A stretch of DNA of 64,000 bases from Escherichia coli (lineage in GTDB: Bacteria > Pseudomonadota > Gammaproteobacteria > Enterobacterales > Enterobacteriaceae): assembly GCF_013315695.1 (NCBI RefSeq), contig NZ_CP054353.1; one strand, 5' to 3'. The notes under the pieces were generated by a model. That model saw nothing but the letters and a program-made list of their open reading frames with translations, ran no database searches and was not told the DNA's origin. Made by a program: the position numbers and the translations under genes. This document shows, one piece after another, positions 1 through 64,000 of the stretch. Within the stretch, counting starts at the first letter, position 1, and every line of letters begins with the position of its first letter.

Positions 1-15372: not shown

Positions 15373-16259
15373 TGGTTCGGCAAAATCTTCCAGAACGCCT
15401 CAATCAGCGGCTCATGAAGCCGCTTTTTTTGTACGCACACGCCCAGCTCAAACGGCGTTTTCTCATCGCTACGCTCCAGAATCATTACGCGGTTGCGCAC
15501 GGGTTCCGGGCTGTTTTCCAGCACCACCTCTGGTAGCAGCGCCACGCCGCAGCCGAGCGCCACCATCGATACCATTGCTTCATGCCCGCCAACCGTGGCG
15601 TAAATCATTGGGTTGCTGATTTTGTTGCGTCGAAACCACAGTTCAATGCGGCGGCGTACCGGTCCCTGATCGGCCATGATAAACGGCACTGTAGACCAGT
15701 CGGGCTTTTCGACAGATACCTGATTACGCACCGGGCAGGGCAGCGCGGGAGCAATCAGCACCACCGCCAGATTCTCCAGCATCGAAAACGCCACTGCGCC
15801 CGGCAAGGTTTCCGGTTTCCCGGCAATCGCCAGATCCGCTTCGCCAGTGACGACCTTTTCCATCGCATCTGCCGCATCACCAGTCGTGAGTTTAATCTCC
15901 ACCGACGGGTGTTCCGCGCGGAAGCGATCGAGAATCGGCGGCAGATGGCTGTAGGCAGCGGTCACCGAGCAGAAGATATGTAATTCGCCAGAGAGCGACG
16001 GTCCTTGCTGATCGATGGTGTGGCGCAGCTGTTGATACTGCAACAGCGTTTGCTGGGCGAAAACGCGCAGTTCTTCGCCAGCTTCGGTTAGCGTTACCGT
16101 GCGGTTATCGCGCACAAACAGCGGCTGACCGAGATCGTCTTCCAGGCGCTGAATCTGCCGAGAGAGCGTGGACGGGCTAACGTGCATTGCCCGCGCGCTG
16201 CGGCCAAAATGGCGGCTTTCCGCCAGATGCAGGAAGGTTTTCAGATCGCGTAAATCCAA
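15369..16259 (-). CDS. ilvY: LysR-family regulator IlvY
   Basis: ORF 15369-16343; start placed at the TTG preceding [18 protein letters not shown] (no in-frame ATG nearby); convergent 4-nt overlap with the ilvA stop. Confidence 0.8.
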
Positions 16260-16408
16260 TGGCGCAGCCCTTAATGTTGACGTTGCAGAAATTGCAATGT
16301 GACGTTGTGAATATATCAATTTCCGCAATAAATTTCCTGTCATATAGTGAATTCAATCTCGCAAACGCGAACCGAACAATAAGAAGCACAACATCACGAG
16401 GAATCACC

Positions 16409-17884
16409 ATGGCTAACTACTTCAATACACTGAATCTGCGCCAGCAGTTGGCACAGCTGGGCAAATGTCGCTTTATGGGGCGCGATGAATTCGCCGATGG
16501 CGCGAGCTACCTTCAGGGTAAAAAAGTAGTCATCGTCGGCTGTGGCGCACAGGGTCTGAACCAGGGCCTGAACATGCGTGATTCTGGTCTCGATATCTCC
16601 TACGCTCTGCGTAAAGAAGCGATTGCTGAGAAGCGCGCATCCTGGCGTAAAGCAACCGAAAATGGTTTTAAAGTGGGTACTTACGAAGAACTGATCCCAC
16701 AGGCGGATCTGGTGGTTAACCTGACGCCGGACAAGCAGCACTCTGATGTAGTGCGCACCGTACAGCCACTGATGAAGGACGGCGCGGCGCTGGGTTACTC
16801 GCATGGTTTCAACATCGTGGAAGTAGGCGAGCAGATCCGTAAAGACATCACCGTAGTAATGGTTGCGCCGAAATGCCCTGGCACCGAAGTGCGTGAAGAG
16901 TACAAACGTGGATTCGGCGTACCGACGCTGATTGCCGTTCACCCGGAAAACGATCCGAAAGGCGAAGGCATGGCGATCGCTAAAGCGTGGGCGGCGGCAA
17001 CCGGTGGTCATCGTGCGGGCGTGCTGGAATCCTCTTTCGTTGCGGAAGTGAAATCTGACCTGATGGGCGAGCAAACCATCCTGTGCGGTATGTTGCAGGC
17101 TGGCTCTCTGCTGTGCTTCGACAAACTGGTGGAAGAAGGCACCGATCCGGCATACGCAGAAAAACTGATTCAGTTCGGCTGGGAAACCATCACCGAAGCG
17201 CTGAAACAGGGCGGCATCACGCTGATGATGGACCGTCTCTCTAACCCGGCGAAACTGCGTGCTTACGCGCTGTCTGAACAGCTGAAAGAGATCATGGCGC
17301 CGCTGTTCCAGAAACACATGGATGACATCATCTCCGGCGAATTCTCTTCCGGCATGATGGCAGACTGGGCCAACGACGATAAGAAACTGCTGACCTGGCG
17401 TGAAGAGACCGGCAAAACCGCGTTCGAAACCGCGCCGCAGTATGAAGGCAAAATCGGCGAGCTGGAGTACTTCGATAAAGGCGTACTGATGATCGCGATG
17501 GTAAAAGCAGGCGTTGAGTTGGCGTTTGAAACCATGGTTGATTCCGGCATCATCGAAGAGTCTGCTTACTATGAATCACTGCACGAACTGCCGCTGATTG
17601 CCAACACTATCGCTCGTAAGCGTCTGTACGAAATGAACGTGGTTATCTCTGATACCGCCGAGTACGGTAACTATCTGTTCTCTTACGCTTGTGTGCCGCT
17701 GCTGAAACCGTTTATGGCAGAGCTGCAACCGGGCGACTTGGGTAAAGCTATTCCGGAAGGTGCGGTAGATAACGCGCAGTTGCGTGATGTGAACGAAGCG
17801 ATTCGCAGCCATGCGATTGAGCAGGTAGGTAAGAAACTGCGCGGCTATATGACGGATATGAAACGTATTGCTGTTGCAGGTTAA
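16409..17884 (+). CDS. ilvC: Ketol-acid reductoisomerase
   Basis: ORF 16187-17884; start at the ATG giving [19 protein letters not shown]... (491 aa). Confidence 0.96.
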
Positions 17885-17900
17885 GTGCGATTCAGAGTTC

Positions 17901-17925
17901 AAGGCCTTCTCCCGGAGAAGGCCTT
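17901..17925. terminator. Hairpin between convergent ilvC and ppiC
   Basis: AAGGCCTTCT CCCGG AGAAGGCCTT palindrome. Confidence 0.7.
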
Positions 17926-17929
17926 GCTG

Positions 17930-18235
<306 letters not shown>

Positions 18236-18267
18236 TCAGTCAGGGAGGGGGGGACATATATGGCAAA

Positions 18268-18286
18268 AGCCCGGAAAATCCGGGCT
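18268..18286 (-). terminator. Possible terminator hairpin downstream of yifN
   Basis: AGCCCGG AAAAT CCGGGCT stem-loop about 80 nt past the yifN stop. Confidence 0.4.
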
Positions 18287-18363
18287 TCGCAGGTCCCTCA
18301 AGGGGAGAAAACTTAGGGCCTCTATGGGCTACAGAGTCATTATCGGGGATGGTGATTTTATTG

Positions 18364-18813
18364 TCAATTTATGAGCGATATGGCATTGATTGACTTGATG
18401 ACTGCCCTCTGTATGTCTGCAACCAACTCATGTGGCAAACATTGATTAAGATACCCCCGATAAGTCCTTGCTCTGTTTAATCGATTTCGACTGACTTGTT
18501 GTACCAGGTCGGCTTTAGCCCAACGTATCTGCTGATCAAAGAATTGCAGGTCATTGATAACATTACTGGCTATTTCAACATGCATTCCACGATTTAACTT
18601 GTCATGGTCGCGAGTGGTTGATAATGGAACGACGATACATGCGTTGCCATTAATTTTTCCGTTGAGCACGACAACCAACCTATTTTTTATCATCTCAGGT
18701 GGAATGCGGCCATCGTAATACGTCGTGCTGAACTGTCCATTCTGGCTAACAGGATAGTTACCAAAGTTGCATTCCAGTATTTCACCAACCTTGGGGCTGA
18801 AATTAATCGCCAC
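18364..18813 (-). CDS. yifN: PemK/MazF-like (toxin-fold) protein, YifN-like, with no adjacent antitoxin ORF
   Basis: ORF 18364-18855; GEI...RLVVVL...CIVVPLSTT pattern resembles the MazF/PemK fold; start placed at GTG 18813 preceded by TAAGGAGAGG RBS; the alternative GTG at 18855 lacks an RBS. Confidence 0.6.
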   Translation of the reverse strand: MAINFSPKVGEILECNFGNYPVSQNGQFSTTYYDGRIPPEMIKNRLVVVLNGKINGNACIVVPLSTTRDHDKLNRGMHVEIASNVINDLQFFDQQIRWAKADLVQQVSRNRLNRARTYRGYLNQCLPHELVADIQRAVIKSINAISLIN

Positions 18814-19030
18814 GAGTAAACCTCTCCTTAGTAAACTCTGAAAAAGTAATAACACAACGTTACGACCCGATATTTTCTAAGTCTAATGGATTCATGATGA
18901 ACTCCGGTTTCGGCCTTCCCTCTCTGATTTAAACATCCGCAGCCATCCGGTTAGCGGTTTTCACTCGGTCACATTCAAATGCGATTCTGCTACAATCCTC
19001 CCCCCCGTTCGAAGATTGAGCAATATACCT

Positions 19031-21052
19031 ATGCGTCTAAACCCCGGCCAACAACAAGCTGTCGAATTCGTTACCGGCCCCTGCCTGGTGCTGGCAGGCG
19101 CGGGTTCCGGTAAAACTCGTGTCATCACCAATAAAATCGCCCATCTGATCCGCGGTTGCGGTTATCAGGCGCGACATATCGCGGCGGTGACCTTTACCAA
19201 TAAGGCGGCGCGCGAGATGAAAGAGCGTGTCGGGCAGACGCTGGGGCGCAAAGAGGCGCGCGGGCTGATGATTTCCACCTTCCACACGCTGGGGCTGGAT
19301 ATCATCAAGCGTGAGTATGCGGCGTTGGGGATGAAAGCGAACTTTTCGCTGTTTGATGACACCGATCAGCTGGCGTTGCTTAAAGAGCTGACCGAGGGGC
19401 TGATTGAAGATGACAAAGTCCTCCTGCAACAGCTGATTTCGACCATCTCTAACTGGAAGAACGATCTCAAAACACCGTCCCAGGCGGCAGCCAGTGCGAT
19501 TGGCGAGCGGGACCGTATTTTTGCCCATTGTTATGGGCTGTATGATGCACACCTGAAAGCCTGTAACGTTCTCGACTTCGATGATCTGATTTTATTGCCG
19601 ACGTTACTGCTGCAACGCAATGAAGAAGTCCGCGAGCGCTGGCAGAACAAAATTCGCTACCTGCTGGTGGATGAGTATCAGGACACCAACACCAGCCAGT
19701 ATGAACTGGTGAAACTGCTGGTGGGCAGCCGCGCGCGCTTTACCGTAGTTGGCGATGACGATCAGTCGATCTACTCCTGGCGCGGTGCACGTCCGCAAAA
19801 CCTGGTGCTGTTGAGTCAGGATTTCCCGGCACTGAAGGTGATTAAGCTTGAGCAGAACTACCGCTCTTCCGGACGTATTCTGAAAGCGGCGAACATCCTG
19901 ATCGCCAATAACCCGCACGTCTTTGAAAAGCGTCTGTTCTCCGAACTGGGTTACGGCACAGAGCTAAAAGTTTTAAGCGCGAATAACGAGGAACATGAAG
20001 CCGAGCGCGTCACCGGCGAGCTGATCGCCCATCACTTCGTCAATAAAACGCAGTACAAAGATTACGCCATTCTTTATCGCGGCAACCATCAGTCGCGGGT
20101 GTTTGAAAAATTCCTGATGCAAAACCGCATCCCGTACAAAATTTCTGGTGGTACGTCGTTTTTCTCTCGCCCTGAAATCAAGGACTTGCTGGCTTATCTG
20201 CGCGTACTGACTAACCCGGATGATGACAGCGCGTTTTTGCGGATCGTTAACACGCCGAAGCGAGAGATTGGCCCGGCGACGCTGAAAAAGCTGGGTGAGT
20301 GGGCGATGACGCGCAATAAAAGCATGTTTACCGCCAGCTTTGATATGGGCCTGAGTCAGACCCTGAGCGGACGTGGTTATGAAGCATTGACCCGCTTCAC
20401 TCACTGGTTGGCGGAAATCCAGCGTCTGGCGGAGCGGGAGCCGATTGCCGCGGTGCGTGATCTGATCCACGGCATGGATTATGAATCCTGGCTGTACGAA
20501 ACATCGCCCAGCCCGAAAGCCGCCGAAATGCGCATGAAGAACGTCAACCAACTGTTTAGCTGGATGACGGAGATGCTGGAAGGCAGCGAACTGGATGAGC
20601 CGATGACGCTCACCCAGGTGGTGACGCGCTTTACTCTGCGCGACATGATGGAGCGCGGCGAGAGCGAGGAAGAGCTGGATCAGGTGCAACTGATGACTTT
20701 GCACGCGTCAAAAGGACTGGAGTTTCCCTATGTCTACATGGTTGGTATGGAAGAAGGATTTTTGCCCCACCAGAGCAGTATCGATGAAGATAATATCGAT
20801 GAGGAGCGGCGGCTGGCCTATGTCGGCATTACCCGCGCCCAGAAGGAATTGACCTTTACGCTGTGTAAAGAACGCCGTCAGTACGGCGAACTGATGCGCC
20901 CGGAGCCGAGTCGCTTCCTGCTGGAGCTGCCGCAGGATGATTTGATTTGGGAACAGGAGCGCAAAGTGGTCAGCGCCGAAGAACGGATGCAGAAAGGGCA
21001 AAGCCATCTGGCGAATCTGAAAGCGATGATGGCGGCAAAACGAGGGAAATAA
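19031..21052 (+). CDS. rep: ATP-dependent DNA helicase Rep
   Basis: ORF 19016-21052; start at the ATG giving [17 protein letters not shown]... (673 aa); UvrD/Rep helicase motifs. Confidence 0.96.
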
Positions 21053-21098
21053 TCAAGGCCGGAAAAGATGTGTCAGCATCGCATCCGGCACTTACTCA

Positions 21099-22583
21099 TT
21101 AATGCACTTCCAGCGGCCAGTGGACATAGCTCTGCCACTGGCTTTCCTGATCAATAATCTCTTTACCCAGCGGATGTTGGGTTAGCCAACCTTGCGGAAG
21201 CGTCAAGGTCAACAGTTCATGGTTAGCCTGTAATGTCATCTCTGGCACGAGATCGTCACGACGACGGCTGGCAAAAATGATAGCCAGGCGGAGTAAACGG
21301 CAGAGTTGTTCTGCGACGCGCGGTGGTACGGCATTTTGCTGATGCAGCGATGAGAGATCGACCGGATTAGTCTGGTTGAGCAGTAGCATCGCCAGCAATT
21401 TTTTCTGTGCGGGGGTAAAACCGGGAAGATCCAGATTACGCACCAGATAAGCAGCGTGTTGCGGCGCTTGTTTAAAGTCAACGCTCAGGCCGATTTCATG
21501 AAGCTGACAGGCGCTGATGAGCAAATCGCGGCTTATTGCTTCAAGATGCCATTCACTTTCCACCTGATCGAAGAAGTTAGCTGCAACTTTGGCTACGCGC
21601 TGTGCCTGATCAATATCGATCATAAAGCGGCGCTGAATATTACGTAGCGTACGGCTGCGAATATCCTGCTCGACGGCCAGATGCAACATGCCGTAGACCA
21701 GGCCTTCACGCAGCGCACCGCCCGCCAGGGTCATACACTGAATATTCAGTTCGGTAAAAATGGCTATCAGGATCGCCAGACCACTCGGGAACACTAACGC
21801 ACGTTCCAGCGTCAGCCCGTCAATCTCCAGTTCCTCCAGCCGACCGCAATGAATGGCGCGCTGTTTCAGTTGCTGCAACTTTTCCAGGGTAATGCGTTCA
21901 TCCATCCCCTGTGCCATCATGATTTCCTGTAACGCCTGCACGGTGCCGGAAGCGCCAACGCACACTTTCCAGCCGTGATACCGTAATTCATCGGCAACCG
22001 GACGTAACACTTTGCGTGCCGCTTTTTCTGCAGCATCAAAATTTTCCTGCCCCAGATTACGATCGGCAAAATAGCGTTCCAGCCAGGTGACGCAGCCCAT
22101 CGACAGGCTGAACAACGAGGTGGTTTGTGCACCCGTGCCGGTTACCAGTTCCGTACTGGCACCGCCTATATCCACCACCAGGCGCTGATCGGCACCGCCA
22201 GTTGTGTGAGCAACGCCCTGATAAATCAGACGTGCTTCCTCTTCACCGCTGATCACCTGTACCGGACAACCGAGGATTTCCTGTGCTTTGGCAATAAAAT
22301 CACCCGCATTGACGGCAAGTCGTAATGTCGCCGTAGCGACAACGCGAATTTGCGAGGGAGGGATATCTTGCAGACGTTCAGCAAACAGGCGCAGACATTG
22401 CCAACCGCGCTCCATTGCTTCATTAGAGAGGGCATTTTCGCTATTCAGGCCAGCAGCCAGACGCACTTTGCGTTTAATTCGCGTCAGCGTCTGGATGCTT
22501 CCAGCCATCTCGCGCACAACCAGCATATGAAAACTATTCGAACCGAGATCAATGGCTGCATACAGCGACGAGGTGGAACCCAT
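21099..22583 (-). CDS. gppA: Guanosine pentaphosphate phosphohydrolase
   Basis: ORF 21099-22592; start at the ATG giving [22 protein letters not shown]... (494 aa). Confidence 0.95.
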
Positions 22584-22718
22584 ACTCTTCATCCTTCAAT
22601 CTGTCTCTGCGTTGGCTGCATTCTTTCACCTGAATCACTTACTACAGTAAACTCATCGGGATTCATTCTCTTGCCATCTTGATACAGCTTGAATGATTTG
22701 GAGTATGACATTTTTTAT

Positions 22719-23984
22719 TTAACCTGAACGACGACGATTACGCGGAGTGCCAGTACGACGCGGACCATTGCCTGTGCGCGGGCGCGTGAGGCGCAGCGGT
22801 TTTGGCAGATCGGTCATCAATGCGTCCGGATTGTATTTGCTTACCGGAATTGAGTGACCAATATAGGTCTCAATAGCAGGCAAATTCAATGCATACTCTT
22901 CACACGCCAGGCTGATGGAATGACCACTTGCGCCTGCACGACCTGTACGACCAATACGGTGAACGTAATCTTCACAGTCATCGGGTAAATCGTAGTTAAA
23001 GACGTGCGTCACAGCCGGGATATGCAGACCACGCGCGGCAACGTCGGTGGCAACCAGAATATCCAGATCCCCACGGGTAAATTCATCAAGAATACGCAGA
23101 CGTTTTTTCTGCGCGACATCGCCTGTCAACAAACCGACACGATGACCATCTGCCGCCAGGTGGCCCCAGATCTCTTCACAACGGTGTTTGGTGTTGGCGA
23201 AAATAATCGCTCTGTCTGGCCACTCTTCTTCGATCAGCGTTTGCAGCAAACGCATTTTTTCTTCGTTAGAAGGGTAGAAAAGCTCTTCTTTAATACGGTG
23301 GCCCGTTTTCTGTTCCGGTTCCACTTCAATATATTCGGCATTGTTCATCTGCTCGAACGCCAGTTCACGTACCCGGTACGAAAGCGTGGCGGAGAACAGC
23401 ATGTTGAGGCGCTGGTTTGCAGGTGGCATACGGCGGAACAGCCAGCGGATATCTTTAATAAAGCCCAGATCGTACATGCGATCGGCTTCGTCCAGCACCA
23501 CCACCTGAATGGCTCCGAGGTTAATGTGGTTCTGCTTGGCGTAGTCAATTAAACGACCCGTGGTGCCAATCAGAATGTCAACGCCGCTTTCCAGCACTTT
23601 CAGCTGTTTGTCGTAGCCATCACCACCGTAAGCCAGACCCAGCTTCAGGCCGGTAGCTTGCGCAAGTGGCTCCGCGTCGGCGTGGATCTGCACGGCAAGT
23701 TCACGCGTCGGTGCCATAATTAAGGCACGCGGTTGATTCACCTTGCGATCGGCTATCGCAGGATGAGAGAGAAGATAATGAAACGTTGACGTAAGAAACG
23801 CCATCGTTTTCCCGGTACCGGTTTGCGCCTGCCCGGCTACGTCACGACCCGCCAGCGTCAGCGGAAGGGCCAGTGCCTGAATGGGCGTACAGTTATGAAA
23901 CCCTTTTTTTTCAAGGGCTTCTACAACCTTCTGATGCAGGGCGAAGTCGGAAAACTTCTGTTCTGTTAAATGTGTTTTGCTCAT
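22719..23984 (-). CDS. rhlB: DEAD-box RNA helicase RhlB
   Basis: 421-aa ORF with DEAD-box motifs (GTGKT, DEAD). Confidence 0.96.
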
Positions 23985-24114
23985 AGTGTGGTAGAATATC
24001 AGCTTACTATTGCTTTACGAAAGCGTATCCGGTGAAATAAAGTCAACCTTTAGTTGGTTAATGTTACACCAACAACGAAACCAACACGCCAGGCTTATTC
24101 CTGTGGAGTTATAT

Positions 24115-24444
24115 ATGAGCGATAAAATTATTCACCTGACTGACGACAGTTTTGACACGGATGTACTCAAAGCGGACGGGGCGATCCTCGTTGATTTCTG
24201 GGCAGAGTGGTGCGGTCCGTGCAAAATGATCGCCCCGATTCTGGATGAAATCGCTGACGAATATCAGGGCAAACTGACCGTTGCAAAACTGAACATCGAT
24301 CAAAACCCTGGCACTGCGCCGAAATATGGCATCCGTGGTATCCCGACTCTGCTGCTGTTCAAAAATGGTGAAGTGGCGGCAACCAAAGTGGGCGCACTGT
24401 CTAAAGGTCAGTTGAAAGAGTTCCTCGACGCTAACCTGGCGTAA
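24115..24444 (+). CDS. trxA: Thioredoxin 1
   Basis: ORF 24010-24444; start at the ATG giving [38 protein letters not shown]... (109 aa). Confidence 0.97.
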
Positions 24445-24584
24445 GGGAATTTCATGTTCGGGTGCCCCGTCGCTAAAAACTGGACGCCCGGCGTGAGTCA
24501 TGCTAACTTAGTGTTGACTTCGTATTAAACATACCTTATTAAGTTTGAATCTTGTAATTTCCAACGCTTCCCGTTTTATCTTAA

Positions 24585-24686
24585 ATGCGAAGTGAACAGA
24601 TTTCTGGCTCGTCACTCAATCCGTCTTGTCGTTTCAGTTCTGCGTACTCTCCTGTGACCAGACAGCGAAAAGACATGAGTCGATGA
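24585..24686 (+). CDS. rhoL: rho leader peptide (33 aa)
   Basis: Translated by eye: MRSEQISGSSLNPSCRFSSAYSPVTRQRKDMSR, upstream of rho. Confidence 0.75.
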   Translation: MRSEQISGSSLNPSCRFSSAYSPVTRQRKDMSR

Positions 24687-24770
24687 CCGTAAACAGGCAT
24701 GGATGATCCTGCCATACCATTCACAACATTAAGTTCGAGATTTACCCCAAGTTTAAGAACTCACACCACT

Positions 24771-26030
24771 ATGAATCTTACCGAATTAAAGAATACGCCG
24801 GTTTCTGAGCTGATCACTCTCGGCGAAAATATGGGGCTGGAAAACCTGGCTCGTATGCGTAAGCAGGACATTATTTTTGCCATCCTGAAGCAGCACGCAA
24901 AGAGTGGCGAAGATATCTTTGGTGATGGCGTACTGGAGATATTGCAGGATGGATTTGGTTTCCTCCGTTCCGCAGACAGCTCCTACCTCGCCGGTCCTGA
25001 TGACATCTACGTTTCCCCTAGCCAAATCCGCCGTTTCAACCTCCGCACTGGTGATACCATCTCTGGTAAGATTCGCCCGCCGAAAGAAGGTGAACGCTAT
25101 TTTGCGCTGCTGAAAGTTAACGAAGTTAACTTCGACAAACCTGAAAACGCCCGCAACAAAATCCTCTTTGAGAACTTAACCCCGCTGCACGCAAACTCTC
25201 GTCTGCGTATGGAACGTGGTAACGGTTCTACGGAAGATTTAACCGCTCGCGTACTGGATCTGGCATCACCTATCGGTCGTGGTCAGCGTGGTCTGATTGT
25301 GGCACCGCCGAAAGCCGGTAAAACCATGCTGCTGCAGAACATTGCTCAGAGCATTGCTTACAACCACCCGGATTGCGTACTGATGGTTCTGCTGATCGAC
25401 GAACGTCCGGAAGAAGTAACCGAGATGCAGCGTCTGGTTAAAGGTGAAGTTGTTGCTTCTACCTTTGACGAACCCGCATCTCGCCACGTTCAGGTTGCGG
25501 AAATGGTGATCGAGAAGGCGAAACGCCTGGTTGAGCACAAGAAAGACGTTATCATTCTGCTCGACTCCATCACTCGTCTGGCGCGCGCTTACAACACCGT
25601 TGTTCCGGCGTCAGGTAAAGTGTTGACCGGTGGTGTGGACGCCAACGCCCTGCATCGTCCGAAACGCTTCTTCGGTGCGGCGCGTAACGTGGAAGAGGGC
25701 GGCAGCCTGACCATTATCGCGACGGCGCTTATCGATACCGGTTCTAAAATGGACGAAGTTATCTACGAAGAGTTTAAAGGTACAGGCAACATGGAACTGC
25801 ACCTCTCTCGTAAGATCGCTGAAAAACGCGTCTTCCCGGCTATCGACTACAACCGTTCCGGTACCCGTAAAGAAGAGCTGCTCACGACTCAGGAAGAACT
25901 GCAGAAAATGTGGATCCTGCGCAAAATCATTCACCCGATGGGCGAAATCGATGCAATGGAATTCCTCATTAATAAACTGGCAATGACCAAGACCAATGAC
26001 GATTTCTTCGAAATGATGAAACGTTCATAA
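24771..26030 (+). CDS. rho: Transcription termination factor Rho
   Basis: ORF 24699-26030; start at the ATG giving [40 protein letters not shown]... (419 aa). Confidence 0.97.
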
Positions 26031-26045
26031 ATTTGTCTTATGCCA

Positions 26046-26080
26046 AAAACGCCACGTGTTTACGTGGCGTTTTGCTTTTA
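26046..26080 (+). terminator. Intrinsic terminator after rho
   Basis: AACGCCACGT GTTT ACGTGGCGTT hairpin followed by a T-rich tract. Confidence 0.8.
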
Positions 26081-26269
26081 TATCTGTAATCTTAATGCCG
26101 CGCTGGCGATGCTAGGAAAATTCCTGGAATTTGCTGGTGTGTTATGCAATTTGCATATCAAATGGTTAATTTTTGCACAGGACTGGTGGGTTCGGAACGG
26201 ACTTTCCCTTCTGAATAAAGGTCTTCGTGGTTATACTTCTGCTAATAATTTTCTCTGAGAGCATGCATT

Positions 26270-27373
26270 GTGAATTTACTGACAGTGAGTACTGATCTCA
26301 TCAGTATTTTTTTATTCACGACACTGTTTCTGTTTTTTGCCCGTAAGGTGGCAAAAAAAGTCGGTTTAGTGGATAAACCAAACTTCCGCAAACGTCACCA
26401 GGGATTGATACCTCTCGTTGGGGGGATTTCGGTTTACGCAGGGATTTGCTTCACGTTCGGAATTGTCGATTACTATATTCCGCATGCATCTCTCTATCTC
26501 GCTTGTGCCGGTGTGCTTGTTTTCATTGGCGCGCTGGATGACCGTTTTGATATCAGCGTAAAAATCCGTGCCACCATACAGGCCGCTGTTGGCATTGTTA
26601 TGATGGTGTTCGGCAAACTTTATCTCAGTAGCCTGGGTTATATCTTTGGCTCCTGGGAGATGGTGCTCGGACCGTTTGGTTACTTCCTGACGCTATTTGC
26701 CGTCTGGGCGGCAATTAATGCGTTCAACATGGTTGATGGCATTGATGGCTTGCTGGGCGGGTTGTCCTGCGTCTCGTTTGCAGCAATCGGTATGATTTTG
26801 TGGTTCGACGGGCAAACCAGTCTCGCAATCTGGTGCTTTGCGATGATCGCCGCCATCCTGCCATACATCATGCTTAACCTTGGTATCCTGGGTCGCCGCT
26901 ACAAAGTCTTTATGGGGGATGCGGGCAGTACGCTGATTGGTTTTACCGTTATCTGGATCCTGCTCGAAACGACCCAGGGCAAAACTCATCCCATCAGCCC
27001 GGTTACCGCTTTGTGGATAATCGCCATTCCACTAATGGATATGGTGGCGATTATGTACCGTCGCCTGCGTAAAGGCATGAGCCCATTCTCTCCTGACCGT
27101 CAGCATATTCACCATTTGATCATGCGTGCCGGGTTTACTTCCCGCCAGGCGTTTGTGCTGATTACCCTTGCCGCAGCACTGCTCGCTTCCATTGGCGTGC
27201 TGGCAGAATATTCTCATTTTGTCCCGGAGTGGGTCATGCTGGTGCTCTTTTTGCTAGCATTCTTCCTCTATGGATATTGCATCAAGCGTGCCTGGAAAGT
27301 TGCTCGCTTTATTAAGCGCGTAAAACGCAGACTGCGTAGAAATCGTGGTGGCAGCCCCAATTTAACCAAATAA
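26270..27373 (+). CDS. wecA: UDP-GlcNAc:undecaprenyl-phosphate GlcNAc-1-phosphate transferase
   Basis: 367-aa polytopic membrane ORF starting at GTG (MNLLTVSTDLISIF...). Confidence 0.93.
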   Translation: MNLLTVSTDLISIFLFTTLFLFFARKVAKKVGLVDKPNFRKRHQGLIPLVGGISVYAGICFTFGIVDYYIPHASLYLACAGVLVFIGALDDRFDISVKIRATIQAAVGIVMMVFGKLYLSSLGYIFGSWEMVLGPFGYFLTLFAVWAAINAFNMVDGIDGLLGGLSCVSFAAIGMILWFDGQTSLAIWCFAMIAAILPYIMLNLGILGRRYKVFMGDAGSTLIGFTVIWILLETTQGKTHPISPVTALWIIAIPLMDMVAIMYRRLRKGMSPFSPDRQHIHHLIMRAGFTSRQAFVLITLAAALLASIGVLAEYSHFVPEWVMLVLFLLAFFLYGYCIKRAWKVARFIKRVKRRLRRNRGGSPNLTK

Positions 27374-27384
27374 ATGAGGATGTG

Positions 27385-28431
27385 ATGACACAACCAATGC
27401 CTGGGAAACCGGCCGAAGACGCTGAAAATGAACTGGATATTCGTGGGTTGTTTCGTACCTTGTGGGCTGGGAAGCTGTGGATTATTGGCATGGGGCTGGC
27501 GTTTGCGTTAATCGCGCTGGCGTATACTTTTTTTGCTCGCCAGGAGTGGAGCTCGACAGCGATTACCGATCGTCCAACGGTGAATATGCTGGGGGGATAT
27601 TACTCACAGCAGCAATTTTTGCGTAACCTGGATGTCCGTTCAAACATGGCTTCTGCCGACCAACCATCGGTCATGGACGAAGCCTATAAAGAGTTTGTTA
27701 TGCAACTGGCCTCGTGGGATACCCGCAGAGAGTTCTGGCTGCAAACCGACTATTACAAGCAGCGGATGGTGGGCAACAGCAAAGCAGATGCGGCGTTGCT
27801 GGATGAAATGATCAACAACATCGTGTTTATTCCCGGTGACTTCACCCGCGCGGTCAATGACAGCGTGAAGCTGATTGCCGAAACTGCGCCTGACGCTAAT
27901 AACCTGTTACGTCAGTATGTTGCTTTTGCCAGCCAGCGTGCAGCCAGCCATCTGAATGATGAGCTGAAAGGCGCATGGGCGGCACGCACCATCCAGATGA
28001 AAGCTCAGGTGAAGCGTCAGGAAGAGGTGGCGAAAGCCATCTACGATCGCCGGATGAACAGTATTGAACAGGCGCTGAAAATTGCTGAGCAGCATAATAT
28101 TTCGCGCAGTGCGACAGATGTGCCTGCCGAGGAATTACCTGATTCAGAAATGTTCCTGCTTGGGCGTCCAATGCTCCAGGCTCGACTGGAAAATTTACAG
28201 GCCGTCGGTCCGGCCTTTGATCTCGACTATGATCAGAATCGGGCCATGTTAAACACCCTGAATGTTGGTCCAACCCTGGATCCGCGTTTTCAGACCTATC
28301 GCTATTTGCGTACGCCGGAAGAACCGGTAAAACGCGATAGCCCACGTCGTGCCTTCCTGATGATTATGTGGGGCATTGTCGGGGGGCTGATCGGGGCTGG
28401 TGTCGCATTAACCCGCCGTTGCTCGAAATAG
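27385..28431 (+). CDS. wzzE: ECA polysaccharide chain-length modulation protein
   Basis: ORF 27382-28431; ATG at 27385 after a GAGGA RBS (348 aa). Confidence 0.93.
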
Positions 28432-28441
28432 CAACACTGCT

Positions 28442-28467
28442 GCGGCGAGCGCAAAGGCGCTCGCCGC
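28442..28467 (+). terminator. Perfect 11-bp-stem hairpin between wzzE and wecB (possible intra-operon attenuator or partial terminator)
   Basis: GCGGCGAGCGC AAAG GCGCTCGCCGC followed by TTATT. Confidence 0.5.
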
Positions 28468-28486
28468 TTATTCGAAGAGAATCGAT

Positions 28487-29617
28487 GTGAAAGTACTGAC
28501 TGTATTTGGTACGCGCCCGGAAGCCATCAAGATGGCTCCGTTGGTGCATGCGTTGGCAAAAGATCCTTTTTTTGAGGCTAAAGTTTGCGTCACTGCGCAG
28601 CATCGGGAGATGCTCGATCAGGTGCTGAAACTCTTTTCCATTGTACCTGACTACGATCTCAACATAATGCAGCCAGGACAGGGCCTGACAGAGATAACCT
28701 GTCGGATTCTGGAAGGGCTAAAACCTATTCTTGCCGAGTTCAAACCAGACGTCGTGCTGGTTCACGGCGATACTACTACAACGCTGGCAACCAGCCTGGC
28801 GGCGTTTTATCAGCGTATTCCAGTTGGTCACGTTGAGGCAGGTCTGCGCACGGGCGATCTCTATTCGCCGTGGCCGGAAGAGGCTAACCGTACATTGACC
28901 GGGCATCTGGCGATGTATCACTTCTCTCCAACCGAAACTTCCCGGCAAAACTTACTGCGTGAAAACGTTGCTGACAGCCGAATCTTCATTACCGGTAATA
29001 CTGTCATCGATGCACTGTTATGGGTGCGTGACCAGGTGATGAGCAGCGACACGCTGCGTTCAGAACTGGCGGCAAATTACCCGTTTATCGACCCCGATAA
29101 AAAGATGATTCTGGTGACCGGTCACAGGCGTGAGAGCTTCGGTCGTGGCTTTGAAAAAATCTGCCAGGCGCTGGCAGACATCGCCACCACGCACCAGGAC
29201 ATCCAGATTGTCTATCCGGTGCATCTCAACCCGAACGTCAGAGAGCCGGTCAATCGCATTCTGGGGCATGTGAAAAATGTCATTCTGATCGATCCCCAGG
29301 AGTATTTACCGTTTGTCTGGCTGATGAACCACGCCTGGCTGATTTTGACCGACTCAGGCGGCATTCAGGAAGAAGCGCCTTCGCTGGGGAAACCGGTGCT
29401 GGTGATGCGCGATACCACTGAGCGTCCGGAAGCGGTGACAGCGGGGACGGTGCGTCTGGTCGGCACGGATAAGCAGCGAATTGTCGAGGAAGTGACGCGT
29501 CTTTTAAAAGACGAAAACGAATATCAAGCTATGAGCCGCGCCCATAACCCGTATGGTGATGGTCAGGCATGCTCTCGCATTCTGGAAGCGTTAAAAAATA
29601 ATCGGATATCACTATGA
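28487..29617 (+). CDS. wecB: UDP-N-acetylglucosamine 2-epimerase
   Basis: 376-aa ORF, GTG start ([19 protein letters not shown]...). Confidence 0.95.
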
Positions 29618-30876
29618 GTTTTGCGACCATTTCTGTTATCGGACTGGGTTACATCGGGCTGCCTACAGCAGCTGCGTTTGCCTCAAGGCAAAAACAGGTG
29701 ATTGGTGTCGATATCAACCAACACGCGGTTGATACCATCAATCGTGGCGAAATCCATATCGTCGAGCCTGATTTGGCGAGCGTAGTAAAAACTGCCGTAG
29801 AAGGCGGTTTTTTACGAGCGAGCACGACGCCAGTTGAAGCGGATGCCTGGCTGATTGCTGTACCCACGCCGTTTAAAGGCGATCATGAGCCAGATATGAC
29901 CTACGTTGAATCGGCTGCTCGCTCCATTGCGCCAGTGCTGAAAAAAGGCGCGCTGGTGATCCTTGAATCCACCTCGCCGGTGGGGTCAACCGAGAAGATG
30001 GCAGAATGGTTAGCAGAGATGCGTCCAGATCTCACTTTCCCACAGCAGGTGGGCGAGTTGGCGGACGTCAACATTGCTTACTGCCCGGAACGCGTGTTAC
30101 CGGGCCAGGTTATGGTTGAGCTGATTAAAAACGATCGCGTGATTGGTGGTATGACACCGGTTTGTTCGGCCCGCGCCAGCGAACTGTACAAAATTTTCCT
30201 CGAAGGTGAGTGTGTCGTCACTAACTCGCGGACGGCGGAAATGTGTAAGCTCACCGAAAACAGCTTCCGCGATGTGAATATCGCTTTTGCTAACGAACTG
30301 TCGCTGATTTGTGCCGATCAGGGAATTAACGTCTGGGAACTGATTCGCCTGGCGAATCGTCACCCTCGCGTTAATATTCTTCAGCCTGGTCCTGGCGTGG
30401 GCGGTCACTGCATTGCTGTTGATCCGTGGTTTATCGTGGCACAGAACCCGCAGCAGGCGCGGCTTATCCGTACCGCGCGCGAAGTGAACGATCACAAACC
30501 GTTCTGGGTTATCGATCAGGTGAAAGCGGCGGTTGCCGACTGCCTTGCTGCTACCGATAAACGCGCCAGTGAACTGAAAATCGCCTGCTTTGGTCTGGCG
30601 TTTAAACCGAATATTGATGACCTGCGCGAAAGCCCGGCGATGGAAATCGCTGAACTGATCGCCCAGTGGCATAGCGGCGAAACGCTGGTTGTTGAGCCTA
30701 ACATCCACCAGTTGCCGAAAAAACTGACCGGGCTTTGTACTCTGGCGCAGCTTGACGAGGCGCTGGCAACGGCAGATGTGCTGGTGATGTTGGTCGATCA
30801 TAGTCAGTTCAAGGTTATCAATGGCGACAACGTCCATCAGCAGTATGTCGTCGATGCCAAAGGAGTCTGGCGCTGA
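29614..30876 (+). CDS. wecC: UDP-N-acetyl-D-mannosamine dehydrogenase
   Basis: 420-aa ORF with N-terminal Rossmann GxGxxG; overlaps the wecB stop. Confidence 0.95.
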
Positions 30877-31943
30877 TGAGAAAGATTCTGATAACAGGTG
30901 GTGCCGGGTTTATTGGCTCAGCGCTGGTGCGTTATATCATCAACGAAACGAGCGACGCGGTGATAGTGGTCGATAAGCTGACCTACGCCGGAAATCTGAT
31001 GTCGCTGGCACCGGTCGCGCAAAGCGAGCGCTTTGCCTTTGAGAAAGTTGATATCTGCGATCGGGCAGAACTGGCGCGCGTATTCACTGAGCATCAGCCA
31101 GACTGTGTCATGCATCTGGCAGCCGAAAGCCATGTTGACCGTTCTATTGACGGCCCGGCAGCGTTTATTGAAACCAACATTGTCGGGACTTATACATTGC
31201 TTGAAGCGGCGCGGACTTACTGGAATGCGCTGACGGAAGATAAAAAATCAGCGTTCCGTTTTCATCATATCTCCACCGACGAAGTATATGGTGACCTGCA
31301 CTCGACGGATGATTTCTTCACCGAAACCACGCCGTATGCGCCGAGCAGCCCTTATTCCGCTTCAAAAGCCAGCAGTGACCATCTGGTACGCGCCTGGCTG
31401 CGGACCTATGGTCTGCCGACGCTTATCACCAACTGCTCGAATAACTACGGCCCTTACCACTTTCCGGAAAAACTGATCCCGCTGATGATCCTCAACGCGC
31501 TGGCGGGTAAACCGCTGCCGGTATATGGCAACGGGCAGCAAATCCGTGACTGGCTGTATGTTGAAGATCACGCCCGCGCGCTGTATTGCGTGGCGACCAC
31601 CGGGAAAGTCGGTGAAACCTATAATATTGGTGGTCACAACGAGCGTAAGAATCTCGATGTTGTGGAAACCATTTGCGAGCTGCTGGAAGAACTGGCTCCG
31701 AATAAGCCGCACGGCGTGGCGCACTATCGTGACCTGATCACCTTTGTCGCTGACCGTCCGGGGCATGATCTGCGTTATGCCATTGATGCTTCGAAAATTG
31801 CCCGTGAACTTGGCTGGCTGCCGCAGGAAACCTTTGAAAGTGGAATGCGTAAAACGGTGCAGTGGTATCTGGCTAATGAAATCTGGTGGAAGCAGGTGCA
31901 GGACGGCAGCTATCAGGGCGAGCGTTTAGGTCTGAAAGGCTAA
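30876..31943 (+). CDS. rffG: dTDP-glucose 4,6-dehydratase
   Basis: 355-aa ORF with [11 protein letters not shown]-binding motif. Confidence 0.95.
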
Positions 31944-31961
31944 TTTTCAGCGGAGGCAGAC

Positions 31962-32843
31962 ATGAAAGGTATTATCCTGGCGGGCGGTTCCGGCACCCGA
32001 TTGCATCCGATTACGCGCGGCGTATCGAAGCAACTGTTGCCGATTTACGATAAGCCAATGATTTACTATCCGCTGTCGGTGCTGATGCTGGCCGGTATCC
32101 GCGAAATTCTCATCATTACTACGCCGGAAGATAAAGGTTATTTCCAGCGCCTGCTGGGTGACGGCAGTGAGTTCGGTATCCAGCTGGAATATGCCGAACA
32201 GCCCAGTCCGGACGGTCTGGCGCAGGCCTTTATCATCGGTGAAACCTTCCTCAACGGTGAACCTTCTTGTCTGGTGCTGGGCGATAACATTTTCTTCGGT
32301 CAGGGCTTCAGTCCGAAGCTGCGTCATGTTGCGGCGCGCACGGAAGGGGCGACGGTATTTGGCTATCAGGTAATGGATCCGGAACGCTTTGGCGTCGTGG
32401 AGTTTGACGACAATTTCCGTGCGATCTCGCTGGAAGAAAAGCCAAAACAACCGAAATCAAACTGGGCGGTGACCGGGCTTTATTTCTACGACAGTAAAGT
32501 CGTGGAGTACGCAAAGCAGGTGACGCCGTCGGAGCGTGGTGAACTGGAGATTACCTCCATCAACCAGATGTACCTCGAGGCGGGTAACCTGACCGTTGAA
32601 CTGCTCGGGCGCGGATTTGCCTGGCTGGACACCGGTACTCACGACAGCCTGATTGAAGCCAGTACCTTTGTACAGACGGTAGAAAAACGCCAGGGCTTTA
32701 AGATTGCCTGCCTGGAAGAGATCGCCTGGCGTAACGGCTGGCTCGATGACGAGGGTGTGAAGCGTGCTGCCAGTTCATTAGCGAAAACTGGCTACGGCCA
32801 ATATCTGCTGGAGTTACTTCGTGCCCGTCCGCGCCAGTATTGA
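31962..32843 (+). CDS. rffH: Glucose-1-phosphate thymidylyltransferase
   Basis: 293-aa [21 protein letters not shown]... Confidence 0.95.
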
Positions 32844-33495
32844 GCCACTAACCTGGGAAAACGCCTTCTTTGGTGTTAACAGCGCCATTGTGCGTATTAG
32901 TCCTGACGCGGCACTCCTGACGCCAGACGCCTTAGCGCCGTGGTCACGGGTGCAGGCCAAAATTGCGGCATCAAATACGGGTGAACTGGATGCCCTGCAA
33001 CAGCTGGGATTCTCCCTGGTAGAAGGTGAAGTTGATTTGGCACTACCCGTGAACAATGTCAGTGATAGTGGTGCAGTAGTGGCACAAGAGACCGATATTC
33101 CCGCATTACGTCAGTTAGCCAGCGCCGCATTTGCGCAAAGCCGTTTTCGTGCGCCGTGGTATGCGCCTGACGCCAGCGGTCGCTTTTATGCACAGTGGAT
33201 TGAAAATGCCGTGCGCGGCACCTTTGATCATCAATGTCTGATTTTACGTGCGGCGTCCGGCGATATTCGCGGTTATGTCTCTTTACGGGAACTCAATGCG
33301 ACAGATGCGCGAATTGGCCTGCTGGCTGGACGCGGTGCAGGTGCTGAGCTAATGCAAACGGCGCTAAACTGGGCGTATGCTCGCGGTAAAACAACTTTGC
33401 GGGTGGCGACCCAGATGGGCAACACCGCCGCGCTTAAACGATACATACAAAGTGGTGCGAATGTAGAAAGCACCGCGTACTGGTTATACAGGTGA
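32821..33495 (+). CDS. wecD: dTDP-fucosamine acetyltransferase (GNAT)
   Basis: 224-aa ORF from GTG 32821, overlapping rffH by 23 nt; a shorter form from GTG 32950 is an alternative start. Confidence 0.75.
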
Positions 33496-33499
33496 TCAC

Positions 33500-34630
33500 A
33501 TGATTCCATTTAACGCACCGCCGGTGGTGGGAACCGAGCTCGACTATATGCAGTCGGCAATGGGTAGCGGCAAACTGTGCGGCGATGGTGGTTTTACCCG
33601 TCGCTGCCAGCAGTGGCTGGAGCAACGTTTTGGCAGCGCCAAAGTGTTACTGACGCCATCCTGCACCGCTTCGCTGGAGATGGCGGCGCTGCTGCTCGAT
33701 ATCCAGCCTGGCGATGAAGTGATCATGCCGAGCTACACCTTTGTCTCCACCGCCAATGCCTTTGTGCTGCGTGGCGCGAAAATCGTCTTTGTGGATGTTC
33801 GCCCGGACACCATGAACATCGACGAAACGCTGATTGAAGCGGCGATCACCGACAAAACGCGCGTTATCGTGCCGGTCCATTACGCGGGTGTGGCCTGCGA
33901 AATGGACACTATTATGGCGTTGGCGAAGAAGCATAATCTATTTGTGGTGGAAGATGCCGCTCAGGGCGTGATGTCCACTTACAAAGGGCGTGCGCTGGGA
34001 ACCATTGGTCATATTGGCTGCTTTAGCTTCCATGAAACCAAAAACTACACGGCGGGTGGTGAAGGCGGCGCGACGCTGATTAACGATAAAGCGTTGATCG
34101 AACGAGCCGAGATCATCCGTGAAAAAGGCACAAACCGCAGCCAGTTCTTCCGTGGTCAGGTCGATAAATATACCTGGCGCGATATTGGCTCCAGCTATTT
34201 GATGTCCGATCTGCAAGCAGCGTACCTTTGGGCGCAACTGGAAGCCGCTGAACGTATCAATCAGCAGCGTCTGGCGCTGTGGCAAAACTACTACGATGCA
34301 CTGGCGCCTCTGGCAAAAAATGGGCGTATCGAGCTGCCGTCGATTCCCGATGGCTGCGTGCAGAACGCGCATATGTTCTACATTAAACTGCGGGATATTG
34401 ATGACCGGAGCGCGTTGATTAACTTTCTGAAAGAAGCGGAAATCATGGCGGTGTTCCATTACATTCCGCTGCACGGTTGCCCTGCGGGGGAGCGCTTTGG
34501 TGAGTTCCACGGTGAAGATCGCTACACCACCAAAGAGAGCGAGCGCCTGCTGCGCCTGCCGTTGTTCTACAACCTGTCGCCCGTCAATCAGCGTACGGTA
34601 ATTGCGACCTTGTTGAACTACTTCTCCTGA
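33500..34630 (+). CDS. wecE: dTDP-4-amino-4,6-dideoxygalactose transaminase
   Basis: 376-aa ORF, DegT/PLP aminotransferase-like. Confidence 0.95.
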   Translation: MIPFNAPPVVGTELDYMQSAMGSGKLCGDGGFTRRCQQWLEQRFGSAKVLLTPSCTASLEMAALLLDIQPGDEVIMPSYTFVSTANAFVLRGAKIVFVDVRPDTMNIDETLIEAAITDKTRVIVPVHYAGVACEMDTIMALAKKHNLFVVEDAAQGVMSTYKGRALGTIGHIGCFSFHETKNYTAGGEGGATLINDKALIERAEIIREKGTNRSQFFRGQVDKYTWRDIGSSYLMSDLQAAYLWAQLEAAERINQQRLALWQNYYDALAPLAKNGRIELPSIPDGCVQNAHMFYIKLRDIDDRSALINFLKEAEIMAVFHYIPLHGCPAGERFGEFHGEDRYTTKESERLLRLPLFYNLSPVNQRTVIATLLNYFS

Positions 34631-34631
34631 T

Positions 34632-35882
34632 ATGTCGTTGGCAAAAGCGTCCTTGTGGACGGCGGCCAGTACACTGGTCAAGATTGGTGCCGGGTTACTG
34701 GTCGGTAAGTTGCTGGCAGTGTCATTTGGTCCGGCGGGGCTTGGGCTGGCGGCAAATTTCCGCCAGTTGATTACCGTGCTCGGCGTGCTTGCCGGGGCAG
34801 GCATCTTTAACGGCGTAACCAAATACGTTGCCCAGTACCATGATAATCCCCAACAATTGCGCCGCGTGGTCGGCACTTCATCAGCGATGGTACTTGGCTT
34901 CTCTATGCTAATGGCGCTGGTTTTTGTGCTGGCAGCTGCGCCAATCAGCCAGGGATTGTTCGGTAATACCGACTATCAGGGGCTGGTGCGTTTAGTGGCG
35001 TTGGTGCAAATGGGGATCGCCTGGGGCAACCTGTTACTGGCGTTGATGAAAGGCTTTCGCGATGCCGCAGGTAATGCGTTATCCCTGATTGTTGGCAGCT
35101 TGATTGGCGTTCTTGCGTACTACGTCAGTTACCGTTTGGGCGATTATGAAGGAGCGTTGCTGGGGCTGGCGTTGATTCCCGCGCTGGTGGTGATTCCTGC
35201 CGCCGTCATGCTAATTAAGCGTGGTGCAATCCCGTTAAGCTATCTGAAACCCAGCTGGGATAACGGCCTGGCAGGGCAGTTGAGCAAATTTACGCTCATG
35301 GCGTTGATTACGTCGGTAACCTTGCCCGTTGCTTACATCATGATGCGTAAACTGCTGGCGGCGCAGTATAGCTGGGATGAAGTGGGGATCTGGCAAGGGG
35401 TGAGCAGTATTTCCGATGCCTACCTGCAATTTATTACGGCATCGTTCAGCGTATATTTGCTGCCCACGTTGTCGCGGCTAACGGAAAAGCGCGATATCAC
35501 CCGGGAAGTGGTTAAATCGCTGAAATTCGTCTTACCGGCAGTGGCGGCGGCGAGTTTTACCGTCTGGTTGCTGCGTGATTTTGCTATCTGGCTGCTGTTG
35601 TCGAATAAATTTACCGCTATGCGCGATCTCTTTGCCTGGCAGTTAGTGGGTGATGTGTTAAAAGTGGGCGCTTATGTCTTTGGTTATCTGGTGATCGCCA
35701 AAGCGTCACTGCGGTTTTATATTCTGGCGGAAATCAGCCAGTTCACTTTATTGATGGTATTTGCCCACTGGCTAATCCCTGCGCATGGCGCACTGGGCGC
35801 AGCACAGGCCTATATGGCAACCTATATCGTCTATTTTTCTCTTTGTTGTGGCGTGTTTTTACTCTGGCGTAGGCGGGCATGA
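34632..35882 (+). CDS. wzxE: ECA lipid III flippase
   Basis: 416-aa multi-pass membrane ORF. Confidence 0.93.
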
Positions 35883-36958
35883 CTGTACTGATTCACGTAC
35901 TGGGATCGGATATCCCTCACCATAACCGAACCGTTCTGCGGTTTTTCAACGACGCGCTGGCCGCGACGAGCGAGCACGCGCGCGAGTTTATGGTTGTTGG
36001 CAAGGACGACGGCTTAAGTGATAGCTGTCCGGCGCTTTCTGTGCAATTTTTCCCTGGGAAAAAATCGCTGGCGGAAGCGGTCATCGCGAAAGCAAAAGCT
36101 AACCGTCAGCAGCGATTTTTTTTCCACGGTCAGTTCAATCCCACACTGTGGCTGGCTCTGCTGAGTGGTGGCATTAAGCCCAGCCAGTTTTACTGGCATA
36201 TCTGGGGGGCAGACCTGTACGAACTTTCCAGTGGCTTGAGATATAAGCTTTTTTACCCGCTACGTCGCCTGGCGCAAAAGCGAGTCGGCTGTGTATTTGC
36301 CACCCGCGGCGATTTGAGCTTTTTTGCCAAAACGCACCCAAAGGTGCGGGGCGAACTGCTGTACTTCCCGACGCGGATGGACCCTTCTCTCAATACGATG
36401 GCGAACGATCGGCAACGTGAAGGGAAAATGACCATTCTGGTGGGCAACTCCGGCGACCGCAGTAATGAGCATATTGCTGCCTTGCGCGCCGTTCATCAGC
36501 AATTTGGCGATACGGTAAAAGTGGTGGTGCCGATGGGATATCCGCCTAATAACGAAGCGTACATCGAGGAAGTTCGTCAGGCGGGGCTGGAGTTATTCAG
36601 CGAAGAAAATCTACAAATTCTGAACGAAAAACTGGAATTTGACGCCTATCTGGCACTACTTCGCCAGTGCGATCTCGGCTACTTTATTTTTGCCCGCCAG
36701 CAGGGCATTGGTACGCTGTGCTTGCTGATTCAGGCGGGCATTCCTTGTGTGCTTAACCGGGAAAATCCGTTCTGGCAGGATATGACAGAGCAACATTTGC
36801 CGGTGCTGTTTACCACAGACGATCTCAACGAAGATATTGTGCGTGAAGCGCAGCGCCAGTTGGCTTCGGTGGATAAAAACACTATTGCCTTCTTTAGCCC
36901 TAACTATCTACAAGGCTGGCAGCGGGCGTTGGCGATTGCCGCCGGGGAGGTCGCATGA
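35879..36958 (+). CDS. wecF: TDP-Fuc4NAc:lipid II Fuc4NAc transferase
   Basis: 359-aa ORF overlapping the wzxE stop. Confidence 0.93.
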
Positions 36959-38307
36959 GTCTGCTGCAATTCAGTGGCCTGTTTGTTGTCTGGCTGCTCT
37001 GCACGCTGTTTATTGCCACGCTGACCTGGTTTGAGTTTCGCCGTGTGCGCTTTAACTTCAATGTCTTCTTTTCATTGCTGTTTTTGCTCACCTTTTTCTT
37101 CGGCTTTCCGCTGACCAGCGTGCTGGTATTTCGCTTTGATGTTGGTGTCGCGCCGCCAGAAATCTTGTTGCAGGCGTTGCTTTCTGCAGGCTGCTTCTAC
37201 GCGGTTTACTACGTCACCTACAAAACCCGCCTACGCAAACGCGTTGCTGATGTACCGCGCCGTCCGCTGTTTACCATGAACCGCGTGGAAACCAATCTCA
37301 CGTGGGTGATCCTGATGGGCATCGCGCTGGTAAGCGTCGGCATCTTCTTCATGCACAACGGCTTTTTGCTGTTCCGGCTTAATTCTTACAGTCAGATCTT
37401 TTCCAGCGAAGTCTCCGGCGTGGCATTAAAACGCTTCTTTTACTTTTTCATCCCGGCGATGCTGGTGGTTTATTTTCTGCGCCAGGACAGTAAAGCGTGG
37501 CTGTTTTTCCTCGTCAGCACGGTCGCCTTTGGCTTGCTGACTTATATGATTGTCGGCGGCACTCGCGCCAATATCATCATCGCATTCGCTATCTTCCTGT
37601 TTATTGGCATTATTCGCGGCTGGATTTCGTTGTGGATGCTGGCGGCGGCGGGTGTGCTGGGGATTGTGGGCATGTTCTGGCTGGCGTTAAAACGCTATGG
37701 AATGAATGTGAGCGGCGATGAAGCGTTCTATACGTTTCTCTATCTCACCCGCGATACCTTTTCGCCGTGGGAGAATCTGGCATTGCTGCTGCAGAACTAC
37801 GACAACATCGACTTCCAGGGCCTGGCTCCCATTGTCCGCGATTTCTATGTCTTTATCCCTTCCTGGCTGTGGCCGGGTCGCCCGAGTATGGTACTGAACT
37901 CCGCCAACTACTTTACCTGGGAAGTGCTGAATAACCACTCCGGACTGGCGATCTCGCCTACGCTTATAGGCTCACTGGTGGTGATGGGCGGCGCGTTGTT
38001 CATCCCGCTCGGGGCGATTGTTGTTGGACTGATCATCAAATGGTTCGACTGGCTGTATGAGCTGGGCAACCGCGAGACTAATCGCTATAAGGCTGCGATA
38101 TTGCACAGTTTCTGCTTCGGGGCGATCTTCAATATGATCGTGCTGGCGCGTGAAGGGCTGGATTCGTTTGTCTCACGCGTGGTCTTTTTTATCGTGGTCT
38201 TCGGCGCATGTCTGATGATCGCAAAACTGTTGTACTGGCTTTTTGAAAGCGCCGGACTCATTCATAAACGTACAAAATCATCGCTCCGGACGCAGGTTGA
38301 AGGATAA
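36955..38307 (+). CDS. wzyE: ECA polymerase
   Basis: 450-aa polytopic membrane ORF. Confidence 0.93.
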
Positions 38308-38309
38308 CA

Positions 38310-39050
38310 ATGAATAACAACACCACGGCACCGACCTATACGCTGCGTGGCTTACAGTTGATTGGTTGGCGTGATATGCAGCACGCCCTCGATTATCTGT
38401 TTGCTGACGGGCAGCTTAAGCAGGGAACGCTGGTTGCCATTAATGCCGAAAAAATGCTGACCATTGAAGATAATGCTGAGGTCAGGGAGCTAATTAACGC
38501 TGCCGAATTTAAATATGCGGATGGCATCAGCGTTGTACGTTCAGTACGTAAAAAGTACCCGCAGGCGCAGGTTTCCCGCGTTGCCGGTGCCGATCTCTGG
38601 GAAGAGCTGATGGCGCGCGCAGGCAAAGAAGGGACGCCGGTATTTCTTGTGGGCGGTAAACCTGAAGTGCTGGCGCAAACTGAAGCTAAACTGCGCAACC
38701 AGTGGAATGTGAATATCGTTGGCAGTCAGGATGGTTATTTTAAACCCGAGCAGCGTCAGGCGCTGTTTGAACGCATTCATGCCAGCGGAGCGCAAATCGT
38801 CACCGTTGCGATGGGATCGCCAAAGCAGGAGATCTTCATGCGCGACTGCCGTCTGGTGCATCCGGATGCGCTGTATATGGGCGTTGGCGGGACTTACGAT
38901 GTTTTCACCGGTCACGTAAAACGTGCACCGAAAATCTGGCAAACGCTGGGACTGGAGTGGCTCTACCGCCTGCTTTCGCAGCCGAGCCGCATTAAGCGTC
39001 AGCTTCGTTTGCTGCGTTATTTACGCTGGCACTACACCGGCAACCTCTGA
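38310..39050 (+). CDS. wecG: UDP-ManNAcA transferase
   Basis: 246-aa ORF, WecB/TagA/CpsF glycosyltransferase family. Confidence 0.93.
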
Positions 39051-39240
39051 TTTTCCTCTCTTTGTAAAGCGACGGAGTGGTCACTTCGTCGCCTTCCTGC
39101 TTTTTTATTACACAAAGCATTCAAATTTTTAATGCTTTATTTGCCATTTCTCCTGAATTACGAAAACATTCGCAACACTCGATGTACCCATAACGATAAC
39201 CGGTAACACCGGAAAGCATGCAAACACAACACGAGGATTT

Positions 39241-40626
39241 ATGGCAGATAACAAACCAGAGCTACAGCGTGGGCTGGAAGCTCGACATATCGAACTCATC
39301 GCCCTGGGGGGCACCATTGGCGTCGGCCTGTTTATGGGGGCCGCCAGTACCCTGAAATGGGCCGGGCCATCTGTATTGTTGGCCTATATCATCGCCGGGC
39401 TGTTCGTCTTTTTCATCATGCGTTCAATGGGCGAAATGTTGTTCCTCGAACCGGTTACCGGTTCGTTCGCCGTTTACGCGCATCGTTATATGAGCCCGTT
39501 CTTTGGTTATCTCACCGCCTGGTCTTACTGGTTTATGTGGATGGCGGTGGGGATCTCAGAAATCACCGCCATTGGCGTTTATGTCCAGTTCTGGTTCCCG
39601 GAGATGGCGCAGTGGATACCCGCATTGATCGCAGTGGCGCTGGTGGCGTTGGCGAATCTGGCGGCGGTGAGATTGTACGGCGAAATCGAGTTCTGGTTCG
39701 CGATGATCAAAGTCACCACGATTATCGTGATGATTGTCATTGGCCTGGGCGTGATTTTCTTTGGCTTTGGCAATGGCGGGCAGTCGATTGGTTTTAGCAA
39801 TCTCACAGAGCATGGCGGTTTCTTTGCTGGTGGCTGGAAAGGGTTCCTGACCGCGCTGTGTATTGTGGTGGCGTCCTACCAGGGCGTGGAGCTGATTGGC
39901 ATTACTGCCGGTGAAGCGAAGAATCCGCAGGTGACGCTGCGCAGTGCCGTAGGCAAGGTGCTGTGGCGAATCCTGATTTTCTACGTAGGCGCGATTTTCG
40001 TTATCGTCACCATCTTCCCGTGGAATGAAATAGGCAGCAACGGCAGCCCGTTCGTACTGACTTTCGCCAAAATCGGCATTACCGCAGCGGCGGGTATTAT
40101 CAACTTTGTGGTGCTGACGGCTGCGCTCTCTGGCTGTAACAGCGGCATGTACAGTTGCGGACGTATGCTCTACGCACTGGCGAAAAACCGTCAGTTACCG
40201 GCGGCAATGGCGAAAGTTTCCCGTCACGGCGTACCGGTTGCGGGTGTGGCAGTATCTATTGCTATTCTGCTAATTGGCTCATGCCTGAACTACATCATTC
40301 CCAATCCGCAGCGTGTGTTTGTCTACGTCTACAGTGCCAGCGTGCTTCCGGGGATGGTGCCATGGTTTGTGATATTGATTAGCCAGTTGCGTTTTCGTCG
40401 TGCGCATAAAGCGGCAATTGCCAGCCATCCGTTCCGCTCAATCCTGTTCCCGTGGGCCAACTACGTAACAATGGCATTCCTGATTTGCGTTTTGATCGGC
40501 ATGTACTTTAATGAAGATACGCGTATGTCGCTGTTTGTCGGCATCATCTTTATGCTGACGGTGACGGCGATTTATAAAGTTTTTGGGCTTAATCGCCACG
40601 GTAAAGCGCATAAACTGGAGGAATAA
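39241..40626 (+). CDS. yifK: Amino acid permease (APC family) YifK
   Basis: 461-aa 12-[29 protein letters not shown]... Confidence 0.93.
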
Positions 40627-40678
40627 GCAGCAAAATGCACAAACCGTAACCAAACGCGCAATTTATTTAAAAAGGGAC

Positions 40679-40707
40679 TAGACAGAGGGGTGGGAAGTCC
40701 GTATTAT
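40679..40707 (+). promoter_or_regulatory. Sigma70 promoter of the tRNA operon (-35 TAGACA, 17-bp spacer, -10 TATTAT, GC-rich discriminator)
   Basis: Hexamers read directly; CCACCCCCGC discriminator typical of stringently controlled stable-RNA promoters. Confidence 0.65.
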
Positions 40708-40728
40708 CCACCCCCGCAACGGCGCTAA

Positions 40729-40805
<77 letters not shown>

Positions 40806-40862
40806 TTTAGTCCCGGCGCTTGAGCTGCGGTGGTAGTAATACCGCGTAACAAGATTTGTAGT

Positions 40863-40939
40863 GGTGGCTATAGCTCAGTTGGTAGAGCCCTGGATTGTGA
40901 TTCCAGTTGTCGTGGGTTCGAATCCCATTAGCCACCCCA
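40863..40939 (+). tRNA. hisR: tRNA-His (GTG), with the extra 5-prime G
   Basis: GGTGGCTATAGCTCAGTTGGTAGAGCCCTGGATTGTGATTCC...CCACCCCA. Confidence 0.95.
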
Positions 40940-40959
40940 TTATTAGAAGTTGTGACAAT

Positions 40960-41046
40960 GCGAGGGTGGCGGAATTGGTAGACGCGCTAGCTTCAGGTGT
41001 TAGTGTCCTTACGGACGTGGGGGTTCAAGTCCCCCCCCTCGCACCA
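40960..41046 (+). tRNA. leuT: tRNA-Leu (CAG), long variable arm
   Basis: GCGAGGGTGGCGGAATTGGTAGACGCGCTAGCTTCAGGTG...CTCGCACCA, 87 nt. Confidence 0.95.
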
Positions 41047-41088
41047 CGACTTTAAAGAATTGAACTAAAAATTCAAAAAGCAGTATTT

Positions 41089-41165
41089 CGGCGAGTAGCG
41101 CAGCTTGGTAGCGCAACTGGTTTGGGACCAGTGGGTCGGAGGTTCGAATCCTCTCTCGCCGACCA
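41089..41165 (+). tRNA. proM: tRNA-Pro (TGG)
   Basis: CGGCGAGTAGCGCAGCTTGGTAGCGCAACTGGTTTGGGACCAG...CGCCGACCA. Confidence 0.95.
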
Positions 41166-41171
41166 ATTTTG

Positions 41172-41196
41172 AACCCCGCTTCGGCGGGGTTTTTTG
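41172..41196 (+). terminator. Intrinsic terminator of the tRNA operon
   Basis: CCCCGC TTCG GCGGGG hairpin followed by a T-run. Confidence 0.85.
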
Positions 41197-41311
41197 TTTT
41201 CTGTGCATTTCGTCACTTTCCCTTCGCAATAAACGCCCGTAATAACGCATTGCGCCACGGTATGATTTCGCCCTTAACTTATTGAAGGATGACTTCAGGC
41301 AAGGAGCGACC

Positions 41312-42547
41312 ATGCTGCAACAGGTTCCAACGCGTGCTTTTCATGTGATGGCGAAACCGAGCGGTTCCGATTGTAATCTGAACTGTGACTACTGTTTTTA
41401 TCTCGAAAAACAATCCCTTTACCGCGAAAAGCCAGTCACGCATATGGACGATGACACGCTGGAAGCGTATGTCCGTCACTATATCGCTGCCAGCGAAACC
41501 CAAAACGAAGTGGCTTTTACCTGGCAGGGCGGCGAACCAACGTTACTCGGGCTGGATTTTTACCGCCGTGCCGTGGCGCTACAGGCGAAATATGGTGCTG
41601 ACAGGAAGATAAGTAACAGCTTCCAGACTAATGGCGTGCTGCTTGATGACGAATGGTGTGCATTTCTGGCAGAAAATCATTTTCTTGTTGGGTTATCGCT
41701 GGATGGTCCGGCTGAGATCCACAATCAATATCGCGTGACCAAAGGCGGCAGACCAACGCATAAGCTGGTGATGCGTGCCCTGACGCTCCTGCAAAAACAT
41801 CATGTCGACTATAACGTGCTGGTCTGCGTAAATCGCACCAGTGCGTTACAACCTTTGCAAATCTATGATTTTCTGTGTGATGCAGGTGTTGAGTTCATCC
41901 AGTTTATTCCTGTGGTCGAGCGCCTGGCTGATGAAACGGCTGCTCATGCTGGACTTAAGCTACATGCTCCCGGCGATATTCAGGGCGAACTGACGGAATG
42001 GTCGGTGTGCCCGCAAGAGTTCGGTGAGTTTCTGGTGGCGATTTTCGACCACTGGATTAGGCGCGACGTCGGTAAGATTTTCGTAATGAATATCGAATGG
42101 GCGTTCGCCAATTTTGTCGGCGCACCGGGCGCGGTTTGCCATCATCAGCCAACCTGTGGGCGCTCGGTGATTGTTGAGCACAACGGTGACGTTTACGCCT
42201 GCGATCACTATGTTTATCCGCAATATCGGCTGGGGAATATGCACCAGCAAACAATCGCAGAAATGGTAGATTCCCCGCAACAGCAGGCGTTTGGTGAAGA
42301 TAAATTTAAGCAGTTACCGGCGCAGTGTCGCAGTTGTAACGTGCTAAAAGCATGTTGGGGAGGCTGCCCGAAACACCGCTTTATGCTCGATGCCAGCGGC
42401 AAACCGGGGCTGAATTATTTGTGTGCCGGGTATCAGCGTTATTTCCGCCATCTACCGCCATATCTTAAAGCAATGGTTGATCTGCTGGCGCACGGTCGTC
42501 CGGCCAGCGACATTATGCAGGCGCATTTGCTGGTGGTGAAGAAGTAA
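41312..42547 (+). CDS. aslB: Anaerobic sulfatase-maturating enzyme homologue (radical SAM)
   Basis: ORF 41282-42547; start at the ATG giving MLQQVPTRAFHVMAKPSGSDCNLNCDYCFY (CxxxCxxC) with AAGGAG RBS; 411 aa. Confidence 0.93.
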   Translation: MLQQVPTRAFHVMAKPSGSDCNLNCDYCFYLEKQSLYREKPVTHMDDDTLEAYVRHYIAASETQNEVAFTWQGGEPTLLGLDFYRRAVALQAKYGADRKISNSFQTNGVLLDDEWCAFLAENHFLVGLSLDGPAEIHNQYRVTKGGRPTHKLVMRALTLLQKHHVDYNVLVCVNRTSALQPLQIYDFLCDAGVEFIQFIPVVERLADETAAHAGLKLHAPGDIQGELTEWSVCPQEFGEFLVAIFDHWIRRDVGKIFVMNIEWAFANFVGAPGAVCHHQPTCGRSVIVEHNGDVYACDHYVYPQYRLGNMHQQTIAEMVDSPQQQAFGEDKFKQLPAQCRSCNVLKACWGGCPKHRFMLDASGKPGLNYLCAGYQRYFRHLPPYLKAMVDLLAHGRPASDIMQAHLLVVKK

Positions 42548-42582
42548 AAAAGCGGCCATTTTGTTGCCGCCTGCGGTTGATT

Positions 42583-42612
42583 GCCGGATAAGGCGTTCAC
42601 GCCGCATCCGGC
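42583..42612. repeat. REP (repetitive extragenic palindromic) element
   Basis: GCCGGATAAGGCGTTCACGCCGCATCCGGC between convergent aslB and aslA. Confidence 0.85.
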
Positions 42613-42648
42613 AAGGTCAGTGTGGCCCGATGTAGCGATAGCGCCGGC

Positions 42649-44304
42649 TTAATCAGATTTAATCTGCGCGCGCGGCGGATATTTTTTCAGGATCTCCATA
42701 TACGCGTGCATTTCGGTCTGTAGCGGTACACCCATTGGGATATGGCGCACGCCGATAGAGTCGCTTTCCTGCGGATCGGTGTACAGGTTAAACACCGACG
42801 ATCCCGCCGTTTGCATTACTGTGCCGGTGAATCCACCCTGATACCCGCTCTGGGTATACGCGTACGGTTGCTGGATCAGGACGTGATACTTGAACTCATC
42901 CATACGCACAGCAGAAAGTTTACCGTTGAGGAAGTAGTGCTCGGCCTTACGGTTAGACTGACCATTTGTTCCCAGGAAGAAAGATGTCTGGTCCACACCA
43001 TCGATAAAGGTGGTTTTCGGTACTAAATTCGCTACTTTCGCCCCAGGATGCCCCGCCAGATCCAGCGCCGTAGGGAAGAGATCCGCCAGATCGACAATGC
43101 CGTCAGATTTACGCGGTTGGATCATGCCTTTCCAGTAAACGAAGGTTGGCACACGAACGCCGCCTTCCCATGTAGAACCTTTCGCACCGCGGAACGGCGT
43201 GCGACCGTGCGGCGGTACTTCCGCTTCCGGTCCGTTATCGGAGGTAAAGACGATTAGCGTGTTATCCAACTGACCATTTTTCTCCAGTGCTTTATACAGA
43301 TTGGCGAAGATATCGTTCATCTCCACCATGCAGTCGCCGTAAGAGGTGCGCGCCGGAGAGCTACCCGCATATTTCGCATTTGGGTAGTTATCGAAGTGAC
43401 AGCCGCGAGTGCCGTAGTAGAGGAAGAAAGGCTTATCGCTCTTCGCCATCTTGTCGAGGAACTTAACGCCATATTCCATCCAGCGTTGATCCAGGTCTTC
43501 CATATATTTCGGCGTAATGTCGGCAATGGCTTCCTGTTCACCGCCGCGCACGGCATGAACGTCATCTTTGCTGAATGGCAGTTTTTGGATGTATTCAGAA
43601 CGATCCGGGCTCAGGGCGACTTCCGGGTTGACGTGAACATCACGCCATTCGGTATACATATCGGATACCGAGTTAAAGCCGCGGAAATCATCAAAGCCAA
43701 CGTTCTGCGGCTGCGACTCTTTGTTTTCCCCCATATGCCATTTCCCGATGGCCTGAGTGACGTAGCCCTGATCGTGCAGCAACTGCGGCAGAGTGGTTAA
43801 CCCTTGCAGACCGCCCGGTTGCCCGTACATTGGCGGCATCAGAATGCCGTGGTGGATGGAGTATTGTCCGGTAAGAATCGTGGCGCGGGTTGGGGAAGAA
43901 CTCGGTTGAGAATACGCCGAAGTTAAAATCAGCCCCTGGCTGGCAACGGCGTCGATATCTGGTGTAGGGTTACCCACCGCCACGCCGCCGCCGTTAAAGC
44001 CAACATCCATCCAGCCCACATCATCCAGCAAGAAAACAACCACGTTCGGTTTCTTACCGGTTTTTTTCTCAAGTTCTGCCAGCTTCTGCTGGGTTTCTTT
44101 GTCTTGTGCAGGATGCTGCATCACCGGCATCATGTTGTCGGCAATAGTGGTCGCCGGTTTAACCAGATACTGGTTTGGGTGATCGTATCCGGCAAAGCCT
44201 TTGCGTGCGGTGGCGGTTGACGGGGTATCTGCTGCGTTGGCCATGAGTGGAAGAGCGGCGGCGACAGCTACAACAAGAAGTTTGGGTGAAAACGAAAATT
44301 CCAT
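42649..44304 (-). CDS. aslA: Arylsulfatase, Ser-type (SxPxR formylglycine motif), with signal peptide
   Basis: 551-aa ORF; SSPTR sulfatase signature; N-terminal signal peptide. Confidence 0.93.
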
Positions 44305-44712
44305 GCAAAATGCTCCGGTTTCATGTCGTCAAAATGTTGACGTAATTAAGCATTGATAATTGAGATCCCTCTCCCTGACAGGATGATTGCATAAATAATA
44401 GTGATGAAAATAAATTATTTATTTATCCAGAAAATGAATTGGAAAATCAGGAGAGCGTTTTCAATCCTACCTCTGGCGCAGGTGATATGTAAGGCGGTGA
44501 TGTTATATCGCGTTGATTATTGATGCTGTTTTTAGTTTTAACGGCAATTAATATATATGTTATTAATTGAATGAATTTTATTATTCATTATATATATGTG
44601 TAGAATCGTGCGCAGGAGAAATATTCACTCAGGAAGTTATTACTCAGGAAGCAAAGAGGATTACAGAATTATCTCATAACAAGTGTTAAGGGATGTTATT
44701 TCCCGGTTCTCT

Positions 44713-44722
44713 GTGGCATAAT
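44713..44722 (+). promoter_or_regulatory. Extended -10 element (TGg CATAAT) of the glmZ promoter
   Basis: TG at 44714-44715 and CATAAT at 44717-44722, 6 nt upstream of the glmZ 5-prime end; overlaps a degenerate sigma54-like TGGCA. Confidence 0.55.
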
Positions 44723-44728
44723 AAACGA

Positions 44729-44935
44729 GTAGATGCTCATTCCATCTCTTATGTTCGCCTTAGTGCCTCATAAACTCCGGAATGACGCAGAGCCGTTTAC
44801 GGTGCTTATCGTCCACTGACAGATGTCGCTTATGCCTCATCAGACACCATGGACACAACGTTGAGTGAAGCACCCACTTGTTGTCATACAGACCTGTTTT
44901 AACGCCTGCTCCGTAATAAGAGCAGGCGTTTTTTT
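44729..44935 (+). ncRNA. glmZ: Small regulatory RNA GlmZ
   Basis: GTAGATGCTCATTCCATCTCTTATGTTCGCCTTAGTGCCTCATAAACTCCGGAATGACGC... ending in the CGCCTGCTCCGTAATAAGAGCAGGCG T7 terminator; about 207 nt. Confidence 0.9.
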
Positions 44936-45533
44936 ATGACCGGATAAAGAACTGGTTACGTCGCTCCTGGGTCATCGGTTGCGCGTTTAACACTCTTACA
45001 AGAGAGCCTACCGTGACGATGGGAAGAAACGGATTCTCTTCTATTCCGCATAGATCGCGCCCGCAACGAGCAGCGGTATCTTCAACCAGCTCTTCTAACT
45101 CGACTGCGTCGCTCACCAAATCCAGATCATCGTCCAGTATATCATCGGCTTTCAGTGGCAGTGGGTAATCGATATAGCCGTTTCCTTGCAAGGTATCCCA
45201 CACCGCACGAATCACCCATGTATCTACGGTGTAGGTGTCAAATTCGCGGGCGAACTGGCAAATGGAGCGTCCCCGACGTTTATCTGCCATGATTCGGTAC
45301 TTCTTGAGGATCTTGATTTTTTCCTGCTTCGCCGCAGCTATCAGATATCCAATAAAAAGTGTTAACCAGAAGATGAATGTATTGCCCGTACGTACAAAGG
45401 AAATAATCAACCAACTTACGCCAGCCAGAGCGGCACATATCAACAAGATTAAAAAGAGCGTTGCCCGAAAAGGAGTAATTTCATGCGATGGCAAGCGGAA
45501 AAGATAGCGGGACGGCGTGCGCAATTTTGACAT
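44934..45533 (-). CDS. Hypothetical two-TM membrane protein with acidic C-terminal domain (199 aa), function unknown
   Basis: ORF with ATG start at 45533; two hydrophobic helices (about residues 24-46 and 52-68); weak RBS; stop overlaps the glmZ terminator T-run; start lies 6 nt past the hemY terminator. Confidence 0.45.
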   Translation of the reverse strand: MSKLRTPSRYLFRLPSHEITPFRATLFLILLICAALAGVSWLIISFVRTGNTFIFWLTLFIGYLIAAAKQEKIKILKKYRIMADKRRGRSICQFAREFDTYTVDTWVIRAVWDTLQGNGYIDYPLPLKADDILDDDLDLVSDAVELEELVEDTAARCGRDLCGIEENPFLPIVTVGSLVRVLNAQPMTQERRNQFFIRS

Positions 45534-45538
45534 CCTGG

Positions 45539-45573
45539 TAAAAAAATATCGCCTCTGAACGAGGCGATATAGA
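45539..45573 (-). terminator. Intrinsic terminator of the hemCDXY operon
   Basis: ATATCGCCTC / GAGGCGATAT hairpin followed on the minus strand by a 7-T run. Confidence 0.8.
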
Positions 45574-46770
45574 TTACTGTGACGGGTTATTCTGTAAGGT
45601 CAGCATCAAACCGTCGCGGCGCATCGCTGCAGCTTCTTCTGGTTTGTGCAGTCTGTCCAGCGCGTCGGCAAGCCATGCGTAATCGTAGGCGTCCGGACGT
45701 TGTTTCAGCGCCGCGCGGAAGGCGAGCGATGCTTCCTGCCATTCGCCGTGCTTCATCAGCGACTGACCCAGTGTGCTCCACAACAACGGGCGATCGCCCA
45801 CGTTTTTGATCTGTTGGCGCAGCACTTTTTCCAGCTGTTCCGGGTTATTGGTTTTCAGACGCGGGATCGGCAGCAGCAGGCGATCGTCATACTGGCGTTT
45901 CAGGCCGTCGATGATAATTTGCTGGGCGGTGTCATGGTCATCACACTCAATAAGGTGTTCCGCCATTGCCACCTGTAACGCCACCTGATGACGCGTTTTC
46001 CGGCTTTGGTTTTTCCACCAGTTACGCAAACCTTCGCTACCGTTATCGGCACGCGCCTGATCCATCAGGCCAATCCATGCCTGTTGTTCCAGCATTGCAC
46101 GATGTTCTTCATCGCCAACGTGGGCTTTCGCCATTGATGGGATGATATCCAGCAGCGAACTCCATGCACCAGTGCGGATATACGCCTGTTCCGCCAGACG
46201 TAATACTTCCGGATGGCGTGGCGTAACTTCCAGCAGCTTATCCACGCCGTGGCGTGCAGCATGGTTTTCATTACGGGCCAGTTGCAGACGTACACGGGTG
46301 ATTTCTACCGGAATTGTGTCGTTGCCGGCCAGCTCCGCTGCGCGTTCCAGATGTTGGTTGGCGCGTGCTTCATCACCGCGTTGTTGCGCGGCTTCGGCAG
46401 CCAGCAGATAGTTCACCACCGGTTGTTCAGCGTGATCGGCATTTTTCGCCATCAGCTTTTCAACTTGCTGATAATCGCCTTCCGCTAGTTTCAGCAGCGC
46501 CTGTTCGGTCTGCTTACGGGCACGGCGACGCTTACGTCCGACAAACCACCCACGGGTGTGTGCGCCTGTGCGGAAGATCCGCCGCAGTAGCCACTCAATG
46601 GCAAACAGCACTACCATCGCCAGAATCAAAATAATCGCCAGGCCAGTGACGCTGGTTTCGATATTGTAGTTGTCGGTCTGAATCAATACGTACCCCTGAT
46701 GACCGGCAATCATCGGGCCAACCACGATCCCCGCAATCAGCAAAACAAAGAGCAATAACACTTTTAGCAT
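45574..46770 (-). CDS. hemY: HemY (TPR-containing membrane protein of the hem operon)
   Basis: 398-aa ORF MLKVLLLFVLLIAGIVVGPMIAGHQGYVLIQTDNYNIE... Confidence 0.95.
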   Translation of the reverse strand: MLKVLLLFVLLIAGIVVGPMIAGHQGYVLIQTDNYNIETSVTGLAIILILAMVVLFAIEWLLRRIFRTGAHTRGWFVGRKRRRARKQTEQALLKLAEGDYQQVEKLMAKNADHAEQPVVNYLLAAEAAQQRGDEARANQHLERAAELAGNDTIPVEITRVRLQLARNENHAARHGVDKLLEVTPRHPEVLRLAEQAYIRTGAWSSLLDIIPSMAKAHVGDEEHRAMLEQQAWIGLMDQARADNGSEGLRNWWKNQSRKTRHQVALQVAMAEHLIECDDHDTAQQIIIDGLKRQYDDRLLLPIPRLKTNNPEQLEKVLRQQIKNVGDRPLLWSTLGQSLMKHGEWQEASLAFRAALKQRPDAYDYAWLADALDRLHKPEEAAAMRRDGLMLTLQNNPSQ

Positions 46771-46772
46771 GG

Positions 46773-47954
46773 TTATTCTCCTTGCGGCGCGGCTGCCGGA
46801 GTATCAGCTTGCGGTGCAGGTGCAGGTTTAGCTTCCGTTGCCCCCGCTGCCGGTTGTGCCAACAGGTTACGCACGCGAGTCTGCATCAGTTTTTCCAGCA
46901 TCGCCTGGCTTTGCAGGGTTTCGGGGAGATCCATCGAGATATTTTGCTGGCTTAACTGGTCCACCTCGTCGAGGAACGCTTTGGTGGTGGCATCATCAGT
47001 ATCGTAGTAAGCACGTACCCAGGTGGAGACGTTCTCCAGCGCCTGGCGATAAGTCTCTTCCTGATGACGCGGTACGGCTTGTGCCGCGACCAGCAGGCGA
47101 GAGCGAATATTTTCGCGCAGATAGATATCCTGATTTGGCGCTAACAGCGGTACGGCGGTGTCATCACGACGGCGAATCGTAATGAAGTTGTCCATAAAGT
47201 TCTGCCAGCTTTTTTGCAGATTGATACGCCATTCGCTGATGGAACTGGAAAGCTCTTCACCGTCGGAATCCATCGGCGAACCATCGCTGTCATTATCAGC
47301 CAGACGCAGGTTATCTACCTGATTTGAAAGCTGATTAAGCTTAAGGATAATGCCGTCATAATCCACCTGCGATACCGCAGAAAGGCTGGCGATATCATCG
47401 GTAATTGCCCGGCGAACGGTAATCAGACTCGGGTCATTCATATCCGCCAGGCTGGCGTCTGCACTTTTCAGCAACGCTGCAGCGGTCGTGACGTCCTGAT
47501 CGCTCCACAGCTTCCGTCCGGCGAGTTTCACCAGGAAATCAGCCTGAGCCAGCAGCCAGGTTTTAGCATCGCTGCCGGAAATAGTCGCGACCTTTTGTTG
47601 GACTTCATCCAGCTGTTTTGCCAGCGTTTCTTGCTGACGATTCGCCTGCTCAAGCTGTACAGCTTGTTGCTTGATAATGCCTTCCAGCTCGGCTTTTTGG
47701 CTCTCCTGGGCTTTTTGCAGTGCCGTAAGTTGGTTAGCCAGGGCATCGCTGGTGGCAGTCTGATTGACGGCCTGTTGTTTACCCCAGCCATACAAACCGA
47801 CGCCCGCCGCCAGAGCAATAGCGATAGCCACCGCGCTGAGAATCAATGCGGTATTGTTCTTACTCTTTTTTTCTGTTGCGACAGGTTGTGACGTGGTGTC
47901 CACGGCCTCCCTGGTCTCTTCAACCACGGCGGAGGTTTTTTCTTGTTCCGTCAT
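46773..47954 (-). CDS. hemX: HemX membrane protein
   Basis: 393-aa ORF with coiled-coil and Q/A-rich region. Confidence 0.93.
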
Positions 47955-47975
47955 TATGGCTTCCTGTTATGAGAG

Positions 47976-48716
47976 TTATTGTAATGCCCGTAAAAGCGCA
48001 TCGTTGTCAGCGTTATCGGCGACCTTAATGTCTTGCCAGCCCAGTTCCCGGGCGAGTTTCGCCAAACGCTCACTGACGACCAATAGTCGACAGCGTAGTA
48101 ACCAGTGCTCACGATACCATTGTGGGATCAGCGACCAGAGTTGCTGCAACATTTCACCGCTGGTAACAACGACTGTCGTCACCTCGCGGGATTGCCAGCG
48201 CATCGCTTCTTCTGCACCATCGTAATGGATTGCGCATCGTTGATAACATTCACAAAAAGTGACCTCAGCACCGCGCGCCGTCAGGGTATCCCCAATTAGC
48301 TCACGACCGCCATTGCCACATAATATCAGCGCACGTTTGCCCGCAATATTTTGTAATTCAGGTAATTGTAGCAAGACTTCGCTGATTTCCCGATCCTGCG
48401 GGTAGAGAATCTTCTGTCCGCTTACGGTATGTAATGCCAGTGCGGTGGTGCGTCCAATGGCGAAATAATCAGGTAGTCGGGGCCATTTACGATCTTGCTG
48501 ATGTAGCTGTGATTGGGCAAAAGCAACCGCGTGTTGCGAGAGGGCAAACAACAGATCGCTCTCCCCCAGCGCTGCCAGTTGATCAGCAAGTTGCGGTAAT
48601 TGTCGACCCGGAGAAAACTCAATCAGCGGAAAATGCCAGGCCACCTGCCCCAGTGTGCGCAGACGGCTCACTAACTCTTCTCCAGCGGGAGACGGGCGGG
48701 TGACCAGGATACTCAT
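47976..48716 (-). CDS. hemD: Uroporphyrinogen-III synthase
   Basis: 246-aa [23 protein letters not shown]... Confidence 0.95.
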
Positions 48717-49654
48717 GCCGGGGCGTCTCCGTTATAGACTTCAGCGAGGATCTCGCGCGCGCCGTTATTCAGTAGCTCTTCTGCCAGCGAAATCCCCATT
48801 TGTTCGGCATCTTGCGGCGCACCGCGGCGTTCACCGCGAATAATCTGCGAACCGTCCGGCGCGCCGACCAGCGCACGCAGCCAGATTTCGCCATCAATAA
48901 GCTCGGCGTAGCTACCAATTGGCACCTGACATCCGCCTTCGAGACGGGTATTCATGGCGCGTTCTGCGGTAACGCGCAGTGCAGTTTCGTGGTGATTCAG
49001 CGCGGCAAGCAGCTCGCGAGTGCGTGTATCATCAAGGCGGCATTCAATACCGACCGCACCTTGTCCTACCGCCGGAAGAGAAATCTCGGGTGGTAACGCG
49101 GCGCGAATACGTGACTCCAGACCTAAACGTTTTAGTCCGGCTACGGCAAGAATGATGGCATCGTATTCGCCGTTATCCAGTTTACTCAGGCGAGTGCCGA
49201 CGTTGCCGCGCAGGGAGCGGATAATCAGATCCGGGCGGCGTTCAGCCAGTTGGCACTGGCGACGTAAACTGGACGTCCCGACGATACTGCCTGCCGGTAA
49301 CGCATCCAGACTTTCATAGTTATTGGACACAAAGGCATCGCGAGGATCTTCACGCTCACAAATAGTGACCAGCCCCAGACCTTGCGGGAATTCAACCGGC
49401 ACATCTTTCATTGAATGTACGGCGATATCGGCGCGATTCTCCAGGAGCGCGACTTCCAGCTCTTTTACAAATAAGCCTTTTCCGCCTACTTTCGCCAGCG
49501 GCGTATCAAGAATCACATCGCCGCGCGTCACCATCGGTACCAGTTCAACGACCAGGCCCGGATGGCTCGCCATCAACTTGTCTTTGACATAGTGTGCCTG
49601 CCAGAGTGCAAGTGGGCTTTGGCGTGTGGCAATTCTTAAAACATTGTCTAACAT
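48713..49654 (-). CDS. hemC: Porphobilinogen deaminase
   Basis: ORF 48713-49675; start at the ATG giving [20 protein letters not shown]... (313 aa). Confidence 0.95.
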
Positions 49655-50040
49655 GCTTGTTACCGTCATTATCATCCGTGGTCCATCCTAACATCCTTGC
49701 CAGAGCGATGTCAGTGTTGTGGTGAAACGTAGACGCCTGCGCAAACCGTAAAATGAGGTCTGGCAGTGGATCCTGACAGGCGTTTCACGCCGTCGTAATA
49801 AGGAATTTACAGAGAATAAACGGTGCTACACTTGTATGTAGCGCATCTTTCTTTACGGTCAATCAGCAAGGTGTTAAATTGATCACGTTTTAGACCATTT
49901 TTTCGTCGTGAAACTAAAAAAACCAGGCGCGAAAAGTGGTAACGGTTACCTTTGACATACGAAATATCCCGAATGCCGCGTGTTACCGTTGATGTTGGCG
50001 GAATCACAGTCATGACGGGTAGCAAATCAGGCGATACGTC

Positions 50041-52587
50041 TTGTACCTCTATATTGAGACTCTGAAACAGAGACTGGATGCCATAAATCAATTGCGTGTG
50101 GATCGCGCGCTTGCTGCTATGGGGCCTGCATTACAACAGGTCTACAGTCTACTGCCGACATTGTTGCACTATCACCATCCGCTAATGCCGGGTTACCTTG
50201 ATGGTAACGTTCCCAAAGGCATTTGCCTTTACACGCCTGATGAAACTCAACGCCACTACCTGAACGAGCTTGAACTGTATCGTGGAATGTCAGTACAGGA
50301 TCCGCCGAAAGGTGAGCTTCCAATTACTGGTGTATACACCATGGGCAGCACCTCGTCCGTAGGGCAAAGTTGTTCCTCTGACCTGGATATCTGGGTCTGT
50401 CATCAATCCTGGCTCGATAGCGAAGAGCGCCAGTTACTACAACGTAAATGCAGCCTGCTGGAAAGCTGGGCCGCCTCGCTGGGTGTGGAAGTCAGCTTCT
50501 TCCTGATTGATGAAAATCGCTTCCGTCATAATGAAAGCGGCAGCCTGGGGGGCGAAGATTGTGGCTCCACCCAGCATATACTGCTGCTTGACGAATTTTA
50601 TCGTACCGCCGTGCGTCTCGCCGGTAAGCGTATTCTGTGGAATATGGTGCCGTGCGACGAAGAAGAGCATTACGACGACTATGTGATGACGCTTTACGCG
50701 CAGGGCGTGCTGACGCCAAATGAATGGCTGGATCTTGGTGGCTTAAGCTCACTTTCTGCTGAAGAGTACTTTGGTGCCAGCCTTTGGCAGCTCTACAAGA
50801 GTATCGATTCCCCGTACAAAGCGGTACTGAAAACACTGCTGCTGGAAGCCTATTCCTGGGAATACCCGAACCCACGACTGCTGGCGAAAGATATCAAACA
50901 GCGTTTGCACGATGGCGAGATTGTATCGTTTGGCCTCGATCCATACTGCATGATGCTGGAGCGTGTTACGGAATACCTGACGGCGATTGAAGATTTCACC
51001 CGTCTGGATTTAGTACGCCGCTGCTTCTATTTAAAAGTGTGCGAAAAACTCAGCCGCGAACGCGCCTGCGTAGGCTGGCGTCGTGAAGTGCTAACCCAGT
51101 TAGTGAAAGAGTGGGAATGGGACGATGCGCGTCTGGCAATGCTCGATAACCGCGCTAACTGGAAGATTGATCAGGTGCGTGAGGCGCACAACGAGCTGCT
51201 CGATGCAATGATGCAGAGCTACCGTAATTTGATCCGCTTTGCGCGTCGCAATAACCTTAGCGTCTCCGCCAGTCCGCAGGATATCGGCGTACTGACACGT
51301 AAGCTGTACGCCGCGTTTGAAGCATTGCCAGGTAAAGTGACGCTGGTAAACCCGCAGATTTCGCCCGATCTCTCGGAACCGAATCTGACCTTTATTTATG
51401 TGCCGCCGGGCCGGGCTAACCGTTCAGGTTGGTATCTGTATAACCGCGCGCCAAATATTGAGTCGATCATCAGCCATCAGCCGCTGGAATATAACCGTTA
51501 CCTGAATAAACTGGTGGCGTGGGCATGGTTTAACGGCCTGCTGACCTCGCGCACCCGCTTGTATATTAAAGGCAACGGCATTGTCGATTTGCCTAAGTTG
51601 CAGGAGATGGTCGCCGACGTGTCGCACCATTTCCCGCTGCGCCTGCCTGCACCGACGCCAAAAGCGCTCTACAGCCCATGTGAGATTCGCCATCTGGCGA
51701 TTATCGTTAACCTGGAATATGACCCGACAGCTGCGTTCCGCAATCAGGTGGTGCATTTTGATTTCCGTAAGCTGGACGTCTTCAGCTTTGGCGAGAATCA
51801 AAATTGCCTGGTAGGTAGCGTGGACCTGCTGTACCGCAACTCGTGGAACGAAGTGCGTACGTTGCACTTCAACGGCGAGCAGTCGATGATCGAAGCCCTG
51901 AAAACCATTCTCGGCAAAATGCATCAGGACGCCGCACCGCCAGATAGCGTGGAAGTCTTCTGTTATAGCCAGCATCTGCGCGGGTTAATCCGTACTCGCG
52001 TGCAGCAACTGGTTTCTGAGTGTATTGAACTGCGTCTTTCCAGCACCCGCCAGGAAACCGGGCGCTTCAAGGCGCTGCGCGTCTCCGGTCAAACCTGGGG
52101 CTTGTTCTTCGAACGGCTGAATGTATCGGTACAGAAACTGGAAAACGCCATCGAGTTTTATGGCGCTATTTCGCATAACAAACTGCACGGCCTGTCAGTG
52201 CAGGTTGAAACCAATCACGTCAAATTACCGGCGGTGGTGGATGGCTTTGCCAGCGAAGGGATCATCCAGTTCTTCTTCGAAGAAACGCAAGACGAGAATG
52301 GCTTTAATATCTACATTCTCGACGAAAGCAACCGGGTTGAGGTGTATCACCACTGCGAAGGCAGCAAAGAGGAGCTGGTGCGTGACGTCAGTCGCTTCTA
52401 CTCGTCATCGCACGACCGTTTTACCTACGGCTCAAGCTTCATCAACTTCAACCTGCCGCAGTTCTATCAGATTGTGAAGGTTGATGGTCGTGAACAGGTG
52501 ATTCCGTTCCGCACCAAATCGATTGGCAACATGCCGCCTGCCAATCAGGATCACGACACGCCGCTATTACAGCAGTATTTTTCGTGA
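50041..52587 (+). CDS. cyaA: Adenylate cyclase (class I)
   Basis: 848-aa ORF with TTG start ([23 protein letters not shown]...). Confidence 0.96.
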
Positions 52588-52626
52588 TGAGCGTGCCGGA
52601 AAGCGAGGCTTATCCGGCATGCAATC

Positions 52627-52947
52627 TTAGCGGAAACTGACTGTTTCATCCGCCTGCTGCGTTGCCGCCTGTTCCAGCAAATCCCAGAAGGTTTCGCCGC
52701 TACGATCGCAAATCCACTCATCGCCTTTCATATCAAAATGGTAGCCGCCCTGTTTGGTTGCCAGCCATACCTGGTGCAGCGGTTCCTGGCGGTTGATAAT
52801 GATTTTGCTCCCGTTTTCAAAGGTAATGGTCAGCACACCGCCGTTGATTTCGCAGTCGATATCGCTATCGCCATCCCAGTCGTCCAGACGCTCTTCAATG
52901 GTCAGCCACAGTTGATCAGCCAGGCGATGAAATTCACTGTCGTTCAT
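52627..52947 (-). CDS. cyaY: Frataxin homologue CyaY
   Basis: 106-aa [44 protein letters not shown]... Confidence 0.95.
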
Positions 52948-52994
52948 TGTTGTATCCTGTTTTTAAGTGATGGCGGCAGTATAGCGGTATGGGG

Positions 52995-53228
52995 TCAGGG
53001 CTTCAAAGTTTGCCCGTCTGCGGCTGCGTTACGGCATGATTCATCCGTCAACGGAATAATAATATCTCTATATAGCGAAAGATTGGTCTTTTCATAAGGG
53101 CGCAGGTACACCACGCCTTTTCCCTGTTTCTGGTAAATATTATGTTCCGGCTCATCAAGCCGACATCCCCATGCCGATGATAAAAACAACGAACAAGACA
53201 ACAAACAAACCACATTGCGATAGTGCAT
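52995..53228 (-). CDS. Hypothetical small protein (77 aa) with hydrophobic N-terminus, upstream of cyaY
   Basis: ORF 52995-53258; ATG at 53228 preceded by AGGA RBS; N-terminus MHYRNVVCLLSCSLFLSSAWGC resembles a signal peptide. Confidence 0.4.
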   Translation of the reverse strand: MHYRNVVCLLSCSLFLSSAWGCRLDEPEHNIYQKQGKGVVYLRPYEKTNLSLYRDIIIPLTDESCRNAAADGQTLKP

Positions 53229-53416
53229 AAAGCCATCCTGGCGCGAGGTGCCGATCACGAAACTACCAGCAAAACATAAATCGCCACGTGTAAGCGTTAT
53301 ACTCGCAGCATTTCCTCACTTTTCAGACTTCATAAAGAGTCGCTAAACGCTTGCTTTTACGCCTTCTCCTGCGATGATAGAAAGCAGAAAGCGATGAACT
53401 TTACAGGCAATCCATA

Positions 53417-53620
53417 ATGAAAAACGTGTTTAAGGCACTCACTGTATTACTTACTCTCTTCAGCCTGACGGGCTGCGGTCTGAAAGGTCCGCTCTATTTC
53501 CCGCCTGCAGATAAAAACGCACCGCCGCCGACCAAACCGGTAGAGACGCAAACGCAATCCACAGTGCCGGATAAAAACGACCGCGCCACTGGCGATGGTC
53601 CATCCCAGGTGAATTACTAA
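53417..53620 (+). CDS. yifL: Small lipoprotein YifL
   Basis: 67-aa ORF with lipobox LTGC (MKNVFKALTVLLTLFSLTGCGLKG...). Confidence 0.9.
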   Translation: MKNVFKALTVLLTLFSLTGCGLKGPLYFPPADKNAPPPTKPVETQTQSTVPDKNDRATGDGPSQVNY

Positions 53621-53656
53621 AAGTCAGTTTCTGTACCCGCGTGATTGGAGTAAATG

Positions 53657-54481
53657 ATGCAGTTCTCGAAAATGCATGGCCTTGGCAACGATTTTATGGT
53701 CGTCGACGCGGTAACGCAGAATGTCTTTTTTTCACCGGAGCTGATTCGTCGCCTGGCGGATCGGCACCTGGGGGTAGGGTTTGACCAGCTGCTGGTGGTT
53801 GAGCCGCCGTATGATCCTGAACTGGATTTTCACTATCGCATTTTCAATGCTGATGGCAGTGAAGTGGCGCAGTGCGGCAACGGTGCGCGCTGCTTTGCCC
53901 GTTTTGTGCGCCTGAAAGGGCTGACTAATAAGCGCGATATCCGCGTCAGCACCGCCAACGGGCGGATGGTTCTGACCGTCACCGATGATGATCTGGTTCG
54001 CGTAAACATGGGCGAGCCCAACTTCGAACCTTCCGCTGTGCCGTTTCGCGCTAACAAAGCGGAAAAGACCTATATTATGCGCGCCGCCGAGCAGACAATC
54101 TTATGCGGCGTGGTGTCGATGGGAAATCCGCACTGCGTGATTCAGGTTGATGATGTCGATACTGCAGCGGTAGAAACGCTTGGTCCTGTTCTGGAAAGCC
54201 ACGAACGTTTCCCGGAGCGCGCCAATATCGGTTTTATGCAAGTGGTTAAGCGCGAGCATATTCGTTTACGCGTTTATGAGCGTGGGGCAGGAGAAACCCA
54301 GGCCTGCGGCAGCGGCGCGTGTGCGGCGGTGGCGGTAGGGATTCAGCAAGGTTTGCTGGCCGAAGAAGTACGCGTGGAACTCCCCGGCGGTCGTCTTGAT
54401 ATCGCCTGGAAAGGTCCGGGTCACCCGTTATATATGACTGGCCCGGCGGTACATGTCTACGACGGATTTATTCATCTATGA
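53657..54481 (+). CDS. dapF: Diaminopimelate epimerase
   Basis: ORF 53654-54481; second ATG gives [19 protein letters not shown]... (274 aa). Confidence 0.95.
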
Positions 54482-55185
54482 AGCAACCAGGGGAAGAACT
54501 GCAGGAAACACTCACGGAGCTTGATGACCGGGCGGTTGTCGATTATCTGATTAAAAATCCTGAGTTTTTTATCCGCAATGCGCGCGCAGTTGAAGCGATA
54601 CGTGTGCCGCATCCGGTACGCGGCACCGTTTCGTTGGTCGAATGGCACATGGCCCGTGCACGTAATCATATTCATGTTCTGGAAGAGAACATGGCGCTGT
54701 TGATGGAACAGGCTATCGCCAACGAAGGCCTGTTTTATCGCTTACTCTACTTGCAGCGTAGTCTCACCGCCGCCAGCAGTCTCGACGATATGCTGATGCG
54801 CTTTCACCGCTGGGCGCGCGATCTCGGCCTGGCGGGTGCGAGCCTGCGCCTGTTCCCGGATCGCTGGCGTTTAGGTGCGCCGTCGAACCACACTCATCTG
54901 GCATTAAGCCGTCAGTCTTTCGAACCGCTGCGTATTCAGCGTCTGGGGCAGGAACAGCACTATCTGGGGCCGCTTAACGGACCGGAGCTTCTGGTGGTGC
55001 TACCGGAAGCGAAAGCGGTGGGATCGGTGGCGATGTCGATGCTGGGAAGCGATGCTGATTTGGGTGTTGTGTTGTTTACCAGTCGCGATGCCAGTCACTA
55101 TCAACAAGGGCAGGGAACGCAGTTACTTCATGAAATTGCGCTGATGTTGCCGGAGCTTCTGGAGCGTTGGATTGAACGCGTATGA
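54478..55185 (+). CDS. yigA: DUF484 protein YigA
   Basis: 235-aa ORF, stop/start overlaps with dapF and xerC. Confidence 0.9.
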
Positions 55186-56078
55186 CCGATTTACACACCG
55201 ATGTAGAACGCTACCTACGTTATCTGAGCGTGGAGCGTCAGCTTAGCCCGATAACCCTACTTAACTATCAGCGTCAGCTTGAGGCGATCATCAATTTTGC
55301 CAGTGAAAACGGCCTGCAAAGCTGGCAGCAATGTGATGTGACGATGGTGCGCAATTTCGCTGTACGCAGCCGCCGTAAAGGGCTGGGAGCTGCAAGTCTG
55401 GCGTTACGGCTTTCTGCGCTACGTAGCTTTTTTGACTGGCTGGTCAGCCAGAACGAACTCAAAGCCAACCCGGCGAAAGGTGTTTCGGCACCGAAAGCGC
55501 CGCGTCATCTGCCGAAAAACATCGACGTCGATGATATGAATCGGCTGCTGGATATTGATATCAACGATCCCCTCGCTGTACGCGACCGTGCAATGCTGGA
55601 AGTGATGTACGGCGCGGGTCTGCGTCTTTCCGAGCTGGTGGGGCTGGATATCAAACACCTCGACCTGGAGTCTGGTGAAGTGTGGGTGATGGGAAAAGGC
55701 AGCAAAGAGCGCCGCCTGCCGATTGGTCGCAACGCTGTGGCGTGGATTGAGCACTGGCTTGATTTGCGCGACCTGTTTGGTAGCGAAGACGACGCGCTTT
55801 TTCTGTCGAAACTGGGCAAGCGTATCTCCGCGCGTAATGTGCAGAAACGCTTTGCCGAATGGGGCATCAAACAAGGGCTGAATAATCACGTTCACCCGCA
55901 TAAATTACGTCACTCGTTCGCTACGCATATGCTGGAGTCGAGCGGCGATCTTCGTGGTGTGCAGGAGCTGCTGGGTCATGCCAACCTCTCCACCACGCAA
56001 ATCTATACTCATCTTGATTTTCAACACCTTGCCTCGGTGTACGATGCGGCGCATCCACGTGCCAAACGGGGGAAATAA
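55182..56078 (+). CDS. xerC: Tyrosine site-specific recombinase XerC
   Basis: 298-aa ORF with R..HxxR..Y catalytic signature ([12 protein letters not shown]...[14 protein letters not shown]). Confidence 0.96.
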
Positions 56079-56794
56079 TGCGTTTTTACCGGCCTTTGGG
56101 GCGCATCTCGGCGCTCACCTTTGACCTGGATGATACCCTTTACGATAACCGTCCGGTGATTTTGCGCACTGAGCGAGAGGCGCTTACCTTTGTGCAAAAT
56201 TATCATCCGGCGCTGCGCAGCTTCCAGAATGAAGATCTGCAACGCCTGCGCCAGGCGGTACGGGAAGCGGAACCCGAGATTTATCACGACGTGACGCGCT
56301 GGCGTTTTCGTTCGATTGAACAAGCCATGCTCGACGCCGGGCTGAGTGCCGAAGAAGCCAGTGCAGGCGCACACGCAGCAATGATCAACTTTGCCAAATG
56401 GCGCAGCCGAATCGATGTCCCGCAGCAAACCCACGACACCTTAAAACAGCTGGCGAAGAAATGGCCGCTGGTGGCGATCACCAACGGTAACGCCCAGCCG
56501 GAGCTGTTTGGTTTAGGGGATTATTTTGAGTTTGTGTTGCGCGCTGGCCCGCACGGGCGCTCAAAACCGTTCAGCGATATGTACTTCCTGGCGGCGGAAA
56601 AACTCAACGTGCCGATCGGCGAGATCTTACATGTCGGGGACGATCTCACCACTGACGTGGGTGGGGCAATTCGCAGCGGAATGCAGGCCTGTTGGATCAG
56701 ACCGGAAAATGGCGATCTGATGCATACCTGGGACAGCCGTTTACTCCCGCATCTGGAAATTTCCCGGTTGGCATCTCTGACCTCGCTGATATAA
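56078..56794 (+). CDS. yigB: HAD-family FMN phosphatase YigB
   Basis: 238-aa ORF with N-terminal FDLDDTL HAD motif. Confidence 0.93.
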
Positions 56795-56819
56795 TCAGCA
56801 AATCTGTATATATACCCAG
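56790..56819 (+). promoter_or_regulatory. uvrD promoter -10 (TATAAT 56790-56795) with overlapping LexA SOS box (CTGTATATATACCCAG 56804-56819)
   Basis: CTGT-N8-CAG palindrome-like LexA operator about 60 nt upstream of the uvrD ATG. Confidence 0.8.
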
Positions 56820-56877
56820 CTTTTTGGCGGAGGGCGTTGCGCTTCTCCGCCCAACCTATTTTTACGCGGCGGTGCCA

Positions 56878-59040
56878 ATGGACGTTTCTTACCTGCTCGA
56901 CAGCCTTAATGACAAACAGCGCGAAGCGGTGGCCGCGCCACGCAGCAACCTTCTGGTGCTGGCGGGCGCGGGCAGTGGTAAGACGCGCGTACTGGTGCAT
57001 CGTATCGCCTGGCTGATGAGCGTGGAAAACTGCTCGCCATACTCGATTATGGCGGTAACGTTTACCAACAAAGCGGCGGCGGAGATGCGTCATCGTATCG
57101 GGCAGCTGATGGGCACCAGCCAGGGCGGCATGTGGGTCGGCACCTTCCACGGGCTGGCGCACCGTCTGCTGCGTGCGCACCATATGGACGCCAATCTGCC
57201 GCAGGATTTTCAGATCCTCGACAGCGAGGACCAGCTACGCCTGCTCAAACGCCTAATCAAGGCGATGAACCTCGACGAGAAGCAGTGGCCGCCGCGCCAG
57301 GCAATGTGGTACATCAACAGCCAGAAAGATGAAGGCCTGCGTCCACATCATATTCAAAGCTACGGTAATCCGGTGGAGCAGACCTGGCAGAAGGTGTATC
57401 AGGCGTATCAGGAAGCGTGTGACCGCGCGGGCCTGGTGGACTTCGCCGAGCTGCTGCTACGTGCTCACGAGTTGTGGCTTAACAAACCGCATATCCTTCA
57501 GCACTATCGCGAACGGTTTACCAATATCCTGGTGGACGAATTCCAGGATACCAACAACATTCAGTATGCGTGGATCCGCCTGCTGGCGGGCGATACCGGC
57601 AAAGTGATGATCGTTGGCGATGACGATCAGTCAATCTACGGCTGGCGCGGAGCGCAGGTGGAGAATATTCAGCGTTTCCTCAATGATTTCCCCGGTGCTG
57701 AAACTATCCGTCTGGAGCAGAACTACCGCTCTACCAGCAATATTCTGAGCGCCGCGAACGCCCTGATTGAAAACAACAACGGGCGTTTGGGTAAAAAACT
57801 GTGGACCGATGGCGCGGATGGTGAGCCTATTTCCCTCTATTGCGCTTTTAACGAACTCGATGAAGCGCGTTTTGTGGTTAACCGTATCAAAACCTGGCAG
57901 GACAACGGCGGGGCGCTTGCCGAGTGCGCCATTCTCTACCGCAGCAACGCCCAGTCGCGTGTGCTGGAAGAAGCACTGTTACAGGCAAGTATGCCGTACC
58001 GTATTTACGGCGGGATGCGCTTCTTCGAACGCCAGGAAATCAAAGACGCGCTCTCGTATCTGCGCCTGATTGCCAACCGCAACGACGACGCGGCCTTTGA
58101 GCGTGTGGTTAATACGCCAACGCGGGGTATTGGTGACCGGACGCTGGACGTGGTACGTCAGACATCGCGTGATCGCCAGTTAACACTCTGGCAGGCATGT
58201 CGTGAACTGTTGCAGGAAAAAGCCCTCGCCGGACGTGCTGCCAGTGCCTTACAGCGGTTTATGGAACTGATCGACGCCTTAGCGCAGGAAACTGCCGATA
58301 TGCCGCTGCATGTACAGACTGACCGGGTAATTAAAGACTCCGGCTTGCGCACCATGTACGAGCAGGAGAAGGGCGAAAAAGGTCAGACGCGTATCGAAAA
58401 CCTGGAGGAACTGGTGACGGCAACGCGCCAGTTCAGCTACAACGAAGAAGACGAAGATTTAATGCCGCTGCAGGCATTCCTCTCCCATGCGGCGCTGGAA
58501 GCGGGCGAGGGGCAGGCGGATACCTGGCAGGACGCGGTGCAGTTGATGACGCTACACTCGGCGAAAGGCCTGGAGTTCCCGCAGGTGTTTATCGTTGGTA
58601 TGGAAGAGGGCATGTTCCCAAGCCAGATGTCGCTGGATGAAGGCGGACGTCTGGAAGAAGAACGCCGTCTGGCCTACGTTGGCGTAACCCGCGCGATGCA
58701 GAAACTGACGCTGACCTACGCGGAAACTCGCCGTCTGTATGGCAAAGAGGTTTACCATCGCCCGTCGCGCTTTATCGGTGAGTTGCCGGAAGAGTGTGTG
58801 GAAGAGGTGCGCCTGCGCGCTACGGTAAGCCGCCCGGTCAGCCATCAACGGATGGGTACGCCGATGGTCGAGAACGACAGCGGCTACAAGCTCGGCCAGC
58901 GCGTACGCCACGCTAAGTTTGGTGAAGGCACCATCGTCAATATGGAAGGCAGCGGCGAGCATAGCCGTTTGCAGGTGGCATTCCAGGGCCAGGGTATTAA
59001 ATGGCTGGTGGCGGCTTATGCCCGACTGGAGACGGTGTAA
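56878..59040 (+). CDS. uvrD: DNA helicase II UvrD
   Basis: ORF 56692-59040; start at the ATG giving MDVSYLLDSLNDKQREAVAAP... (720 aa). Confidence 0.96.
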   Translation: MDVSYLLDSLNDKQREAVAAPRSNLLVLAGAGSGKTRVLVHRIAWLMSVENCSPYSIMAVTFTNKAAAEMRHRIGQLMGTSQGGMWVGTFHGLAHRLLRAHHMDANLPQDFQILDSEDQLRLLKRLIKAMNLDEKQWPPRQAMWYINSQKDEGLRPHHIQSYGNPVEQTWQKVYQAYQEACDRAGLVDFAELLLRAHELWLNKPHILQHYRERFTNILVDEFQDTNNIQYAWIRLLAGDTGKVMIVGDDDQSIYGWRGAQVENIQRFLNDFPGAETIRLEQNYRSTSNILSAANALIENNNGRLGKKLWTDGADGEPISLYCAFNELDEARFVVNRIKTWQDNGGALAECAILYRSNAQSRVLEEALLQASMPYRIYGGMRFFERQEIKDALSYLRLIANRNDDAAFERVVNTPTRGIGDRTLDVVRQTSRDRQLTLWQACRELLQEKALAGRAASALQRFMELIDALAQETADMPLHVQTDRVIKDSGLRTMYEQEKGEKGQTRIENLEELVTATRQFSYNEEDEDLMPLQAFLSHAALEAGEGQADTWQDAVQLMTLHSAKGLEFPQVFIVGMEEGMFPSQMSLDEGGRLEEERRLAYVGVTRAMQKLTLTYAETRRLYGKEVYHRPSRFIGELPEECVEEVRLRATVSRPVSHQRMGTPMVENDSGYKLGQRVRHAKFGEGTIVNMEGSGEHSRLQVAFQGQGIKWLVAAYARLETV

Positions 59041-59059
59041 TTTACAACTCCGTTGCAGG

Positions 59060-59080
59060 ATGCGGTGCGCCACACCGCAT
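59060..59080. terminator. Inverted repeat between convergent uvrD and the downstream minus-strand gene (possible terminator, no clear U-run)
   Basis: ATGCGGTG CGCCA CACCGCAT. Confidence 0.35.
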
Positions 59081-59094
59081 TCGGCATCAGCACC

Positions 59095-59997
59095 TTACTT
59101 AGCGCACTTCTTCACATCAATATTCCAGTCAGCACCAGACGCAACCTGATGTTTCTGCGCAAAATTATCCATATTCAGCGCCACGGAAACATTCAATAAG
59201 CTGTTCAGATACACCATCGGCTGGCCTTCCGGCACATCGCCGAAGCTTGCGACATATGGCATTTTCCCTGCGTATTTTTGCTGGGAACCTTCGGAAATGG
59301 TCACACACAACGTGTCGTTGAGTTTGATTCCTGCCTGATTCAGCAACTCGTCGCTGATATTGCTCCAGACGTTGCCGTACTGAATATCGAGAATTGGGAT
59401 ATTGCCCTTCACTTCACCTTTTGTTGCTTTTGCTTTCTGATAAGAAAGTTCGACAACTTTTGCAGGAAGCTCTGGCCCCACCTGTTCGAACGTGATCACT
59501 CCGGAAGCCAGACGCGCACCGGTGTAGGCATATACATCGCGACCATGGAAGGTATATGACTTTTCAGAACCTTTCAGGCGGTTAGCTTTTTCGTCGATTT
59601 CCCGGACGCTATCAATACCCAGAGTTTGTGCCACCAAAGTGAGCGTACCGTTATCTGGTGAAACGAAGTATTGACCGTTTTTGGTTTTCAGCACTACCGA
59701 TTTACGGTCAGTGCCTACGCCCGGATCGACCACGCTAACCAACACCGAACCTTGCGGCCAGTAACTGGCAGTCTGATACAGGCGATAAGCGCCTTCCCAG
59801 ATGTTATACGGTGGAATTTCGTGTGTTAAATCAAAGATTTTAAGATTATGGTCAACGCCGAATGCGACCCCTTTCATCGCCGAGACGGCACCATCTTTCA
59901 GGCTAAAATCAGTTTGTAAAATCAAAGCGTTATCCGCATAGGCGGATGATGATCCCAGACACGTTAATAAAAATAACGTTGCGAGCGTTTTTTTCAT
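59095..59997 (-). CDS. Secreted SAM hydroxide adenosyltransferase-family protein (DUF62; fluorinase/chlorinase-type fold) with N-terminal Sec signal peptide
   Basis: 300-aa ORF, ATG with AAGGGA RBS; signal peptide MKKTLATLFLLTCLGSSSAYA; blocks LTHEIPPYNIWEGA, VDPGVGTDRKSVV, SPDNGTLT, IQYGNVWSNI, QPMVYLNS align with SalL/FlA-type proteins. Confidence 0.8.
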   Translation of the reverse strand: MKKTLATLFLLTCLGSSSAYADNALILQTDFSLKDGAVSAMKGVAFGVDHNLKIFDLTHEIPPYNIWEGAYRLYQTASYWPQGSVLVSVVDPGVGTDRKSVVLKTKNGQYFVSPDNGTLTLVAQTLGIDSVREIDEKANRLKGSEKSYTFHGRDVYAYTGARLASGVITFEQVGPELPAKVVELSYQKAKATKGEVKGNIPILDIQYGNVWSNISDELLNQAGIKLNDTLCVTISEGSQQKYAGKMPYVASFGDVPEGQPMVYLNSLLNVSVALNMDNFAQKHQVASGADWNIDVKKCAK

Positions 59998-60508
59998 TTT
60001 TGTTTCCCTTCATTTATCTGATGATTTTCCAGCTGTGTAGCCAGTCCCAGTTTGTCTGGCCTCCTCGAGTGTACAATGCTTAACCTTTCCGCTCGACGGA
60101 AATCATGGTGACAAAAGGATAGCGTTGCCACGGGATTGCCCCGCCTTTCATATACATATGTGAAATTGTGCCATCAAGATAAAGCAGCTGCTCAACGTTC
60201 AGTTTCGCTTTGGCATAGCAGGCAAAATCATAAAAATTTGTCGCCTGCTGGCTCAACAAAAACACGGCGTTCCCTTGTTTATTAATCCCTACACCGTTAC
60301 GAATTTTACGCGAGGCGACGTTGGGATGAATACGCGGATTAATTACACCGTTTTCCATCAACAATGGCCCTGACTGCACCGCAAACTGAATCTCTTTACT
60401 GGTTTTAAAGGCATCCAGACGAACGATGCCGACTTTATCTCCCGCGACATAAAACACGCCGCCAGGACGAATAAAGAAATTCCCTTCACCTGAAGCGAAA
60501 TTTAACGC

Positions 60509-60520
60509 CACCTTCTGCTG
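60509..60520. repeat. IS4 target-site duplication, left copy (CACCTTCTGCTG)
   Basis: Identical 12-mer immediately flanks both IS4 ends. Confidence 0.9.
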
Positions 60521-61946
60521 TAATGCCAGTCAGTTAAGCAACTGACTGGCTCTTTTTCGGGGCTGTGGGGTATTTCCAGGGCCTCTCCTTTACCACTCTC
60601 GGGAAGGCCCTTTCCCTTCTTGTCGGTAATTTCACAAGTTGTCCCATACTTGCAAGATCGCGCATCAGCTCCGGTATACGTCCCGGTGAAGCGCCCTGCA
60701 ATGTCATCAGCATTCTCATCACCATTCCGCATGATTCTGAGAAACTCAGTTGATTCGGCCAGTAACCTTTCAGATGTTCCGCCATTTTAATCATCTGATA
60801 TCTCACCAGATTATAAGCCAGTAAGACACCCCACAGCTCTTGCTCCACAAGCTCCGGTTTTTTACTTCTCAGCGTCAGCCTGCTCAGTTGCATCGTCTGT
60901 TTTATCTCCCTGTATCCCAGTTCGATTTCCCAGCGATGACTGTACAGATCCGCCATTTCTCCTCCGGGGAAGCGCATGGCGTCCGTCATCGACGTCAGCA
61001 GATGGCAGACTTTTCCTTTGCGCGTCACGGTCAGCAGGCGGGCTGTCACTTCATTTCCCAGTCCCGGCCACTTTTTTCGTGCCTGCGGGCTGGTTTTCAG
61101 CTTCACCAGATGATCGCCTTTACCCAGTTTTCTGATCTCTTCATATTGCGCTCCCTTTCTGAGAGGTATCATCCAGTGGCGGTGTTCTCCCGCCAGGCTC
61201 CAGGCATTTAACAGTCCCAGTGAGTAATAACCTTTATCCATTAACGTCAGAGTGTTATCGCCGGTTTGTTCTATAAGTTGCTCAGCAAGCTCATTTTCGC
61301 TGTTCTTCATCGTGCCGAAGGCTGCAGCCGTCAGCAGATGGCTGGTCAGTTCCATCTGGCAGACCATTTTGACCTGCGGGTAGAGCGCCGGGTTCCCGGC
61401 ATGTGTCTGGCGGGGGAAGGCTGCATCGTTCTCTGGTGTATCCGGTGTGCGCCAGAACACACCATCGATGGCCAGCAGGGTCAGGCCGCACCAGTGCGGA
61501 TGCGGCGTGGCGTTATGCCAGAGCTGCGCTGTTTTCGTGAACACGCGGCGGACAGCCTCACTTCCCAGGCGCTGGCGGGCCTGAATAACGGCACTGGGGG
61601 CAACGAAGGGGCGATTGCCCGGCAGCATGATGTCCAGGCGATTCACAATCTGGTGAAGAGGTTCTTTACGCTCAAGCGCCATGCCAACAATACACCAGAC
61701 CATCATTTCGAGGGGAAGACGGCGCTTGCGTAGCGTTACAGTACCTGATTCGGCAAGGCAACGAGAGATGAGTTCGGGGTCGAGGTAATCCCCCAGAGAA
61801 GTCAGTGGGTTACGCAGAGAATCGTAACGGGATACCAGATCAAGAGCCTGTCCAATGTGCATAAAAAAATCCGGAAACAAGTGAGCGTTTCCGGATTCTT
61901 ACACAGCCACTGGATCGGTCAACTGATCCTTAACTGATCGGCATTA
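60521..61946 (-). mobile_element. Insertion sequence IS4, complete (1426 bp)
   Basis: Terminal inverted repeats TAATGCCAGTCAGTTAAG... and ...CCTTAACTGATCGGCATTA; single transposase ORF; flanked by a perfect 12-bp direct repeat. Confidence 0.95.
60534..61862 (-). CDS. insG: IS4 transposase (DDE family)
   Basis: ORF 60534-61880; ATG at 61862 gives [20 protein letters not shown]... (442 aa). Confidence 0.95.
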
Positions 61947-61958
61947 CACCTTCTGCTG
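61947..61958. repeat. IS4 target-site duplication, right copy (CACCTTCTGCTG)
   Basis: Identical 12-mer immediately flanks both IS4 ends. Confidence 0.9.
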
Positions 61959-62651
61959 ACCGTTTTCGATGTACAAACCGAGCGGCGCATAGCTTTCATC
62001 ATAGATGCCGCCGTTCATCGCCATCTGCACCTGACCCTGACTATTCATATCCGCCAGCAGAGCATGTAACGTTCCCCACGCTTCGCCATTGGCTTTTTGC
62101 CAGTACATTTTCACCCGCTCTGTTTGAGGATTAACGGTATACGCCTGTACGGTCAGCGTCGGATCTGAGAGTGCGCAATCTTCAGCGGCAACAGCAAACA
62201 AGGGAAGTAAGGTGAGGGTGAGAAAAATCCGTTTGAGATTCAAGGTGATCATTCCTTTACCAATGAGTAGCCGATGCGCCATTATAGGTCCTGGATGTGG
62301 GATTTTTTTATCCTGTTAGCGACCTTGACGAGTACCAAAAAGCGCGAAGTTCAACTATTGTTCTGTGGTGTTCTGTTGCGTGTTGACGGCAAAATTTTGC
62401 TGGCGTAACATGCGCGCACGATCACTCTAAGAGGACATTCGCCTTGGACACACCCAGTAGATACTGGCTCACTATCCTGTCATCCAGGATCAACTCCTAA
62501 GGCTATCCCTTTTTGCTGATAGCCTTAGCGGTTGTCAGCGACCTCAATTTTTCCCGTCGCGCTGAGTCAGGCTGTTTAATGGTCTGAAACCCAATTTGTT
62601 TCTGTGTGCCCACCGAACTGTCCGATATTTTAAGCATTGGGAGTCCCGGTC

Positions 62652-63602
62652 ATGCTGAGCGCATTTCAACTGGAAAATAACCGACTGACCCGGCTGGAAG
62701 TCGAAGAGTCACAACCCCTTGTAAATGCAGTATGGATTGATCTTGTCGAACCGGACGACGACGAGCGACTGCGCGTACAATCTGAACTTGGTCAGAGCCT
62801 GGCAACCCGCCCGGAACTGGAAGACATCGAAGCATCGGCACGTTTCTTTGAAGACGATGACGGCCTGCATATTCACTCCTTCTTCTTCTTTGAAGATGCG
62901 GAAGATCACGCCGGTAACTCCACTGTGGCATTTACCATCCGTGATGGTCGTCTGTTTACTTTGCGTGAGCGTGAACTGCCCGCTTTTCGTCTGTATCGTA
63001 TGCGTGCCCGTAGCCAGTCGATGGTAGACGGTAACGCCTACGAGCTGCTGTTGGATCTGTTCGAAACCAAAATCGAACAGCTGGCAGATGAAATTGAAAA
63101 TATCTATAGCGACTTGGAGCAGTTGAGCCGGGTGATTATGGAAGGGCATCAGGGCGATGAGTATGACGAAGCGCTCTCTACGCTGGCGGAACTGGAAGAT
63201 ATCGGCTGGAAAGTTCGCCTGTGTCTGATGGATACCCAGCGTGCGCTCAACTTCCTGGTACGCAAGGCGCGTTTACCGGGTGGGCAACTGGAGCAGGCGC
63301 GTGAAATCCTGCGAGATATCGAATCCCTGCTGCCGCATAACGAATCCCTGTTCCAGAAGGTGAACTTCCTGATGCAGGCGGCGATGGGCTTTATCAATAT
63401 CGAGCAGAACCGCATCATCAAAATCTTCTCGGTGGTATCCGTGGTGTTCCTGCCGCCAACGCTGGTTGCTTCCAGCTACGGGATGAACTTTGAGTTTATG
63501 CCAGAACTGAAGTGGAGTTTCGGCTACCCAGGCGCGATTATCTTTATGATCCTCGCGGGCCTGGCACCGTATCTGTACTTTAAGCGGAAGAACTGGTTGT
63601 AA
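62652..63602 (+). CDS. corA: Magnesium/cobalt transport protein CorA
   Basis: ORF 62637-63602; start at the ATG giving [20 protein letters not shown]...; C-terminal YGMNF motif; 316 aa. Confidence 0.96.
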
Positions 63603-63626
63603 CTTTACGATGTCGCTGTGAGTAAG

Positions 63627-64000
63627 TTAGTGTGCTGACAGCGACATTTTAGCCGAGGGAATCGCAGATAACATAATTGTTGTGAATAATATCCATGCTA
63701 CGTTGAGTTGGACGCTTAATGAATCACATCTCACCCCTTCAATTACTGCCGAGATAATAGAAAAAAGTGTCAAACCCAATGAAATCAATACAAAATAGAT
63801 TGCCTTACATCCAGTATCTCTTATTCTTTTAGCTCCGATATTGATATTCGCATACGTATTAGTGATGACCAGAATGAAACTCAAAGCCAGGTTGATATCA
63901 TTCAAAGTTATTAATATTGTCCATGATGTTAATGTGTAGATTATAAACTGCAAACGTGATAAATGCTCAAGCCTGGATGGGTATAATATATTTCTAATAG
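63627..64000 (-). CDS. Small hydrophobic membrane protein (yigF-like position), probably 5-prime truncated by the window end
   Basis: AT-rich ORF open to the right edge of the window (no in-frame stop upstream of the reported TTG at 63953). Confidence 0.4.
   Translation of the reverse strand, partial: IRNILYPSRLEHLSRLQFIIYTLTSWTILITLNDINLALSFILVITNTYANINIGAKRIRDTGCKAIYFVLISLGLTLFSIISAVIEGVRCDSLSVQLNVAWILFTTIMLSAIPSAKMSLSAH

Follow-up and report, generated by a model that had tools for sequence, protein, structure and literature searches.

A conserved small RNA gene accompanies the MazF/PemK-family gene yifN of Escherichia coli and may encode its antitoxin

The window analysed here, a stretch of 64,000 nucleotides of an Escherichia coli genome (contig NZ_CP054353.1), carries yifN between ppiC (17930-18211, minus strand) and rep (plus strand, ATG at 19032). 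A first-pass annotation had described yifN as an apparently intact orphan gene that shows the PemK/MazF pattern, and the pattern is indeed found in the translation (VGEILECNF...PPEMIKNRLVVVLNGKINGNACIVVPLSTT). The protein gene comprises the following features.

18364..18813, minus strand: yifN coding sequence, 149 aa, GTG start and TGA stop, PemK/MazF-family protein, intact in the present strain.
18821..18829, minus strand: Shine-Dalgarno sequence AAGGAGAGG, 7-nt spacer to the yifN GTG, read directly from the sequence.
18853..18855, minus strand: upstream in-frame GTG, candidate start of a 163-aa isoform, from the ORF list.
18857..18886, minus strand: putative weak yifN promoter (TTAGAC at 18881-18886, 18-nt spacer, TAACGT at 18857-18862), inferred from the sequence.
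18604, minus strand: base deleted in K-12 MG1655, the T of codon His70 (CAT), from pairwise alignment and the K-12 ORFs.

The longest yifN ORF in the list spans 18364..18855 on the minus strand (163 aa counted from the first GTG), and the internal GTG at 18811-18813 follows the strong ribosome-binding site that had been ascribed to it, which is also kept in K-12 and Superficieibacter. RefSeq/PGAP uses the same start in a genome identical to this one (WP_000996698.1, 149 aa), and the N-terminus of YifN homologs, M-A/P-I-N-F, falls at the same place; the N-terminal extension from the GTG at 18853..18855 is not present in them. Initiation at the annotated start and at one upstream start has been reported in a ribosome-profiling preprint (10.1101/520783), and that upstream start may correspond to the GTG at 18853..18855. 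Our confidence in the putative yifN promoter is low because the consensus promoter scan did not report it; its -10 region is kept in Superficieibacter. Comparison with orthologs gave dN/dS values of 0.03-0.06, and the YifN protein is under strong purifying selection.

Directly downstream of yifN, beginning just outside the interval 18364-19030 covered by the first-pass annotation, lies a gene for a small RNA that we propose as the antitoxin partner of YifN.

18339..18367, minus strand: small RNA promoter, -35 TTGACA at 18362-18367, 17-nt spacer, -10 GATAAT at 18339-18344, from the promoter scan.
18263..18332, minus strand: small RNA gene, ~70 nt, GUAGCCCAUAGAGGCCCUAAGUUUUCUCCCCUUGAGGGACCUGCGAAGCCCGGAUUUUCCGGGCUUUUGCC, proposed antitoxin partner of YifN, from nhmmer and a covariance model.
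18318..18329, minus strand: hairpin/motif A (GCC-CAUAGA-GGC), the most conserved RNA segment, from alignment A4/A6.
18295..18306, minus strand: hairpin/motif B (UCC-CCUUGA-GGG), resembling motif A, from alignment A4/A6.
18265..18288, minus strand: intrinsic terminator hairpin and U-tract that ends the small RNA and also lies downstream of yifN, from RNAalifold and pair counts.

The promoter agrees with the consensus at 11 of 12 positions, and its -35 element overlaps the yifN TGA stop codon; a -35/-10 pair stands at a fixed distance from the RNA 5' end in all 34 loci examined, with at least 9 of 12 matches in 22 of them. Covariation is found in the terminator hairpin, where six of ten pairs show compensatory changes and 98.6% of alignment cells are paired. 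The pairs of motif A are formed in 36 of 36 sequences, with CG-to-GC swaps in two, and motif B has 92-94% of cells paired with few compensatory changes; three-motif variants occur at three loci (L042, L044 and L045). For the 5' domain, a model of two mini-hairpins leaves 92-100% of cells paired, compared with 85% for a long-range A-B helix, and a divergent member with UGCC-GAAA-GGCA at the position of motif A has GNRA loops that favour the mini-hairpins over that helix. Conservation extends through the transcribed 5' part, beyond the terminator alone, and is there mainly one of sequence. Between E. coli and Superficieibacter the small RNA is ~97% identical, and yifN differs at 65% of synonymous sites (saturated). 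We note that the thin covariation in the 5' domain, with a rival long-range helix nearly as good, counts against reading the RNA as an antitoxin. Searches of Rfam returned no family for either RNA class and no CRISPR-DR match, a tRNA/tmRNA search of the small RNA found none, and no tandem repeats were detected in 18100-19150. In K-12, an sRNA downstream of yifN and on the same strand was detected in 2014 by RNA-seq and northern blot, with no function assigned (PMC4681348).

The only significant Pfam match of YifN is to PF02452 (PemK_toxin, of the CcdB/MazF superfamily; i-E-value 1.5e-10, model positions 14-108 of 109), a family also precomputed for nearly all YifN homologs. An AlphaFold model (pLDDT 79.7, pTM 0.75) predicts an SH3-like barrel with a C-terminal helix, and a Foldseek comparison of this model with the PDB placed MazF toxins at all of ranks 1-36 (E 2.5e-5 to 2e-3; target-normalised TM 0.62-0.78), among them the M. 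tuberculosis, S. aureus and B. subtilis toxins and their relatives; CcdB came next, and CptN (4rmo_A) was marginal at rank 43 (E 0.039). YifN thus resembles the type II toxins MazF, PemK (Kid) and ChpBK in profile and predicted fold, as had been claimed for it, and also in its motifs R-x-x-V-V-L and V-P-x-[S/T]-T, which carry an invariant Arg and Ser. These are R45 and S65, invariant in 31 homologs, and in three alignments they fall on E. coli MazF R29 and T52, themselves invariant in a 21-sequence MazF alignment, although the hhalign probability is only 2-4%. Loss of the catalytic residues, which had been named as an observation that would speak against the family, is therefore not what we found, since R45 and S65 occupy the MazF Arg and Thr positions. 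In MazF homologs the corresponding residues, R25 and T48 in B. subtilis MazF, are essential (PMC10893535). Unlike MazF and PemK, YifN has Ser in place of the catalytic Thr and is ~40 residues longer, with a predicted low-confidence insertion between beta1 and beta2 and a long C-terminal helix. The weakness of the MazF alignment that places the catalytic residues, and the Ser for Thr, count against the RNA-antitoxin reading. YifN has no NCBIfam model, no sequence-level PDB match and no PADLOC match, and its single PHROG match is a family of unknown function; of its clusters at 50% identity, 478 pass E 1e-3 but just 30 pass 1e-30, and by sequence similarity YifN is a member of a small separate family. 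We infer from the profile and the predicted fold that YifN is a divergent member of the MazF/PemK family and a putative endoribonuclease-type toxin.

MazF and PemK are textbook type II toxins that are always treated together with protein antitoxins, and 'orphan' copies, yifN among them, are usually written off as products of decay. Beside yifN there is no MazE/PemI-type antitoxin gene, in contrast to MazF and PemK loci, and a conserved small RNA gene is found instead; the adjacent, co-oriented protein antitoxin by which type II systems are defined is missing. No ORF of at least 25 aa lies wholly inside the 218-bp upstream spacer (18814-19031) or the 152 bp downstream of yifN, in agreement with the earlier remark that the ~200 bp upstream hold no antitoxin-sized ORF; two ORFs extend into the upstream spacer, one on the minus strand (18961..19131) and one on the plus strand (18979..19113), each of them overlapping the start of rep. 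When the ORFs of at least 35 aa within 900 nt of the gene were compared all against all by BLAST in 44 species loci, no family proved common beyond close relatives, and a same-strand ORF of at least 40 aa abutting the yifN homolog was absent from most of 41 loci, the few found being mutually unrelated. A protein antitoxin beside yifN was thus rejected, as neighbouring ORFs in the 44 loci share no family; the lack of such a partner, already suspected for this strain, extends to its relatives. An alternative interpretation is that a protein antitoxin was overlooked, either as a very small ORF or as a trans-acting protein such as MazE or ChpBI in E. coli. Non-cognate cross-neutralisation between MazE and MazF has been reported (PMC10893535), an 11-codon ORF precedes yifN, and one Vibrio prophage relative has abutting small genes upstream of the toxin gene. 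We consider this interpretation very improbable: the 11-codon ORF is not kept in Superficieibacter, abutting ORFs are absent or unrelated across the loci as described, and a module that moves among hosts and plasmids of very different kinds is unlikely to depend on an antitoxin encoded by the host. Because of the Vibrio prophage arrangement, which counts against the RNA-antitoxin reading, some branches of the family may nevertheless use protein partners.

The small RNA gene lies beside YifN-family genes in about 45 loci of Gamma- and Betaproteobacteria, plasmids and integrative elements. Co-occurrence was scored in the protein-to-RNA direction within 444 kb, where covariance model R1 gave 44 matches at E < 1e-6, corresponding to 43 yifN-family loci with two copies in one of them (L049); every match adjoins a yifN homolog, with none elsewhere in the 444 kb and none in the E. 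coli empty site, and nhmmer agrees. The RNA gene stands on the other strand or upstream of the yifN homolog in three loci (L040, L046 and L049), and, because its strand and position vary in this way, it is its own transcription unit. The pairing of RNA and protein genes spans Enterobacterales, Pseudomonas, Legionellaceae, Shewanella and Burkholderiales with entirely different flanking genes, and distant relatives at 27-34% identity, including that of the Vibrio prophage, have at the same position a longer RNA of a second class, composed of promoter, hairpins and terminator. The module is carried by 134 plasmids, 59 of them conjugative and pCAR1 among them, and a Pseudomonas copy has an integrative-element-like context. 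A scan of viral contigs with an RNA-side DNA pattern gave 31 matches that the covariance model attributed to chance, one of them a weak match (E 2e-4). The full-text literature searched, which does not extend to most subscription journals, yielded neither a functional study of YifN nor any account of an RNA partner. We read yifN as one half, the protein-coding one, of a conserved module whose other half is a ~70-nt RNA gene; this gene exists, is expressed in K-12, is conserved and occurs together with the protein gene. Since YifN-family genes have such a companion, the label 'orphan' does not suit yifN.

In K-12 (NC_000913.3), yifN (b3777) is annotated as a 449-nt pseudogene, in keeping with the first-pass annotation. 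Alignment with the window revealed a one-base deletion (GACCATGAC to GACCA-GAC) at window base 18604 that splits the K-12 frame into ORFs of 86 and 91 aa; with base 18604 present, the frame stays open in the window copy, which had indeed been read as open. Among complete E. coli genomes, 1088 have an exact 34-mer that contains this base and 1228 have the 34-mer from which it is missing; these counts classify 2316 of ~4000 genomes, the remainder carrying nearby SNPs. Across E. coli and Shigella, yifN has suffered several separate frameshifts and IS insertions with the RNA segment kept; the RNA segment was found in 4015 genomes, compared with 3981 that have the full locus. About 74% of complete E. 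coli genomes carry the locus, and ~1400 E. coli genomes are without the whole segment. In strains that naturally lack the locus, such as 2014C-3075, ppiC and rep are separated by 86 bp. Repeated independent loss of yifN with retention of the RNA is how a toxin and its antidote classically decay. Expression of the RNA in K-12, where the toxin gene is dead, counts against the RNA-antitoxin reading and fits an RNA with a function of its own.

Another interpretation is that yifN is a true orphan after all, a type II remnant or a domesticated gene, and that the promoter-RNA-terminator unit downstream is unrelated or structural (a terminator or insulator). The missing protein antitoxin, the many E. 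coli and Shigella pseudogenes and the genomes without the segment speak for such an orphan, but co-occurrence largely refutes it: the RNA gene travels with the protein gene despite entirely different flanks, its transcribed 5' part is conserved, and dN/dS is low. We regard an orphan yifN as highly improbable, and the earlier suggestion of a solo gene, decayed or domesticated, is not supported, given the strong constraint on the protein and the conserved RNA gene directly downstream.

If the RNA acts on YifN, it might do so through the yifN mRNA, in a type I-like or anti-Shine-Dalgarno manner in which UCUCCCC pairs with AAGGAGAGG and blocks translation. UCUCCCCUU is able to pair with eight of the nine bases of the Shine-Dalgarno sequence, and the C-rich 5' half of motif B is present in all class-I RNAs. 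A U-rich linker followed by a terminator is a configuration that resembles Hfq-dependent sRNAs, and the yifN RNA has this look. Control at the mRNA level is nonetheless improbable, because the predicted duplexes of the RNAs with their own 5' regions have energies that do not surpass those of shuffles (z < -2 in 2 of 20 loci, mostly -1 to +1), and 21% of the other long-ORF start regions pair as well or better, which puts yifN at the 21st percentile of 43 in the window. The variable position and strand of the RNA gene, with no cis-antisense overlap, and the nature of the toxin, which as a soluble protein of 149 aa with a MazF fold differs from type I toxins, also argue against it. Antisense control of yifN was rejected on the grounds that its duplexes are like those of shuffles and that the yifN start is no outstanding target in the window. 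Of the two kinds of partner that the first-pass annotation had in mind, a small antitoxin ORF or an antisense RNA, an RNA partner was found, but it is not antisense to yifN.

Like the type III systems ToxIN, CptIN and TenpIN, the module combines a protein of Kid/MazF-like fold with an adjacent conserved non-coding RNA gene, the RNA has two or three similar mini-hairpins, a terminator is integral to the locus, and plasmids and mobile elements carry it. Unlike them, YifN belongs to PF02452 and not to the ToxN, CptN or TenpN families; its RNA gene lies downstream (sometimes on the other strand) with its own near-consensus promoter; and the RNA is a single ~70-nt unit, whereas type III RNAs come from an upstream array of tandem direct repeats that a terminator sets apart from the toxin gene and that the toxin processes. 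This layout, unlike every characterised type III system, counts against the RNA-antitoxin reading. With type I systems (hok/sok, symE/symR) the module shares a small RNA beside a toxin gene and a strong promoter, but the RNA has no antisense overlap with, or significant complementarity to, the toxin mRNA, and YifN, at 149 aa, is soluble and has an RNase fold, where type I toxins are small membrane peptides.

CRISPR-repeat-like RNAs include the CreA antitoxins of CreTA and RNA anti-CRISPRs. The yifN RNA is similar to these in its solitary small hairpin followed by a ...CUAAG... tail, its own promoter and its occurrence on mobile elements, and at one locus (L098) cas6f and a mini-array of two repeats immediately precede a relative. 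The spacing of the two hairpins does not suit a repeat-spacer-repeat unit, however, and 3-100% of shuffles equal the scores that the RNA reaches in local alignments with I-F, I-E and I-C repeats. The other ~60 loci contain neither cas genes nor repeats of the I-F type. Mimicry of CRISPR repeats by the yifN RNA was therefore rejected, the alignments not exceeding shuffles and I-F-type repeats occurring at L098 only.

A further alternative is that YifN and the RNA form a ribonucleoprotein or an enzyme-substrate unit, in which YifN would be a non-toxic, specialised MazF-fold protein that binds or processes RNA, the RNA would be its substrate or cargo, and the effector role would fall to the RNA or to the complex, for instance as a regulator of host or plasmid genes or as an anti-defence decoy on mobile elements. 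Co-occurrence of the RNA and protein genes fits such a unit equally well, and the K-12 RNA is expressed even though yifN is a pseudogene. Neighbourhoods of small unknown genes on mobile elements can hold anti-defence genes, and the plasmid and integrative-element copies in Pseudomonas lie in such surroundings, among numerous small genes of unknown function and close to a methylase-like gene; an ssb gene lies near the module in three other loci, one relative stands beside cas6f and a mini CRISPR array, and PADLOC gave no match. We consider a ribonucleoprotein or enzyme-substrate unit unlikely, in that the invariant catalytic Arg and Ser/Thr positions are expected of an active RNase, yifN has been inactivated repeatedly in E. 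coli and Shigella with the RNA kept, and the RNA resembles CRISPR repeats no more than chance would allow, with cas-type repeats in only 1 of ~60 loci.

The interpretation we prefer, and hold to be evenly poised, is that YifN is a toxin of the MazF family and that a dedicated small RNA neutralises it, in a type III-like manner but with a different layout. The RNA would be made in excess from its own near-consensus promoter, which begins at the toxin stop codon, and its two similar mini-hairpins would bind a two-fold symmetric YifN dimer, so that the bound RNA would block the RNA-binding and catalytic groove. Neutralisation would then be type III-like, by direct binding of RNA to protein, and the module may act as an addiction or defence cassette on plasmids, on integrative elements and in chromosomal islets, of which the ppiC-rep spacer of E. 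coli is one. Somewhat more tentatively, and with slightly less than even confidence, we suggest that YifN and its small RNA represent an unrecognised class of toxin-antitoxin system, in which a MazF/PemK RNase is neutralised by an independently transcribed two-hairpin RNA; this would add to the type III-like families a fourth one with an architecture of its own, and an evolutionary bridge from type II MazF to type III ToxN-like toxins.

The PGAP product name, toxin of a 'type II toxin-antitoxin system', can be corrected in any case, since the protein antitoxin that defines that type is absent. If the RNA-antitoxin interpretation is true, it would explain a long-standing E. coli orphan and give a function to the K-12 sRNA detected in 2014. 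It would also describe a previously undescribed way to control a MazF-type toxin and a new architecture of RNA-based toxin control, which would connect the toxin lineages of types II and III, and it would make a cassette of ~650 bp, carried by pCAR1 and other large conjugative plasmids, a candidate addiction or defence module.

The window is E. coli chromosome, and its yifN region holds the following features.

17930-18211, minus strand: ppiC
18263-18332, minus strand: gene for a small RNA of about 70 nt (class I), the proposed partner of YifN
18367-18362 (-35, TTGACA), then 17 nt and GATAAT (-10) ending at 18339, minus strand: promoter of the small RNA, from a consensus scan
18364-18855, minus strand: yifN open reading frame, between ppiC and rep
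18811-18813, minus strand: GTG, the biologically relevant start of yifN, with AAGGAGAGG 7 nt upstream
TTAGAC-18-TAACGT: candidate promoter of yifN, weak
19032, plus strand: ATG of rep

Positions 18200-19100 (901 nt) show 100% identity with strain ECCNB12-2 (NZ_CP033635.1); 5379 of 5426 complete E. coli genomes match them at least partly. PGAP begins yifN at the same GTG (149 aa, WP_000996698.1, 'type II toxin-antitoxin system PemK/MazF family toxin'), and all YifN homologues start at this position with M-A/P-I-N-F. An in-frame GTG further upstream (18853-18855) would add 14 residues that are present in no homologue; ribosome profiling in K-12 and BL21 placed yifN initiation at the annotated and an upstream start (preprint 10.1101/520783). 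The first-pass annotation had described yifN as a pseudogene in K-12, and this is how the annotation of K-12 MG1655 (NC_000913.3) gives it (b3777, 449 nt); alignment of the two loci places one missing base at window position 18604 (GACCATGAC versus GACCA-GAC), which splits the K-12 frame.

The PemK/MazF pattern first noticed in the gene is found in its translation, and the family assignment was borne out by PemK_toxin (PF02452, Pfam), which matched YifN over 95 of 109 model positions (E = 1.5e-10). Sequence searches of NCBIfam, PADLOC and PDB gave no match, and the single PHROG match was to a family of unknown function. Homologues of about 150 aa and 45-86% identity, named 'uncharacterized protein YifN (PemK superfamily)' at JGI, occur in Serratia, Photorhabdus, Xenorhabdus, Pantoea, Pseudomonas, Aeromonas, Shewanella, Legionellaceae, Roseateles, Herbaspirillum and others. 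Of 1.84 billion cluster representatives searched with a profile, only 478 scored at E ≤ 1e-3 and 30 at E ≤ 1e-30; the family is small and set apart from mainstream MazF. All of the best 36 PDB matches to the AlphaFold model of YifN (pLDDT 79.7, pTM 0.75) were MazF toxins (M. tuberculosis MazF-mt1/3/6/9, S. aureus, B. subtilis/YdcE and B. anthracis MoxT; E down to 2.5e-5, target-normalised TM 0.62-0.78), followed by CcdB, with the type III toxin CptN not before E = 0.04. A 31-member alignment has 19 invariant positions, among them K43, R45, P63, S65, H78, K100 and R111. Profile-sequence and profile-profile alignments, weak ones with a probability of 2-4%, consistently set R45 under E. coli MazF R29 (NRLVVVL versus HRPAVVL) and S65 under T52 (VVPLSTT versus CVPCTTQ); MazF homologues cannot catalyse without the corresponding Arg and Thr (PMC10893535). 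Profile, predicted fold and catalytic positions thus all place YifN in the PemK/MazF family. Because yifN orthologues also have dN/dS values of 0.03-0.06 (where synonymous sites are unsaturated), we reject the reading of the gene as a decayed relic, and describe YifN as a conserved, selected MazF-fold protein that is probably catalytically competent.

No protein antitoxin accompanies this protein. The 218-bp spacer between yifN and rep has no self-contained open reading frame of at least 25 aa, as the first reading had it. Across 44 species-representative loci and loci fetched by exact protein, flanking genes differ wholly between genera. The neighbours are rep and ppiC in E. coli and Superficieibacter, mutS in Photorhabdus, and genes for a lipoprotein and a MerR-type protein in Serratia. 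Pseudomonas plasmids and integrative elements have series of small genes of unknown function and a methylase-like gene there, and small plasmids have replication genes; ssb lies just downstream in Xenorhabdus L026 and Pseudomonas L031 and L032. All-against-all BLAST of open reading frames within 900 nt of the gene found no neighbour family shared beyond close relatives, and same-strand frames abutting yifN homologues were missing in most loci and mutually unrelated where found; the locus therefore lacks the protein antitoxin that defines type II systems.

The conserved neighbour is instead an RNA gene. In the window, its near-perfect sigma-70 promoter (11 of 12 consensus positions) overlaps the yifN TGA with its -35 element, and GATAAT is followed by about 70 nt and the terminal hairpin GAAGCCCGG-AUUUU-CCGGGCUUUU. 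A comparison of the 260 nt that follow each yifN homologue's stop codon showed the same layout in almost all: -35 (often over the stop codon), -10, GU(A/U)GCCC-loop-GGCC, a U-rich linker, CCCC-loop-GGGAC and a terminator. Models built from these sequences (an nhmmer profile from 11, then covariance model R1 from the 29 of alignment A4) gave 44 matches in 444 kb (E = 6e-22 to 1e-6), all adjoining a yifN homologue, one per locus except for two in tandem in Herbaspirillum L049; there were none elsewhere in the 64-kb window, in the flanks or in the E. coli ppiC-rep spacer that lacks the segment. The RNA was also found on pCAR1 and an E. coli IncX1/IncF plasmid, and is retained at four loci with pseudogenised yifN (L035, L038, L053 and L055). 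In all 34 loci examined, its promoter keeps a constant spacing to the RNA 5' end, with at least 9 of 12 consensus positions in 22. The gene usually lies 30-60 nt downstream of yifN on the same strand, but is convergent in Shewanella and upstream and divergent in Massilia and Herbaspirillum sp. Sphag64; since position and strand vary, it is a transcription unit of its own and no 3' UTR. In the last of these (L049:2978-3221), each tandem copy has its own promoter, and the pair lies about 800 nt upstream of the toxin gene, which is abutted by an intervening replication-protein-like frame. Between E. coli and Superficieibacter the RNA segment is about 97% identical, and yifN synonymous sites are 65% different. 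The sequences, read across loci, have no conserved start codon or open reading frame, no tRNA features and no Rfam family.

RNAalifold predicts two 3-bp mini-hairpins, A and B, and the terminator. Abundant compensatory change is confined to the terminator (6 of 10 pairs; 98.6% of cells paired). Hairpin A is paired in 36 of 36 sequences, with one CG-to-GC swap in two of them, and hairpin B in 92-94% of cells, figures that draw in part on an alignment (A6) fitted to the two-hairpin model and hence leaning towards it; a rival long-range helix between the 3' halves of A and B pairs in 85% of cells. The 5' domain is conserved chiefly as sequence, consistent with its being recognised by a protein or a fixed target. 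Motifs A and B are alike, (G/C)CC-N4-6-GG(C/G), with three copies in L042, L044 and L045.

A promoter and a different, longer RNA occupy the corresponding position in distant YifN relatives (27-34% identity), which are from Alphaproteobacteria, a planctomycete, a gammaproteobacterial MAG and a Vibrio tectivirus-like prophage. This class-II RNA, which has no Rfam family, comprises a 5' GUUCCC hairpin with a co-varying stem, single-stranded YUNAAGAC, more hairpins and a terminator; L097, of intermediate divergence, has the class-I layout with GNRA tetraloops in both mini-hairpins. In the Vibrio prophage (10N.239.311.A09_PE001, L065:1877-3160), small genes (cro-like, and an 89-aa LexA/peptidase-like one) abut the PemK-like gene (27% identical) upstream, and a class-II RNA with its own promoter and terminator lies downstream, so protein and RNA partners might coexist in this branch. 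A pattern scan of viral contigs for the small RNA gave chance matches only, so the association is seen in the protein-to-RNA direction. On a TARA marine metagenome scaffold (L098:700-1477), a YifN-family gene (154 aa) directly follows cas6f/csy4 and a two-repeat mini-array (TATATGCTGCCGAGCTGGCAGCTTAGAAA, 30 nt, then a degenerate repeat), and the contig ends in GTAGCCCT, the 5' end of a class-I RNA; this could be cargo beside a CRISPR-associated transposon array, or a CreTA-like arrangement. Because of that neighbourhood, and because the hairpin and CUAAG tail of the small RNA resemble type I-F CRISPR repeats, mimicry of such repeats was tested; the similarity was not above chance, and L098 is the only locus with such repeats.

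The module occurs on 134 plasmids, 59 of them conjugative, and on integrative elements. In E. coli and Shigella yifN has been inactivated in independent events: the K-12 deletion (at least 1228 genomes; at least 1088, O157:H7 included, have the intact 34-mer at that site), other frameshifts (P0015, P0018 and P0040) and IS insertions (P0021, P0024, P0028 and P0113). The RNA segment is kept in 4015 genomes, versus 3981 with the full-length locus. The whole segment is missing from about 1400 complete E. coli genomes, in which an 86-bp spacer of different sequence separates ppiC from rep (2014C-3075, L002:2930-3017). This sampled genome also has genes for an MFS transporter and a C-terminal-binding protein, absent from the ilvC-ppiC interval of the window, upstream of ppiC on the side away from rep. 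Since Superficieibacter has the same filled rep-yifN-sRNA-ppiC order, the segment is either old or exchanged via flanking homology. About 50 bp (18212-18262) separate the sRNA terminator from the ppiC start in the window, and ppiC may depend for its expression on read-through of this terminator; K-12 has a 46-bp insertion here (L003:2315-2410) flanked by the direct repeat CCCTGACTGACAATT. A C7 run beside the terminator (18245-18252) is replaced in K-12, and a C7 tract upstream of rep (19000-19007) is C6 there; such strain-variable homopolymers may be hypervariable sites in promoter-proximal DNA.

The yifN gene, its family and its K-12 pseudogene status were already known, and a K-12 transcriptome study in 2014 reported, without a function, a northern-confirmed sRNA 'downstream of yifN on the same strand' (PMC4681348). 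In Rfam 15 and in full-text literature outside subscription journals, we found nothing that describes this RNA as conserved together with YifN-family genes as their partner. The first-pass annotation had proposed looking for a hidden partner such as an antisense RNA; a conserved RNA gene is there, but antisense action on yifN fared poorly, as duplexes between the sRNA and the yifN 5' region were no better than shuffles and the yifN start region was an average target. With antisense control disfavoured by these two tests, we favour direct RNA-YifN binding: the RNA would bind the YifN dimer in a type III-like manner, a proposal we hold at about even confidence, and that two similar hairpins would suit a two-fold symmetric dimer is no more than suggestive. 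Like the yifN locus, type III systems have an RNA partner with repeated motifs beside the protein gene, but theirs is an upstream tandem-repeat array, which the yifN locus lacks, and toxin families of their own, to which YifN does not belong. In the main alternative, YifN and the RNA would form a ribonucleoprotein or an enzyme-substrate unit with a non-toxin role, which would also account for the RNA still being expressed in K-12; we consider this unlikely.

What is established is a module of two genes, one for a MazF-family protein and one for a small RNA that is dedicated to it and strongly transcribed. From a toxin family with its catalytic positions kept, the absence of a protein antitoxin, the asymmetry of the promoters (11/12 for the RNA versus the weak yifN candidate), carriage on conjugative plasmids and integrative elements, and the pattern of decay in E. 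coli and Shigella, we infer that this module is a toxin with an RNA antitoxin, in which YifN would be active and toxic and the RNA would neutralise it.

Follow-up and report, generated by a model that had tools for sequence, protein, structure and literature searches.

A conserved sense-strand stem-loop between wzzE and wecB and its putative role at the 3' end of the wecA–wzzE message

The gap between wzzE and wecB in the ECA operon of Escherichia coli carries a GC-rich RNA stem-loop whose pairing is maintained across Enterobacteriaceae, and we think it somewhat probable that this stem-loop protects the wecA–wzzE part of the mRNA and defines its 3' end, acting in Escherichia also as a borderline, leaky intrinsic terminator. 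Under this mechanism, RNA polymerase mostly reads through the hairpin, as ECA synthesis requires, and a minority of transcripts end 7 nt past the stem. Such ends would have two sources: 3'-to-5' trimming by PNPase or RNase II, halted at the stem, of transcripts that had been cleaved or prematurely terminated downstream and, in Escherichia with its U-richer tail, a small amount of intrinsic termination. The stem would cap and stabilise the wecA–wzzE message, which could outlive the wecB-to-wecG part, and the output of WecA and WzzE would be partly uncoupled from that of the ECA-specific enzymes. The exonuclease barrier and any effect on protein stoichiometry are what we infer; the observations behind them are laid out below.

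Regulation of ECA is poorly understood, and a stem-loop with a mapped 3' end at this junction gives it a concrete candidate element for tuning after transcription. Its effect is probably small, and it belongs to a well-known class of element. The inputs described in a 2025 review of ECA synthesis and its regulation are few, act at promoters or by feedback, and include none inside the operon; the review makes no mention of a hairpin, terminator or internal control at the wzzE–wecB junction; our literature search likewise found no experiment on the hairpin. Stem-loops of this kind are familiar; the literature searched had not drawn attention to this one in the ECA operon.

The hairpin and its operon setting

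The window, by which we mean the whole 64,000-nt (64-kb) stretch of E. coli DNA that was analysed, contains the genes trxA-rhoL-rho-wecA-wzzE-wecB-wecC-rffG and onward, in this order (RefSeq annotation). Among the twelve wec (ECA) genes, the 55-nt gap between wzzE and wecB is the only one longer than 18 nt. WecA has a role in O-antigen synthesis too, and an element placed at the single gap of the operon, right after wecA–wzzE, could tune shared against ECA-specific functions. The features of the junction are as follows.

27385–28431, plus strand: wzzE coding sequence, the ECA chain-length modulator, with a TAG stop at 28429–28431 (ORF list, RefSeq annotation of identical DNA, Pfam PF02706 homologues)
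28432–28441, plus strand: 10-nt spacer from the wzzE stop to the stem, varying in sequence across genera and mostly 9–13 nt in length
28442–28452, plus strand: 5' arm, GCGGCGAGCGC, with position 28446 polymorphic (C in the window, T in most E. coli)
28453–28456, plus strand: loop AAAG, of which neither the sequence nor the length (4–10 nt) is conserved among genera
28457–28467, plus strand: 3' arm, GCGCTCGCCGC, in which G28463 pairs with 28446 and, in 164 genomes with the T allele, has changed to a compensating A
28468–28474, plus strand: tail UUAUUCG, with the published Term-seq 3' end at G28474 (Adams et al. 2021, supplementary files 1 and 3; coordinate transfer)
28475–28486, plus strand: wecB translation-initiation region, with a Shine–Dalgarno-like AAGAGAA invariant in 72 aligned sequences, then TCGAT
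28487–29617, plus strand: wecB coding sequence, UDP-GlcNAc 2-epimerase, with a GTG start (ORF list, RefSeq annotation)

On the plus strand, positions 28442–28467 read GCGGCGAGCGC AAAG GCGCTCGCCGC, an 11-bp perfect inverted repeat around a 4-nt loop, with 10 of the 11 bp being G–C and a stem energy of about −24 kcal/mol. The stem is flanked by spacers of 10 nt to the wzzE stop (which ends at 28431) and 19 nt to the wecB GTG (28487), and the sequence 3' of it is TTATTCGAAGAG. The first-pass annotation of this DNA had described just such a hairpin, with 11-bp arms and an AAAG loop, and a weak TTATT tract behind it, and the sequence bears out both; its distances of 11 and 20 nt denote the same positions as ours, counted inclusively, and the RefSeq annotation agrees with its naming of the two genes as wzzE and wecB.

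The region is structured well beyond its composition. Folded as RNA, the 81 nt of 28420–28500 gave −32.1 kcal/mol (z = −3.9), a value equalled by none of 200 shuffles. The 64-kb window has 6 distinct sites where arms of 11 bp or more pair perfectly around loops of 3–8 nt, against a mean of 0.22 in dinucleotide shuffles of it; the other five, at 11918–11945, 17900–17926, 44901–44930, 60525–60550 and 61868–61897, are probably terminators or similar elements. A permissive Rfam scan of 26000–31000 (E-values up to 10) returned no match overlapping 28432–28486, which rules out a curated Rfam family as the identity of the hairpin. Elsewhere in the operon, a strong Hfq aptamer was reported from genomic SELEX (Lorenz et al. 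2010), running antisense to wzzE at its 5' end (MG1655 3,967,056–3,967,166 by the older numbering used there, approximately 27385–27500 on the minus strand of the window), and the same study counted 11 Hfq aptamers across the whole ECA operon.

Conservation and covariation of the stem

The hairpin was present in 5424 of 5426 complete E. coli genomes, and a 40-nt query found a median of one and a maximum of two copies per genome among the 5424. The first-pass annotation called the palindrome perfect, which is true of the window allele but not of E. coli in general, as this allele is a minority carried by 621 of the 5424 complete genomes. A T at 28446, found in 3634 genomes including K-12, makes pair 5 a G·U wobble in the sense RNA, and a further combination, T with G to A in the 3' arm, restores a compensated U–A pair in 164 genomes, B and C strains included. 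The succession of C–G (621), U·G (3634) and U–A (164) at one pair is a textbook compensatory path, whose intermediate only the plus-strand RNA can tolerate. Pair 3 is mismatched in an inferred count of about 870 genomes, and this allele is still predicted to fold, at −19.4 kcal/mol.

Two side observations concern these alleles. The K-12 allele, with T at 28446, creates a GTG at 28445–28447 that lies within the 5' arm, 14 codons ahead of the wecB start and in its reading frame, where the window allele has GCG. We considered this GTG as an alternative wecB start and rejected it: it lies inside the stem, has no Shine–Dalgarno sequence and is absent from the window allele, and the resulting ORF is not conserved between genera. 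Separately, an IS200C-family element (tnpA) interrupts the junction in 1 of the 5424 genomes, that of E. coli strain 510016 (NZ_CP025851.1; locus L002, 1497–2262). The element sits directly after the hairpin and TTATT, at window position 28472/28473 between wzzE and wecB, and the sequence continues with TTATTCGAAGAGAATCGATGTG; the terminator-like hairpin of the inserted element could be polar on wecB–wecG.

To follow the junction across the family, we collected 80 species-representative loci via WzzE. In nearly all of them the wzzE–wecB gap measured 55–63 nt and the stem-loop lay 9–13 nt past the stop and about 7 nt ahead of the invariant AAGAGAA...GTG. The stem sequences themselves are clade-specific: GCGGYGAGCGC in Escherichia, GCAGTGAGGGG in Citrobacter and Salmonella, and CGATGAAGGC in Enterobacter, Klebsiella, Kosakonia and others. 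Across 76 species the median stem had 10 pairs and an energy of about −16 kcal/mol. The stem was weak or degenerate in about 5–8% of species (loci L033, L037, L050, L074 and L079). Two loci depart from the usual gap length: that of Klebsiella indica (L038, 3548–3659) has a 112-nt gap with extra structured sequence at the usual place of the hairpin, and that of Enterobacter sp. JUb54 (L056, 3548–3590) a 43-nt gap with a truncated stem.

We tested for covariation on a MAFFT alignment of 72 distinct Enterobacteriaceae sequences that was built without structural guidance. In this alignment 87.8% of the cells at the paired positions were able to pair, compared with 35–57% when the partners were slid by one to three columns. 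Compensatory (double) changes were seen at 11 of the 11 pairs, the observed values being reached by none of 500 shuffles, and RNAalifold recovered 8 of the pairs on its own. Over the seven core pairs we counted 25 G·U or U·G cells against 3 A/C cells, an asymmetry from which it follows that the folded and selected strand is the sense strand of the mRNA. The comparative evidence thus points to a sense-strand RNA stem-loop that is selected for its structure. The same wobble asymmetry, together with a U-poor tail on the minus strand, removes a minus-strand function from consideration. A SECIS element or read-through recoding signal is also dismissed, as the wzzE stop codon varies among the 72 sequences (35 TAA, 22 TAG and 15 TGA) and neither the sequence nor the length of the loop is conserved.

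The phylogenetic limit of the hairpin can be placed roughly. In distant Enterobacterales loci (L083–L092, with WzzE at 34–53% identity, one of them from Candidatus Providencia siddallii), the order rho-wecA-wzzE-wecB is kept and the hairpins have 5 bp or are missing, so that the strong stem is a family-level feature. In Candidatus Erwinia impunctatus (L086, OZ024666.1, 3541–3795), wecB is an 84-residue fragment directly after wzzE, which suggests from the gene remnant that the ECA pathway is decaying there.

Tail composition, published 3' ends and competing explanations

Escherichia tails are TTATT or TTTTT, and the UUAUUCG of the window contains 4 U in 7 nt. With fewer than 5 T in the 8 nt of its tail, the site was passed over by a simple terminator scan. 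Most other genera have U-poor tails (CTAATCGA, CAATCCGA; for example CTAATCG and CAATCCG); the 8 nt after the stem contained a mean of 2.5 T across species, and at least 5 T in 5% of species. We scored the sites with a d'Aubenton-Carafa-type discriminant, which is approximate as computed here with ViennaRNA energies. It gave +20 for the window, +13 for MG1655 with the K-12 allele and +23 for Escherichia albertii with its TTTTT tail, and was positive only in Escherichia and in two Cedecea-like species (TTTTTT), with a median of −40 over 77 species. As a control we used the rho terminator at 26046–26073, AAAACGCCACGT-GTTT-ACGTGGCGTTTT followed by a T-run. In 68 Enterobacteriaceae species its stem, ACGCCACG...CGTGGCGT, is almost invariant and always followed by the T-run, and in the same loci its discriminant was positive in 87%. 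The sequence of its stem is far more strongly conserved than that of the wzzE hairpin. Set against the constant T-run of the rho terminator, the U-poor tails show that what is conserved at the wzzE–wecB junction is a stem and not a terminator.

Published 3'-end data place an RNA end at this hairpin in vivo. Term-seq of MG1655 (Adams et al. 2021, eLife 10:e62438) lists a "primary" wzzE 3' end at 3,970,120 on the plus strand, 13 nt short of the wecB start. By coordinate transfer this corresponds to G28474 of the window, 7 nt past the stem, with the RNA ending ...GCCGC-UUAUUCG. In the supplementary files of that study the end is supported by 1179 and 1120 reads in two conditions, counts near the low end of those reported, and wzzE has three entries in the three-condition table. 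Direct RNA-seq coverage in LB at OD 0.4, taken in 800-nt windows, is given there as 176 upstream and 130 downstream, meaning that about 74% of the coverage continues past the end and about 26% is lost. With bicyclomycin the values are 359 and 364, and the drop is gone; the change is not significant, and the corresponding Rho score of 1.37 is also not significant, the call being "No". As an intrinsic terminator the site scores 2.88 there, short of the 3.0 cutoff. Term-seq 3' ends had been named as a check in the first-pass annotation, and in these tables the end recurs in more than one growth condition while most transcription reads through. An end 7 nt past the stem is equally compatible with termination and with trimming. 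Among the entries of these tables considered here, the other 3' end in the operon lies about 30 nt into wecA (rfe), at MG1655 3,967,945 or about 26299 of the window, listed for two or more conditions with 793 and 1398 reads; this end, near the start of the operon, may reflect early attenuation or processing.

The reading that we favour, a protective stem defining the 3' end of the wecA–wzzE message, matches the finding of a stable stem without a U-rich tract in most species and of a 3' end just downstream of it in E. coli. Among the functions offered in the first-pass annotation, an RNA stability element is accordingly the best fitting, with a structure conserved despite U-poor tails, a defined 3' end and a barrier that we infer. 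Against it stand a weak Term-seq signal and a small drop in coverage that vanishes, if not significantly, with bicyclomycin in the published tables; the species with weak or degenerate stems and the E. coli genomes with the pair-3 mismatch also count against it, as do the distant Enterobacterales with weak hairpins or none. A partial terminator, another function that had been suggested, is plausible for Escherichia, where the tail is TTATT or TTTTT, the discriminant is positive and the published score falls just short of its cutoff; the idea does not extend to the roughly 70 other species, whose U-poor sites score far below zero. That the element is primarily a leaky intrinsic terminator, its GC-rich stem and UUAUU freeing a fixed fraction of polymerase and lowering wecB–wecG relative to wecA–wzzE, we regard as unlikely. 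The stem is indeed GC-rich with a short loop, and the published data place the 3' end within the 7–9 nt past the stem expected of such terminators, exactly at 7 nt, with no significant Rho dependence. However, the site was not called by a consensus scan, read-through is high, and about 90% of species lack the U-tract and yet keep the stem by compensatory change, so that termination cannot be the conserved function.

The hairpin keeps a tightly conserved distance from both the stop codon and the wecB ribosome-binding site, which a pure exonuclease barrier does not need and which hints at a translational role. The hairpin might keep the wecB ribosome-binding site unpaired, or block or position ribosomes ending at the wzzE stop, and would then set wecB translation independently of wzzE. 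The spacing of 9–13 nt from stop to stem in most species and of about 7 nt to the invariant AAGAGAA and GTG agrees with this, and in silico, deleting the hairpin made wecB −14 to +5 costlier to open, by about 0.9 kcal/mol, in 86% of 71 species. That effect is small and uncontrolled, though, and any local hairpin is expected to give the same; a translational role also leaves the mapped 3' end unexplained, and a mere scarcity of indels could account for the short-gap layout. We consider it rather improbable. A related and quite improbable idea is that the hairpin is neither a terminator nor an exonuclease barrier alone, but a positional device at the transcription–translation interface. It lies about one ribosome footprint past the end of wzzE and about one 30S footprint ahead of wecB, and might there pause RNA polymerase or block scanning or re-initiating ribosomes and make wecB translation independent of wzzE. 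If true, it would explain why structure and spacing are conserved without a U-tract in Enterobacteriaceae.

The remaining explanations place the function elsewhere. The hairpin might be the 5'-terminal stabiliser or leader of a wecB–wecG transcript that arises from an internal promoter or a processing site in the end of wzzE. The inclusion rule of supplementary file 3 of Adams et al. 2021 implies a Thomason-2015 start site 20–200 nt upstream of the 3' end, a distance that puts it inside the 3' end of wzzE. This implied start site is all that the leader has to build on: a promoter scan of 28200–28480 found no promoter-like site, the Cappable-seq supplement has no entry in the range, and the reduced third-codon-position variation that we noticed at 28276–28362, in the 3' end of wzzE, is due to low-degeneracy codons. 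A leader function is in our judgement very improbable. Hardly credible is a DNA-level palindrome, a sequence-specific protein site or a functionless product of chance. The repeat is a palindrome in DNA too, and an IS200-family element has inserted right beside it in one strain, but chance is excluded by the shuffles and the covariation, and a site in DNA or for a protein is at odds with conservation of pairing alone, with strand-asymmetric wobble pairs and with a single copy per genome. The protein-binding site put forward in the first-pass annotation finds no support on the same grounds, given that loop and stem sequences vary freely while only the pairing is kept and the wobble pairs favour the sense RNA.

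Comparison with known systems

Hairpins that stabilise mRNA between cistrons are familiar from other operons. The REP hairpins of malE–malF, reportedly described by Newbury, Higgins and co-workers in 1987, are said to act as intercistronic mRNA stabilisers that bring about differential expression within the operon, and the hairpins of the Rhodobacter puf operon are said to do the same. The wzzE–wecB hairpin resembles both in its place just past the upstream cistron and in its proposed action as a shield against 3' exonucleases. Unlike the malE–malF REP sequences, it is a single-copy element without a match to the REP consensus, orthologous among species, vertically inherited and covarying. Its single copy per genome rules out a REP or BIME identity.

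Like partial intrinsic terminators inside operons, the hairpin has a loop of 4 nt on a GC-rich stem, is followed by a 3' end 7 nt on and, in Escherichia, reaches borderline or positive scores. It differs from intrinsic terminators in lacking a conserved U-tract, a stark contrast to the rho terminator that these genomes carry about 2.4 kb upstream.

The stable stem-loops without U-tracts that Dar and Sorek (2018, NAR 46:6797) described in E. coli set steady-state 3' ends and protect transcripts from PNPase and RNase II, and according to that study a change in U content can switch the type of terminator. Like them, the wzzE–wecB hairpin is GC-rich, has a precise 3' end a few nucleotides downstream and, in most species, a tail poor in U; energetically it cannot be told apart from terminator hairpins, and the U content of its tail seems to drift by lineage. 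It is unlike them in its location, as they lie at the ends of transcription units whereas this hairpin is intra-operon, 19 nt before the next start, with most transcripts continuing past it and a Rho score that is not significant. With a tail that drifts from U-poor to U-rich and back among orthologues, this one hairpin is a clean natural example of the transition that Dar and Sorek proposed between protective stem-loops and intrinsic terminators.

Follow-up and report, generated by a model that had tools for sequence, protein, structure and literature searches.

The convergent genes aslB and aslA of Escherichia coli raise the question of whether a sulfatase is encoded here beside a maturase of its own, and of whether the AT-rich DNA upstream of aslA points to silencing by a nucleoid protein, as a sequence-only reading of the region had suggested. 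We examined the pair in a 64-kb stretch of DNA (64,000 nucleotides; hereafter the window), which is chromosomal and shares 100% identity with a blood isolate of E. coli. The region is very probably the E. coli asl locus functioning as modelled below, namely as a sulfatase gene paired with the gene of a maturase dedicated to it.

The asl locus and its counterpart in strain K-12

The locus is an already known and ordinary one: RefSeq gives the names aslB and aslA to exactly these ORFs, as the sequence-only reading had them, and the layout is that of strain K-12, in which aslB (b3800) and aslA (b3801) lie in the same context of thrP, argX-hisR-leuT-proM, aslB, aslA, glmZ, and hemY. The gene lengths are equal in the two strains and the motifs are the same, with 9 of 551 residues differing in AslA and 17 of 411 in AslB. 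At the codon level, aslA shows 81 synonymous and 9 non-synonymous differences from K-12, and aslB 54 and 17, respectively. Nucleotide identity to K-12 is lower in aslB (93.4%) and aslA (94.3%) than in thrP (98.1%) and in the tRNA-operon segment (99.0%), which comprises the tRNAs, the terminator, and the aslB upstream region. This strain also carries, unlike K-12, an insert of 556 bp in the glmZ–hemY interval, in which a hypothetical ORF lies; the 199-aa ORF beside glmZ had no match in Pfam, NCBIfam, PHROGs, or PADLOC.

AslB resembles anaerobic sulfatase-maturating enzymes

The features of aslB are as follows.

41193–41311, plus strand: aslB upstream region, from the terminator of the proM tRNA operon to the aslB ATG
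41312–42547, plus strand: aslB, 411 aa, anaerobic sulfatase-maturating enzyme (radical SAM + SPASM); RefSeq name aslB
41372–41395, plus strand: codons of the radical-SAM [4Fe-4S] motif C21-x3-C25-x2-C28, aligned with C15/C19/C22 of anSMEcpe
42137–42424, plus strand: codons of the eight SPASM/auxiliary-cluster Cys residues, C276, C282, C297, C339, C342, C348, C352, and C371

The tRNA-Pro gene ends at 41165 and is followed by a terminator hairpin (41171–41192), downstream of which lies the presumed aslB promoter region, the position of the promoter being inferred. In the ORF reading, aslB extends from the ATG at 41312 to the stop at 42547, with a ribosome-binding site AAGGAG (41301–41306) 5 bases upstream of the ATG.

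The assignment of aslB as a radical-SAM maturase, made earlier from the CxxxCxxC motif (residues 21–28, CNLNCDYC), is borne out by profile and structural comparisons. AslB matches the Pfam families PF04055 and PF13186 (SPASM) and scores 517.1 bits against the equivalog TIGR03942, above its curated cut-off of 349.45, while falling under the cut-offs of two narrower PRK models (462.6 versus 484, and 249.4 versus 441). Comparison with a characterised anaerobic sulfatase-maturating enzyme, which the sequence-only reading had proposed, was made by aligning AslB with anSMEcpe from Clostridium perfringens (PDB entries 4K36–4K39; for 4K36, E = 1.2e-63 and 34.9% identity over 355 aligned residues). Each of the 11 cluster Cys residues of anSMEcpe (3 + 8) is conserved in AslB, the eight auxiliary ones pairing one-to-one with C255, C261, C276, C317, C320, C326, C330, and C348. 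In alignment to the 4K36 ligands they form the two sets C276/282/297/352 and C339/342/348/371, and the two proteins also share a Cys-Asp dipeptide at the third auxiliary Cys (C297-D298). AslB differs from anSMEcpe in a 20-residue insertion around residues 212–232, and whereas the natural substrate of anSMEcpe is a Cys-type sulfatase, the neighbour of AslB is of the Ser-type. Judged by these residues, AslB would be a radical-SAM/SPASM enzyme of the cytoplasm that carries three [4Fe-4S] clusters. Indirect support for its action as a sulfatase maturase comes from the higher activity of human sulfatases in E. coli that overexpresses AslB (cited in PMC11215262).

AslA is a Ser-type sulfatase with a predicted Sec signal peptide

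The features of aslA, which lies on the opposite strand, are as follows.

42649–44304, minus strand: aslA, 551 aa, precursor of a Ser-type formylglycine-dependent (S1) sulfatase; RefSeq name aslA
43885–43899, minus strand: codons of S136-S-P-T-R140, with S136 as the predicted formylglycine precursor
44233–44304, minus strand: codons 1–24, predicted Sec signal peptide with cleavage after A-N-A

AslA matches PF00884 over nearly the entire profile (positions 1–300 of 301; E = 4e-71; 240 bits, cut-off 25), but reaches only 106 bits against the NCBIfam arylsulfatase equivalog PRK13759, the cut-off of which is 481. The serine form of the sulfatase motif noted in the sequence-only reading (SSPTR) was located at residues 136–140, with S136 lying over the catalytic Cys of the Pseudoalteromonas sp. 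sulfatase PsFucS1 (PDB entry 7AJ0) and over position 69 of human arylsulfatase A (ARSA). In the alignment, AslA keeps every catalytic residue of ARSA: D94, D95, S136, R140, and K188 correspond to D29, D30, C69, R73, and K123, and H190, H303, D356, N357, and K375 to H125, H229, D281, N282, and K302. In ARSA, D29, D30, R73, K123, H125, H229, D281, N282, and K302 are the metal-binding and catalytic residues. A second SSPAR at residues 315–319 falls outside the active-site alignment and was dismissed as a coincidence.

Among the solved structures compared, PsFucS1, a member of SulfAtlas subfamily S1_13, is the best relative of AslA (E = 7.7e-101, 39.1% identity). The two align over AslA residues 52 to 544 with identical active-site residues, except that PsFucS1 is Cys-type (C-T-S-S-R) and AslA Ser-type (S-S-P-T-R). 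PsFucS1 is Ca-dependent and frees sulfate from fucoidan oligosaccharides (PMC8484680). Because the identity is only 39%, assigning this substrate to AslA is not justified.

The structural match to 7AJ0 begins only past the leader, which contains a single Lys, a hydrophobic core of 13 residues (mean Kyte-Doolittle value, 2.7), and the cleavage motif A-N-A followed by AD. The signal peptide claimed by the sequence-only reading is recognisable as a Sec-type leader by inspection and hydrophobicity profile; inspection of the leader revealed neither a twin-arginine motif nor a lipobox. The Salmonella protein of the same name, STM0084, which is a Tat substrate and an acid-inducible sulfatase, was set aside as a guide to regulation, as neither its locus nor its export route is that of AslA.

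From these features, AslB may convert Ser136 of the still unfolded AslA precursor to Cα-formylglycine by oxidising its side chain, after which AslA would leave the cytoplasm via the Sec route by means of its 24-residue leader and act in the periplasm as a metal-dependent S1 sulfatase on a sulfate ester.

Conservation of the sulfatase–maturase pair

The proposed scheme has a counterpart in Klebsiella pneumoniae, where AtsA, a periplasmic Ser-type S1 sulfatase, is encoded beside the radical-SAM/SPASM maturase AtsB; AtsB is required for the conversion of Ser to formylglycine in AtsA before export, and atsB and atsA are co-transcribed. In contrast, the convergent genes aslB and aslA are controlled separately, and the closest solved relative of AslA is an S1_13 enzyme rather than an AtsA-type aryl-sulfatase.

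The AslA family, with identities of 60–84%, extends from Enterobacteriaceae to Bacteroidota and Myxococcales. The residue at the formylglycine position is Ser in 33 and Cys in 84 of the 120 closest database homologues of AslA. An adjacent AslB orthologue was found in five of the six Ser-type members examined. Three of these, from Uliginosibacterium, a deltaproteobacterium, and a metagenome contig, have sulfatases 75–76% identical to AslA and maturases 61–63% identical to AslB, the maturase gene lying immediately 3' of the sulfatase gene in convergent orientation across a gap of 46–69 nt with a hairpin. In a fourth Ser-type homologue the maturase gene is co-directional and overlapping, while no maturase gene lies within 4 kb of the homologue P0027. 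Nearby maturases occur in two of five Cys-type homologues, and the Ser form is thus associated with a nearby maturase as a trend only in this small sample. The recurrence of the convergent pair in three or more distant lineages, each with orthologues of both genes, argues for co-function.

A REP element in the convergent gap

Two features occupy the space between the genes.

42548–42648, no strand assigned: intergenic gap of 101 bp separating the two convergent stop codons of aslB and aslA
42581–42614, no strand assigned: single REP with 16-nt arms (88% complementary) and a 2-nt loop

The convergent orientation with a REP between the genes, as the sequence-only reading had described it, was recovered in full. 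The element resembles the REP/BIME repeats of Enterobacteriaceae, being an imperfect palindrome of ~34 nt that contains GCCGGATAAGGCG...CGCCGCATCCGGC and lying outside genes, here between convergent ones. No further REP copy is present in the 64-kb window, so that family membership had to come from genome-wide matches. Of 5426 E. coli genomes, 5425 each contain at least 40 sites that match the palindrome, which is therefore a genuine REP; it also gave a weak hit, below the threshold, to naRNA4, an Rfam family derived from REPs. The arrangement differs from that of K-12, which has two REPs in a 158-bp gap at the same site. The gap folds more stably than shuffled sequences on both strands (z = −2.4 and −2.3), and the most likely role of the hairpin between the stops is to end or stabilise the transcripts from both sides.

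The aslA–glmZ spacer and its inverted repeat

Because the genes are convergent, aslA and aslB would be transcribed from separate promoters, that of aslA within the spacer that it shares with glmZ.

44305–44728, no strand assigned: divergent spacer between aslA and glmZ (424 bp, 33.7% GC), with the aslA 5' leader and the promoters of aslA (unmapped) and glmZ
44570–44589, no strand assigned: inverted repeat AATGAAT-N6-ATTCATT, probably fortuitous, overlapping a weak minus-strand −10-like TAAAAT
44660–44689, minus strand: predicted aslA sigma-70 promoter TTAACA-18-TGTAAT, a computational assignment (PMC3946193, Table 1) located here by eye
44729–44935, plus strand: glmZ small RNA gene (RF00083), with a terminator hairpin at 44901–44930 and a −10 element CATAAT at 44717–44722

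The spacer is as AT-rich as the sequence-only reading had noted: the 300-bp stretch with the lowest GC content of the whole window lies in it (30.3%, against a window average of 52.4%). It was found in 5422 of 5426 genomes, and its K-12 counterpart is also 424 bp long (95.3% identity). It is indeed the upstream region of aslA, but does not belong to aslA alone, since its other end holds the sigma-70 promoter of glmZ. The glmZ gene beside aslA, which that reading had left out, scores 218.4 bits against RF00083 (gathering score 60; model positions 1–214) and is 100% identical to K-12 glmZ. A search for a hidden gene in the spacer returned only ORFs of 23–51 aa, the two longest of which extend into it out of aslA; at E ≤ 1, glmZ and the REP were the sole Rfam hits.

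The inverted repeat at 44570–44589, which had been read as AATGAA-N8-TTCATT and as a sign of nucleoid-protein silencing, does exist, but has 7 + 7 arms around a 6-nt loop. It might instead be an operator for a dimeric transcription factor acting on aslA or glmZ, a reading that we regard as very unlikely. The repeat is a perfect palindrome unique in the 64-kb window, it overlaps a second, weak minus-strand promoter-like match (44602–44575) with the −10 element inside its loop, and the spacer holds 10 repeats with 6-nt arms against 2.0 in shuffles, the counts being nested. However, the spacer contains 28 short inverted repeats, this one included, and of composition-matched shuffles of the 424 bp, 79% have one or more repeats with 6-nt arms and 34% one or more with 7-nt arms. 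Moreover, the spacer is at its most variable around this repeat, in which K-12 (ATTCATA) and ST131 (AATGACT) each pair at 6 of 7 arm positions with one uncompensated change. As for glmZ, it has a single sigma-70 promoter in E. coli for which sequence 5' of −40 is dispensable, and GlrR did not bind a glmZ fragment from −424 to +32 (PMC3045617); control of the spacer by GlrR/sigma-54/IHF is excluded for E. coli by the same study. The repeat is probably fortuitous, and its chance-level frequency and uncompensated changes take away its value as a sign of silencing.

Silencing by a nucleoid protein nonetheless remains a plausible reading of the aslA upstream region, because the spacer is AT-rich and bound by H-NS in K-12, rather than because of the inverted repeat. 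The binding was detected in the K-12 aslA–glmZ spacer by in vitro genomic SELEX (PMC3946193). Matches to the H-NS nucleation motif TCGATAAATT with up to two mismatches are not enriched in the window (58 versus 55.6 expected), and only one falls in the spacer. The published expression effect of hns is one on aslB: the gene is up 12.9-fold in an hns mutant, an indirect effect dependent on GadE/RcsB, and RcsB/GadE bind directly at the K-12 aslB promoter region (PMC2984483). In the model that we favour, aslA would be transcribed from the AT-rich spacer, back-to-back with the constitutive glmZ promoter, and H-NS on the spacer would keep it largely silent under laboratory conditions; aslB may be off too, unless H-NS is relieved and GadE/RcsB act.

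Loss of aslA and retention of aslB in E. coli

Gene presence was counted over 5426 complete E. coli genomes. Full-length aslB occurs in 5424 and full-length aslA in 3693, aslA being largely deleted, with 92% of the gene missing, in ~1732 genomes (~32%). A single shared 1.5-kb deletion accounts for the loss. Of six deletion carriers sampled, five have an intact aslB, in four different alleles with all cluster Cys residues kept; a frameshifted aslB in strain H5, considered as a general result of aslA loss, was rejected as such, the allele being found in just two genomes.

That aslB is kept where aslA is deleted suggests that AslB does not serve AslA solely. AslB could accordingly be a general or differently targeted maturase, acting for example on the second Ser-type sulfatase, YdeN, or on an acid-stress-related substrate, with its adjacency to aslA historical, which we consider possible but rather unlikely. 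Besides the presence counts and the intact alleles, this reading draws on the membership of aslB in the H-NS/GadE/RcsB acid-resistance regulon, where its loss in an hns background slightly lowers acid survival (38.6% versus 51.7%; PMC2984483), and on human Cys-type sulfatases reported to be activated by AslB: AslB overexpression is reported to give up to 4.6-fold higher recombinant human sulfatase activity in E. coli (Almeciga-Diaz 2017, cited in PMC11215262). Against it stands the convergent pair as a conserved unit in at least three distant lineages. Furthermore, dedicated and general roles of AslB are not mutually exclusive, and the aslB alleles of the deletion carriers may predate the recombinational spread of the deletion, so that their being intact says little about ongoing selection.

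The same deletion, the position of aslA behind an H-NS-bound spacer (PMC3946193), and the RefSeq label of both K-12 products, which remain 'putative' (for AslA, 'putative sulfatase'), might be taken to mean that aslA is a cryptic, decaying gene without current function and the pair a relic. We regard this as very unlikely: the aslA genes that remain are full length and keep all catalytic residues, the differences of aslA from K-12 are 9:1 synonymous to non-synonymous, and its family is conserved across phyla. Links to invasion have also been reported: aslA is said to contribute when E. coli K1 invades brain endothelium (Hoffman 2000, cited in PMC11879602), and AslA cosegregated with epithelial-cell invasiveness in IBD-associated E. 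coli isolates (PMC11879602). The two-gene module with its own maturase is the preferred reading.

As a discovery the locus means little: its annotation is present in all E. coli genomes, and how Ser-type sulfatases and their anaerobic maturases work chemically is textbook knowledge. Its population pattern bears on other work: virulence surveys that score the presence or absence of aslA probably record mostly one ancestral deletion rather than gene acquisition, and the roughly one-third of E. coli that keep aslB but lack aslA provide a natural experiment on other roles of the maturase. We tentatively propose, as an idea short of being probable, that AslB has a function independent of AslA and, relatedly, that the AslA family has one strongly conserved substrate and the Ser switch forms a mobile module with the convergent maturase. 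The cross-phylum conservation of the family suggests a specific and common substrate. If the proposal is true, the AslA family would be sulfatases with a single strongly conserved substrate, and the Cys-to-Ser switch would travel together with its convergent maturase as a mobile two-gene module.

Organization of the asl locus

The 5-kb stretch around the asl gene pair matches the chromosome of an E. coli isolate from a human blood culture with 100% identity, and has a partial or fuller match in 5425 of the 5426 complete E. coli genomes. The sequence-only reading had correctly recognized the known asl locus. RefSeq names aslB and aslA here (gene order: thrP, tRNA-Arg/His/Leu/Pro, aslB, aslA, hypothetical protein, hemY, and hemX), and K-12 MG1655 has an identical order; its annotation adds glmZ between aslA and hemY. 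The features are as follows.

41312–42547, plus strand: aslB, radical-SAM maturase gene, 411 aa, with ribosome-binding site AAGGAG
42581–42614: REP, imperfect palindrome of 16+16 nt, core of the 101-bp gap
42649–44304, minus strand: aslA, sulfatase gene, 551 aa
44717–44722: -10 element (CATAAT) of the glmZ sigma-70 promoter
44729–44935, plus strand: glmZ small RNA (Rfam RF00083, 218 bits), divergent from aslA
44901–44930: glmZ terminator
44934–45533, minus strand: strain-variable hypothetical ORF, 199 aa, annotated in RefSeq as its final 118 aa only

In comparison with K-12 over 41312–46770, the identities of aslB, aslA, and hemY are 93.4%, 94.3%, and 95.2%, respectively; thrP (98.1%) and the tRNA-operon segment (tRNAs, terminator, and aslB upstream region; 99.0%) are far closer, and glmZ, amid the diverged aslA and hemY, is 100% identical. 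Alleles at least 99% identical to those of the window strain occur in 12 of 5426 genomes for aslA and in 5 of 5426 for aslB. A 556-bp insert at 44936–45573, between glmZ and hemY, is without counterpart in K-12. The hypothetical ORF inside this insert ends on the T-run of the glmZ terminator, which its stop codon overlaps. Its product is predicted to have two transmembrane helices and has an acidic domain at the C-terminus. The ORF, absent from K-12, occurs as two haplotypes in 690 of 5426 genomes (the ST131 version has 196 aa and is 84% identical), and gave no match in Pfam, NCBIfam, PHROG, or PADLOC.

AslA and its homologues

AslA matches PF00884 (E=4e-71), and its closest solved structure is PsFucS1 from Pseudoalteromonas sp. 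(PDB ID: 7AJ0; E=8e-101; 39% identity). The serine-form SxPxR motif read from the sequence is borne out: SSPTR occupies residues 136–140 (43885–43899), and in HMMER alignments Ser136 coincides with the catalytic Cys of PsFucS1 and with residue 69 of human arylsulfatase A (ARSA). Asp94, Asp95, Arg140, Lys188, His190, His303, Asp356, Asn357, and Lys375 likewise align with the metal-binding and catalytic residues of ARSA. PsFucS1 was the first enzyme of SulfAtlas subfamily S1_13 to be characterised, is Ca-dependent, and acts on fucoidan oligosaccharides (PMC8484680); its substrate is not transferable to AslA at 39% identity. A second signature-like string, S-S-P-A-R at residues 315–319 (43348–43362, minus strand), lies outside the active-site alignment and is probably a coincidence. 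The N-terminus, with one Lys, a 13-residue hydrophobic core, and A-N-A ahead of the cut, looks like a Sec leader by hydrophobicity profile and inspection, in agreement with the signal peptide proposed earlier; neither a twin arginine nor a lipobox Cys was seen in the leader on inspection.

In a database search, homologues of AslA with 60–84% identity turned up in Salmonella, Citrobacter, Kluyvera, beta-, delta-, gamma-, and alpha-proteobacteria, Bacteroidota, Bdellovibrio, and Myxococcales, an unusually tight conservation across several phyla. The best 120 homologues share the motif SAYSQPS[S/C]SPTRATI[L/M]TGQY, an otherwise invariant stretch of 20 residues in which Ser and Cys alternate at the formylglycine position (Ser in 33, Cys in 84). 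The minority Ser form is found mostly in the closest relatives, consistent with a single-residue switch, perhaps in the direction from Cys to Ser.

AslB and its pairing with AslA

AslB matches the Radical_SAM and SPASM domains, with CNLNCDYC at residues 21–28 as the CxxxCxxC motif noted before, and scores 517 bits (cut-off, 349) on the NCBIfam equivalog TIGR03942 'anaerobic sulfatase maturase'. In the comparison with characterised maturases that had been proposed, the best solved relative was the Clostridium perfringens anSME (PDB ID: 4K36; E=1e-63; 34.9% identity), and all 11 cysteines ligating its three [4Fe-4S] clusters align with AslB cysteines (21/25/28, 276/282/297/352, and 339/342/348/371). 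A twelfth, non-cluster Cys is residue 233 (42008–42010, plus strand), inside an insertion relative to the C. perfringens enzyme; it is Arg in K-12 and Cys in some other E. coli alleles. Codon differences from K-12 (54 synonymous and 17 non-synonymous in aslB; 81 and 9 in aslA) indicate purifying selection on both genes.

As described earlier, the two genes converge on a gap (42548–42648) with a REP between them. The palindrome is a genuine REP, since the 40-nt gap element occurs in at least 40 places per genome in 5425 genomes and gives a sub-threshold match to the REP-derived Rfam family naRNA4. REP content at the gap is polymorphic: the count is one here and two (a BIME) in K-12 (2695–2852 of its locus, L002), and strains with the aslA deletion keep just the first REP.

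Ser-type members from Uliginosibacterium, a deltaproteobacterium, and a metagenome contig have a Radical_SAM/SPASM gene directly downstream and convergent as in E. coli, across gaps of 46–69 nt with hairpins; these neighbours are full-length AslB orthologues (61–63% identity). In a fourth Ser-type member the maturase is co-directional and overlapping, and no maturase lies within 4 kb of a fifth. Among five Cys-type members examined, two adjoin a maturase and three do not; one of the two, in Chitiniphilus, has an FGE gene next to it besides the radical-SAM maturase. The members of both types taken together are too few for any statistical claim on Ser versus Cys association. Because convergent pairing of orthologues recurs, there is good evidence from gene order that aslA and aslB work together, though not as an operon; from this recurrence, the E. 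coli REP also seems to stand where a generic two-way terminator hairpin would be.

The biochemistry of anSMEs is established, and together with the strong homology and conserved synteny found here it forms the basis of a putative mechanism: AslB would turn Ser136 into formylglycine by oxidation while the AslA precursor is still unfolded, Sec would then export AslA, and the periplasmic enzyme would hydrolyse sulfate esters. The action of AslB on AslA and the substrate are inferred, as is aslA silencing.

The spacer between aslA and glmZ

The spacer (44305–44728; 424 bp, 33.7% GC) has at its core the lowest-GC 300-bp stretch of the window (30.3% versus 52.4%). The AT-richness ascribed to the aslA upstream region therefore stands, but the region is not that of aslA only: its far end is the glmZ promoter, which had been overlooked. 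The inverted repeat at 44570–44589, described as AATGAA-N8-TTCATT, exists and in fact reads AATGAAT-N6-ATTCATT; it does not support silencing. At least one repeat with 6-nt arms arose in 79% of dinucleotide-preserving spacer shuffles, and at least one with 7-nt arms in 34% (loops of 3–12 nt); the repeat is among 28 short ones counted in the region, sits where the otherwise well-conserved spacer varies most, and has one pair broken without compensation in K-12 (right arm, ATTCATA) and in ST131 (left arm, AATGACT). The H-NS nucleation motif showed no enrichment.

Nucleoid-protein silencing at the asl locus is nevertheless plausible and partly published, because genomic SELEX lists the spacer with an H-NS binding site (PMC3946193), and aslB rises 12.9-fold in an hns mutant, an effect lost without GadE or RcsB, both of which bind directly to the aslB promoter (PMC2984483). 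Direct evidence for de-repression of aslA was not found. The predicted aslA promoter, TTAACA-18-TGTAAT (PMC3946193), is placed at 44689–44660 (minus strand). E. coli glmZ has a single constitutive sigma-70 promoter, with sequence upstream of -40 dispensable, and GlrR does not bind its -424 to +32 fragment (PMC3045617); glmZ thus does not need most of the AT-rich spacer, which is free for aslA control.

Loss of aslA in the population

The spacer and glmZ are present in 5422 of 5426 genomes and aslB is full length in 5424, whereas only 3693 have a full-length aslA. About 1732 (32%) keep only its first 139 nt, the lost part corresponding to 42649–44165. One REP marks the boundary of the deletion: in all six sampled carriers the first REP of a K-12-type BIME runs straight into aslA codon 46, with GCAGCGTTCTGT joined to GGATACTGG. 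That their junctions are identical points to a single ancestral deletion. Variable aslA presence was already implicit in virulence-gene surveys (e.g., PMC5180367). Five of the six carriers have an intact aslB; their four alleles are separated by up to 29 synonymous and 12 non-synonymous codon differences, with every cluster cysteine retained. The sixth has a frameshifted allele shared by only two genomes. The retention of aslB without aslA suggests that this maturase may have a role beyond AslA.

What the first reader, a model, noticed from the sequence alone, without database searches (positions are those of the whole stretch)
44627..44735. glmZ driven by an extended -10 sigma70 promoter with a degenerate sigma54-like element and upstream direct repeats
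The 6 nt before the glmZ 5-prime end are preceded by TGgCATAAT (extended -10) with no good -35. The same bases contain TGGCA, reminiscent of a sigma54 -24 element. About 80-100 bp upstream lies a 10-bp direct repeat ACTCAGGAAG (44627-44636 and 44642-44651). This fits the E. coli-type arrangement in which glmZ has lost sigma54/GlrR control that is retained in some other enterobacteria; the direct repeats may be a remnant or a distinct regulator site.
Basis: partly seen in the sequence, partly recalled or inferred. Interest (0 to 1): 0.3.

Follow-up and report, generated by a model that had tools for sequence, protein, structure and literature searches.

The report
Known constitutive glmZ promoter of E. 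coli
This is the ordinary, already published sigma-70 promoter of the E. coli small RNA gene glmZ; the short repeat upstream of it is a young, poorly conserved duplication with no detectable role.

Summary
The window is a non-K-12 E. coli. glmZ runs 44729-44935 (Rfam, 218 bits). Its promoter is ATGTTA(44693-98)-N15-TGg-CATAAT(44717-22), then 6 nt, then +1 at G44729. From about -114 to +1 it differs from K-12 by one base, at -28.

This promoter was dissected in K-12 by Gopel et al. 2011 (PMC3045617). They found a single constitutive sigma-70 promoter. DNA upstream of -40 is dispensable. Mutations in the -35 and the -10 reduce or abolish expression. Deleting rpoN or glrR has no effect, and GlrR does not bind the -424..+32 fragment.

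Two parts of the interpretation fail:
- TGGCA is not a -24 relic. Aligned on +1 with 11 relatives, it lies over the ancestral -12 box (TGTGCAATAAT became TGTGGCATAAT). The true -24 position reads CCCGGT.
- The ACTCAGGAAG repeat resembles no GlrR site (TGTC-N10-GACA). It sits in dispensable DNA and is only weakly non-random. It is lost in E. albertii, where this stretch is the least conserved part of the spacer.

One addition: in this sample the GlrR enhancer is absent wherever aslA lies next to glmZ, which suggests it was replaced rather than eroded.

Verdict: already known; low interest.

The parts
44729..44935 (+). glmZ (sraJ/ryiA) small RNA gene; +1 is G44729
   Evidence: Rfam RF00083, 218.4 bits, full-length match to model positions 1-214. 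100% identical to the K-12-like strain 8A.
44717..44722 (+). -10 hexamer CATAAT (-12..-7)
   Evidence: Read from the sequence. Identical to the K-12 promoter, where mutating it abolished expression (PMC3045617). Conserved in E. albertii.
44714..44716 (+). TGg extended -10 motif (TG at -15/-14). Together with 44717-18 it spells TGGCA, which lies over the ancestral sigma-54 -12 box
   Evidence: +1-anchored table: E. coli TGTGGCATAAT against the group-II consensus TGTGCAATAAT. Salmonella has TGGCACGTTATGTGCAAT (PMC3844500).
44693..44698 (+). -35 hexamer ATGTTA (3 of 6 to consensus, 18-bp spacer)
   Evidence: Read from the sequence. Published as ATGTTA-N15-tggCATAAT. Its mutation drastically reduced expression. 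It sits at the same position as nTGnAA in relatives.
44702..44708 (+). Position of the ancestral sigma-54 -24 box (-27..-21). It now reads CCCGGTT, with no match to TGGCACG
   Evidence: 0 of 7 matches to the consensus; no sigma-54 consensus hit here.
44627..44636 (.). Direct repeat copy 1, ACTCAGGAAG (-102..-93)
   Evidence: E. albertii has GCTCAGGAAA here.
44642..44651 (.). Direct repeat copy 2, ACTCAGGAAG (-87..-78)
   Evidence: E. albertii has GTGTGTGAAG here, so this copy is not conserved outside E. coli.
44901..44937 (+). glmZ intrinsic terminator (11-bp stem, 8-nt loop, T-run)
   Evidence: (I2), and the 3' end of the Rfam alignment.
42649..44304 (-). aslA, the divergent upstream neighbour. 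In this sample its presence next to glmZ goes with absence of the GlrR enhancer
   Evidence: PGAP annotation of the identical record. tblastn across 32 loci compared with the enhancer-site scan.
41163..41210 (+). proM terminator. This is the last DNA shared with the ancestral proM-glmZ spacer before the aslB-aslA segment starts
   Evidence: Local alignment with the Enterobacter and Lelliottia proM-glmZ spacers: 45 nt, z about 19, and weak beyond that.

Best explanation
The interval holds the constitutive sigma-70 promoter of E. coli glmZ and part of the dispensable spacer upstream of it.

RNA polymerase with sigma-70 uses three elements: a weak but required -35 (ATGTTA), an 18-bp spacer, and a TGn-extended -10 (TGgCATAAT). 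It starts at G44729. Neither sigma-54 nor GlrR/QseF takes part.

The -17..+1 core descends from the ancestral dual sigma-54/sigma-70 glmZ promoter, TGTGCAATAATATACGn|G. The letters TGGCA were made by changes inside the old -12 box, so their likeness to a -24 box is accidental. The -24 box is gone.

The roughly 230-bp enhancer carried three GlrR sites in the sequences examined here, and IHF sites according to Gopel et al. I infer that it was removed when the aslB-aslA segment came to lie between the proM tRNA gene and glmZ.

The ACTCAGGAAG pair is most likely a lineage-specific 15-bp microduplication, or a templated patch, in the fastest-evolving part of the AT-rich spacer. That spacer is flagged for H-NS in published genomic SELEX tables. 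The repeat has no role in glmZ transcription.

Shown: promoter identity and function (published K-12 experiments on near-identical DNA), absence of sigma-54 and GlrR motifs, and non-conservation of the repeat.
Inferred: common descent of the core, replacement of the enhancer by aslBA, and the origin of the repeat.
For: - Identity with K-12: one difference from about -114 to +1.
- Published K-12 results (PMC3045617):
  - The promoter is ATGTTA-N15-tggCATAAT.
  - DNA upstream of -40 is dispensable, and -35 and -10 mutations reduce or abolish expression.
  - Deleting glrR or rpoN, or overexpressing glrR, has no effect.
  - GlrR does not bind -424..+32.
- In EHEC, qseF and qseB mutants do not change glmZ expression (PMC3903284).
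- Core comparison: E. coli matches the 11-species consensus at 13 of 16 defined positions in -17..-1. That includes 6 of the 7 positions not needed for a -10 or TG motif, and 0 of 7 in the -24 box.
- Enhancer sites: most of the sigma-54-type Enterobacterales sampled have two or three GlrR-type sites, at about -246, -214 and -151 in Enterobacter and its near relatives. None is found, at up to 1 mismatch, in E. coli, E. albertii, Kluyvera, Pseudocitrobacter or Superficieibacter. In E. coli none is found even at up to 2 mismatches.
- These five taxa are exactly those with aslA next to glmZ.
- Enterobacter and Lelliottia have proM 297-298 bp upstream of glmZ, with the enhancer in that spacer.
- E. 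coli shares only the first 45 nt after proM with that spacer.
- Repeat:
  - It is weakly non-random.
  - The 35-nt block has one place in nearly every E. coli genome (median 1, maximum 2) and is exact in 4956 of 5426 genomes.
  - Against E. albertii, the two 25-nt bins covering it are the least conserved of the spacer: 12/25 and 15/25, against 81% overall.
Against: - The K-12 experiments covered a limited set of conditions, so a condition-specific regulator acting upstream of -40 is not excluded.
- The core similarity spans only 17 bp. Part of it is forced by shared sigma-70 function. A whole-spacer local alignment with Enterobacter is not significant (z about 0-1), in line with the paper's statement that the two groups 'could not be aligned'.
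- The link between aslA and enhancer loss rests on 5 taxa. Neither Salmonella nor Klebsiella pneumoniae was in my sample.
- The Citrobacter freundii group lost the enhancer without aslA: its proM-glmZ spacer is only 145 bp.
- I have no outgroup to say whether E. coli gained the second repeat copy or E. albertii lost it.
Confidence: 0.85

Rival explanations
1. The two ACTCAGGAAG copies are a binding site for an unidentified regulator. It would act on glmZ or on the divergent aslA gene under conditions not tested so far, such as anaerobiosis, host contact or relief of H-NS silencing.
For: - The repeat is exact, and a repeat this long is found in only about 2% of shuffles of the spacer.
- The block is identical in 4956 of 5426 E. 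coli genomes.
- The published genomic SELEX table marks the spacer with HNS (PMC3946193).
Against: - A 15-bp period puts the two copies on opposite faces of the helix, which is unusual for direct-repeat regulators. This rests on general knowledge.
- Copy 2 is absent in E. albertii, and this is the least conserved part of the spacer.
- The region is dispensable for glmZ promoter activity.
- The block occurs at a single place in nearly every genome, so there is no regulon-like family.
- It lies 323-347 bp from the aslA start codon.
- Three other repeats of the same size occur in the window.
Confidence: 0.08
2. The promoter keeps a residual, degenerate sigma-54 site (the TGGCA). That site would still bind sigma-54 holoenzyme and modulate glmZ, for example by competing with sigma-70.
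For: - TGGCA is present, and overlapping sigma-54/sigma-70 promoters do compete at glmY and at Salmonella glmZ.
Against: - The GC lies at -13/-12, and the nearest upstream GG is at -24/-23. That is 11 bp from first G to the G of GC, not 12, and the context is CCCGGT.
- 6 of the 11 specified consensus positions mismatch, and there is no hit at up to 3 mismatches.
- Deleting rpoN has no effect on the E. coli fusion, whereas the Salmonella fusion rises.
- The genome-wide E. coli sigma-54 mapping paper contains no mention of glmZ (0 occurrences). I did not open the paper.
Confidence: 0.02
3. The repeats are the start of a long aslA leader. It would be transcribed from a divergent promoter lying back to back with the glmZ promoter: TTAACA-18-TGTAAT on the minus strand, 44689 to 44660. 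The repeats would then act at the RNA level, where CUUCCUGAG occurs twice and looks like an anti-Shine-Dalgarno sequence.
For: - Shimada et al. list TTAACA-18-TGTAAT as the predicted aslA promoter in this spacer.
- I located it at 44689 to 44660 on the minus strand, with the predicted start just before copy 2 (sequence).
Against: - It is a computational assignment under a SELEX peak.
- The -10 has G where the critical A(-11) should be, which is why the scan did not list it.
- In E. albertii the -10 reads TGCAAC (read off).
- I found no transcription-start data.
Confidence: 0.04
4. The repeat lies inside a translated small ORF: 44596-44679, 27 aa, MCRIVRRRNIHSGSYYSGSKEDYRIIS.
For: - The ATG ORF is present in both the window and K-12.
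Against: - There is no Shine-Dalgarno sequence upstream of the ATG.
- In E. albertii the frame stops after 17 codons (read off).
- Residues 5-8 differ between the two E. coli strains.
- The exact peptides are not in the 15-billion-protein collection. That is weak evidence, because short ORFs are rarely called.
Confidence: 0.01

Closest known systems
E. coli K-12 glmZ sigma-70 promoter (Gopel et al. 2011, NAR 39:1294; group III of their classification)
   Same: Same gene and same locus (aslA-glmZ-hemY), with the same -35, spacer length, TGg-CATAAT and +1. There is one base difference from about -114 to +1, at -28.
   Different: Nothing of functional note. This strain carries an extra ~600-bp segment with a hypothetical ORF downstream of glmZ, which does not touch the promoter.
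Dual sigma-54/sigma-70 glmZ promoters of Salmonella, Enterobacter and Citrobacter (group II), and E. coli glmY
   Same: The -17..+1 core is colinear (TGTG..ATAAT A.ACG. then GTAGATGCTC). The TG of the -35 is at the same position and the start site is the same.
   Different: E. coli glmZ has no TGGCAC at -27..-22 and its GC is shifted by 1 nt. It has no GlrR sites and, according to Gopel et al., no IHF sites. The upstream neighbour is aslA instead of the proM tRNA gene.
GlrR/QseF activator binding sites (TGTC-N10-GACA, three copies)
   Same: Both are repeated short motifs upstream of a glmY/glmZ-type gene.
   Different: The E. coli motif is a direct repeat of ACTCAGGAAG with period 15 at -102..-78. 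GlrR sites are 18-bp inverted repeats at about -246, -214 and -151. There is no sequence similarity and no GlrR binding.

Membership tests
Sigma-70 promoter with extended -10 | -10 hexamer close to TATAAT, ending 5-8 nt before the start | tested here: met
   CATAAT (5 of 6) at 44717-22, 6 nt before G44729.
Sigma-70 promoter with extended -10 | TG dinucleotide one base upstream of the -10 hexamer | tested here: met
   TG at 44714-15, then g, then CATAAT. Conserved in E. albertii and, with a 7-nt distance to the start, in Kluyvera.
Sigma-70 promoter with extended -10 | -35 hexamer 16-18 bp upstream | tested here: met
   ATGTTA, 3 of 6, with an 18-bp spacer. It is weak against the consensus, but published mutagenesis shows it is required.
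Sigma-70 promoter with extended -10 | Activity depends on these elements in vivo | not testable with these tools
   Taken from PMC3045617, measured on K-12 DNA that differs from this window by one base from about -114 to +1.
Sigma-54 (RpoN) promoter | GG at -24 and GC at -12 with fixed spacing (TGGCAC-N5-TTGCW) | tested here: not met
   No match with up to 3 mismatches at 44700-44728. The -27..-21 stretch reads CCCGGTT against TGGCACG in relatives.
Sigma-54 (RpoN) promoter | Upstream enhancer with binding sites for an activator (here GlrR, TGTC-N10-GACA) | tested here: not met
   No site with up to 2 mismatches in the 424-bp spacer. Two or three sites are found in most of the sigma-54-type Enterobacterales sampled.
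Sigma-54 (RpoN) promoter | Expression depends on rpoN and the activator | not testable with these tools
   Published: no effect of deleting rpoN or glrR in K-12, nor of deleting qseF in EHEC.
GlmZ sRNA (Rfam RF00083) | Score above the family's gathering threshold, over the full length, with a terminator | tested here: met
   218.4 bits against a threshold of 60, model positions 1-214. Terminator found.
Regulator site made of direct repeats | Repeat conserved in related species more than its flanks | tested here: not met
   Against E. albertii the repeat region scores 12/25 and 15/25, against 81% for the whole spacer, and copy 2 is lost. No counterpart is seen in Kluyvera or Pseudocitrobacter.

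The most novel reading that the evidence does not exclude
The 15-bp-period ACTCAGGAAG pair could be an E. coli-specific binding site for a so far unknown regulator or anti-silencer. It would act on the H-NS-associated aslA gene, or on glmZ, under conditions never assayed.

Separately, and more likely true but of modest interest: in this sample, every species with aslB-aslA next to glmZ lacks GlrR control of glmZ. This suggests the control was lost in one step, when a gene-pair insertion replaced the enhancer, rather than by gradual decay.
Probability: 0.07. Interest if true: 0.3.

Novelty: already known. Interest (0 to 1): 0.08.

Why it matters
It matters little. The promoter, its independence from sigma-54 and GlrR, and the contrast with Salmonella and Yersinia were established experimentally in 2011, and this window repeats the K-12 sequence.

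Two refinements are useful for annotation:
- The TGGCA should not be read as a -24 relic. It is the mutated -12 box of the ancestral dual promoter.
- In the genomes sampled here, loss of the GlrR enhancer goes with aslB-aslA lying between proM and glmZ. That is a concrete, testable account of how the glmY/glmZ regulon was rewired in Escherichia and a few other genera.

Tried and rejected
- The repeat finder did not report the 10-nt repeat. I checked it by eye and with a script.
It still gave 32 Enterobacterales loci, 31 of which yielded a glmZ match, but no Salmonella, Klebsiella pneumoniae or E. fergusonii. That leaves no named outgroup for the polarity of the repeat.
- Whole-spacer local alignment of the E. 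coli aslA-glmZ spacer with the Enterobacter and Lelliottia spacers was not significant. Only the +1-anchored core comparison is informative.
- A possible relic of the first GlrR site next to proM (CGTCACTTTCCCTTCGCA at 41212, in the orthologous position) matches only 5 of 8 half-site bases. I do not claim it.
- I searched E. coli genomes for the E. albertii version of the repeat block and found no match.
- The small-ORF readings were rejected. The 40-aa TTG ORF is interrupted in K-12. The 27-aa ATG ORF lacks a Shine-Dalgarno sequence and is truncated in E. albertii.
- The supplementary alignments of the 2011 paper are not held.
- Resemblance of TACTCAG to a NarL heptamer was recalled from memory only. 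It was not tested and is not claimed.

Full report
**Where we are.** The window is E. coli. The 636 bases around the finding match 5425 of 5426 complete E. coli genomes. They are 100% identical to isolate AF3 and 96.5% identical to K-12-like strains. The gene order is argX-hisR-leuT-proM, aslB, aslA (42649-44304, minus strand), glmZ, an extra hypothetical ORF, hemY, hemX. Rfam places GlmZ at 44729-44935 with 218 bits over the whole model. An 11-bp-stem terminator follows at 44901-44930.

**Observation check.**
- TG-g-CATAAT is at 44714-44722. Six bases (AAACGA) follow, then G44729.
- TGGCA is at 44714-44718.
- ACTCAGGAAG is at 44627-36 and 44642-51, which is -102..-78, with a period of 15.

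On chance, three results matter.
- TGGCA occurs 234 times in the window.
- The sigma-54 consensus TGGCAC-N5-TTGCA has no hit with up to 3 mismatches anywhere near the promoter.
- Exact 10-nt direct repeats 10-30 nt apart occur four times in the window, against 1.3 +/- 1.0 in shuffles. Within the 424-nt spacer alone, 96 of 5000 shuffles contain one. The repeat is real but only weakly beyond chance.

**What is already known.** From about -114 to +1 the window differs from K-12 by a single base, at -28. Published K-12 experiments therefore apply. Gopel et al. 2011 (PMC3045617) report the following.
- The promoter is ATGTTA-N15-tggCATAAT.
- 5' deletions show that DNA upstream of -40 is dispensable. 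Mutating the -35 reduces expression drastically, and mutating the -10 abolishes it.
- Deleting glrR or rpoN, or overexpressing glrR, has no effect.
- GlrR does not bind a -424..+32 fragment, which includes the repeats. It does bind the Salmonella and Yersinia fragments.

In EHEC, qseF and qseB mutants likewise leave glmZ unchanged (PMC3903284). The claim of 'no good -35' holds only against the consensus.

**The TGGCA.** I extracted the glmZ upstream region from 31 Enterobacterales genomes found by a pattern scan and lined them up on +1. Eleven Enterobacteriaceae with sigma-54-type promoters give this consensus: nTGnAA at the -35, TGGCACG at -27..-21, then TGTGCAATAATATACGn before GTAGATGCTC. 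The published Salmonella site, TGGCACGTTATGTGCAAT, fits it (PMC3844500). E. coli reads ATGTTA ... CCCGGTT ... TGTGGCATAATAAACGA.
- E. coli matches 13 of the 16 defined consensus positions in -17..-1. That includes 6 of the 7 positions that a -10 or TG motif does not require (-17, -16, -6, -4, -3, -2). By a hand binomial estimate this has a chance probability of about 0.004, assuming 0.3 per position.
- E. coli matches 0 of 7 positions in the -24 box.

The GC of TGGCA lies at -13/-12. So TGGCA is the ancestral -12 box (TGCA) with its GC displaced by one base. It is not a -24 element. E. coli glmY shows the intact arrangement, TGGCACagttacTGCATAAT. Upstream of -17 the resemblance is not significant, and whole-spacer alignments fail (z about 0-1). 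This agrees with the paper's remark that the two promoter groups cannot be aligned.

**How the enhancer was lost (inference).** Most of the sigma-54-type species sampled have two or three TGTC-N10-GACA sites. In Enterobacter and its near relatives they lie near -246, -214 and -151. E. coli has none, even with 2 mismatches. E. albertii, Kluyvera, Pseudocitrobacter and Superficieibacter have none at up to 1 mismatch.
- The five taxa without a sigma-54 box and without sites are exactly the five in which aslA lies directly upstream of glmZ.
- In Enterobacter and Lelliottia the neighbour is the proM tRNA gene, 297-298 bp away. The enhancer fills that spacer.
- In E. coli, only the first 45 nt after proM (its terminator) are still shared with that spacer (z about 19). 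Then the aslB flank begins.

The simplest reading is that the aslB-aslA segment replaced the enhancer and the -24 box, leaving the -17..+1 core.

Loss has also happened in another way. Citrobacter werkmanii and C. youngae have only 145-146 bp between proM and glmZ and have no GlrR sites. This account rests on few taxa, and neither Salmonella nor Klebsiella pneumoniae was in my sample.

**The direct repeat.**
- It bears no resemblance to a GlrR site.
- It lies between where the third GlrR site and the promoter would be.
- It sits in DNA that is dispensable for promoter activity.
- The 35-nt block occupies one place in nearly every E. coli genome and is exact in 4956 of 5426. That is ordinary within-species conservation.
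- In E. albertii, copy 1 is GCTCAGGAAA and copy 2 is GTGTGTGAAG. The two 25-nt bins covering the repeat are the least conserved of the spacer: 12/25 and 15/25, against 81% overall. The -49..-25 bin scores 23/25, and TGTGGCATAAT is invariant.
- Kluyvera and Pseudocitrobacter show no counterpart.

The differences in copy 2 are clustered. That points to a single local event, such as a slippage duplication or a templated patch, in one of the two lineages. I could not determine which lineage changed. I therefore read the repeat as a young microduplication in fast-evolving spacer DNA that the published genomic SELEX table marks with HNS (PMC3946193).

**Rivals.**
- A condition-specific regulator site cannot be excluded, but conservation and helical phasing argue against it.
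- A divergent aslA promoter predicted from SELEX (TTAACA-18-TGTAAT, 44689 to 44660 on the minus strand) would start transcription just before the repeats. It has G at the critical -11 position and is degenerate in E. albertii.
- Two small ORFs overlap the repeat. One is broken in K-12. The other has no ribosome-binding site and is truncated in E. albertii.
- Residual sigma-54 binding is contradicted by the sequence and by the rpoN data.

**Verdict.** The TGGCA and repeat ideas are not supported. Novelty: already known. Interest: low.

Noticed in passing
window 44934-45573: A ~600-bp segment between glmZ and hemY is absent from K-12. It carries a minus-strand ORF (199 aa as listed; PGAP aa as a hypothetical protein) whose 3' end overlaps the glmZ terminator. 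It has no Pfam or NCBIfam match. It is present in 689 of 5426 E. coli genomes, as two alleles about 88% identical to each other.
   Followed up: partly
L003 2288-3001 (E. coli O9:H10 strain Res13-Lact-PEB21-38-A): An IS1 element abuts glmZ at position +7. It deletes the promoter, the first 6 nt of glmZ and most of aslA. This is a natural glmZ promoter knockout, or a case of IS-driven expression.
   Followed up: partly
L014 and L117 (Citrobacter werkmanii, C. youngae): The proM-glmZ spacer is only 145-146 bp, against 297 bp in Enterobacter, and it has no GlrR sites. C. werkmanii still has a sigma-54-like core (TGGCATgcgttgTGC), while C. youngae has lost it (ACCGCA...TGTA). This is an independent loss of GlrR control that does not involve aslA.
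   Followed up: partly
window 44540-44600: A very AT-rich stretch contains a 9-bp inverted repeat, CAATTAATA / TATTAATTG. The published genomic SELEX table marks the aslA/glmZ spacer with HNS.
   Followed up: no
window 41212-41229: CGTCACTTTCCCTTCGCA lies 50 nt after proM. That is the orthologous position of the first GlrR site in Enterobacter (TGTAGTCCTTCCCCGACA, 52 nt after proM). It may be a degenerate relic, but only 5 of 8 half-site bases match.
   Followed up: partly

What the first reader, a model, noticed from the sequence alone, without database searches (positions are those of the whole stretch)
44934..45533. Unassigned 199-codon membrane-protein ORF wedged between the glmZ and hemY terminators
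An uninterrupted ATG-initiated ORF encodes a protein with two predicted transmembrane helices and a strongly acidic C-terminal domain (DDILDDDLDLVSDAVELEELVED). Its stop overlaps the T-run of the convergent glmZ terminator. Its start lies 6 nt beyond the hemY terminator with only a weak RBS, so any expression would depend on read-through from the hem operon or an unrecognised promoter. I cannot assign it to a gene I know at this locus. It is either a real gene that is lightly annotated or an ORF-like remnant, and the convergent overlap with glmZ could matter for sRNA 3-prime end formation.
Basis: partly seen in the sequence, partly recalled or inferred. Interest (0 to 1): 0.5.

Follow-up and report, generated by a model that had tools for sequence, protein, structure and literature searches.

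The report
Membrane-anchored carrier-protein-like gene beside glmZ
The ORF is a real but dispensable gene, missing from E. coli K-12 and kept in about 13% of E. coli (including ST131), that encodes a membrane-anchored protein whose cytoplasmic part is predicted to fold like an acyl carrier protein but lacks the serine such carriers need; its function is unknown.

Summary
There is a 199-codon ORF at 44934-45533 (-), wedged between the hemY hairpin and the convergent glmZ terminator. It is a genuine gene, not a remnant. NCBI's PGAP pipeline annotates it as a 196-aa hypothetical protein. The conserved start is the 4th codon (TTG at 45524), with an AGGA Shine-Dalgarno 8 nt upstream. dN/dS between E. 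coli alleles is about 0.25. It belongs to an unnamed family of about 940 clusters (50% identity) spread over many phyla, with no Pfam, NCBIfam, PADLOC or PHROG model.

The order hemY, ORF, convergent glmZ recurs in Escherichia sp. E1V33, in E. albertii (frameshifted) and in two more distant enterobacterial contigs. The gene is therefore probably ancestral here and was deleted in K-12-like strains (4725 of 5426 complete genomes). 693 genomes keep it, 589 of them with the allele found in ST131. Distant relatives are integron gene cassettes.

Function is inferred only: most likely a prosthetic-group-free, membrane-tethered protein-binding module. Expression is unproven. Interest is moderate.

The parts
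44934..45524 (-). Coding sequence of the 196-aa protein. TTG start at 45524-45522; TAA stop at 44936-44934.
   Evidence: ORF. PGAP start. Conserved N-terminus MRxPSR in homologues. dN/dS 0.22-0.28.
45525..45533 (-). Three in-frame codons (ATG TCA AAA) upstream of the conserved start.
   Evidence: No homologue outside Escherichia has this extension.
45533..45536 (-). Shine-Dalgarno-like AGGA, 8 nt upstream of the TTG start.
   Evidence: Sequence. Relatives have CAGGAG or ACAGGAG 5-7 nt before their starts.
45498..45524 (-). Conserved N-terminal cytoplasmic motif, residues 1-9 (MRTPSRYLF). The family consensus is M-[RK]-x-P-S-R-x-M-P.
   Evidence: Column counts. Low AlphaFold confidence.
45393..45464 (-). 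Transmembrane helix 1 (residues 21-44).
   Evidence: Hydropathy; AlphaFold helix 18-46.
45330..45380 (-). Transmembrane helix 2 (residues 49-65), followed by a basic juxtamembrane stretch with net charge +8.
   Evidence: AlphaFold helix 49-82.
44976..45269 (-). Acidic cytoplasmic domain with a predicted acyl-carrier-protein-like four-helix fold (residues about 86-183). It has no conserved phosphopantetheine serine.
45539..45570 (-). Hairpin after hemY (stem-loop 45570-45546, -16.1 kcal/mol) with its U-tract. It is an intrinsic terminator or attenuator between hemY and the ORF.
   Evidence: A homologous hairpin without a U-tract occurs in L004.
44729..44935 (+). glmZ sRNA gene, convergent with the ORF. 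Its terminator hairpin (44901-44930) and T-run overlap the ORF stop codon.
   Evidence: Rfam RF00083, 218 bits. Terminator scan. Folds of both strands.
44939..45573 (.). 635-bp strain-variable segment (hairpin plus ORF). K-12-like E. coli have an unrelated 44-bp spacer instead.
   Evidence: Alignment. K-12 annotation. 4725 genomes have the short form and 693 have the ORF.
45574..46770 (-). hemY, the upstream co-oriented gene and last named gene of the hemCDXY operon.

Best explanation
Shown. The ORF is a genuine accessory protein-coding gene of 196 aa that starts at TTG 45524. It lies immediately downstream of hemY on the same strand and ends inside the convergent glmZ terminator. The protein has a conserved N-terminal motif and a two-helix transmembrane hairpin. 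It also has an acidic C-terminal domain, predicted with high confidence to adopt the acyl-carrier-protein (ACP) four-helix fold. It belongs to a widespread, unnamed and uncharacterised family. The order hemY, ORF, convergent glmZ is shared by several Escherichia lineages and by two more distant enterobacterial contigs. Most E. coli, including K-12, carry a 44-bp spacer instead. Distant family members are integron gene cassettes.

Inferred. Both protein ends face the cytoplasm, so the ACP-like domain is tethered to the inner face of the inner membrane. The gene is ancestral at this locus and was lost by deletion in K-12-like strains. It has no promoter of its own and is transcribed by read-through from hemCDXY, ending at the bidirectional glmZ hairpin. 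The serine that carries phosphopantetheine in true carriers is not conserved, so the domain most likely does not carry acyl groups. It more likely acts as a prosthetic-group-free protein-binding module: an ACP mimic or adaptor that binds a basic partner surface through its acidic helix II and holds that partner at the membrane. I put about 0.3 on this mechanism. I put about 0.9 on 'real gene of this family with this fold'.
For: Real gene:
- PGAP calls a CDS, and every listed row (29 rows; 60 rows) has a hypothetical-protein CDS under the match.
- dN/dS is 0.28, 0.24 and 0.22 among three Escherichia alleles. For comparison, hemY gives 0.006-0.05 and aslA about 0.02. Both halves of the gene are constrained. 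Fisher p = 6e-7.
- There are 51 close homologues and 940 clusters at E <= 1e-3, 206 of them at E <= 1e-30, mostly 170-200 aa and matching full length.

Start and ribosome-binding site.

Fold:
- The C-domain model has pLDDT 92.6 and pTM 0.86.
- Foldseek on the full-length model gives 28 ACP hits among 30.
- There are weak sequence echoes. PRK05350 (ACP) scores E = 0.017. DUF1493 matches 1 of 138 members at E <= 1e-3 and 6 at E <= 0.1. UniProt auto-names some members 'Carrier domain-containing'.

No carrier serine:
- The column aligned to AcpP Ser36 reads P34/D29/E18/S14 of 138.
- Residue S138 of the window protein is R in a 97%-identical allele and N in ST131.

Topology.

Synteny and ancestry:
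- The same gene order occurs in L009, L004 and L006 with glmZ confirmed, and in E. albertii.
- The ORF's dS (0.32-0.37) is comparable to hemY's (0.20-0.39). This fits co-inheritance with its flanks rather than recent transfer.

Read-through:
- No sigma-70 consensus promoter was found.
- The hairpins in L004 and L006 lack U-tracts.
- In K-12, hemY itself runs into the reverse glmZ hairpin.

Stand-alone function:
- No conserved neighbours exist outside the enterobacteria.
- An integron integrase and attC sites flank family genes.
Against: Expression is not demonstrated. In E. coli the hairpin between hemY and the ORF has a run of U (6 after the stem) and looks like an efficient terminator. The start codon in this window is the weak TTG.

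The gene is dispensable. It is absent from 87% of complete E. coli genomes and is frameshifted by two different 1-nt indels in E. albertii.

Protein divergence is high: 16% between the two E. coli alleles, against under 0.4% for HemY and AslA.

The adaptor or mimic mechanism rests on fold analogy only, and no partner is known. The family's invariant residues (R83, F91, R106, D128, and near-invariant C89) are not ACP features, so the binding mode may be unrelated to ACP's.

The fold assignment comes from a predicted structure, not a solved one. No relative in the PDB is detectable by sequence.
Confidence: 0.6

Rival explanations
1. It is a self-contained protective module. It could be an orphan immunity protein against a toxin or bacteriocin, or a small anti-phage or stress-protection effector. 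The membrane hairpin would act as the effector or anchor and the acidic domain as the sensor or neutraliser.
For: Distribution is patchy and lineage-specific, with repeated loss. The protein evolves fast for its neighbourhood. Family genes are mobilised as single-gene integron cassettes. From textbook classification (SCOP fold a.28, recalled and not tested here), colicin DNase immunity proteins share the ACP-like fold class and are acidic.
Confidence: 0.17
2. It is an accessory factor of late haem biosynthesis or of HemX/HemY. As a fifth gene of the hemCDXY operon, its membrane-tethered domain would work with the inner-membrane proteins HemX or HemY.
For: It lies directly after hemY on the same strand, with no promoter detected. 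This position is kept in Escherichia and in two more distant enterobacterial contigs.
Against: In Kosakonia, Phytobacter and Superficieibacter the homologue sits after rlmC and before artJ. Elsewhere its neighbours are unrelated or it is an integron cassette. 87% of E. coli lack it.
Confidence: 0.08
3. It is a true carrier protein. Ser138 would be phosphopantetheinylated and would carry an acyl or aminoacyl group at the membrane.
For: The domain has a predicted ACP fold. In one alignment the window's S138 falls opposite AcpP Ser36. 14 of 138 family members have Ser in the equivalent column.
Against: The serine is not conserved, even in a 97%-identical allele (R) or in the ST131 allele (N). Family-wide that column is mostly P, D or E. 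There is no D-S-L motif, no Pfam PP-binding hit, and no neighbouring synthetase, ligase or phosphopantetheinyl transferase.
Confidence: 0.04
4. In E. coli it is an evolutionary leftover. The reading frame is still open but is effectively untranscribed and on its way to loss.
For: A canonical terminator precedes it and the start codon here is the weak TTG. It has been deleted in most E. coli and frameshifted in E. albertii. GC is 48.8%, against 53-55% for its neighbours.
Against: dN/dS of 0.22-0.28 is maintained between alleles that differ by dS of about 0.3-0.4, so selection has acted over a long period within Escherichia. No E. coli genome in the listed rows has a disrupted copy. The frameshifted versions P0026, P0036 and P0038 trace at least in part to an error-ridden assembly.
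Confidence: 0.08

Closest known systems
Acyl/peptidyl carrier proteins (AcpP and the PP-binding superfamily, Pfam PF00550)
   Different: There is no conserved serine for phosphopantetheine and no PF00550 hit. The domain is fused to an N-terminal transmembrane hairpin. It has an extra N-terminal element (S-I-C-x-F-A-R-x-F) and invariant Arg, Asp and Trp residues that ACPs lack. It is not encoded next to any fatty-acid, polyketide or non-ribosomal peptide synthesis enzyme.
DUF1493 (Pfam PF07377), small enterobacterial proteins of unknown function
   Same: This is the only non-membrane Pfam family that any member touches. 1 of 138 members matches at E <= 1e-3 and 6 at E <= 0.1. The resemblance in acidic helix motif is recalled from memory and was not tested.
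   Different: The window protein does not match it. From Pfam's description (recalled), DUF1493 proteins are about 115 aa, which is too short for the transmembrane hairpin plus domain seen here. DUF1493 function is itself unknown; the papers found mention it only in passing.
CptA/YgfX (Pfam PF07254), a membrane toxin with a two-helix transmembrane hairpin and a cytoplasmic domain
   Same: The overall architecture is the same: an N-terminal two-helix hairpin followed by a cytoplasmic domain. A few members give weak Pfam hits: 2 at E <= 1e-3.
   Different: Profile comparison with E. coli YgfX gives probability 0.5% over 4 columns. There is no homology, and no sdhE-like partner gene.
Integron gene cassettes of unknown function
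   Same: Distant family members are single promoterless ORFs bounded by attC sites, one of them next to an intI gene. Like a cassette gene, the E. coli copy has no detected promoter and sits downstream of another gene.
   Different: No attC-like site flanks the E. coli, L004 or L006 copies. The enterobacterial copies behave as vertically inherited chromosomal genes, with dS similar to their flanks.

Membership tests
Acyl/peptidyl carrier protein (PP-binding) | Four-helix ACP fold | tested here: met
Acyl/peptidyl carrier protein (PP-binding) | Conserved serine (D-S-L) at the N-terminus of helix II for 4'-phosphopantetheine attachment | tested here: not met
   The column opposite AcpP Ser36 reads P34, D29, E18, S14 of 138. 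The window's S138 is replaced by R in a 97%-identical allele and by N in ST131.
Acyl/peptidyl carrier protein (PP-binding) | Significant match to the family's sequence models (Pfam PF00550 or NCBIfam ACP models) | tested here: not met
   No PF00550 hit for the window protein or for 138 members. The best NCBIfam ACP hit is E = 0.017 at 15 bits, against a cutoff of 65, for one member. hhalign against AcpP gives probability 1.8%.
Acyl/peptidyl carrier protein (PP-binding) | Actual phosphopantetheinylation and acyl loading | not testable with these tools
   This needs mass spectrometry or Sfp/AcpS labelling.
DUF1493 (PF07377) | Match to the Pfam model above threshold | tested here: not met
   The window protein has no hit. 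1 of 138 members matches at E <= 1e-3 and 6 at E <= 0.1.
CptA/YgfX toxin (PF07254) | Sequence or profile homology to YgfX | tested here: not met
   hhalign of the family profile against E. coli K-12 YgfX gives probability 0.5% over 4 aligned columns.
Integron gene cassette | ORF bounded by attC recombination sites within an array next to intI | tested here: not met
   Not met for the window copy: no attC-like site is found on either side. Met for relatives. L060 has intI (TIGR02249, 428 bits), and attC-like sites flank the gene in L005, L037, L044, L046, L048, L052 and L060. That is 7 of 54 loci against 5 of 540 control positions. By eye, L022, L027, L036, L045 and L054 also qualify.
Known anti-phage defence proteins (PADLOC) or phage protein families (PHROGs) | Significant match to a library model, or presence on viral contigs | tested here: not met
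   PADLOC gives only E = 0.0025-0.026 hits to unrelated models. PHROGs gives nothing below E = 0.03. No relative was found in IMG/VR.
The unnamed family itself (transmembrane hairpin plus serine-less ACP-like domain) | Full-length match with the N-terminal M-R-x-P-S-R motif, two transmembrane helices, and the conserved R83, F91, R106, D128 and Q182 positions | tested here: met
   The window protein carries every invariant and near-invariant residue. Profile hits cover positions 1-195.
   218.4 bits against a threshold of 60, over the full model.

The most novel reading that the evidence does not exclude
The family could be a previously unrecognised class: prosthetic-group-free ACP mimics tethered to the inner face of the membrane. 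They would spread as promoterless single-gene modules, as integron cassettes in environmental bacteria and as fixed operon-tail genes in enterobacteria. They would act by capturing or competing for an ACP-binding enzyme or another basic partner at the membrane. That would tune lipid or envelope metabolism, or block an invader that depends on host ACP. In E. coli this would be a lineage-specific trait of ST131 and a few other clades that K-12 work could never have revealed. Its transcription into the glmZ terminator might also couple it to GlmZ levels.
Probability: 0.2. Interest if true: 0.6.

Novelty: new variant of a known kind. Interest (0 to 1): 0.38.

Why it matters
The gene sits in a textbook locus (hemCDXY, glmZ, aslA) that has been studied almost only in K-12. 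[quoted passage not shown] The gene is fixed in the allele class that includes the pandemic ST131 lineage: 589 genomes are at least 99% identical.

It defines a sizeable family, about 940 clusters at 50% identity, with no Pfam, NCBIfam, PADLOC or PHROG model and no relative in the PDB detectable by sequence. Its architecture, a membrane hairpin plus a serine-less ACP fold, has not been described as far as I could find. Its recurrence as an integron cassette suggests a portable function that works without partner genes.

If that function is ACP mimicry, it would be a new way to regulate ACP-dependent enzymes. If not, this remains one more conserved hypothetical protein, though one with a clear structural handle for experiments.

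Tried and rejected
**Library searches.**
- Pfam, NCBIfam, PADLOC and PHROGs on the window protein and on up to 14 relatives gave only sub-threshold hits over the transmembrane region.
- PDB sequence searches with two family profiles found nothing significant.

**CptA/YgfX homology.** Weak Pfam hits suggested it. Profile comparison rejected it, with probability 0.5%.

**Phage and plasmid origin.**
- There are no relatives in IMG/VR.
- The only 'plasmid' hit is an 801-kb Pseudoalteromonas replicon, where the gene is a lone insertion next to an IS3 element.

**attC relics around the E. coli gene.** None were found. My first three attC detectors were too strict and missed even obvious sites. Only the relaxed version, checked against control positions, was used, backed by reading the sequences.

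**Recent horizontal transfer as the cause of the 12.5% divergence between E. coli alleles.** I consider this unlikely, because the ORF's dS is comparable to that of hemY.

**Frameshifted 'proteins' P0026, P0036 and P0038 as evidence of decay in E. coli.** I discounted these. The P0038 contig also has broken hemY and aslA genes, which points to assembly errors.

**Sulfurovum upstream ORF pair as VapBC.** They look PIN-like by eye, but there is no NCBIfam support.

**Literature.**
- Nothing was found under either protein accession.
- DUF1493 appears only in passing mentions.
- A search for integron cassettes with an ACP-like membrane protein returned one unrelated genome paper.

Full report
**1. 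The observation**

The window holds an uninterrupted ORF at 44934-45533 on the minus strand (199 codons, ATG start).
- Rfam places glmZ at 44729-44935 on the plus strand with 218 bits.
- A pattern scan finds the glmZ terminator stem at 44901-44930 and a second terminator-like hairpin at 45570-45546 on the minus strand, just after the hemY stop at 45574-45576.
- Both hairpins are stable: -19.8 and -16.1 kcal/mol, z about -6.
- The ORF stop is the complement of 44934-36, inside the glmZ T-run.
- The ATG at 45533 lies 6 nt after the hemY U-tract.
- The two hydrophobic segments and the acidic stretch are present.

The description is accurate.

**2. The start codon**

NCBI's PGAP pipeline annotates a 196-aa hypothetical protein that starts three codons further in. 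Every homologue, down to 28% identity, begins M-R/K-x-P-S-R at that position. Here that codon is TTG (45524); in the ST131 allele it is ATG. An AGGA lies 8 nt upstream. Relatives have CAGGAG or ACAGGAG 5-7 nt upstream of their starts.

**3. A real gene**

Three Escherichia alleles give dN/dS of 0.28, 0.24 and 0.22 by the Nei-Gojobori method (this window, ST131, Escherichia sp. E1V33). hemY gives 0.006-0.05 and aslA about 0.02.
- The deficit of non-synonymous change is significant (Fisher p = 6e-7).
- It holds in both the membrane part and the C-terminal domain.
- The word-indexed protein search found 51 homologues.
- A profile search of 1.84 billion cluster representatives found 940 with E <= 1e-3 and 206 with E <= 1e-30. 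Nearly all are 165-200 aa and match end to end.
- A scan of one genome per species found the family in Enterobacteriaceae, Pseudomonas, many Burkholderiales, marine Gammaproteobacteria, Alphaproteobacteria, Sulfurovum, Verrucomicrobiota, Planctomycetota and Armatimonadota.

**4. History at this locus**

K-12 has no such gene. Between the glmZ T-run and the hemY stop it carries 44 bp with a different hairpin.

Among 5426 complete E. coli genomes:

| State at the locus | Genomes |
|---|---|
| K-12-type short junction | 4725 |
| ORF present | 693 |
| ORF, allele >=99% identical to ST131's | 589 |
| ORF, window-type allele | 104 |

The two allele classes differ by 12.5% in DNA and 16% in protein. 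Their HemY and AslA proteins are more than 99.6% identical.

Synonymous divergence of the ORF (0.32) is only moderately above that of hemY (0.20) and aslA (0.11). Against E1V33 it equals hemY's. The high protein divergence therefore reflects weaker constraint, not import of a foreign allele.

The same order, hemY then ORF then convergent glmZ, occurs in four other places:
- Escherichia sp. E1V33 (L009).
- E. albertii, where two strains carry different 1-nt indels that split the gene.
- Metagenomic contig L006, with HemY 92% identical and the ORF product 57% identical.
- Metagenomic contig L004, with HemY 90% identical and the ORF product 39% identical (same calls).

UniProt also holds copies from E. 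fergusonii and Klebsiella aerogenes. The simplest reading is an old gene at this site that was lost by deletion in most E. coli. This is an inference; I could not survey all outgroups.

In Kosakonia, Phytobacter and Superficieibacter the homologue instead follows rlmC and precedes artJ.

**5. What the protein is**

No Pfam, NCBIfam, PADLOC or PHROG family matches. No PDB sequence matches either.

Hydropathy and charge place both termini in the cytoplasm. The transmembrane segments are 21-44 and 49-65, the following stretch carries +8 charge, and the C-domain has pI 4.2.

Structure prediction gave:
- Full length: pLDDT 80.
- C-domain alone, with a 70-sequence alignment: pLDDT 92.6 and pTM 0.86.

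Fold searches gave:
- Foldseek on the full model: 28 ACPs among 30 hits.
- AFDB50: only family members, all uncharacterised, a few auto-named 'acyl carrier protein'.

The family motif D-L-x-I-D-x-(D/E)-D-L aligns with ACP's D-L-G-x-D-S-L-D. The column opposite Ser36 is Pro, Asp or Glu in most members and Ser in only 14 of 138. The window's S138 becomes Arg in a 97%-identical allele and Asn in ST131. So the fold test is met and the defining chemistry test is not. The protein looks like an ACP but should not be filed as one.

Positions conserved across the family but absent from ACPs include R83, I88, C89, F91, R93, D101, W103, R106, D128, R153, R156, N164-P165 and Q182-P183, plus the N-terminal P-S-R-x-M-P motif.

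**6. Mobility**

Outside the enterobacteria no neighbour is conserved. Many loci are arrays of small co-directional ORFs separated by imperfect inverted repeats that begin TAAC and end GTTA, as attC sites do.
- A relaxed detector finds such a site starting within 40 nt of the stop codon in 7 of 54 loci, against 5 of 540 control positions.
- Five more are clear by eye.
- In L060 an integron integrase (TIGR02249, 428 bits against a cutoff of 265) lies divergently upstream, and the family gene is the second cassette.
- No relatives occur in viral contigs.
- Essentially none occur on plasmids.

A gene that works as a lone promoterless cassette probably has a self-contained function.

**7. How it most likely works**

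Shown: the gene structure, the selection, the predicted fold, the lack of a conserved carrier serine, the synteny and the cassette contexts.

Inferred:
- (a) Transcription by read-through from hemCDXY. No sigma-70 consensus was found, the hairpins in relatives lack U-tracts, and the transcript would end at the bidirectional glmZ hairpin as hemY's does in K-12.
- (b) A cytoplasmic ACP-like domain held at the membrane.
- (c) Action as a protein-binding module or ACP mimic rather than as a carrier. I give this about 0.3.

Rivals are an immunity or defence module (0.17), a haem-pathway accessory (0.08), a decaying unexpressed ORF (0.08) and a true carrier (0.04).

**8. glmZ**

The glmZ sequence, hairpin and T-run are identical with or without the ORF, so 3' end formation in cis is unchanged. 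On the ORF strand the same hairpin is followed by UUAAAAC, a poor U-tract. Some antisense read-through into glmZ is conceivable but untested.

**9. Verdict**

This is a real, annotated but uncharacterised accessory gene. It belongs to an unnamed, widespread family with a new architecture built on a known fold. It is ancestral in Escherichia, lost from K-12 and retained in ST131. Interest is moderate. Nothing here overturns existing knowledge, but the family is a well-defined target with clear experiments.

Noticed in passing
L060:1905-4434; also L005, L022, L027, L036, L037, L044, L045, L046, L048, L052, L054: Distant family members are integron gene cassettes. attC-like TAAC...GTTA sites flank them. 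In L060 an integron integrase (TIGR02249, 428 bits) lies divergently upstream. A nearly identical leader, GTTACGTTGCAAGGTGAAGT-ATGAA, precedes the 176-aa version in Oceanobacter, two Rheinheimera species and Microbulbifer, with a variant in Pseudoalteromonas.
   Followed up: partly
L065:2266-2857 and L066:2260-2857 (E. albertii): Two E. albertii strains carry different 1-nt indels. One is in an A-run (GCAGGAAAAAATC) and the other at GGCAAAC. Each splits the gene into about 80 aa plus 118 aa. This is either independent decay or homopolymer sequencing error.
   Followed up: partly
L003:3143-3186 (K-12), corresponding to window 44939-45573: K-12-type strains replace the 635-bp segment with 44 bp that contain an unrelated hairpin (CCCGGAGG-TGCTTG-CCTCCGGG) with no U-tract. 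Its origin is unknown. In K-12 the hem operon probably terminates at the reverse face of the glmZ terminator.
   Followed up: partly
window 46773-47954 (hemX); L002:532-1761; L009:1541-2752: HemX length varies among strains: 393 aa here and 403 aa in Escherichia sp. E1V33. PGAP calls 1230 nt in ST131 and 1206 nt in MS 21-1. This suggests indels, or start-codon differences, in the low-complexity part of the protein.
   Followed up: no
L010-L015 around 4001-4600: In Kosakonia, Phytobacter, Superficieibacter and an Enterobacteriaceae MAG, the homologue sits 20-37 bp after rlmC in the order potI, ybjO, rlmC, [gene], artJ. This is again an operon-tail position facing a convergent gene.
   Followed up: partly
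L047:3311-4540, L057:3284-4552, L063:3158-4381 (Sulfurovum): The family gene's start overlaps the stop of a conserved pair of small ORFs (89-98 aa and 143-155 aa). They look like a PIN-type toxin-antitoxin pair by eye but have no NCBIfam hit.
   Followed up: partly
L067 (E. coli GCA_039615175.1): This assembly has hemY, aslA and the ORF all broken into pieces. At least some of the frameshifted protein clusters P0026, P0036 and P0038 are therefore probably sequencing artefacts rather than pseudogenes.
   Followed up: partly
AFDB entry B7LU57 (E. fergusonii ATCC 35469): The E. fergusonii orthologue is recorded as 281 aa, although the family is 170-200 aa. The start is probably over-extended in that annotation.
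   Followed up: no
L004:4956-4979 compared with window 45546-45570: The hairpin between hemY and the ORF keeps its core sequence (ATCGCCTC...GGGGCGAT) in a contig whose ORF product is only 39% identical, yet only the Escherichia version has the U-tract. The hairpin may therefore have a role other than termination, such as RNA stability or processing.
   Followed up: no

Follow-up and report, generated by a model that had tools for sequence, protein, structure and literature searches.

The window analysed here is a 64,000-nucleotide stretch of an Escherichia coli genome (contig NZ_CP054353.1 of assembly GCF_013315695.1), and the gene of interest occupies positions 59095..59997 on its minus strand. 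The open reading frame begins with an ATG, encodes 300 aa plus a stop codon and is predicted to specify an exported member of the DUF62 (SAM hydroxide adenosyltransferase) family. Its first 21 codons (59935..59997, minus strand) encode a putative Sec-type (signal peptidase I) signal peptide, MKKTLATLFLLTCLGSSSAYA, and the rest (59098..59934, minus strand) encodes the mature catalytic part, aa 22-300, made up of an N-domain, a C-domain and a short C-terminal tail ending in KKCAK. The gene lies between uvrD, which ends at 59040, and the upstream yigE, whose stop is at 60080. Its orthologue in E. coli O157 Sakai is ECs4744, and in 2413 E. coli genomes the gene carries the PGAP label 'SAM hydrolase/SAM-dependent halogenase family protein'.

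An 82-nt spacer (59998..60079, minus strand) separates the yigE stop codon from the start of the DUF62 gene and includes a Shine-Dalgarno-like AAGGGA (60005..60010, minus strand) 8 nt upstream of the ATG. No consensus-quality sigma-70 promoter was found in this spacer in a scan of 58950-60350, and the total of promoter and terminator sites over the same interval was not above that of shuffled sequences. Since the spacer holds no promoter of that quality, transcription of the gene may run through from yigE or start at a weak promoter of its own. At its other end, between the convergent uvrD and DUF62 genes, lies a REP-like GC-rich palindrome, GGATGCGGTG-CGCCA-CACCGCATTC (59050..59090, no strand assigned), which is probably a bidirectional terminator. 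The left half of this palindrome also aligns with the empty site of K-12.

The preliminary description had placed the gene next to yigE. The adjacency stands, but yigE is not intact in the window, as it is split by IS4. The 3' part (60080..60520, minus strand; DUF2233/phosphodiester glycosidase family), identified by alignment with K-12 yigE and from the annotation of related genomes, is the upstream same-strand neighbour. The 1426-bp insertion (60521..61946, minus strand) was recognized from its transposase open reading frame, its terminal inverted repeats and alignment with the intact K-12 yigE, and it is flanked by a 12-bp target duplication, CACCTTCTGCTG (60509-60520 and 61947-61958). A 100%-identical genome has the same element annotated as 'IS4-like element IS4 family transposase'. 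Beyond it, the 5' part of yigE (61947..62252, minus strand), delimited by its translation and by the K-12 alignment, has a signal-like start, MITLNLKRIFLTLTLLPLFAVA. In the direction of transcription the DUF62 gene comes after IS4, which could have a polar effect on it. The codon usage of the gene had been called host-like, which is only partly true: among the long open reading frames of the window it has the lowest GC content (47.3%, against a median of 53.4%), with a GC3 of 50.7% against 59.7%.

Further, the gene is lineage-variable and absent from K-12, as had been surmised. It is carried by 2412 of 5426 complete E. coli genomes (44%), and in 2990, including K-12, the site is empty; in K-12 it consists of a 146-bp spacer only. 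In Escherichia this is an accessory, stand-alone gene. All-against-all clustering of the four flanking genes on each side, over 68 loci, revealed no partner genes conserved across lineages. The recurrent neighbour families are of a housekeeping kind (a MacB-type ABC transporter, DEAD-box helicase or RecQ, and regulators). Other neighbours were each seen in one lineage apiece. Two Chitinophagaceae have TonB-dependent receptors near the gene, a Neisseriales/Burkholderiales lineage has deoB and deoC, and in Fusobacteriales the homologue is followed directly by an exported class-II cAMP phosphodiesterase of the CpdP type; these scattered neighbours fit uptake or nucleoside use. A search of 24 loci (267 kb) at Rfam gathering thresholds gave no SAM or methionine riboswitch near the gene, its matches being limited to a fragment of rRNA and an unrelated cobalamin riboswitch. 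Nor was any regulatory tie to methionine or purine metabolism found. The protein matched none of the PADLOC defence models (0 families).

Carriage on mobile elements was also considered. At 72% identity or more, the plasmid matches comprise two E. coli records and one Aeromonas record, each of 4.9 Mb, so that they look like mislabelled chromosomes. Weaker plasmid matches from Enterococcus and Listeria include genuine plasmid-sized records, which hold cytoplasmic-type homologues. The only close match in phage collections, a Helicobacter 'phage' record, is a prophage call that overruns into chromosomal genes, gyrA, flgR and uvrA among them. Staphylococcus and Listeria 'phage' matches, from unannotated records, are 45-47% identical and align from residue 20-25.

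The assignment to the family in the preliminary description proved solid. All five motifs quoted there occur in the translation, and the requisite Pfam profiles match with high significance, SAM_HAT_N (PF01887) at aa 26-174 over the full model length (E 1.8e-52) and SAM_HAT_C (PF20257) at aa 198-291 (E 3.9e-18). A phmmer search of PDB sequences retrieved the Thermotoga maritima DUF62 protein 2zbu (8e-43), SalL (9e-36), PH0463 (1e-33), MJ1651 (2e-33) and FlA (2e-21). Similarly, an AlphaFold2 monomer model of the protein (pLDDT 95.8, pTM 0.90) was matched by Foldseek to family members in all of the top 40 PDB matches, with TM scores of 0.86/0.91 for 2zbu and 0.87/0.91 for SalL.

Within the family, a His-Arg-Asp triad is specific to the DUF62 hydrolases, where it activates the water nucleophile (PMC10491745). 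When the catalytic positions were compared with those of T. maritima 2zbu and SalL, this triad was found as D91, R98 and H151, and the halogenase pattern was absent. The corresponding alignment columns hold D, R and H in T. maritima 2zbu and Y, T and Y in SalL. Among the 81 closest species-level homologues, which form an exported clade, D91 and R98 are each present in 81/81 and H151 in 76/81, the catalytic His being replaced by Phe in five Synergistota homologues. In addition, D30, D204, N209 and S266, which we take to be the adenosine/amino-acid contact positions of the halogenase structures (FlA/SalL), are invariant or nearly so in the clade. By these residues the protein is a predicted hydrolase-subclass DUF62 enzyme. 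Its scores against the (R)-SAM hydrolase equivalogs NF058624 (133.4 bits, cut-off 350) and NF053629 (116.4 bits, cut-off 470) fall below the curated cut-offs, so that it is filed as a member of the family only and not as an equivalog; the distance from these cut-offs also means that its substrate may differ.

The N-terminus shows the layout of a signal peptidase I substrate: MKK, with KK as the positively charged n-region, a 12-residue hydrophobic h-region, TLATLFLLTCLG (7-15 residues being the accepted length), and SSSAYA before D, with the small residues of A-Y-A at -3/-1. Cleavage is predicted after A21 to give the mature N-terminus DNALILQTDF, and the signal thus ends 2-3 residues ahead of the first conserved strand of the folded domain, ALILQTDF. 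By a hydropathy heuristic, a positively charged start and a hydrophobic core directly before the first domain strand were found in 81/81 of the closest homologues, which span Proteobacteria, Bacteroidota, Verrucomicrobiota, Synergistota, Fusobacteriota, Tissierellia, Thermotogota and Planctomycetota. Retention in all 81 homologues across eight phyla indicates a real export signal and bears out the earlier view that it is no artefact of start choice. Some lineages carry a lipoprotein lipobox in place of the signal peptidase I signal (LLTAC in Longitalea, LLGGC in P0125, LAGC in P0193 and AAGC in P0268), and the two kinds of signal point to the same extracytoplasmic location. Together these comparisons provide strong evidence for the predicted export of the E. 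coli protein via Sec.

Two other export routes were considered for the E. coli protein. A lipobox is defined by [LVI][ASTVI][GAS]C closing the h-region, its Cys being conserved; the 'LLTC' of the E. coli signal has non-canonical -2/-1 residues, comes after only 12 residues, and its Cys is not conserved, as H. pylori SA213A has Q in its place and Aeromonas lacks it. The twin-arginine motif of Tat substrates (S/T-R-R-x-F-L-K in the n-region) was not found either, as the signals of E. coli, H. pylori and Aeromonas contain no RR.

The preliminary description treated the protein as an isolated oddity. Instead, it is, as judged from predicted signals, one member of a large, hitherto undescribed exported branch of DUF62: among the representatives of the 150 nearest 50%-identity clusters, about 70 have an export signal, and 44 belong to the cytoplasmic type. 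Exported representatives contain on average 1.66 cysteines, compared with 4.15 in the cytoplasmic ones. In the proteobacterial subclade C231 and C298 are kept as a pair: 35 sequences have both and none has one alone, a pairing that is essentially one evolutionary event. Most of the remaining exported homologues have no Cys in the mature part. Both the depletion and the pairing of cysteines are consistent with export. A single origin of the signal was examined on a neighbour-joining tree of the cluster representatives, which is poorly resolved and implies about seven state changes, so that no claim for one origin or for many can be based on it. Papers retrieved with DUF62-related terms mention neither a signal peptide nor the periplasm, and exported DUF62 proteins are absent from the published work found.

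A close orthologue in Helicobacter pylori, overlooked in the preliminary description, is HP0709 (UniProt O25413; jhp0648). It is also 300 aa long and aligns without gaps to the E. coli copy, at 90% amino-acid and 84% nucleotide identity, sharing its signal peptide layout and its Cys pair. Its setting differs, as it lies in the order rsmH-HP0708-HP0709-homA/HD-domain gene beside a prophage integration hotspot, and its GC content is 43% in a 38% genome. HP0709 groups with Escherichia inside a gammaproteobacterial clade; comparison of the two copies gives a dS of 0.92, with dN/dS at 0.045 in the mature part and 0.37 in the signal. The high identity and this grouping indicate that an old horizontal transfer between phyla probably brought the copy into the H. 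pylori lineage, where it has been kept under strong purifying selection.

The gene has remained uncharacterized, as had been supposed. HP0709 appears in the literature only in omics and GWAS lists, a literature search by the locus tag ECs4744 gave nothing relevant, and databases misname the protein as 'acetolactate synthase' or 'adenosyl-chloride synthase'. In an RNA-seq table comparing biofilm with planktonic cells of H. pylori SS1, the gene is listed as 'salL' with a value of 2.87, and the methionine transporter gene metI with 2.18 (PMC6212823). HP0709 has also been reported in outer-membrane-vesicle proteomes (PMC8756444), but the same list holds ribosomal proteins and so does not establish its location. 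A D49N polymorphism of HP0709 has been associated with gastric-cancer risk in an H. pylori GWAS.

These observations suggest a periplasmic SAM hydrolase, exported via Sec, that yields adenosine and methionine for uptake, a proposal to which we assign a probability of about one half. The precursor would be translated from the ATG at 59997, exported by Sec and cut by signal peptidase I after A21. The mature protein would fold in the periplasm, probably as the usual homotrimer of the family, which has its active sites where subunits meet, and a C231-C298 disulfide would probably stabilize it in the proteobacterial subclade. Asp91, Arg98 and His151 would then activate water for attack on C5' of an adenosyl-sulfonium substrate. 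The likeliest such substrate would be S-adenosylmethionine that lysis of host or microbial cells has released and that has entered the periplasm, possibly as the (R,S) epimer, which accumulates outside cells, and the products would be adenosine and L-methionine, imported by existing nucleoside and methionine transporters. The enzyme would thus act for E. coli as a scavenger in the manner of UshA, CpdB and CpdP, converting one un-importable metabolite into two importable ones. The comparative basis for predicted export and periplasmic folding is strong and the presumed catalytic competence of the triad rests on residue conservation, whereas the identity of the substrate and the uptake of the products are inferred.

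Several observations bear on this proposal. In its favour, H. pylori grows efficiently on adenosine, taken up via NupC (PMC3368855), and since adenosine serves it well as a purine source, the products of the enzyme would be useful there. On the other side, the (R,S) epimer of SAM is what characterized DUF62 hydrolases act on (PMC10491745; bioRxiv 10.1101/2025.08.29.672840). Modest salt strongly inhibits one of these, StDUF62, and the authors of that work doubt that its physiological role is to hydrolyse SAM (PMC12120602). Sensitivity of this kind would ill suit a periplasmic scavenger and counts against the scavenger reading, as does the lack of a SAM or methionine riboswitch in the 24 loci.

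The main competitor to SAM hydrolysis, clearly less probable though still worth serious attention, is an exported and active adenosyl-transfer enzyme with another physiological substrate, such as decarboxylated SAM, a SAM-derived natural product, a nucleoside toxin to be detoxified or another extracellular 5'-substituted adenosine or adenosyl-sulfonium. The failure of the protein to qualify as an equivalog of the characterized (R)-SAM hydrolases would fit such a substrate, as would its identity of only 30-34% to the nearest solved relatives and the open doubts about what DUF62 enzymes do physiologically (PMC12120602). Moreover, where SalL has YLNSRG the E. coli protein has YLNSLL, with Leu in place of the Arg; in halogenases the Arg after the conserved Asn-Ser binds the methionine carboxylate. 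T. maritima 2zbu likewise lacks that Arg, however, and the triad and presumed contact positions are kept almost without exception in the exported clade. No biosynthetic or toxin-related neighbours were found in the examined loci. A non-catalytic role had also been contemplated in the preliminary description; the exported protein would then be, for example, a nucleoside or SAM binder or a structural or adhesive factor. The Synergistota homologues with Phe for His lend it something, as incomplete triads persist in some exported members; yet E. coli and H. pylori are among those with the full triad, and the dN/dS of 0.045 denotes very strong purifying selection on the whole mature domain, which together with the near-invariant ligand positions makes a non-catalytic role unlikely.

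Poorer still are the prospects of two further explanations. One is a periplasmic SalL-like chlorinase that makes 5'-chloro-5'-deoxyadenosine in chloride-rich surroundings, a notion in keeping with the automatic names in H. pylori papers ('adenosyl-chloride synthase', 'salL'), with the alignment of G152 to SalL G131 and with the resemblance of YGNVW(S/T)NI to SalL and FlA. A halogenase would be marked by absence of the triad, by halide-pocket residues (SalL Y70; FlA S158/T80) and by a score reaching the cut-off of the fluorinase equivalog TIGR04507. Here, the water-activating triad is present where SalL has other residues, SalL Y70 aligns with V89, and the TIGR04507 score is 81.5 bits against a cut-off of 400; in addition, the triad-bearing StDUF62 forms no chloroadenosine (PMC12120602). 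Chlorination is thus very improbable. Equally hard to credit is an artefactual signal peptide, with the real start at TTG codon 25 and a cytoplasmic enzyme as product. This TTG is the sole other in-frame start-type codon before the domain, and a product beginning M-ILQTDF would look like cytoplasmic relatives at its N-terminus (MKHALVFQSDFG, for instance). The TTG lacks a Shine-Dalgarno sequence, however, whereas AAGGGA precedes the ATG, and the 21-24 upstream codons are open and signal-like in every one of the 81 homologues despite low identity. The cysteine pattern likewise fits export.

If the preferred reading of a periplasmic SAM hydrolase is near the mark, it bears on a continuing argument about DUF62, namely whether the family clears the inactive (R,S)-SAM epimer or does something else (PMC10491745; PMC12120602; bioRxiv 10.1101/2025.08.29.672840). 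Work to date has dealt with cytoplasmic enzymes only. The occurrence of predicted export in about 70 of the 150 nearest clusters and in all of the closest species makes an intracellular SAM-repair role seem unlikely for those members, and scavenging of extracellular SAM or adenosyl compounds offers a concrete, testable alternative. E. coli strains with and without the gene exist naturally in roughly equal numbers, and both E. coli and H. pylori are tractable. The H. pylori copy clearly illustrates how a predicted periplasmic enzyme has passed from one phylum to another, here between human gut and stomach bacteria, and HP0709 has already been flagged in the gastric-cancer GWAS. A bolder proposal, speculative and doubtful at present, is that exported DUF62 proteins form a widespread, unrecognized class of extracytoplasmic adenosyl-transfer enzymes acting on SAM-like compounds of the host or environment, and that the shared gene is a host-adaptation factor in H. 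pylori and pathogenic E. coli. If so, it would feed a purine- and methionine-dependent pathogen or generate immunomodulatory extracellular adenosine, the link of D49N to cancer risk could be explained by this role, and the debated physiological role of DUF62 would lie partly outside the cell.

Among known systems, the nearest are the DUF62 SAM hydrolases PH0463 (1wu8, 2wr8), MJ1651 (2f4n, 22uy), T. maritima 2zbu and Salinispora StDUF62/SaDUF62, which are adenosine-forming enzymes, also known as (R)-S-adenosyl-L-methionine hydrolases. They share the two-domain fold (TM 0.75-0.91), the Pfam domains and the His-Arg-Asp triad with the E. coli protein, and the solved members are 29-34% identical to it. 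However, they are treated as cytoplasmic, and the solved chains align from their own residues 3-15, so that none has a signal peptide; the E. coli protein differs in its predicted cleavable export signal, its C-terminal tail with a conserved Cys and its few cysteines. The phage T3 SAMase also destroys SAM, but its fold is unrelated and its chemistry that of a lyase, as it is a cytoplasmic, anti-restriction enzyme that gives MTA and homoserine lactone. The chlorinase SalL and the fluorinase FlA resemble the E. coli protein in fold and in their SN2 adenosyl-transfer scaffold (TM 0.84-0.88), and SalL also has the YGNVW(S/T)NI and YLNS motifs. Both are cytoplasmic and encoded in biosynthetic clusters, whereas the E. 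coli gene stands alone. UshA, CpdB and AphA of E. coli and CpdP of Vibrio fischeri are periplasmic nucleotide/nucleoside scavenging enzymes. The proposed enzyme would be like them a Sec-exported, stand-alone hydrolase that turns an un-importable adenosine metabolite into importable products. Their folds are unrelated and they hydrolyse phosphoesters rather than attack a C5' sulfonium, so the likeness would be one of operation and not of family. Finally, as a chemical counterpoint to the water-activating triad predicted here, the halogenases lack it and exclude water (PMC10491745).

The gene between uvrD and yigE occupies 59095..59997 on the minus strand and encodes 300 aa from an ATG start; the ORF listing gave the same coordinates, strand and length as the preliminary description, whose quoted motifs are all found in the translation. 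Its assignment to the DUF62 (SAM hydroxide adenosyltransferase) family was confirmed by agreement of Pfam, a PDB sequence search and a fold search. Pfam matched both domains over their full length (SAM_HAT_N, PF01887, aa 26-174, E 1.8e-52; SAM_HAT_C, PF20257, aa 198-291, E 3.9e-18), and the PDB search retrieved family members only (T. maritima 2zbu, 8e-43; the chlorinase SalL, 9e-36; PH0463, 1e-33; MJ1651, 2e-33; fluorinase, 2e-21). An AlphaFold2 model built from a 59-sequence alignment (pLDDT 95.8, pTM 0.90) found only DUF62, SalL or FlA chains among its best 40 Foldseek matches in the PDB (TM 0.86/0.91 to 2zbu and 0.87/0.91 to SalL). Thus, family membership is established through sequence and predicted fold, and it is well supported that the protein folds as a DUF62 enzyme.

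In the PDB sequence-search alignments, D91, R98 and H151, the water-activating triad of DUF62 hydrolases, lie opposite D, R and H in 2zbu, the SalL residues in these columns are Y, T and Y, and its Tyr70 column is Val89 here. Across the exported clade, i.e. the 81 closest homologues, alignment counts gave D91 and R98 in 81/81 and H151 in 76/81, with D30, D204, N209 and S266 invariant or nearly so. It is well supported that a complete hydrolase active site is kept under strong constraint. The five exceptions, all exported Synergistota proteins (L046, L053, L059, L060, L068), have Phe for His151 but keep Asp and Arg, and may form an inactive or mechanistically altered subgroup. The fluorinase equivalog, a curated NCBIfam model, scored 81 bits against a 400-bit cut-off. 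As the triad is present and this score is far under the cut-off, the protein is, by sequence, of hydrolase type and not a halogenase. Two (R)-SAM hydrolase equivalogs also scored below their cut-offs (133 vs 350 bits; 116 vs 470), which places the protein in an uncharacterised subfamily rather than among equivalogs of the characterised (R)-SAM hydrolases. Database names are wrong or misleading: 'acetolactate synthase' is used for Sakai, for Shigella and in many H. pylori entries.

The N-terminus reads MKK-TLATLFLLTCLG-SSSAYA/DNALILQTDF (predicted cleavage at the slash). This predicted signal peptide has two Lys, a hydrophobic core of 12 residues, Ala at -3 and -1 and no twin-arginine motif, and stops 2-3 residues ahead of the first conserved strand. 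A Shine-Dalgarno-like AAGGGA lies 8 nt 5' of the ATG, whereas TTG codon 25, the sole alternative start-type codon ahead of the domain, has no such sequence. The comparative evidence is stronger. Homologues were scanned with one genome per species (80 loci) and their starts then chosen; the ALV-Q-TDFG strand comes directly after a charged start plus hydrophobic stretch in 81/81 closest homologues, so that the earlier claim that the signal is no artefact of start choice stands. The clade spans Escherichia, Helicobacter, about 25 Aeromonas species, Edwardsiella, Pasteurellaceae, Thorsellia and Neisseriales, as well as Chitinophagaceae and other Bacteroidota, Verrucomicrobiota, Synergistota, Fusobacteriota, Tissierellia, Thermotogota and Planctomycetota. 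In the E. coli/H. pylori comparison, the signal changes far faster than the mature part (dN/dS 0.37 vs 0.045) yet keeps its physico-chemical layout, as is usual for real signal peptides. A lipoprotein reading of the E. coli 'LLTC' was rejected, as the lipobox is not credible and the Cys is unconserved. Several distant members do have a true lipobox (Longitalea LLTAC; cluster representatives P0125 LLGGC, P0193 LAGC and P0268 AAGC), and Sec-type signals in some members and lipoboxes in others both point to one location. Overall, the comparisons give good support to translation from the upstream ATG and to export by Sec.

A location outside the cytoplasm is also supported by Cys counts: exported representatives have 1.66 Cys on average in the mature protein, against 4.15 in cytoplasmic-type ones, and the mature part of most exported homologues has none. 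C231 and C298 co-occur in 35 sequences of a proteobacterial and Helicobacter subclade, never one alone, which suggests a putative disulfide linking the C-terminal tail to the C-domain. The pair is essentially a single evolutionary event and thus counts as retention, not as repeated covariation.

HMMER, run exhaustively against 1.84 billion cluster representatives, returned 8660 family clusters, the closest beyond the query's own being only 55% identical. Among the best 150 representatives, about 70 have a signal or lipoprotein signal and 44 are domain-first, the remainder being fragments; judged by these predicted signals, exported proteins clearly make up much of this family region and are no curiosity. 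A tree of the full-length representatives has poor resolution and requires about seven state changes for the export signal, so neither a single origin nor multiple origins can be claimed. The alignment to solved DUF62, SalL and FlA structures begins at their residues 3-15, and these are thus without a signal. The literature found with DUF62-related terms makes no mention of a signal peptide, periplasm or secretion. Fervidobacterium homologues of about 640 aa (L073 6001-7155; L081 6001-7167) have a second DUF62-like segment (…KYGNVHTDI…) beyond the normal C-terminus, suggesting tandem duplication or fusion within an exported protein.

Within E. coli, the occupied uvrD-yigE interval (1039 bp) was found in 2413/5426 complete genomes (2412 at 80% coverage or more), almost always on the chromosome and annotated 'SAM hydrolase/SAM-dependent halogenase family protein'. 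The K-12-type spacer (146 bp) was found in 2990 at the same coverage, and the two states account for 5402 of the 5426. K-12 MG1655 has the empty site, and K-12 homology to the window restarts precisely at the stop codon of yigE and, at the opposite end, inside a REP-like palindrome that follows uvrD. The gene is therefore lineage-variable and absent from K-12, as had been suspected. It occurs at the identical locus in a second Escherichia species, and at least one copy is a pseudogene; the O157:H7 Sakai orthologue is ECs4744 (ECs_4744; L088 23976-24878), annotated 'acetolactate synthase'. Codon usage, described earlier as host-like, is so only in part: GC is the lowest among long ORFs of the window (47.3% vs a median of 53.4%) and GC3 is 50.7% vs 59.7%. 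Alleles are unusually divergent (dS 0.28 between 59095-59997 and the species-representative genome, L008 2956-3855), and 121 genomes are merely 90-95% identical across the interval, pointing to long-standing allele classes or to acquisition from other lineages of Escherichia.

The also signal-bearing yigE lies 82 nt upstream on the same strand. It is interrupted by an IS4 (60521-61946, 1426 bp) with terminal inverted repeats of about 18 bp and a 12-bp target duplication, CACCTTCTGCTG, at 60509-60520 and 61947-61958. E. coli AF3, 100% identical over the interval, has an extra IS1 (IS1A) in yigE. If dependent on the yigE promoter, the DUF62 gene may be poorly expressed in the window strain. The corA-rarD segment is also variable (L001 11340-12300; L088 27087-29682; L006 4920-5694), containing yigF and yigG in K-12 and different hypothetical genes in O157 Sakai and AF3.

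The best protein matches beyond Escherichia/Shigella are from H. pylori and H. acinonychis (exactly 300 aa, 89-90% identity), one cluster alone having 2579 member sequences. The Helicobacter loci (L002-L005 8001-8903; L010 4814-5701) show the context gyrA, flgR, uvrA, hopE, rsmH, HP0708, DUF62 gene, homA/B, HD-domain gene and rpoN, which identifies the gene as HP0709. It aligns with the E. coli gene without gaps (84% nucleotide, 90% amino-acid and 65% third-position identity; dN/dS 0.059), and the dS of 0.92 points to inter-phylum transfer long ago. Relatives at the next level (71-75% identity) come mostly from Gammaproteobacteria (Aeromonas, Edwardsiella, Pasteurellaceae, Thorsellia), with a Neisseriales lineage in addition. 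Bootstrapped NJ trees joined Escherichia and Helicobacter at 100%, which sets HP0709 within a gammaproteobacterial clade; support was 95% for these with Edwardsiella and 82% for the gamma/beta clade, with Escherichia monophyletic at 100% and Helicobacter at 66%. No other Campylobacterota occurred among the best 80 loci (one genome per species). The gene's GC is intermediate between the hosts (43% where the H. pylori locus has 38%; 47% where the E. coli window has 52%). These data are most simply read as transfer long ago, out of an Enterobacterales lineage and into a common H. pylori/H. acinonychis ancestor, a direction we infer. It would be older than the branching-off of the divergent South African strain SA213A, with purifying selection acting in both hosts ever since. 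In Edwardsiella piscicida (L063 5183-8682) the homologue has a LysE/RhtB-family gene on one side and recQ on the other, and in E. coli just some 8 kb separate recQ-rhtC-rhtB from the uvrD-yigE site; this proximity may be a remnant of an old common neighbourhood within Enterobacterales.

No functional study of HP0709 was found in the literature searched. The protein was listed in an OMV proteome alongside ribosomal proteins (PMC8756444), and a biofilm-vs-planktonic RNA-seq table lists HP0709 and the methionine transporter gene metI (PMC6212823). A gastric-cancer GWAS linked an Asp-to-Asn change (nucleotide 145 of HP0709) to risk (PMC6090961); by count this is D49 (window ~59851-59853), part of the conserved 'GVD' stretch that follows the first helix, and the literature searched held no functional follow-up. 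HP0709, together with homA and the HD-domain gene, borders a hotspot known for prophage integration (PMC11321410), which explains a misleading phage match. Carriage by a 'Helicobacter phage' (Pt11444_1, PQ159899.1, L089) was rejected: this 'complete phage genome' includes a gyrA fragment, flgR, uvrA, hopE, rsmH, HP0708 and HP0709, so its prophage boundaries overrun into the chromosome. Overall, the preliminary description was right at its core, an exported and lineage-variable DUF62 member, given the signal in all 81 homologues and the occupancy of 2413/5426. The finding is broader in that it extends to a large exported family branch and, unexpectedly, to a near-identical H. pylori orthologue acquired, as it appears, by horizontal transfer.

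As to function, the identity of the extracytoplasmic substrate is a matter of inference. Translation from TTG codon 25 would remove the signal, and is very improbable in view of the 81 homologues. A halogenase role is what Prokka-annotated H. pylori genomes imply with 'adenosyl-chloride synthase' or 'salL', names contradicted by the hydrolase triad, the absent halogenase pattern and the fluorinase-model score; it is hardly to be expected, and a non-catalytic role is similarly remote beside the conserved active site. An exported, active enzyme with another adenosyl compound as its true substrate is unlikely but deserves more weight, the subfamily being distinct enough by its (R)-SAM hydrolase equivalog scores.

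The most economical proposal, with a probability of about one half, is SAM scavenging. SAM, native or as the (R,S) epimer, from lysed host or microbial cells would enter the periplasm and be cleaved there by the DUF62 protein to adenosine and methionine, which existing transporters would import. This fits the stand-alone organisation of the gene across the compared loci and its scattered neighbours, which appear lineage-specific and compatible with nucleoside or nutrient scavenging. TonB-dependent receptors neighbour the homologue in two Chitinophagaceae (L065 6903-9626; L043 3004-5862), deoB and a hydrolase-deoC fusion lie nearby in a Neisseriales/Burkholderiales lineage (L017 3984-6956), and in Fusobacteriales/Sebaldella an exported class-II cAMP phosphodiesterase (PF02112, 3.4e-51) is directly 3' (L054 2156-3157; L051 6993-7982). 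H. pylori is not known to make purines de novo and requires methionine. Adenosine imported by NupC allows its efficient growth (PMC3368855). Against scavenging count the strong salt sensitivity and disputed physiological role of StDUF62, a characterised DUF62 hydrolase (PMC12120602). Nor did a promoter scan of the gene region or Rfam on 24 loci reveal any regulatory tie to methionine or purine metabolism. Among known systems, UshA, CpdB and CpdP are periplasmic scavengers, and the logic proposed for the DUF62 protein would be the same as theirs.

Follow-up and report, generated by a model that had tools for sequence, protein, structure and literature searches.

A recent IS4 insertion in Escherichia coli yigE and a likely recurrent IS4 target at codons 109-112

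DDE transposases make staggered cuts in their target, and repair of the resulting gaps gives rise to direct duplications of the target bases. For IS4 itself, the literature of 1979-1984 reportedly described how one galT site was entered repeatedly, and an AAA-N20-TTT target is said to have been proposed at that time. IS186, another element of the IS4 family, repeatedly enters the lon promoter of E. coli in both orientations through a sequence-specific choice of target. Copies of one element are treated by ISfinder as isoforms when they share roughly >95% nucleotide and >98% amino acid identity. The definition of the IS4 family includes the Y(2)R(3)E(6)K motif of its transposases, and the IS4 subgroup shows target duplications of 10-13 bp together with specificity in the arms of the target (PMC2266710). 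In mutation-accumulation lines of E. coli K-12, IS4 transposes, and 8 new insertions have been recorded (PMC5009759).

The insertion described here lies in a 64-kb stretch of E. coli DNA, and "the window" denotes the whole of that stretch. The window is 100% identical to the corresponding DNA of E. coli MSB1_4I (NZ_LR898874.1), which was isolated from a human rectal swab, and the remainder of the window is an ordinary rrn-ilv-rho-wec-hem-xerC-uvrD-corA region. The element, its ends, the duplicated target bases and the transposase gene are the following:

60521..61946, minus strand (the transposase strand): complete IS4, 1426 bp, with bounds taken from the direct and inverted repeats and 99.7% identity to the K-12 IS4
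60509..60520, no strand: left copy of the target-site duplication, CACCTTCTGCTG, a 12-mer present only twice in the window by repeat search
61947..61958, no strand: right copy of the target-site duplication, CACCTTCTGCTG, which is yigE codons 109-112
61929..61946, no strand: terminal inverted repeat at the transposase-proximal end (IRL), TAATGCCGATCAGTTAAG read inward
60521..60538, no strand: terminal inverted repeat at the transposase-distal end (IRR), TAATGCCAGTCAGTTAAG
60534..61862, minus strand: IS4 transposase CDS, 442 aa and a stop codon, an uninterrupted ORF with its start ATG at 61862 and its stop at 60534-60536

Both a script and the repeat search find exactly two copies of the 12-mer CACCTTCTGCTG in the 64-kb window. 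The duplication is exactly 12 bp long, as the bases beyond the two copies differ and allow no extension on either side, and the probability that such a perfect duplication arises by chance is about 4^-12. Between the two copies lie 1426 bp (60521-61946), whose ends, TAATGCCAGTCAGTTAAG and the inverted TAATGCCGATCAGTTAAG, agree at 16 of 18 positions. The element thus has the length of about 1426 bp and the imperfect 18-bp inverted repeats beginning TAATGCC that characterize IS4, and its perfect 12-bp duplication falls within the 11-13 bp of that element. The transposase scores 304 bits against the NCBIfam model NF033592 (IS4 family transposase; cut-off 115), its Pfam matches are Nterm_IS4 and DDE_Tnp_1, and it has the Y(2)R(3)E(6)K motif of the family at residue 307; a single ORF, a DDE domain and this motif place it among the IS4-family DDE transposases. 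PGAP assigns the product WP_000483766.1 to a longer, TTG-start form of the same ORF. Compared with the prototype IS4 of K-12, the element is identical at 1422/1426 nucleotides and 440/442 amino acids (99.7% and 99.5%), which lies inside the isoform range. By length, ends, duplication and sequence identity it is IS4 itself, a known element acting as expected.

The sequence-only reading of the window had described a complete IS4 with both terminal inverted repeats, a perfect 12-bp target duplication and an intact 442-aa transposase. All three descriptions were borne out: the flanking repeats are present and perfect on re-reading, the transposase carries no frameshift, and the observation is confirmed in every checkable detail. 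The insertion itself is already annotated in RefSeq, where NZ_LR898874.1 has an 'IS4-like element IS4 family transposase' between two 'phosphodiester glycosidase family protein' pseudogene halves, and is hence already known; that annotation had been missed.

The interrupted gene is identified as yigE by its uvrD-corA synteny, its 254-aa product and its NAGPA domain, and its position is that of K-12 b4482. The two parts of the gene lie on either side of the element:

61947..62282, minus strand: yigE 5' fragment, codons 1-112 (ORF 61944..62282, 112 aa; PGAP pseudogene 'missing C-terminus')
60080..60520, minus strand: yigE 3' fragment, consisting of the duplicated codons 109-112 followed by codons 113-254 and the stop (PGAP pseudogene 'missing N-terminus')

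The duplicated bases encode QQKV at codons 109-112, and a TAA contributed by the IS4 terminus (61944-61946) ends the yigE frame directly after codon 112. When 60080-60520 is joined to 61959-62282, a single 254-codon frame results, whose 765 nt match the uninterrupted yigE of strain MS 21-1 at every position. The claim that removal of the element with one repeat restores the gene therefore held, and the claimed inactivation of yigE is a sound expectation for a product stopping at residue 112 of 254. In the restored 254-aa YigE, the NAGPA domain (Pfam) covers residues 84-237; what the insertion leaves is only the signal-peptide-like N-terminus together with 29 domain residues. Truncation after residue 112 would be expected to abolish YigE function. 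The product of yigE is a secreted protein of the NAGPA/DUF2233 'phosphodiester glycosidase' family. To our knowledge, no essential role of yigE and no phenotype of its disruption is known.

Several comparisons bear on the age of the insertion. The IS4 copy in yigE is identical at 1426/1426 positions to the copy between aroA and ycaL in the same MSB1_4I genome, and it is also identical to the copy of USVAST219 between bamD and raiA. The MSB1_4I genome has IS4 at about 18 places, compared with a median of 2 places per genome, and the variant present in the window (the one encoding WP_000483766.1) occurs at many other sites. A query made of the flanks without the IS matched MS 21-1, OZ546925 and OZ546911 in one piece at 99.9%, showing an empty site and an intact yigE in each of them. 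Because the site is empty in these near-identical genomes, the insertion is younger than the split from them. Over 10.6 kb of flanks, 6 SNPs separate MS 21-1 from the window strain, and 2 SNPs separate the sister isolate AF3 from it; AF3 has IS4 at the same yigE site in the opposite orientation. Judged by these comparisons, the yigE insertion is recent; the identical aroA-ycaL copy, the approximately 18 IS4 places, the empty site of MS 21-1 and the reversed element of AF3 all support the proposal that it is recent and possibly still mobile.

The occurrence of the same insertion elsewhere was surveyed in 5426 complete E. coli genomes with a 2203-bp query of yigE plus IS4, sought in collinear coverage, and with the same query carrying the IS reversed. 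IS4 was found at the exact yigE position in 35 of the 5426 genomes, 19 in the window orientation and 16 in the opposite one, and these are not 35 independent events, since H117-H124 have identical scores, as have H33-H38, and each group is probably one clone. In 19 of the 21 loci that were fetched, the junctions coincide and the identical 12-bp duplication stands on each side of IS4; the rearranged loci of VL40 and IAI39 retain it on one side only. These loci also bear on the idea that the MSB1_4I assembly contains a misplaced repeat and that yigE holds no real IS4. Repeats are a common source of misassembly, and this genome has its IS4 at about 18 places. However, the element is flanked by a perfect 12-bp duplication, and the same structure is present in 34 other independently assembled complete genomes. 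An assembly artefact was rejected on these two grounds, and its probability is considered negligible.

A further explanation is that all of these loci descend from a single old insertion, which was afterwards inherited or exchanged between lineages by homologous recombination, in which case the site would be no hot spot. The loci do share one position and one 12-bp duplication, and some genome groups (H33-H38 and H117-H124) are clonal. On the other hand, at least 9 yigE alleles carry IS4, SNPs that distinguish these alleles lie as little as 21 bp and 10 bp from the junctions, and the element is found in both orientations (19 and 16), even on one and the same yigE allele, as in ECE313 versus PEC403 and CE-O153H30. 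Moreover, MSB1_4I and AF3 have opposite orientations in flanks that are only 2 SNPs apart over 10.6 kb, and the site is empty in the strains most closely related to that of the window. The IS4 variants are also incongruent with the yigE alleles: SW070917 and EC24 share the K-12 yigE allele and have different IS4 variants, while JNEC-KY173 and SW070917 share the K-12-type IS4 variant on very different yigE alleles, although gene conversion among copies of IS4 could make this argument less clear. The carriers include genomes with and without the SAM_HAT gene downstream of yigE, and they have three different corA-rarD spacers. One ancestral insertion was rejected on the evidence of orientation, alleles and IS variants, and it is regarded as highly improbable.

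The number of independent insertions at the yigE site is at least about a dozen. No paper treating yigE and IS4 together was found in the searchable full-text literature, and a search for yigE alone returned almost only author names. What is added here beyond the known annotation is that codons 109-112 of yigE appear, from the compared loci, to be a recurrent and orientation-independent IS4 hot spot, which the sequence-only reading had missed.

Five other IS4 sites were reconstructed to describe the target: aroA-ycaL, bamD-raiA, tas-ygdR, baeR-yegP and the K-12 site yjgZ-nanX. All five are symmetric, with a duplicated core of 12-13 bp of the form CAGC...GCTG and with AAAACGN read inward on both sides. 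The resulting target consensus is AAAACGN, then CAGC...GCTG, then NCGTTTT, and its arms are palindromic. The yigE target consists of AATTTAACGC, CACCTTCTGCTG and ACCGTTTTCG in this order. A weight matrix was built from the ten half-sites of the five other sites, leaving yigE out, and was scanned along the IS-less window (62.6 kb). The yigE site ranks first in the restored window with 20.6 bits, compared with 15.5 for the runner-up and 18.3 for the best of 20 shuffles, the model being drawn from five sites (ten half-sites) only and the shuffles having kept mononucleotide content only. Its place at the top of this ranking points to an IS4 target hot spot, and the symmetry of the target accounts for the roughly equal use of the two orientations (19 and 16). 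Taking this together with the dozen or more independent insertions and the lack of an orientation bias, codons 109-112 of yigE are likely to be among the strongest natural IS4 targets of E. coli, acting through a long palindromic target composed of AAAACGN, CAGC-N4-5-GCTG and NCGTTTT.

The same ranking is relevant to another reading of the recurrence, in which the main cause would be selection favouring the loss of YigE or a change in the expression of neighbouring genes, and not the target preference of IS4. Consistent with selection, yigE has been hit repeatedly, AF3 has a second insertion in yigE that is an IS1, and the gene has no known essential role. Selection for gene loss would, however, distribute the insertions over the length of yigE and bring in other IS types as well, whereas every IS4 sits at the same nucleotide, and this nucleotide lies in the top match within 62.6 kb to a model built from unrelated, intergenic IS4 sites. 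In addition, the orientation is unbiased, and carriers exist both with and without the downstream DUF62 gene. Selection as the main cause is therefore very improbable, and some contribution from selection for yigE loss may nevertheless be present.

The consequences of the insertion for the gene downstream of yigE depend on the following features:

59095..59997, minus strand: SAM hydrolase / SAM_HAT (former DUF62) family protein (Pfam), 300 aa, with an N-terminal signal-peptide-like sequence
59998..60079, minus strand: spacer of 82 bp from the end of yigE to the beginning of the SAM_HAT gene
61865..61900, minus strand: hairpin with a U-run behind it, immediately preceding the transposase ATG, from inverted repeat and RNA fold
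61895..61922, minus strand: sigma-70-like match TTGACC-16-AAGAAT with a TG, within the transposase-proximal end of IS4, a candidate transposase promoter by consensus match only
60525..60550, plus strand: perfect 11-bp hairpin at the transposase-distal end, terminator-like only for plus-strand transcription entering IS4

The downstream gene matches the Pfam families SAM_HAT_N (1.8e-52) and SAM_HAT_C (3.9e-18), which establishes its family membership, and all NCBIfam equivalog and specific enzyme models stay below their cut-offs; by these profile matches, it is best described as a family member without an assigned enzyme. In K-12, yigE is intact and the SAM_HAT gene is absent. The homology between K-12 and the window stops exactly at the yigE stop codon, and K-12 has a REP-like spacer there. 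Within the 82-bp spacer of the window, the scan detects no terminator-like site, and the fold is no better than that of shuffles (z = -0.03), so co-transcription of yigE and the SAM_HAT gene is plausible.

Inside the element, the terminator scan reports no minus-strand site. It misses the structure at 61865-61900 because it prolongs the stem into the U-run, and RNA folding was used for this hairpin. The fold of 61850-61946 reaches -35.4 kcal/mol (z = -4.6), with 0 of 200 shuffles as good, and the outer stem of the 61865-61900 hairpin pairs with the AUG of the transposase. This hairpin probably blocks transcription and translation entering from yigE. Protection against read-through is known from other insertion sequences, and the arrangement at 61865-61900 resembles such protection. 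A promoter scan of 58900-62700 yields 5 sigma-70-like matches compared with 3.5 +/- 2.0 in shuffles, and thus gives no reliable indication of a separate promoter for the SAM_HAT gene. At the distal end, the hairpin has no U-run on the minus strand, and transposase transcripts may therefore run into the 3' half of yigE and beyond. The in-silico evidence on the suggested polarity is mixed, and an effect of this kind on the SAM_HAT (DUF62) gene is plausible. A transposase transcript reading out of IS4 could offset such polarity. The strains with IS4 in yigE include some that have no SAM_HAT gene downstream.

Taken together, it is very likely that IS4 recently transposed into codons 109-112 of yigE, that this site is used repeatedly through a target preference of the element, that YigE is truncated, and that downstream expression is probably reduced. 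In mechanistic terms, by analogy with other DDE transposases, the IS4 enzyme would cut its target with a stagger of 12 bp, and gap repair would generate the CACCTTCTGCTG duplication. IS4 would prefer a long, roughly palindromic target in which AAAACGN/NCGTTTT arms surround a core of 12-13 bp (CAGC...GCTG). Since yigE holds the best match to this pattern in 62.6 kb, IS4 would have entered the same position many separate times, in either orientation and in different lineages. The insertion would truncate YigE after residue 112, with a probable loss of function. The hairpin and U-run of IS4 would then stand in the path of yigE transcripts, and expression of the SAM-hydrolase-family gene from the yigE promoter would probably be reduced.

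As a single event, the insertion matters little, being that of a textbook IS and already annotated in RefSeq. The recurrence is of modest wider value, as natural populations show the strength of IS4 target selection and the target consensus is refined. Identical IS4 insertions in yigE are homoplasic and hence unsuitable as markers of common descent, and the site is a possible endpoint of IS4-mediated inversions, as in IAI39. If yigE is truly a strong natural target, it would provide a ready natural substrate for studying how IS4-type DDE transposases read their target, and would serve as a predictable polymorphic marker and rearrangement endpoint, of which the IAI39 inversion is an example.

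The closest described relative of the element is the K-12 IS4 (insG, NC_000913.3 4502090-4503515), which has the same length of 1426 bp, the same ends and a 12-bp duplication; the K-12 copy lies in the yjgZ-nanX spacer, whereas the window copy, 4 SNPs apart, lies in yigE. The repeated entry of IS186 into the lon promoter resembles the use of yigE by IS4 in that one chromosomal site is entered in both orientations. In contrast, IS186 is another element, its target is GC-rich, and it enters a regulatory region with a clear phenotype. The yigE locus agrees with the classical target specificity of IS4 in the reuse of one precise site, in duplications of 11-13 bp and in A-/T-rich arms round a core. 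Unlike the galT case, the reuse of yigE is natural and population-wide, with 35 genomes, and the consensus obtained here is more detailed.

E. coli IAI39 (NC_011750.1 3072761-3079635) carries an IS4 at positions 2942-4367 of the locus fetched for comparison (L029). At one junction the element abuts the 3' half of yigE through the usual CACCTTCTGCTG; at the other it abuts DNA from the ygcG/queE side, and the IS4-type target there is a different one, CAGCCTTCGGGCTG. These junctions look like the product of a large rearrangement in which an IS4 at the yigE hot spot recombined with a second IS4 copy. In strain VL40 (L027, locus 1642-1751), a 52-bp IS4 remnant and 58 bp of unrelated DNA separate the yigE 3' half from a complete, oppositely oriented IS4. 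The remnant derives from the transposase-distal end of an IS4, and the arrangement suggests that IS4 mediated a secondary rearrangement at the yigE site. The IS4 variant of VL40 is also the variant present in O121 201805972 and VL7S7.

The IS4 of strain BEN5202 (L015, locus 5442-6874) owes its length of 1433 bp to seven scattered single-base insertions, and its transposase is frameshifted according to PGAP. These insertions look like long-read indel error rather than genuine decay. The IS4 in the tas-ygdR spacer of strain AR_0013 (L020) has a 13-bp duplication whose copies differ by one mismatch (CAGCATCCGGCTG vs CAGCAGCCGGCTG), which suggests that this copy is an older insertion or a recombinant. 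Besides IS4, isolate AF3 (L016, NZ_OZ547117.1) has an IS1A with a 9-bp duplication in the 3' half of yigE (locus 5210-5977), and apart from this its flanks are nearly identical to those of the window, with 2 SNPs in 10.6 kb.

The DNA on both sides of yigE is also variable. The SAM_HAT (former DUF62) gene in the uvrD-yigE interval is a present/absent polymorphism (window 59041-60079 vs K-12 locus L002 3147-3292); in K-12, O121, and other strains, its place is taken by a REP-like spacer, and the stop codon of yigE is the exact point at which homology between the window and K-12 ends. The gene product has a signal-peptide-like N-terminus, and export, if it occurs, would be an uncommon trait among SAM-dependent enzymes. 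On the downstream side of corA, the spacer that separates it from rarD varies among strains (window 63603-64000 and loci L003-L015).

Contents of the corA-rarD spacer
Type 1: yigF/yigG
Type 2: DUF943 and YPO3983 gene pair
Type 3: one 300-nt hypothetical gene (the type found in the window)

In the same region, rarD of SW070917 is interrupted by IS1B, and an IS1A adjoins yigG in O121 and VL7S7.

Between rep and ppiC, the annotation places an intact toxin gene of the PemK/MazF family at window ~18363-18812 (NZ_LR898874.1 5196183-5196632) and shows no adjacent antitoxin gene. At this position, K-12 has the yifN pseudogene.
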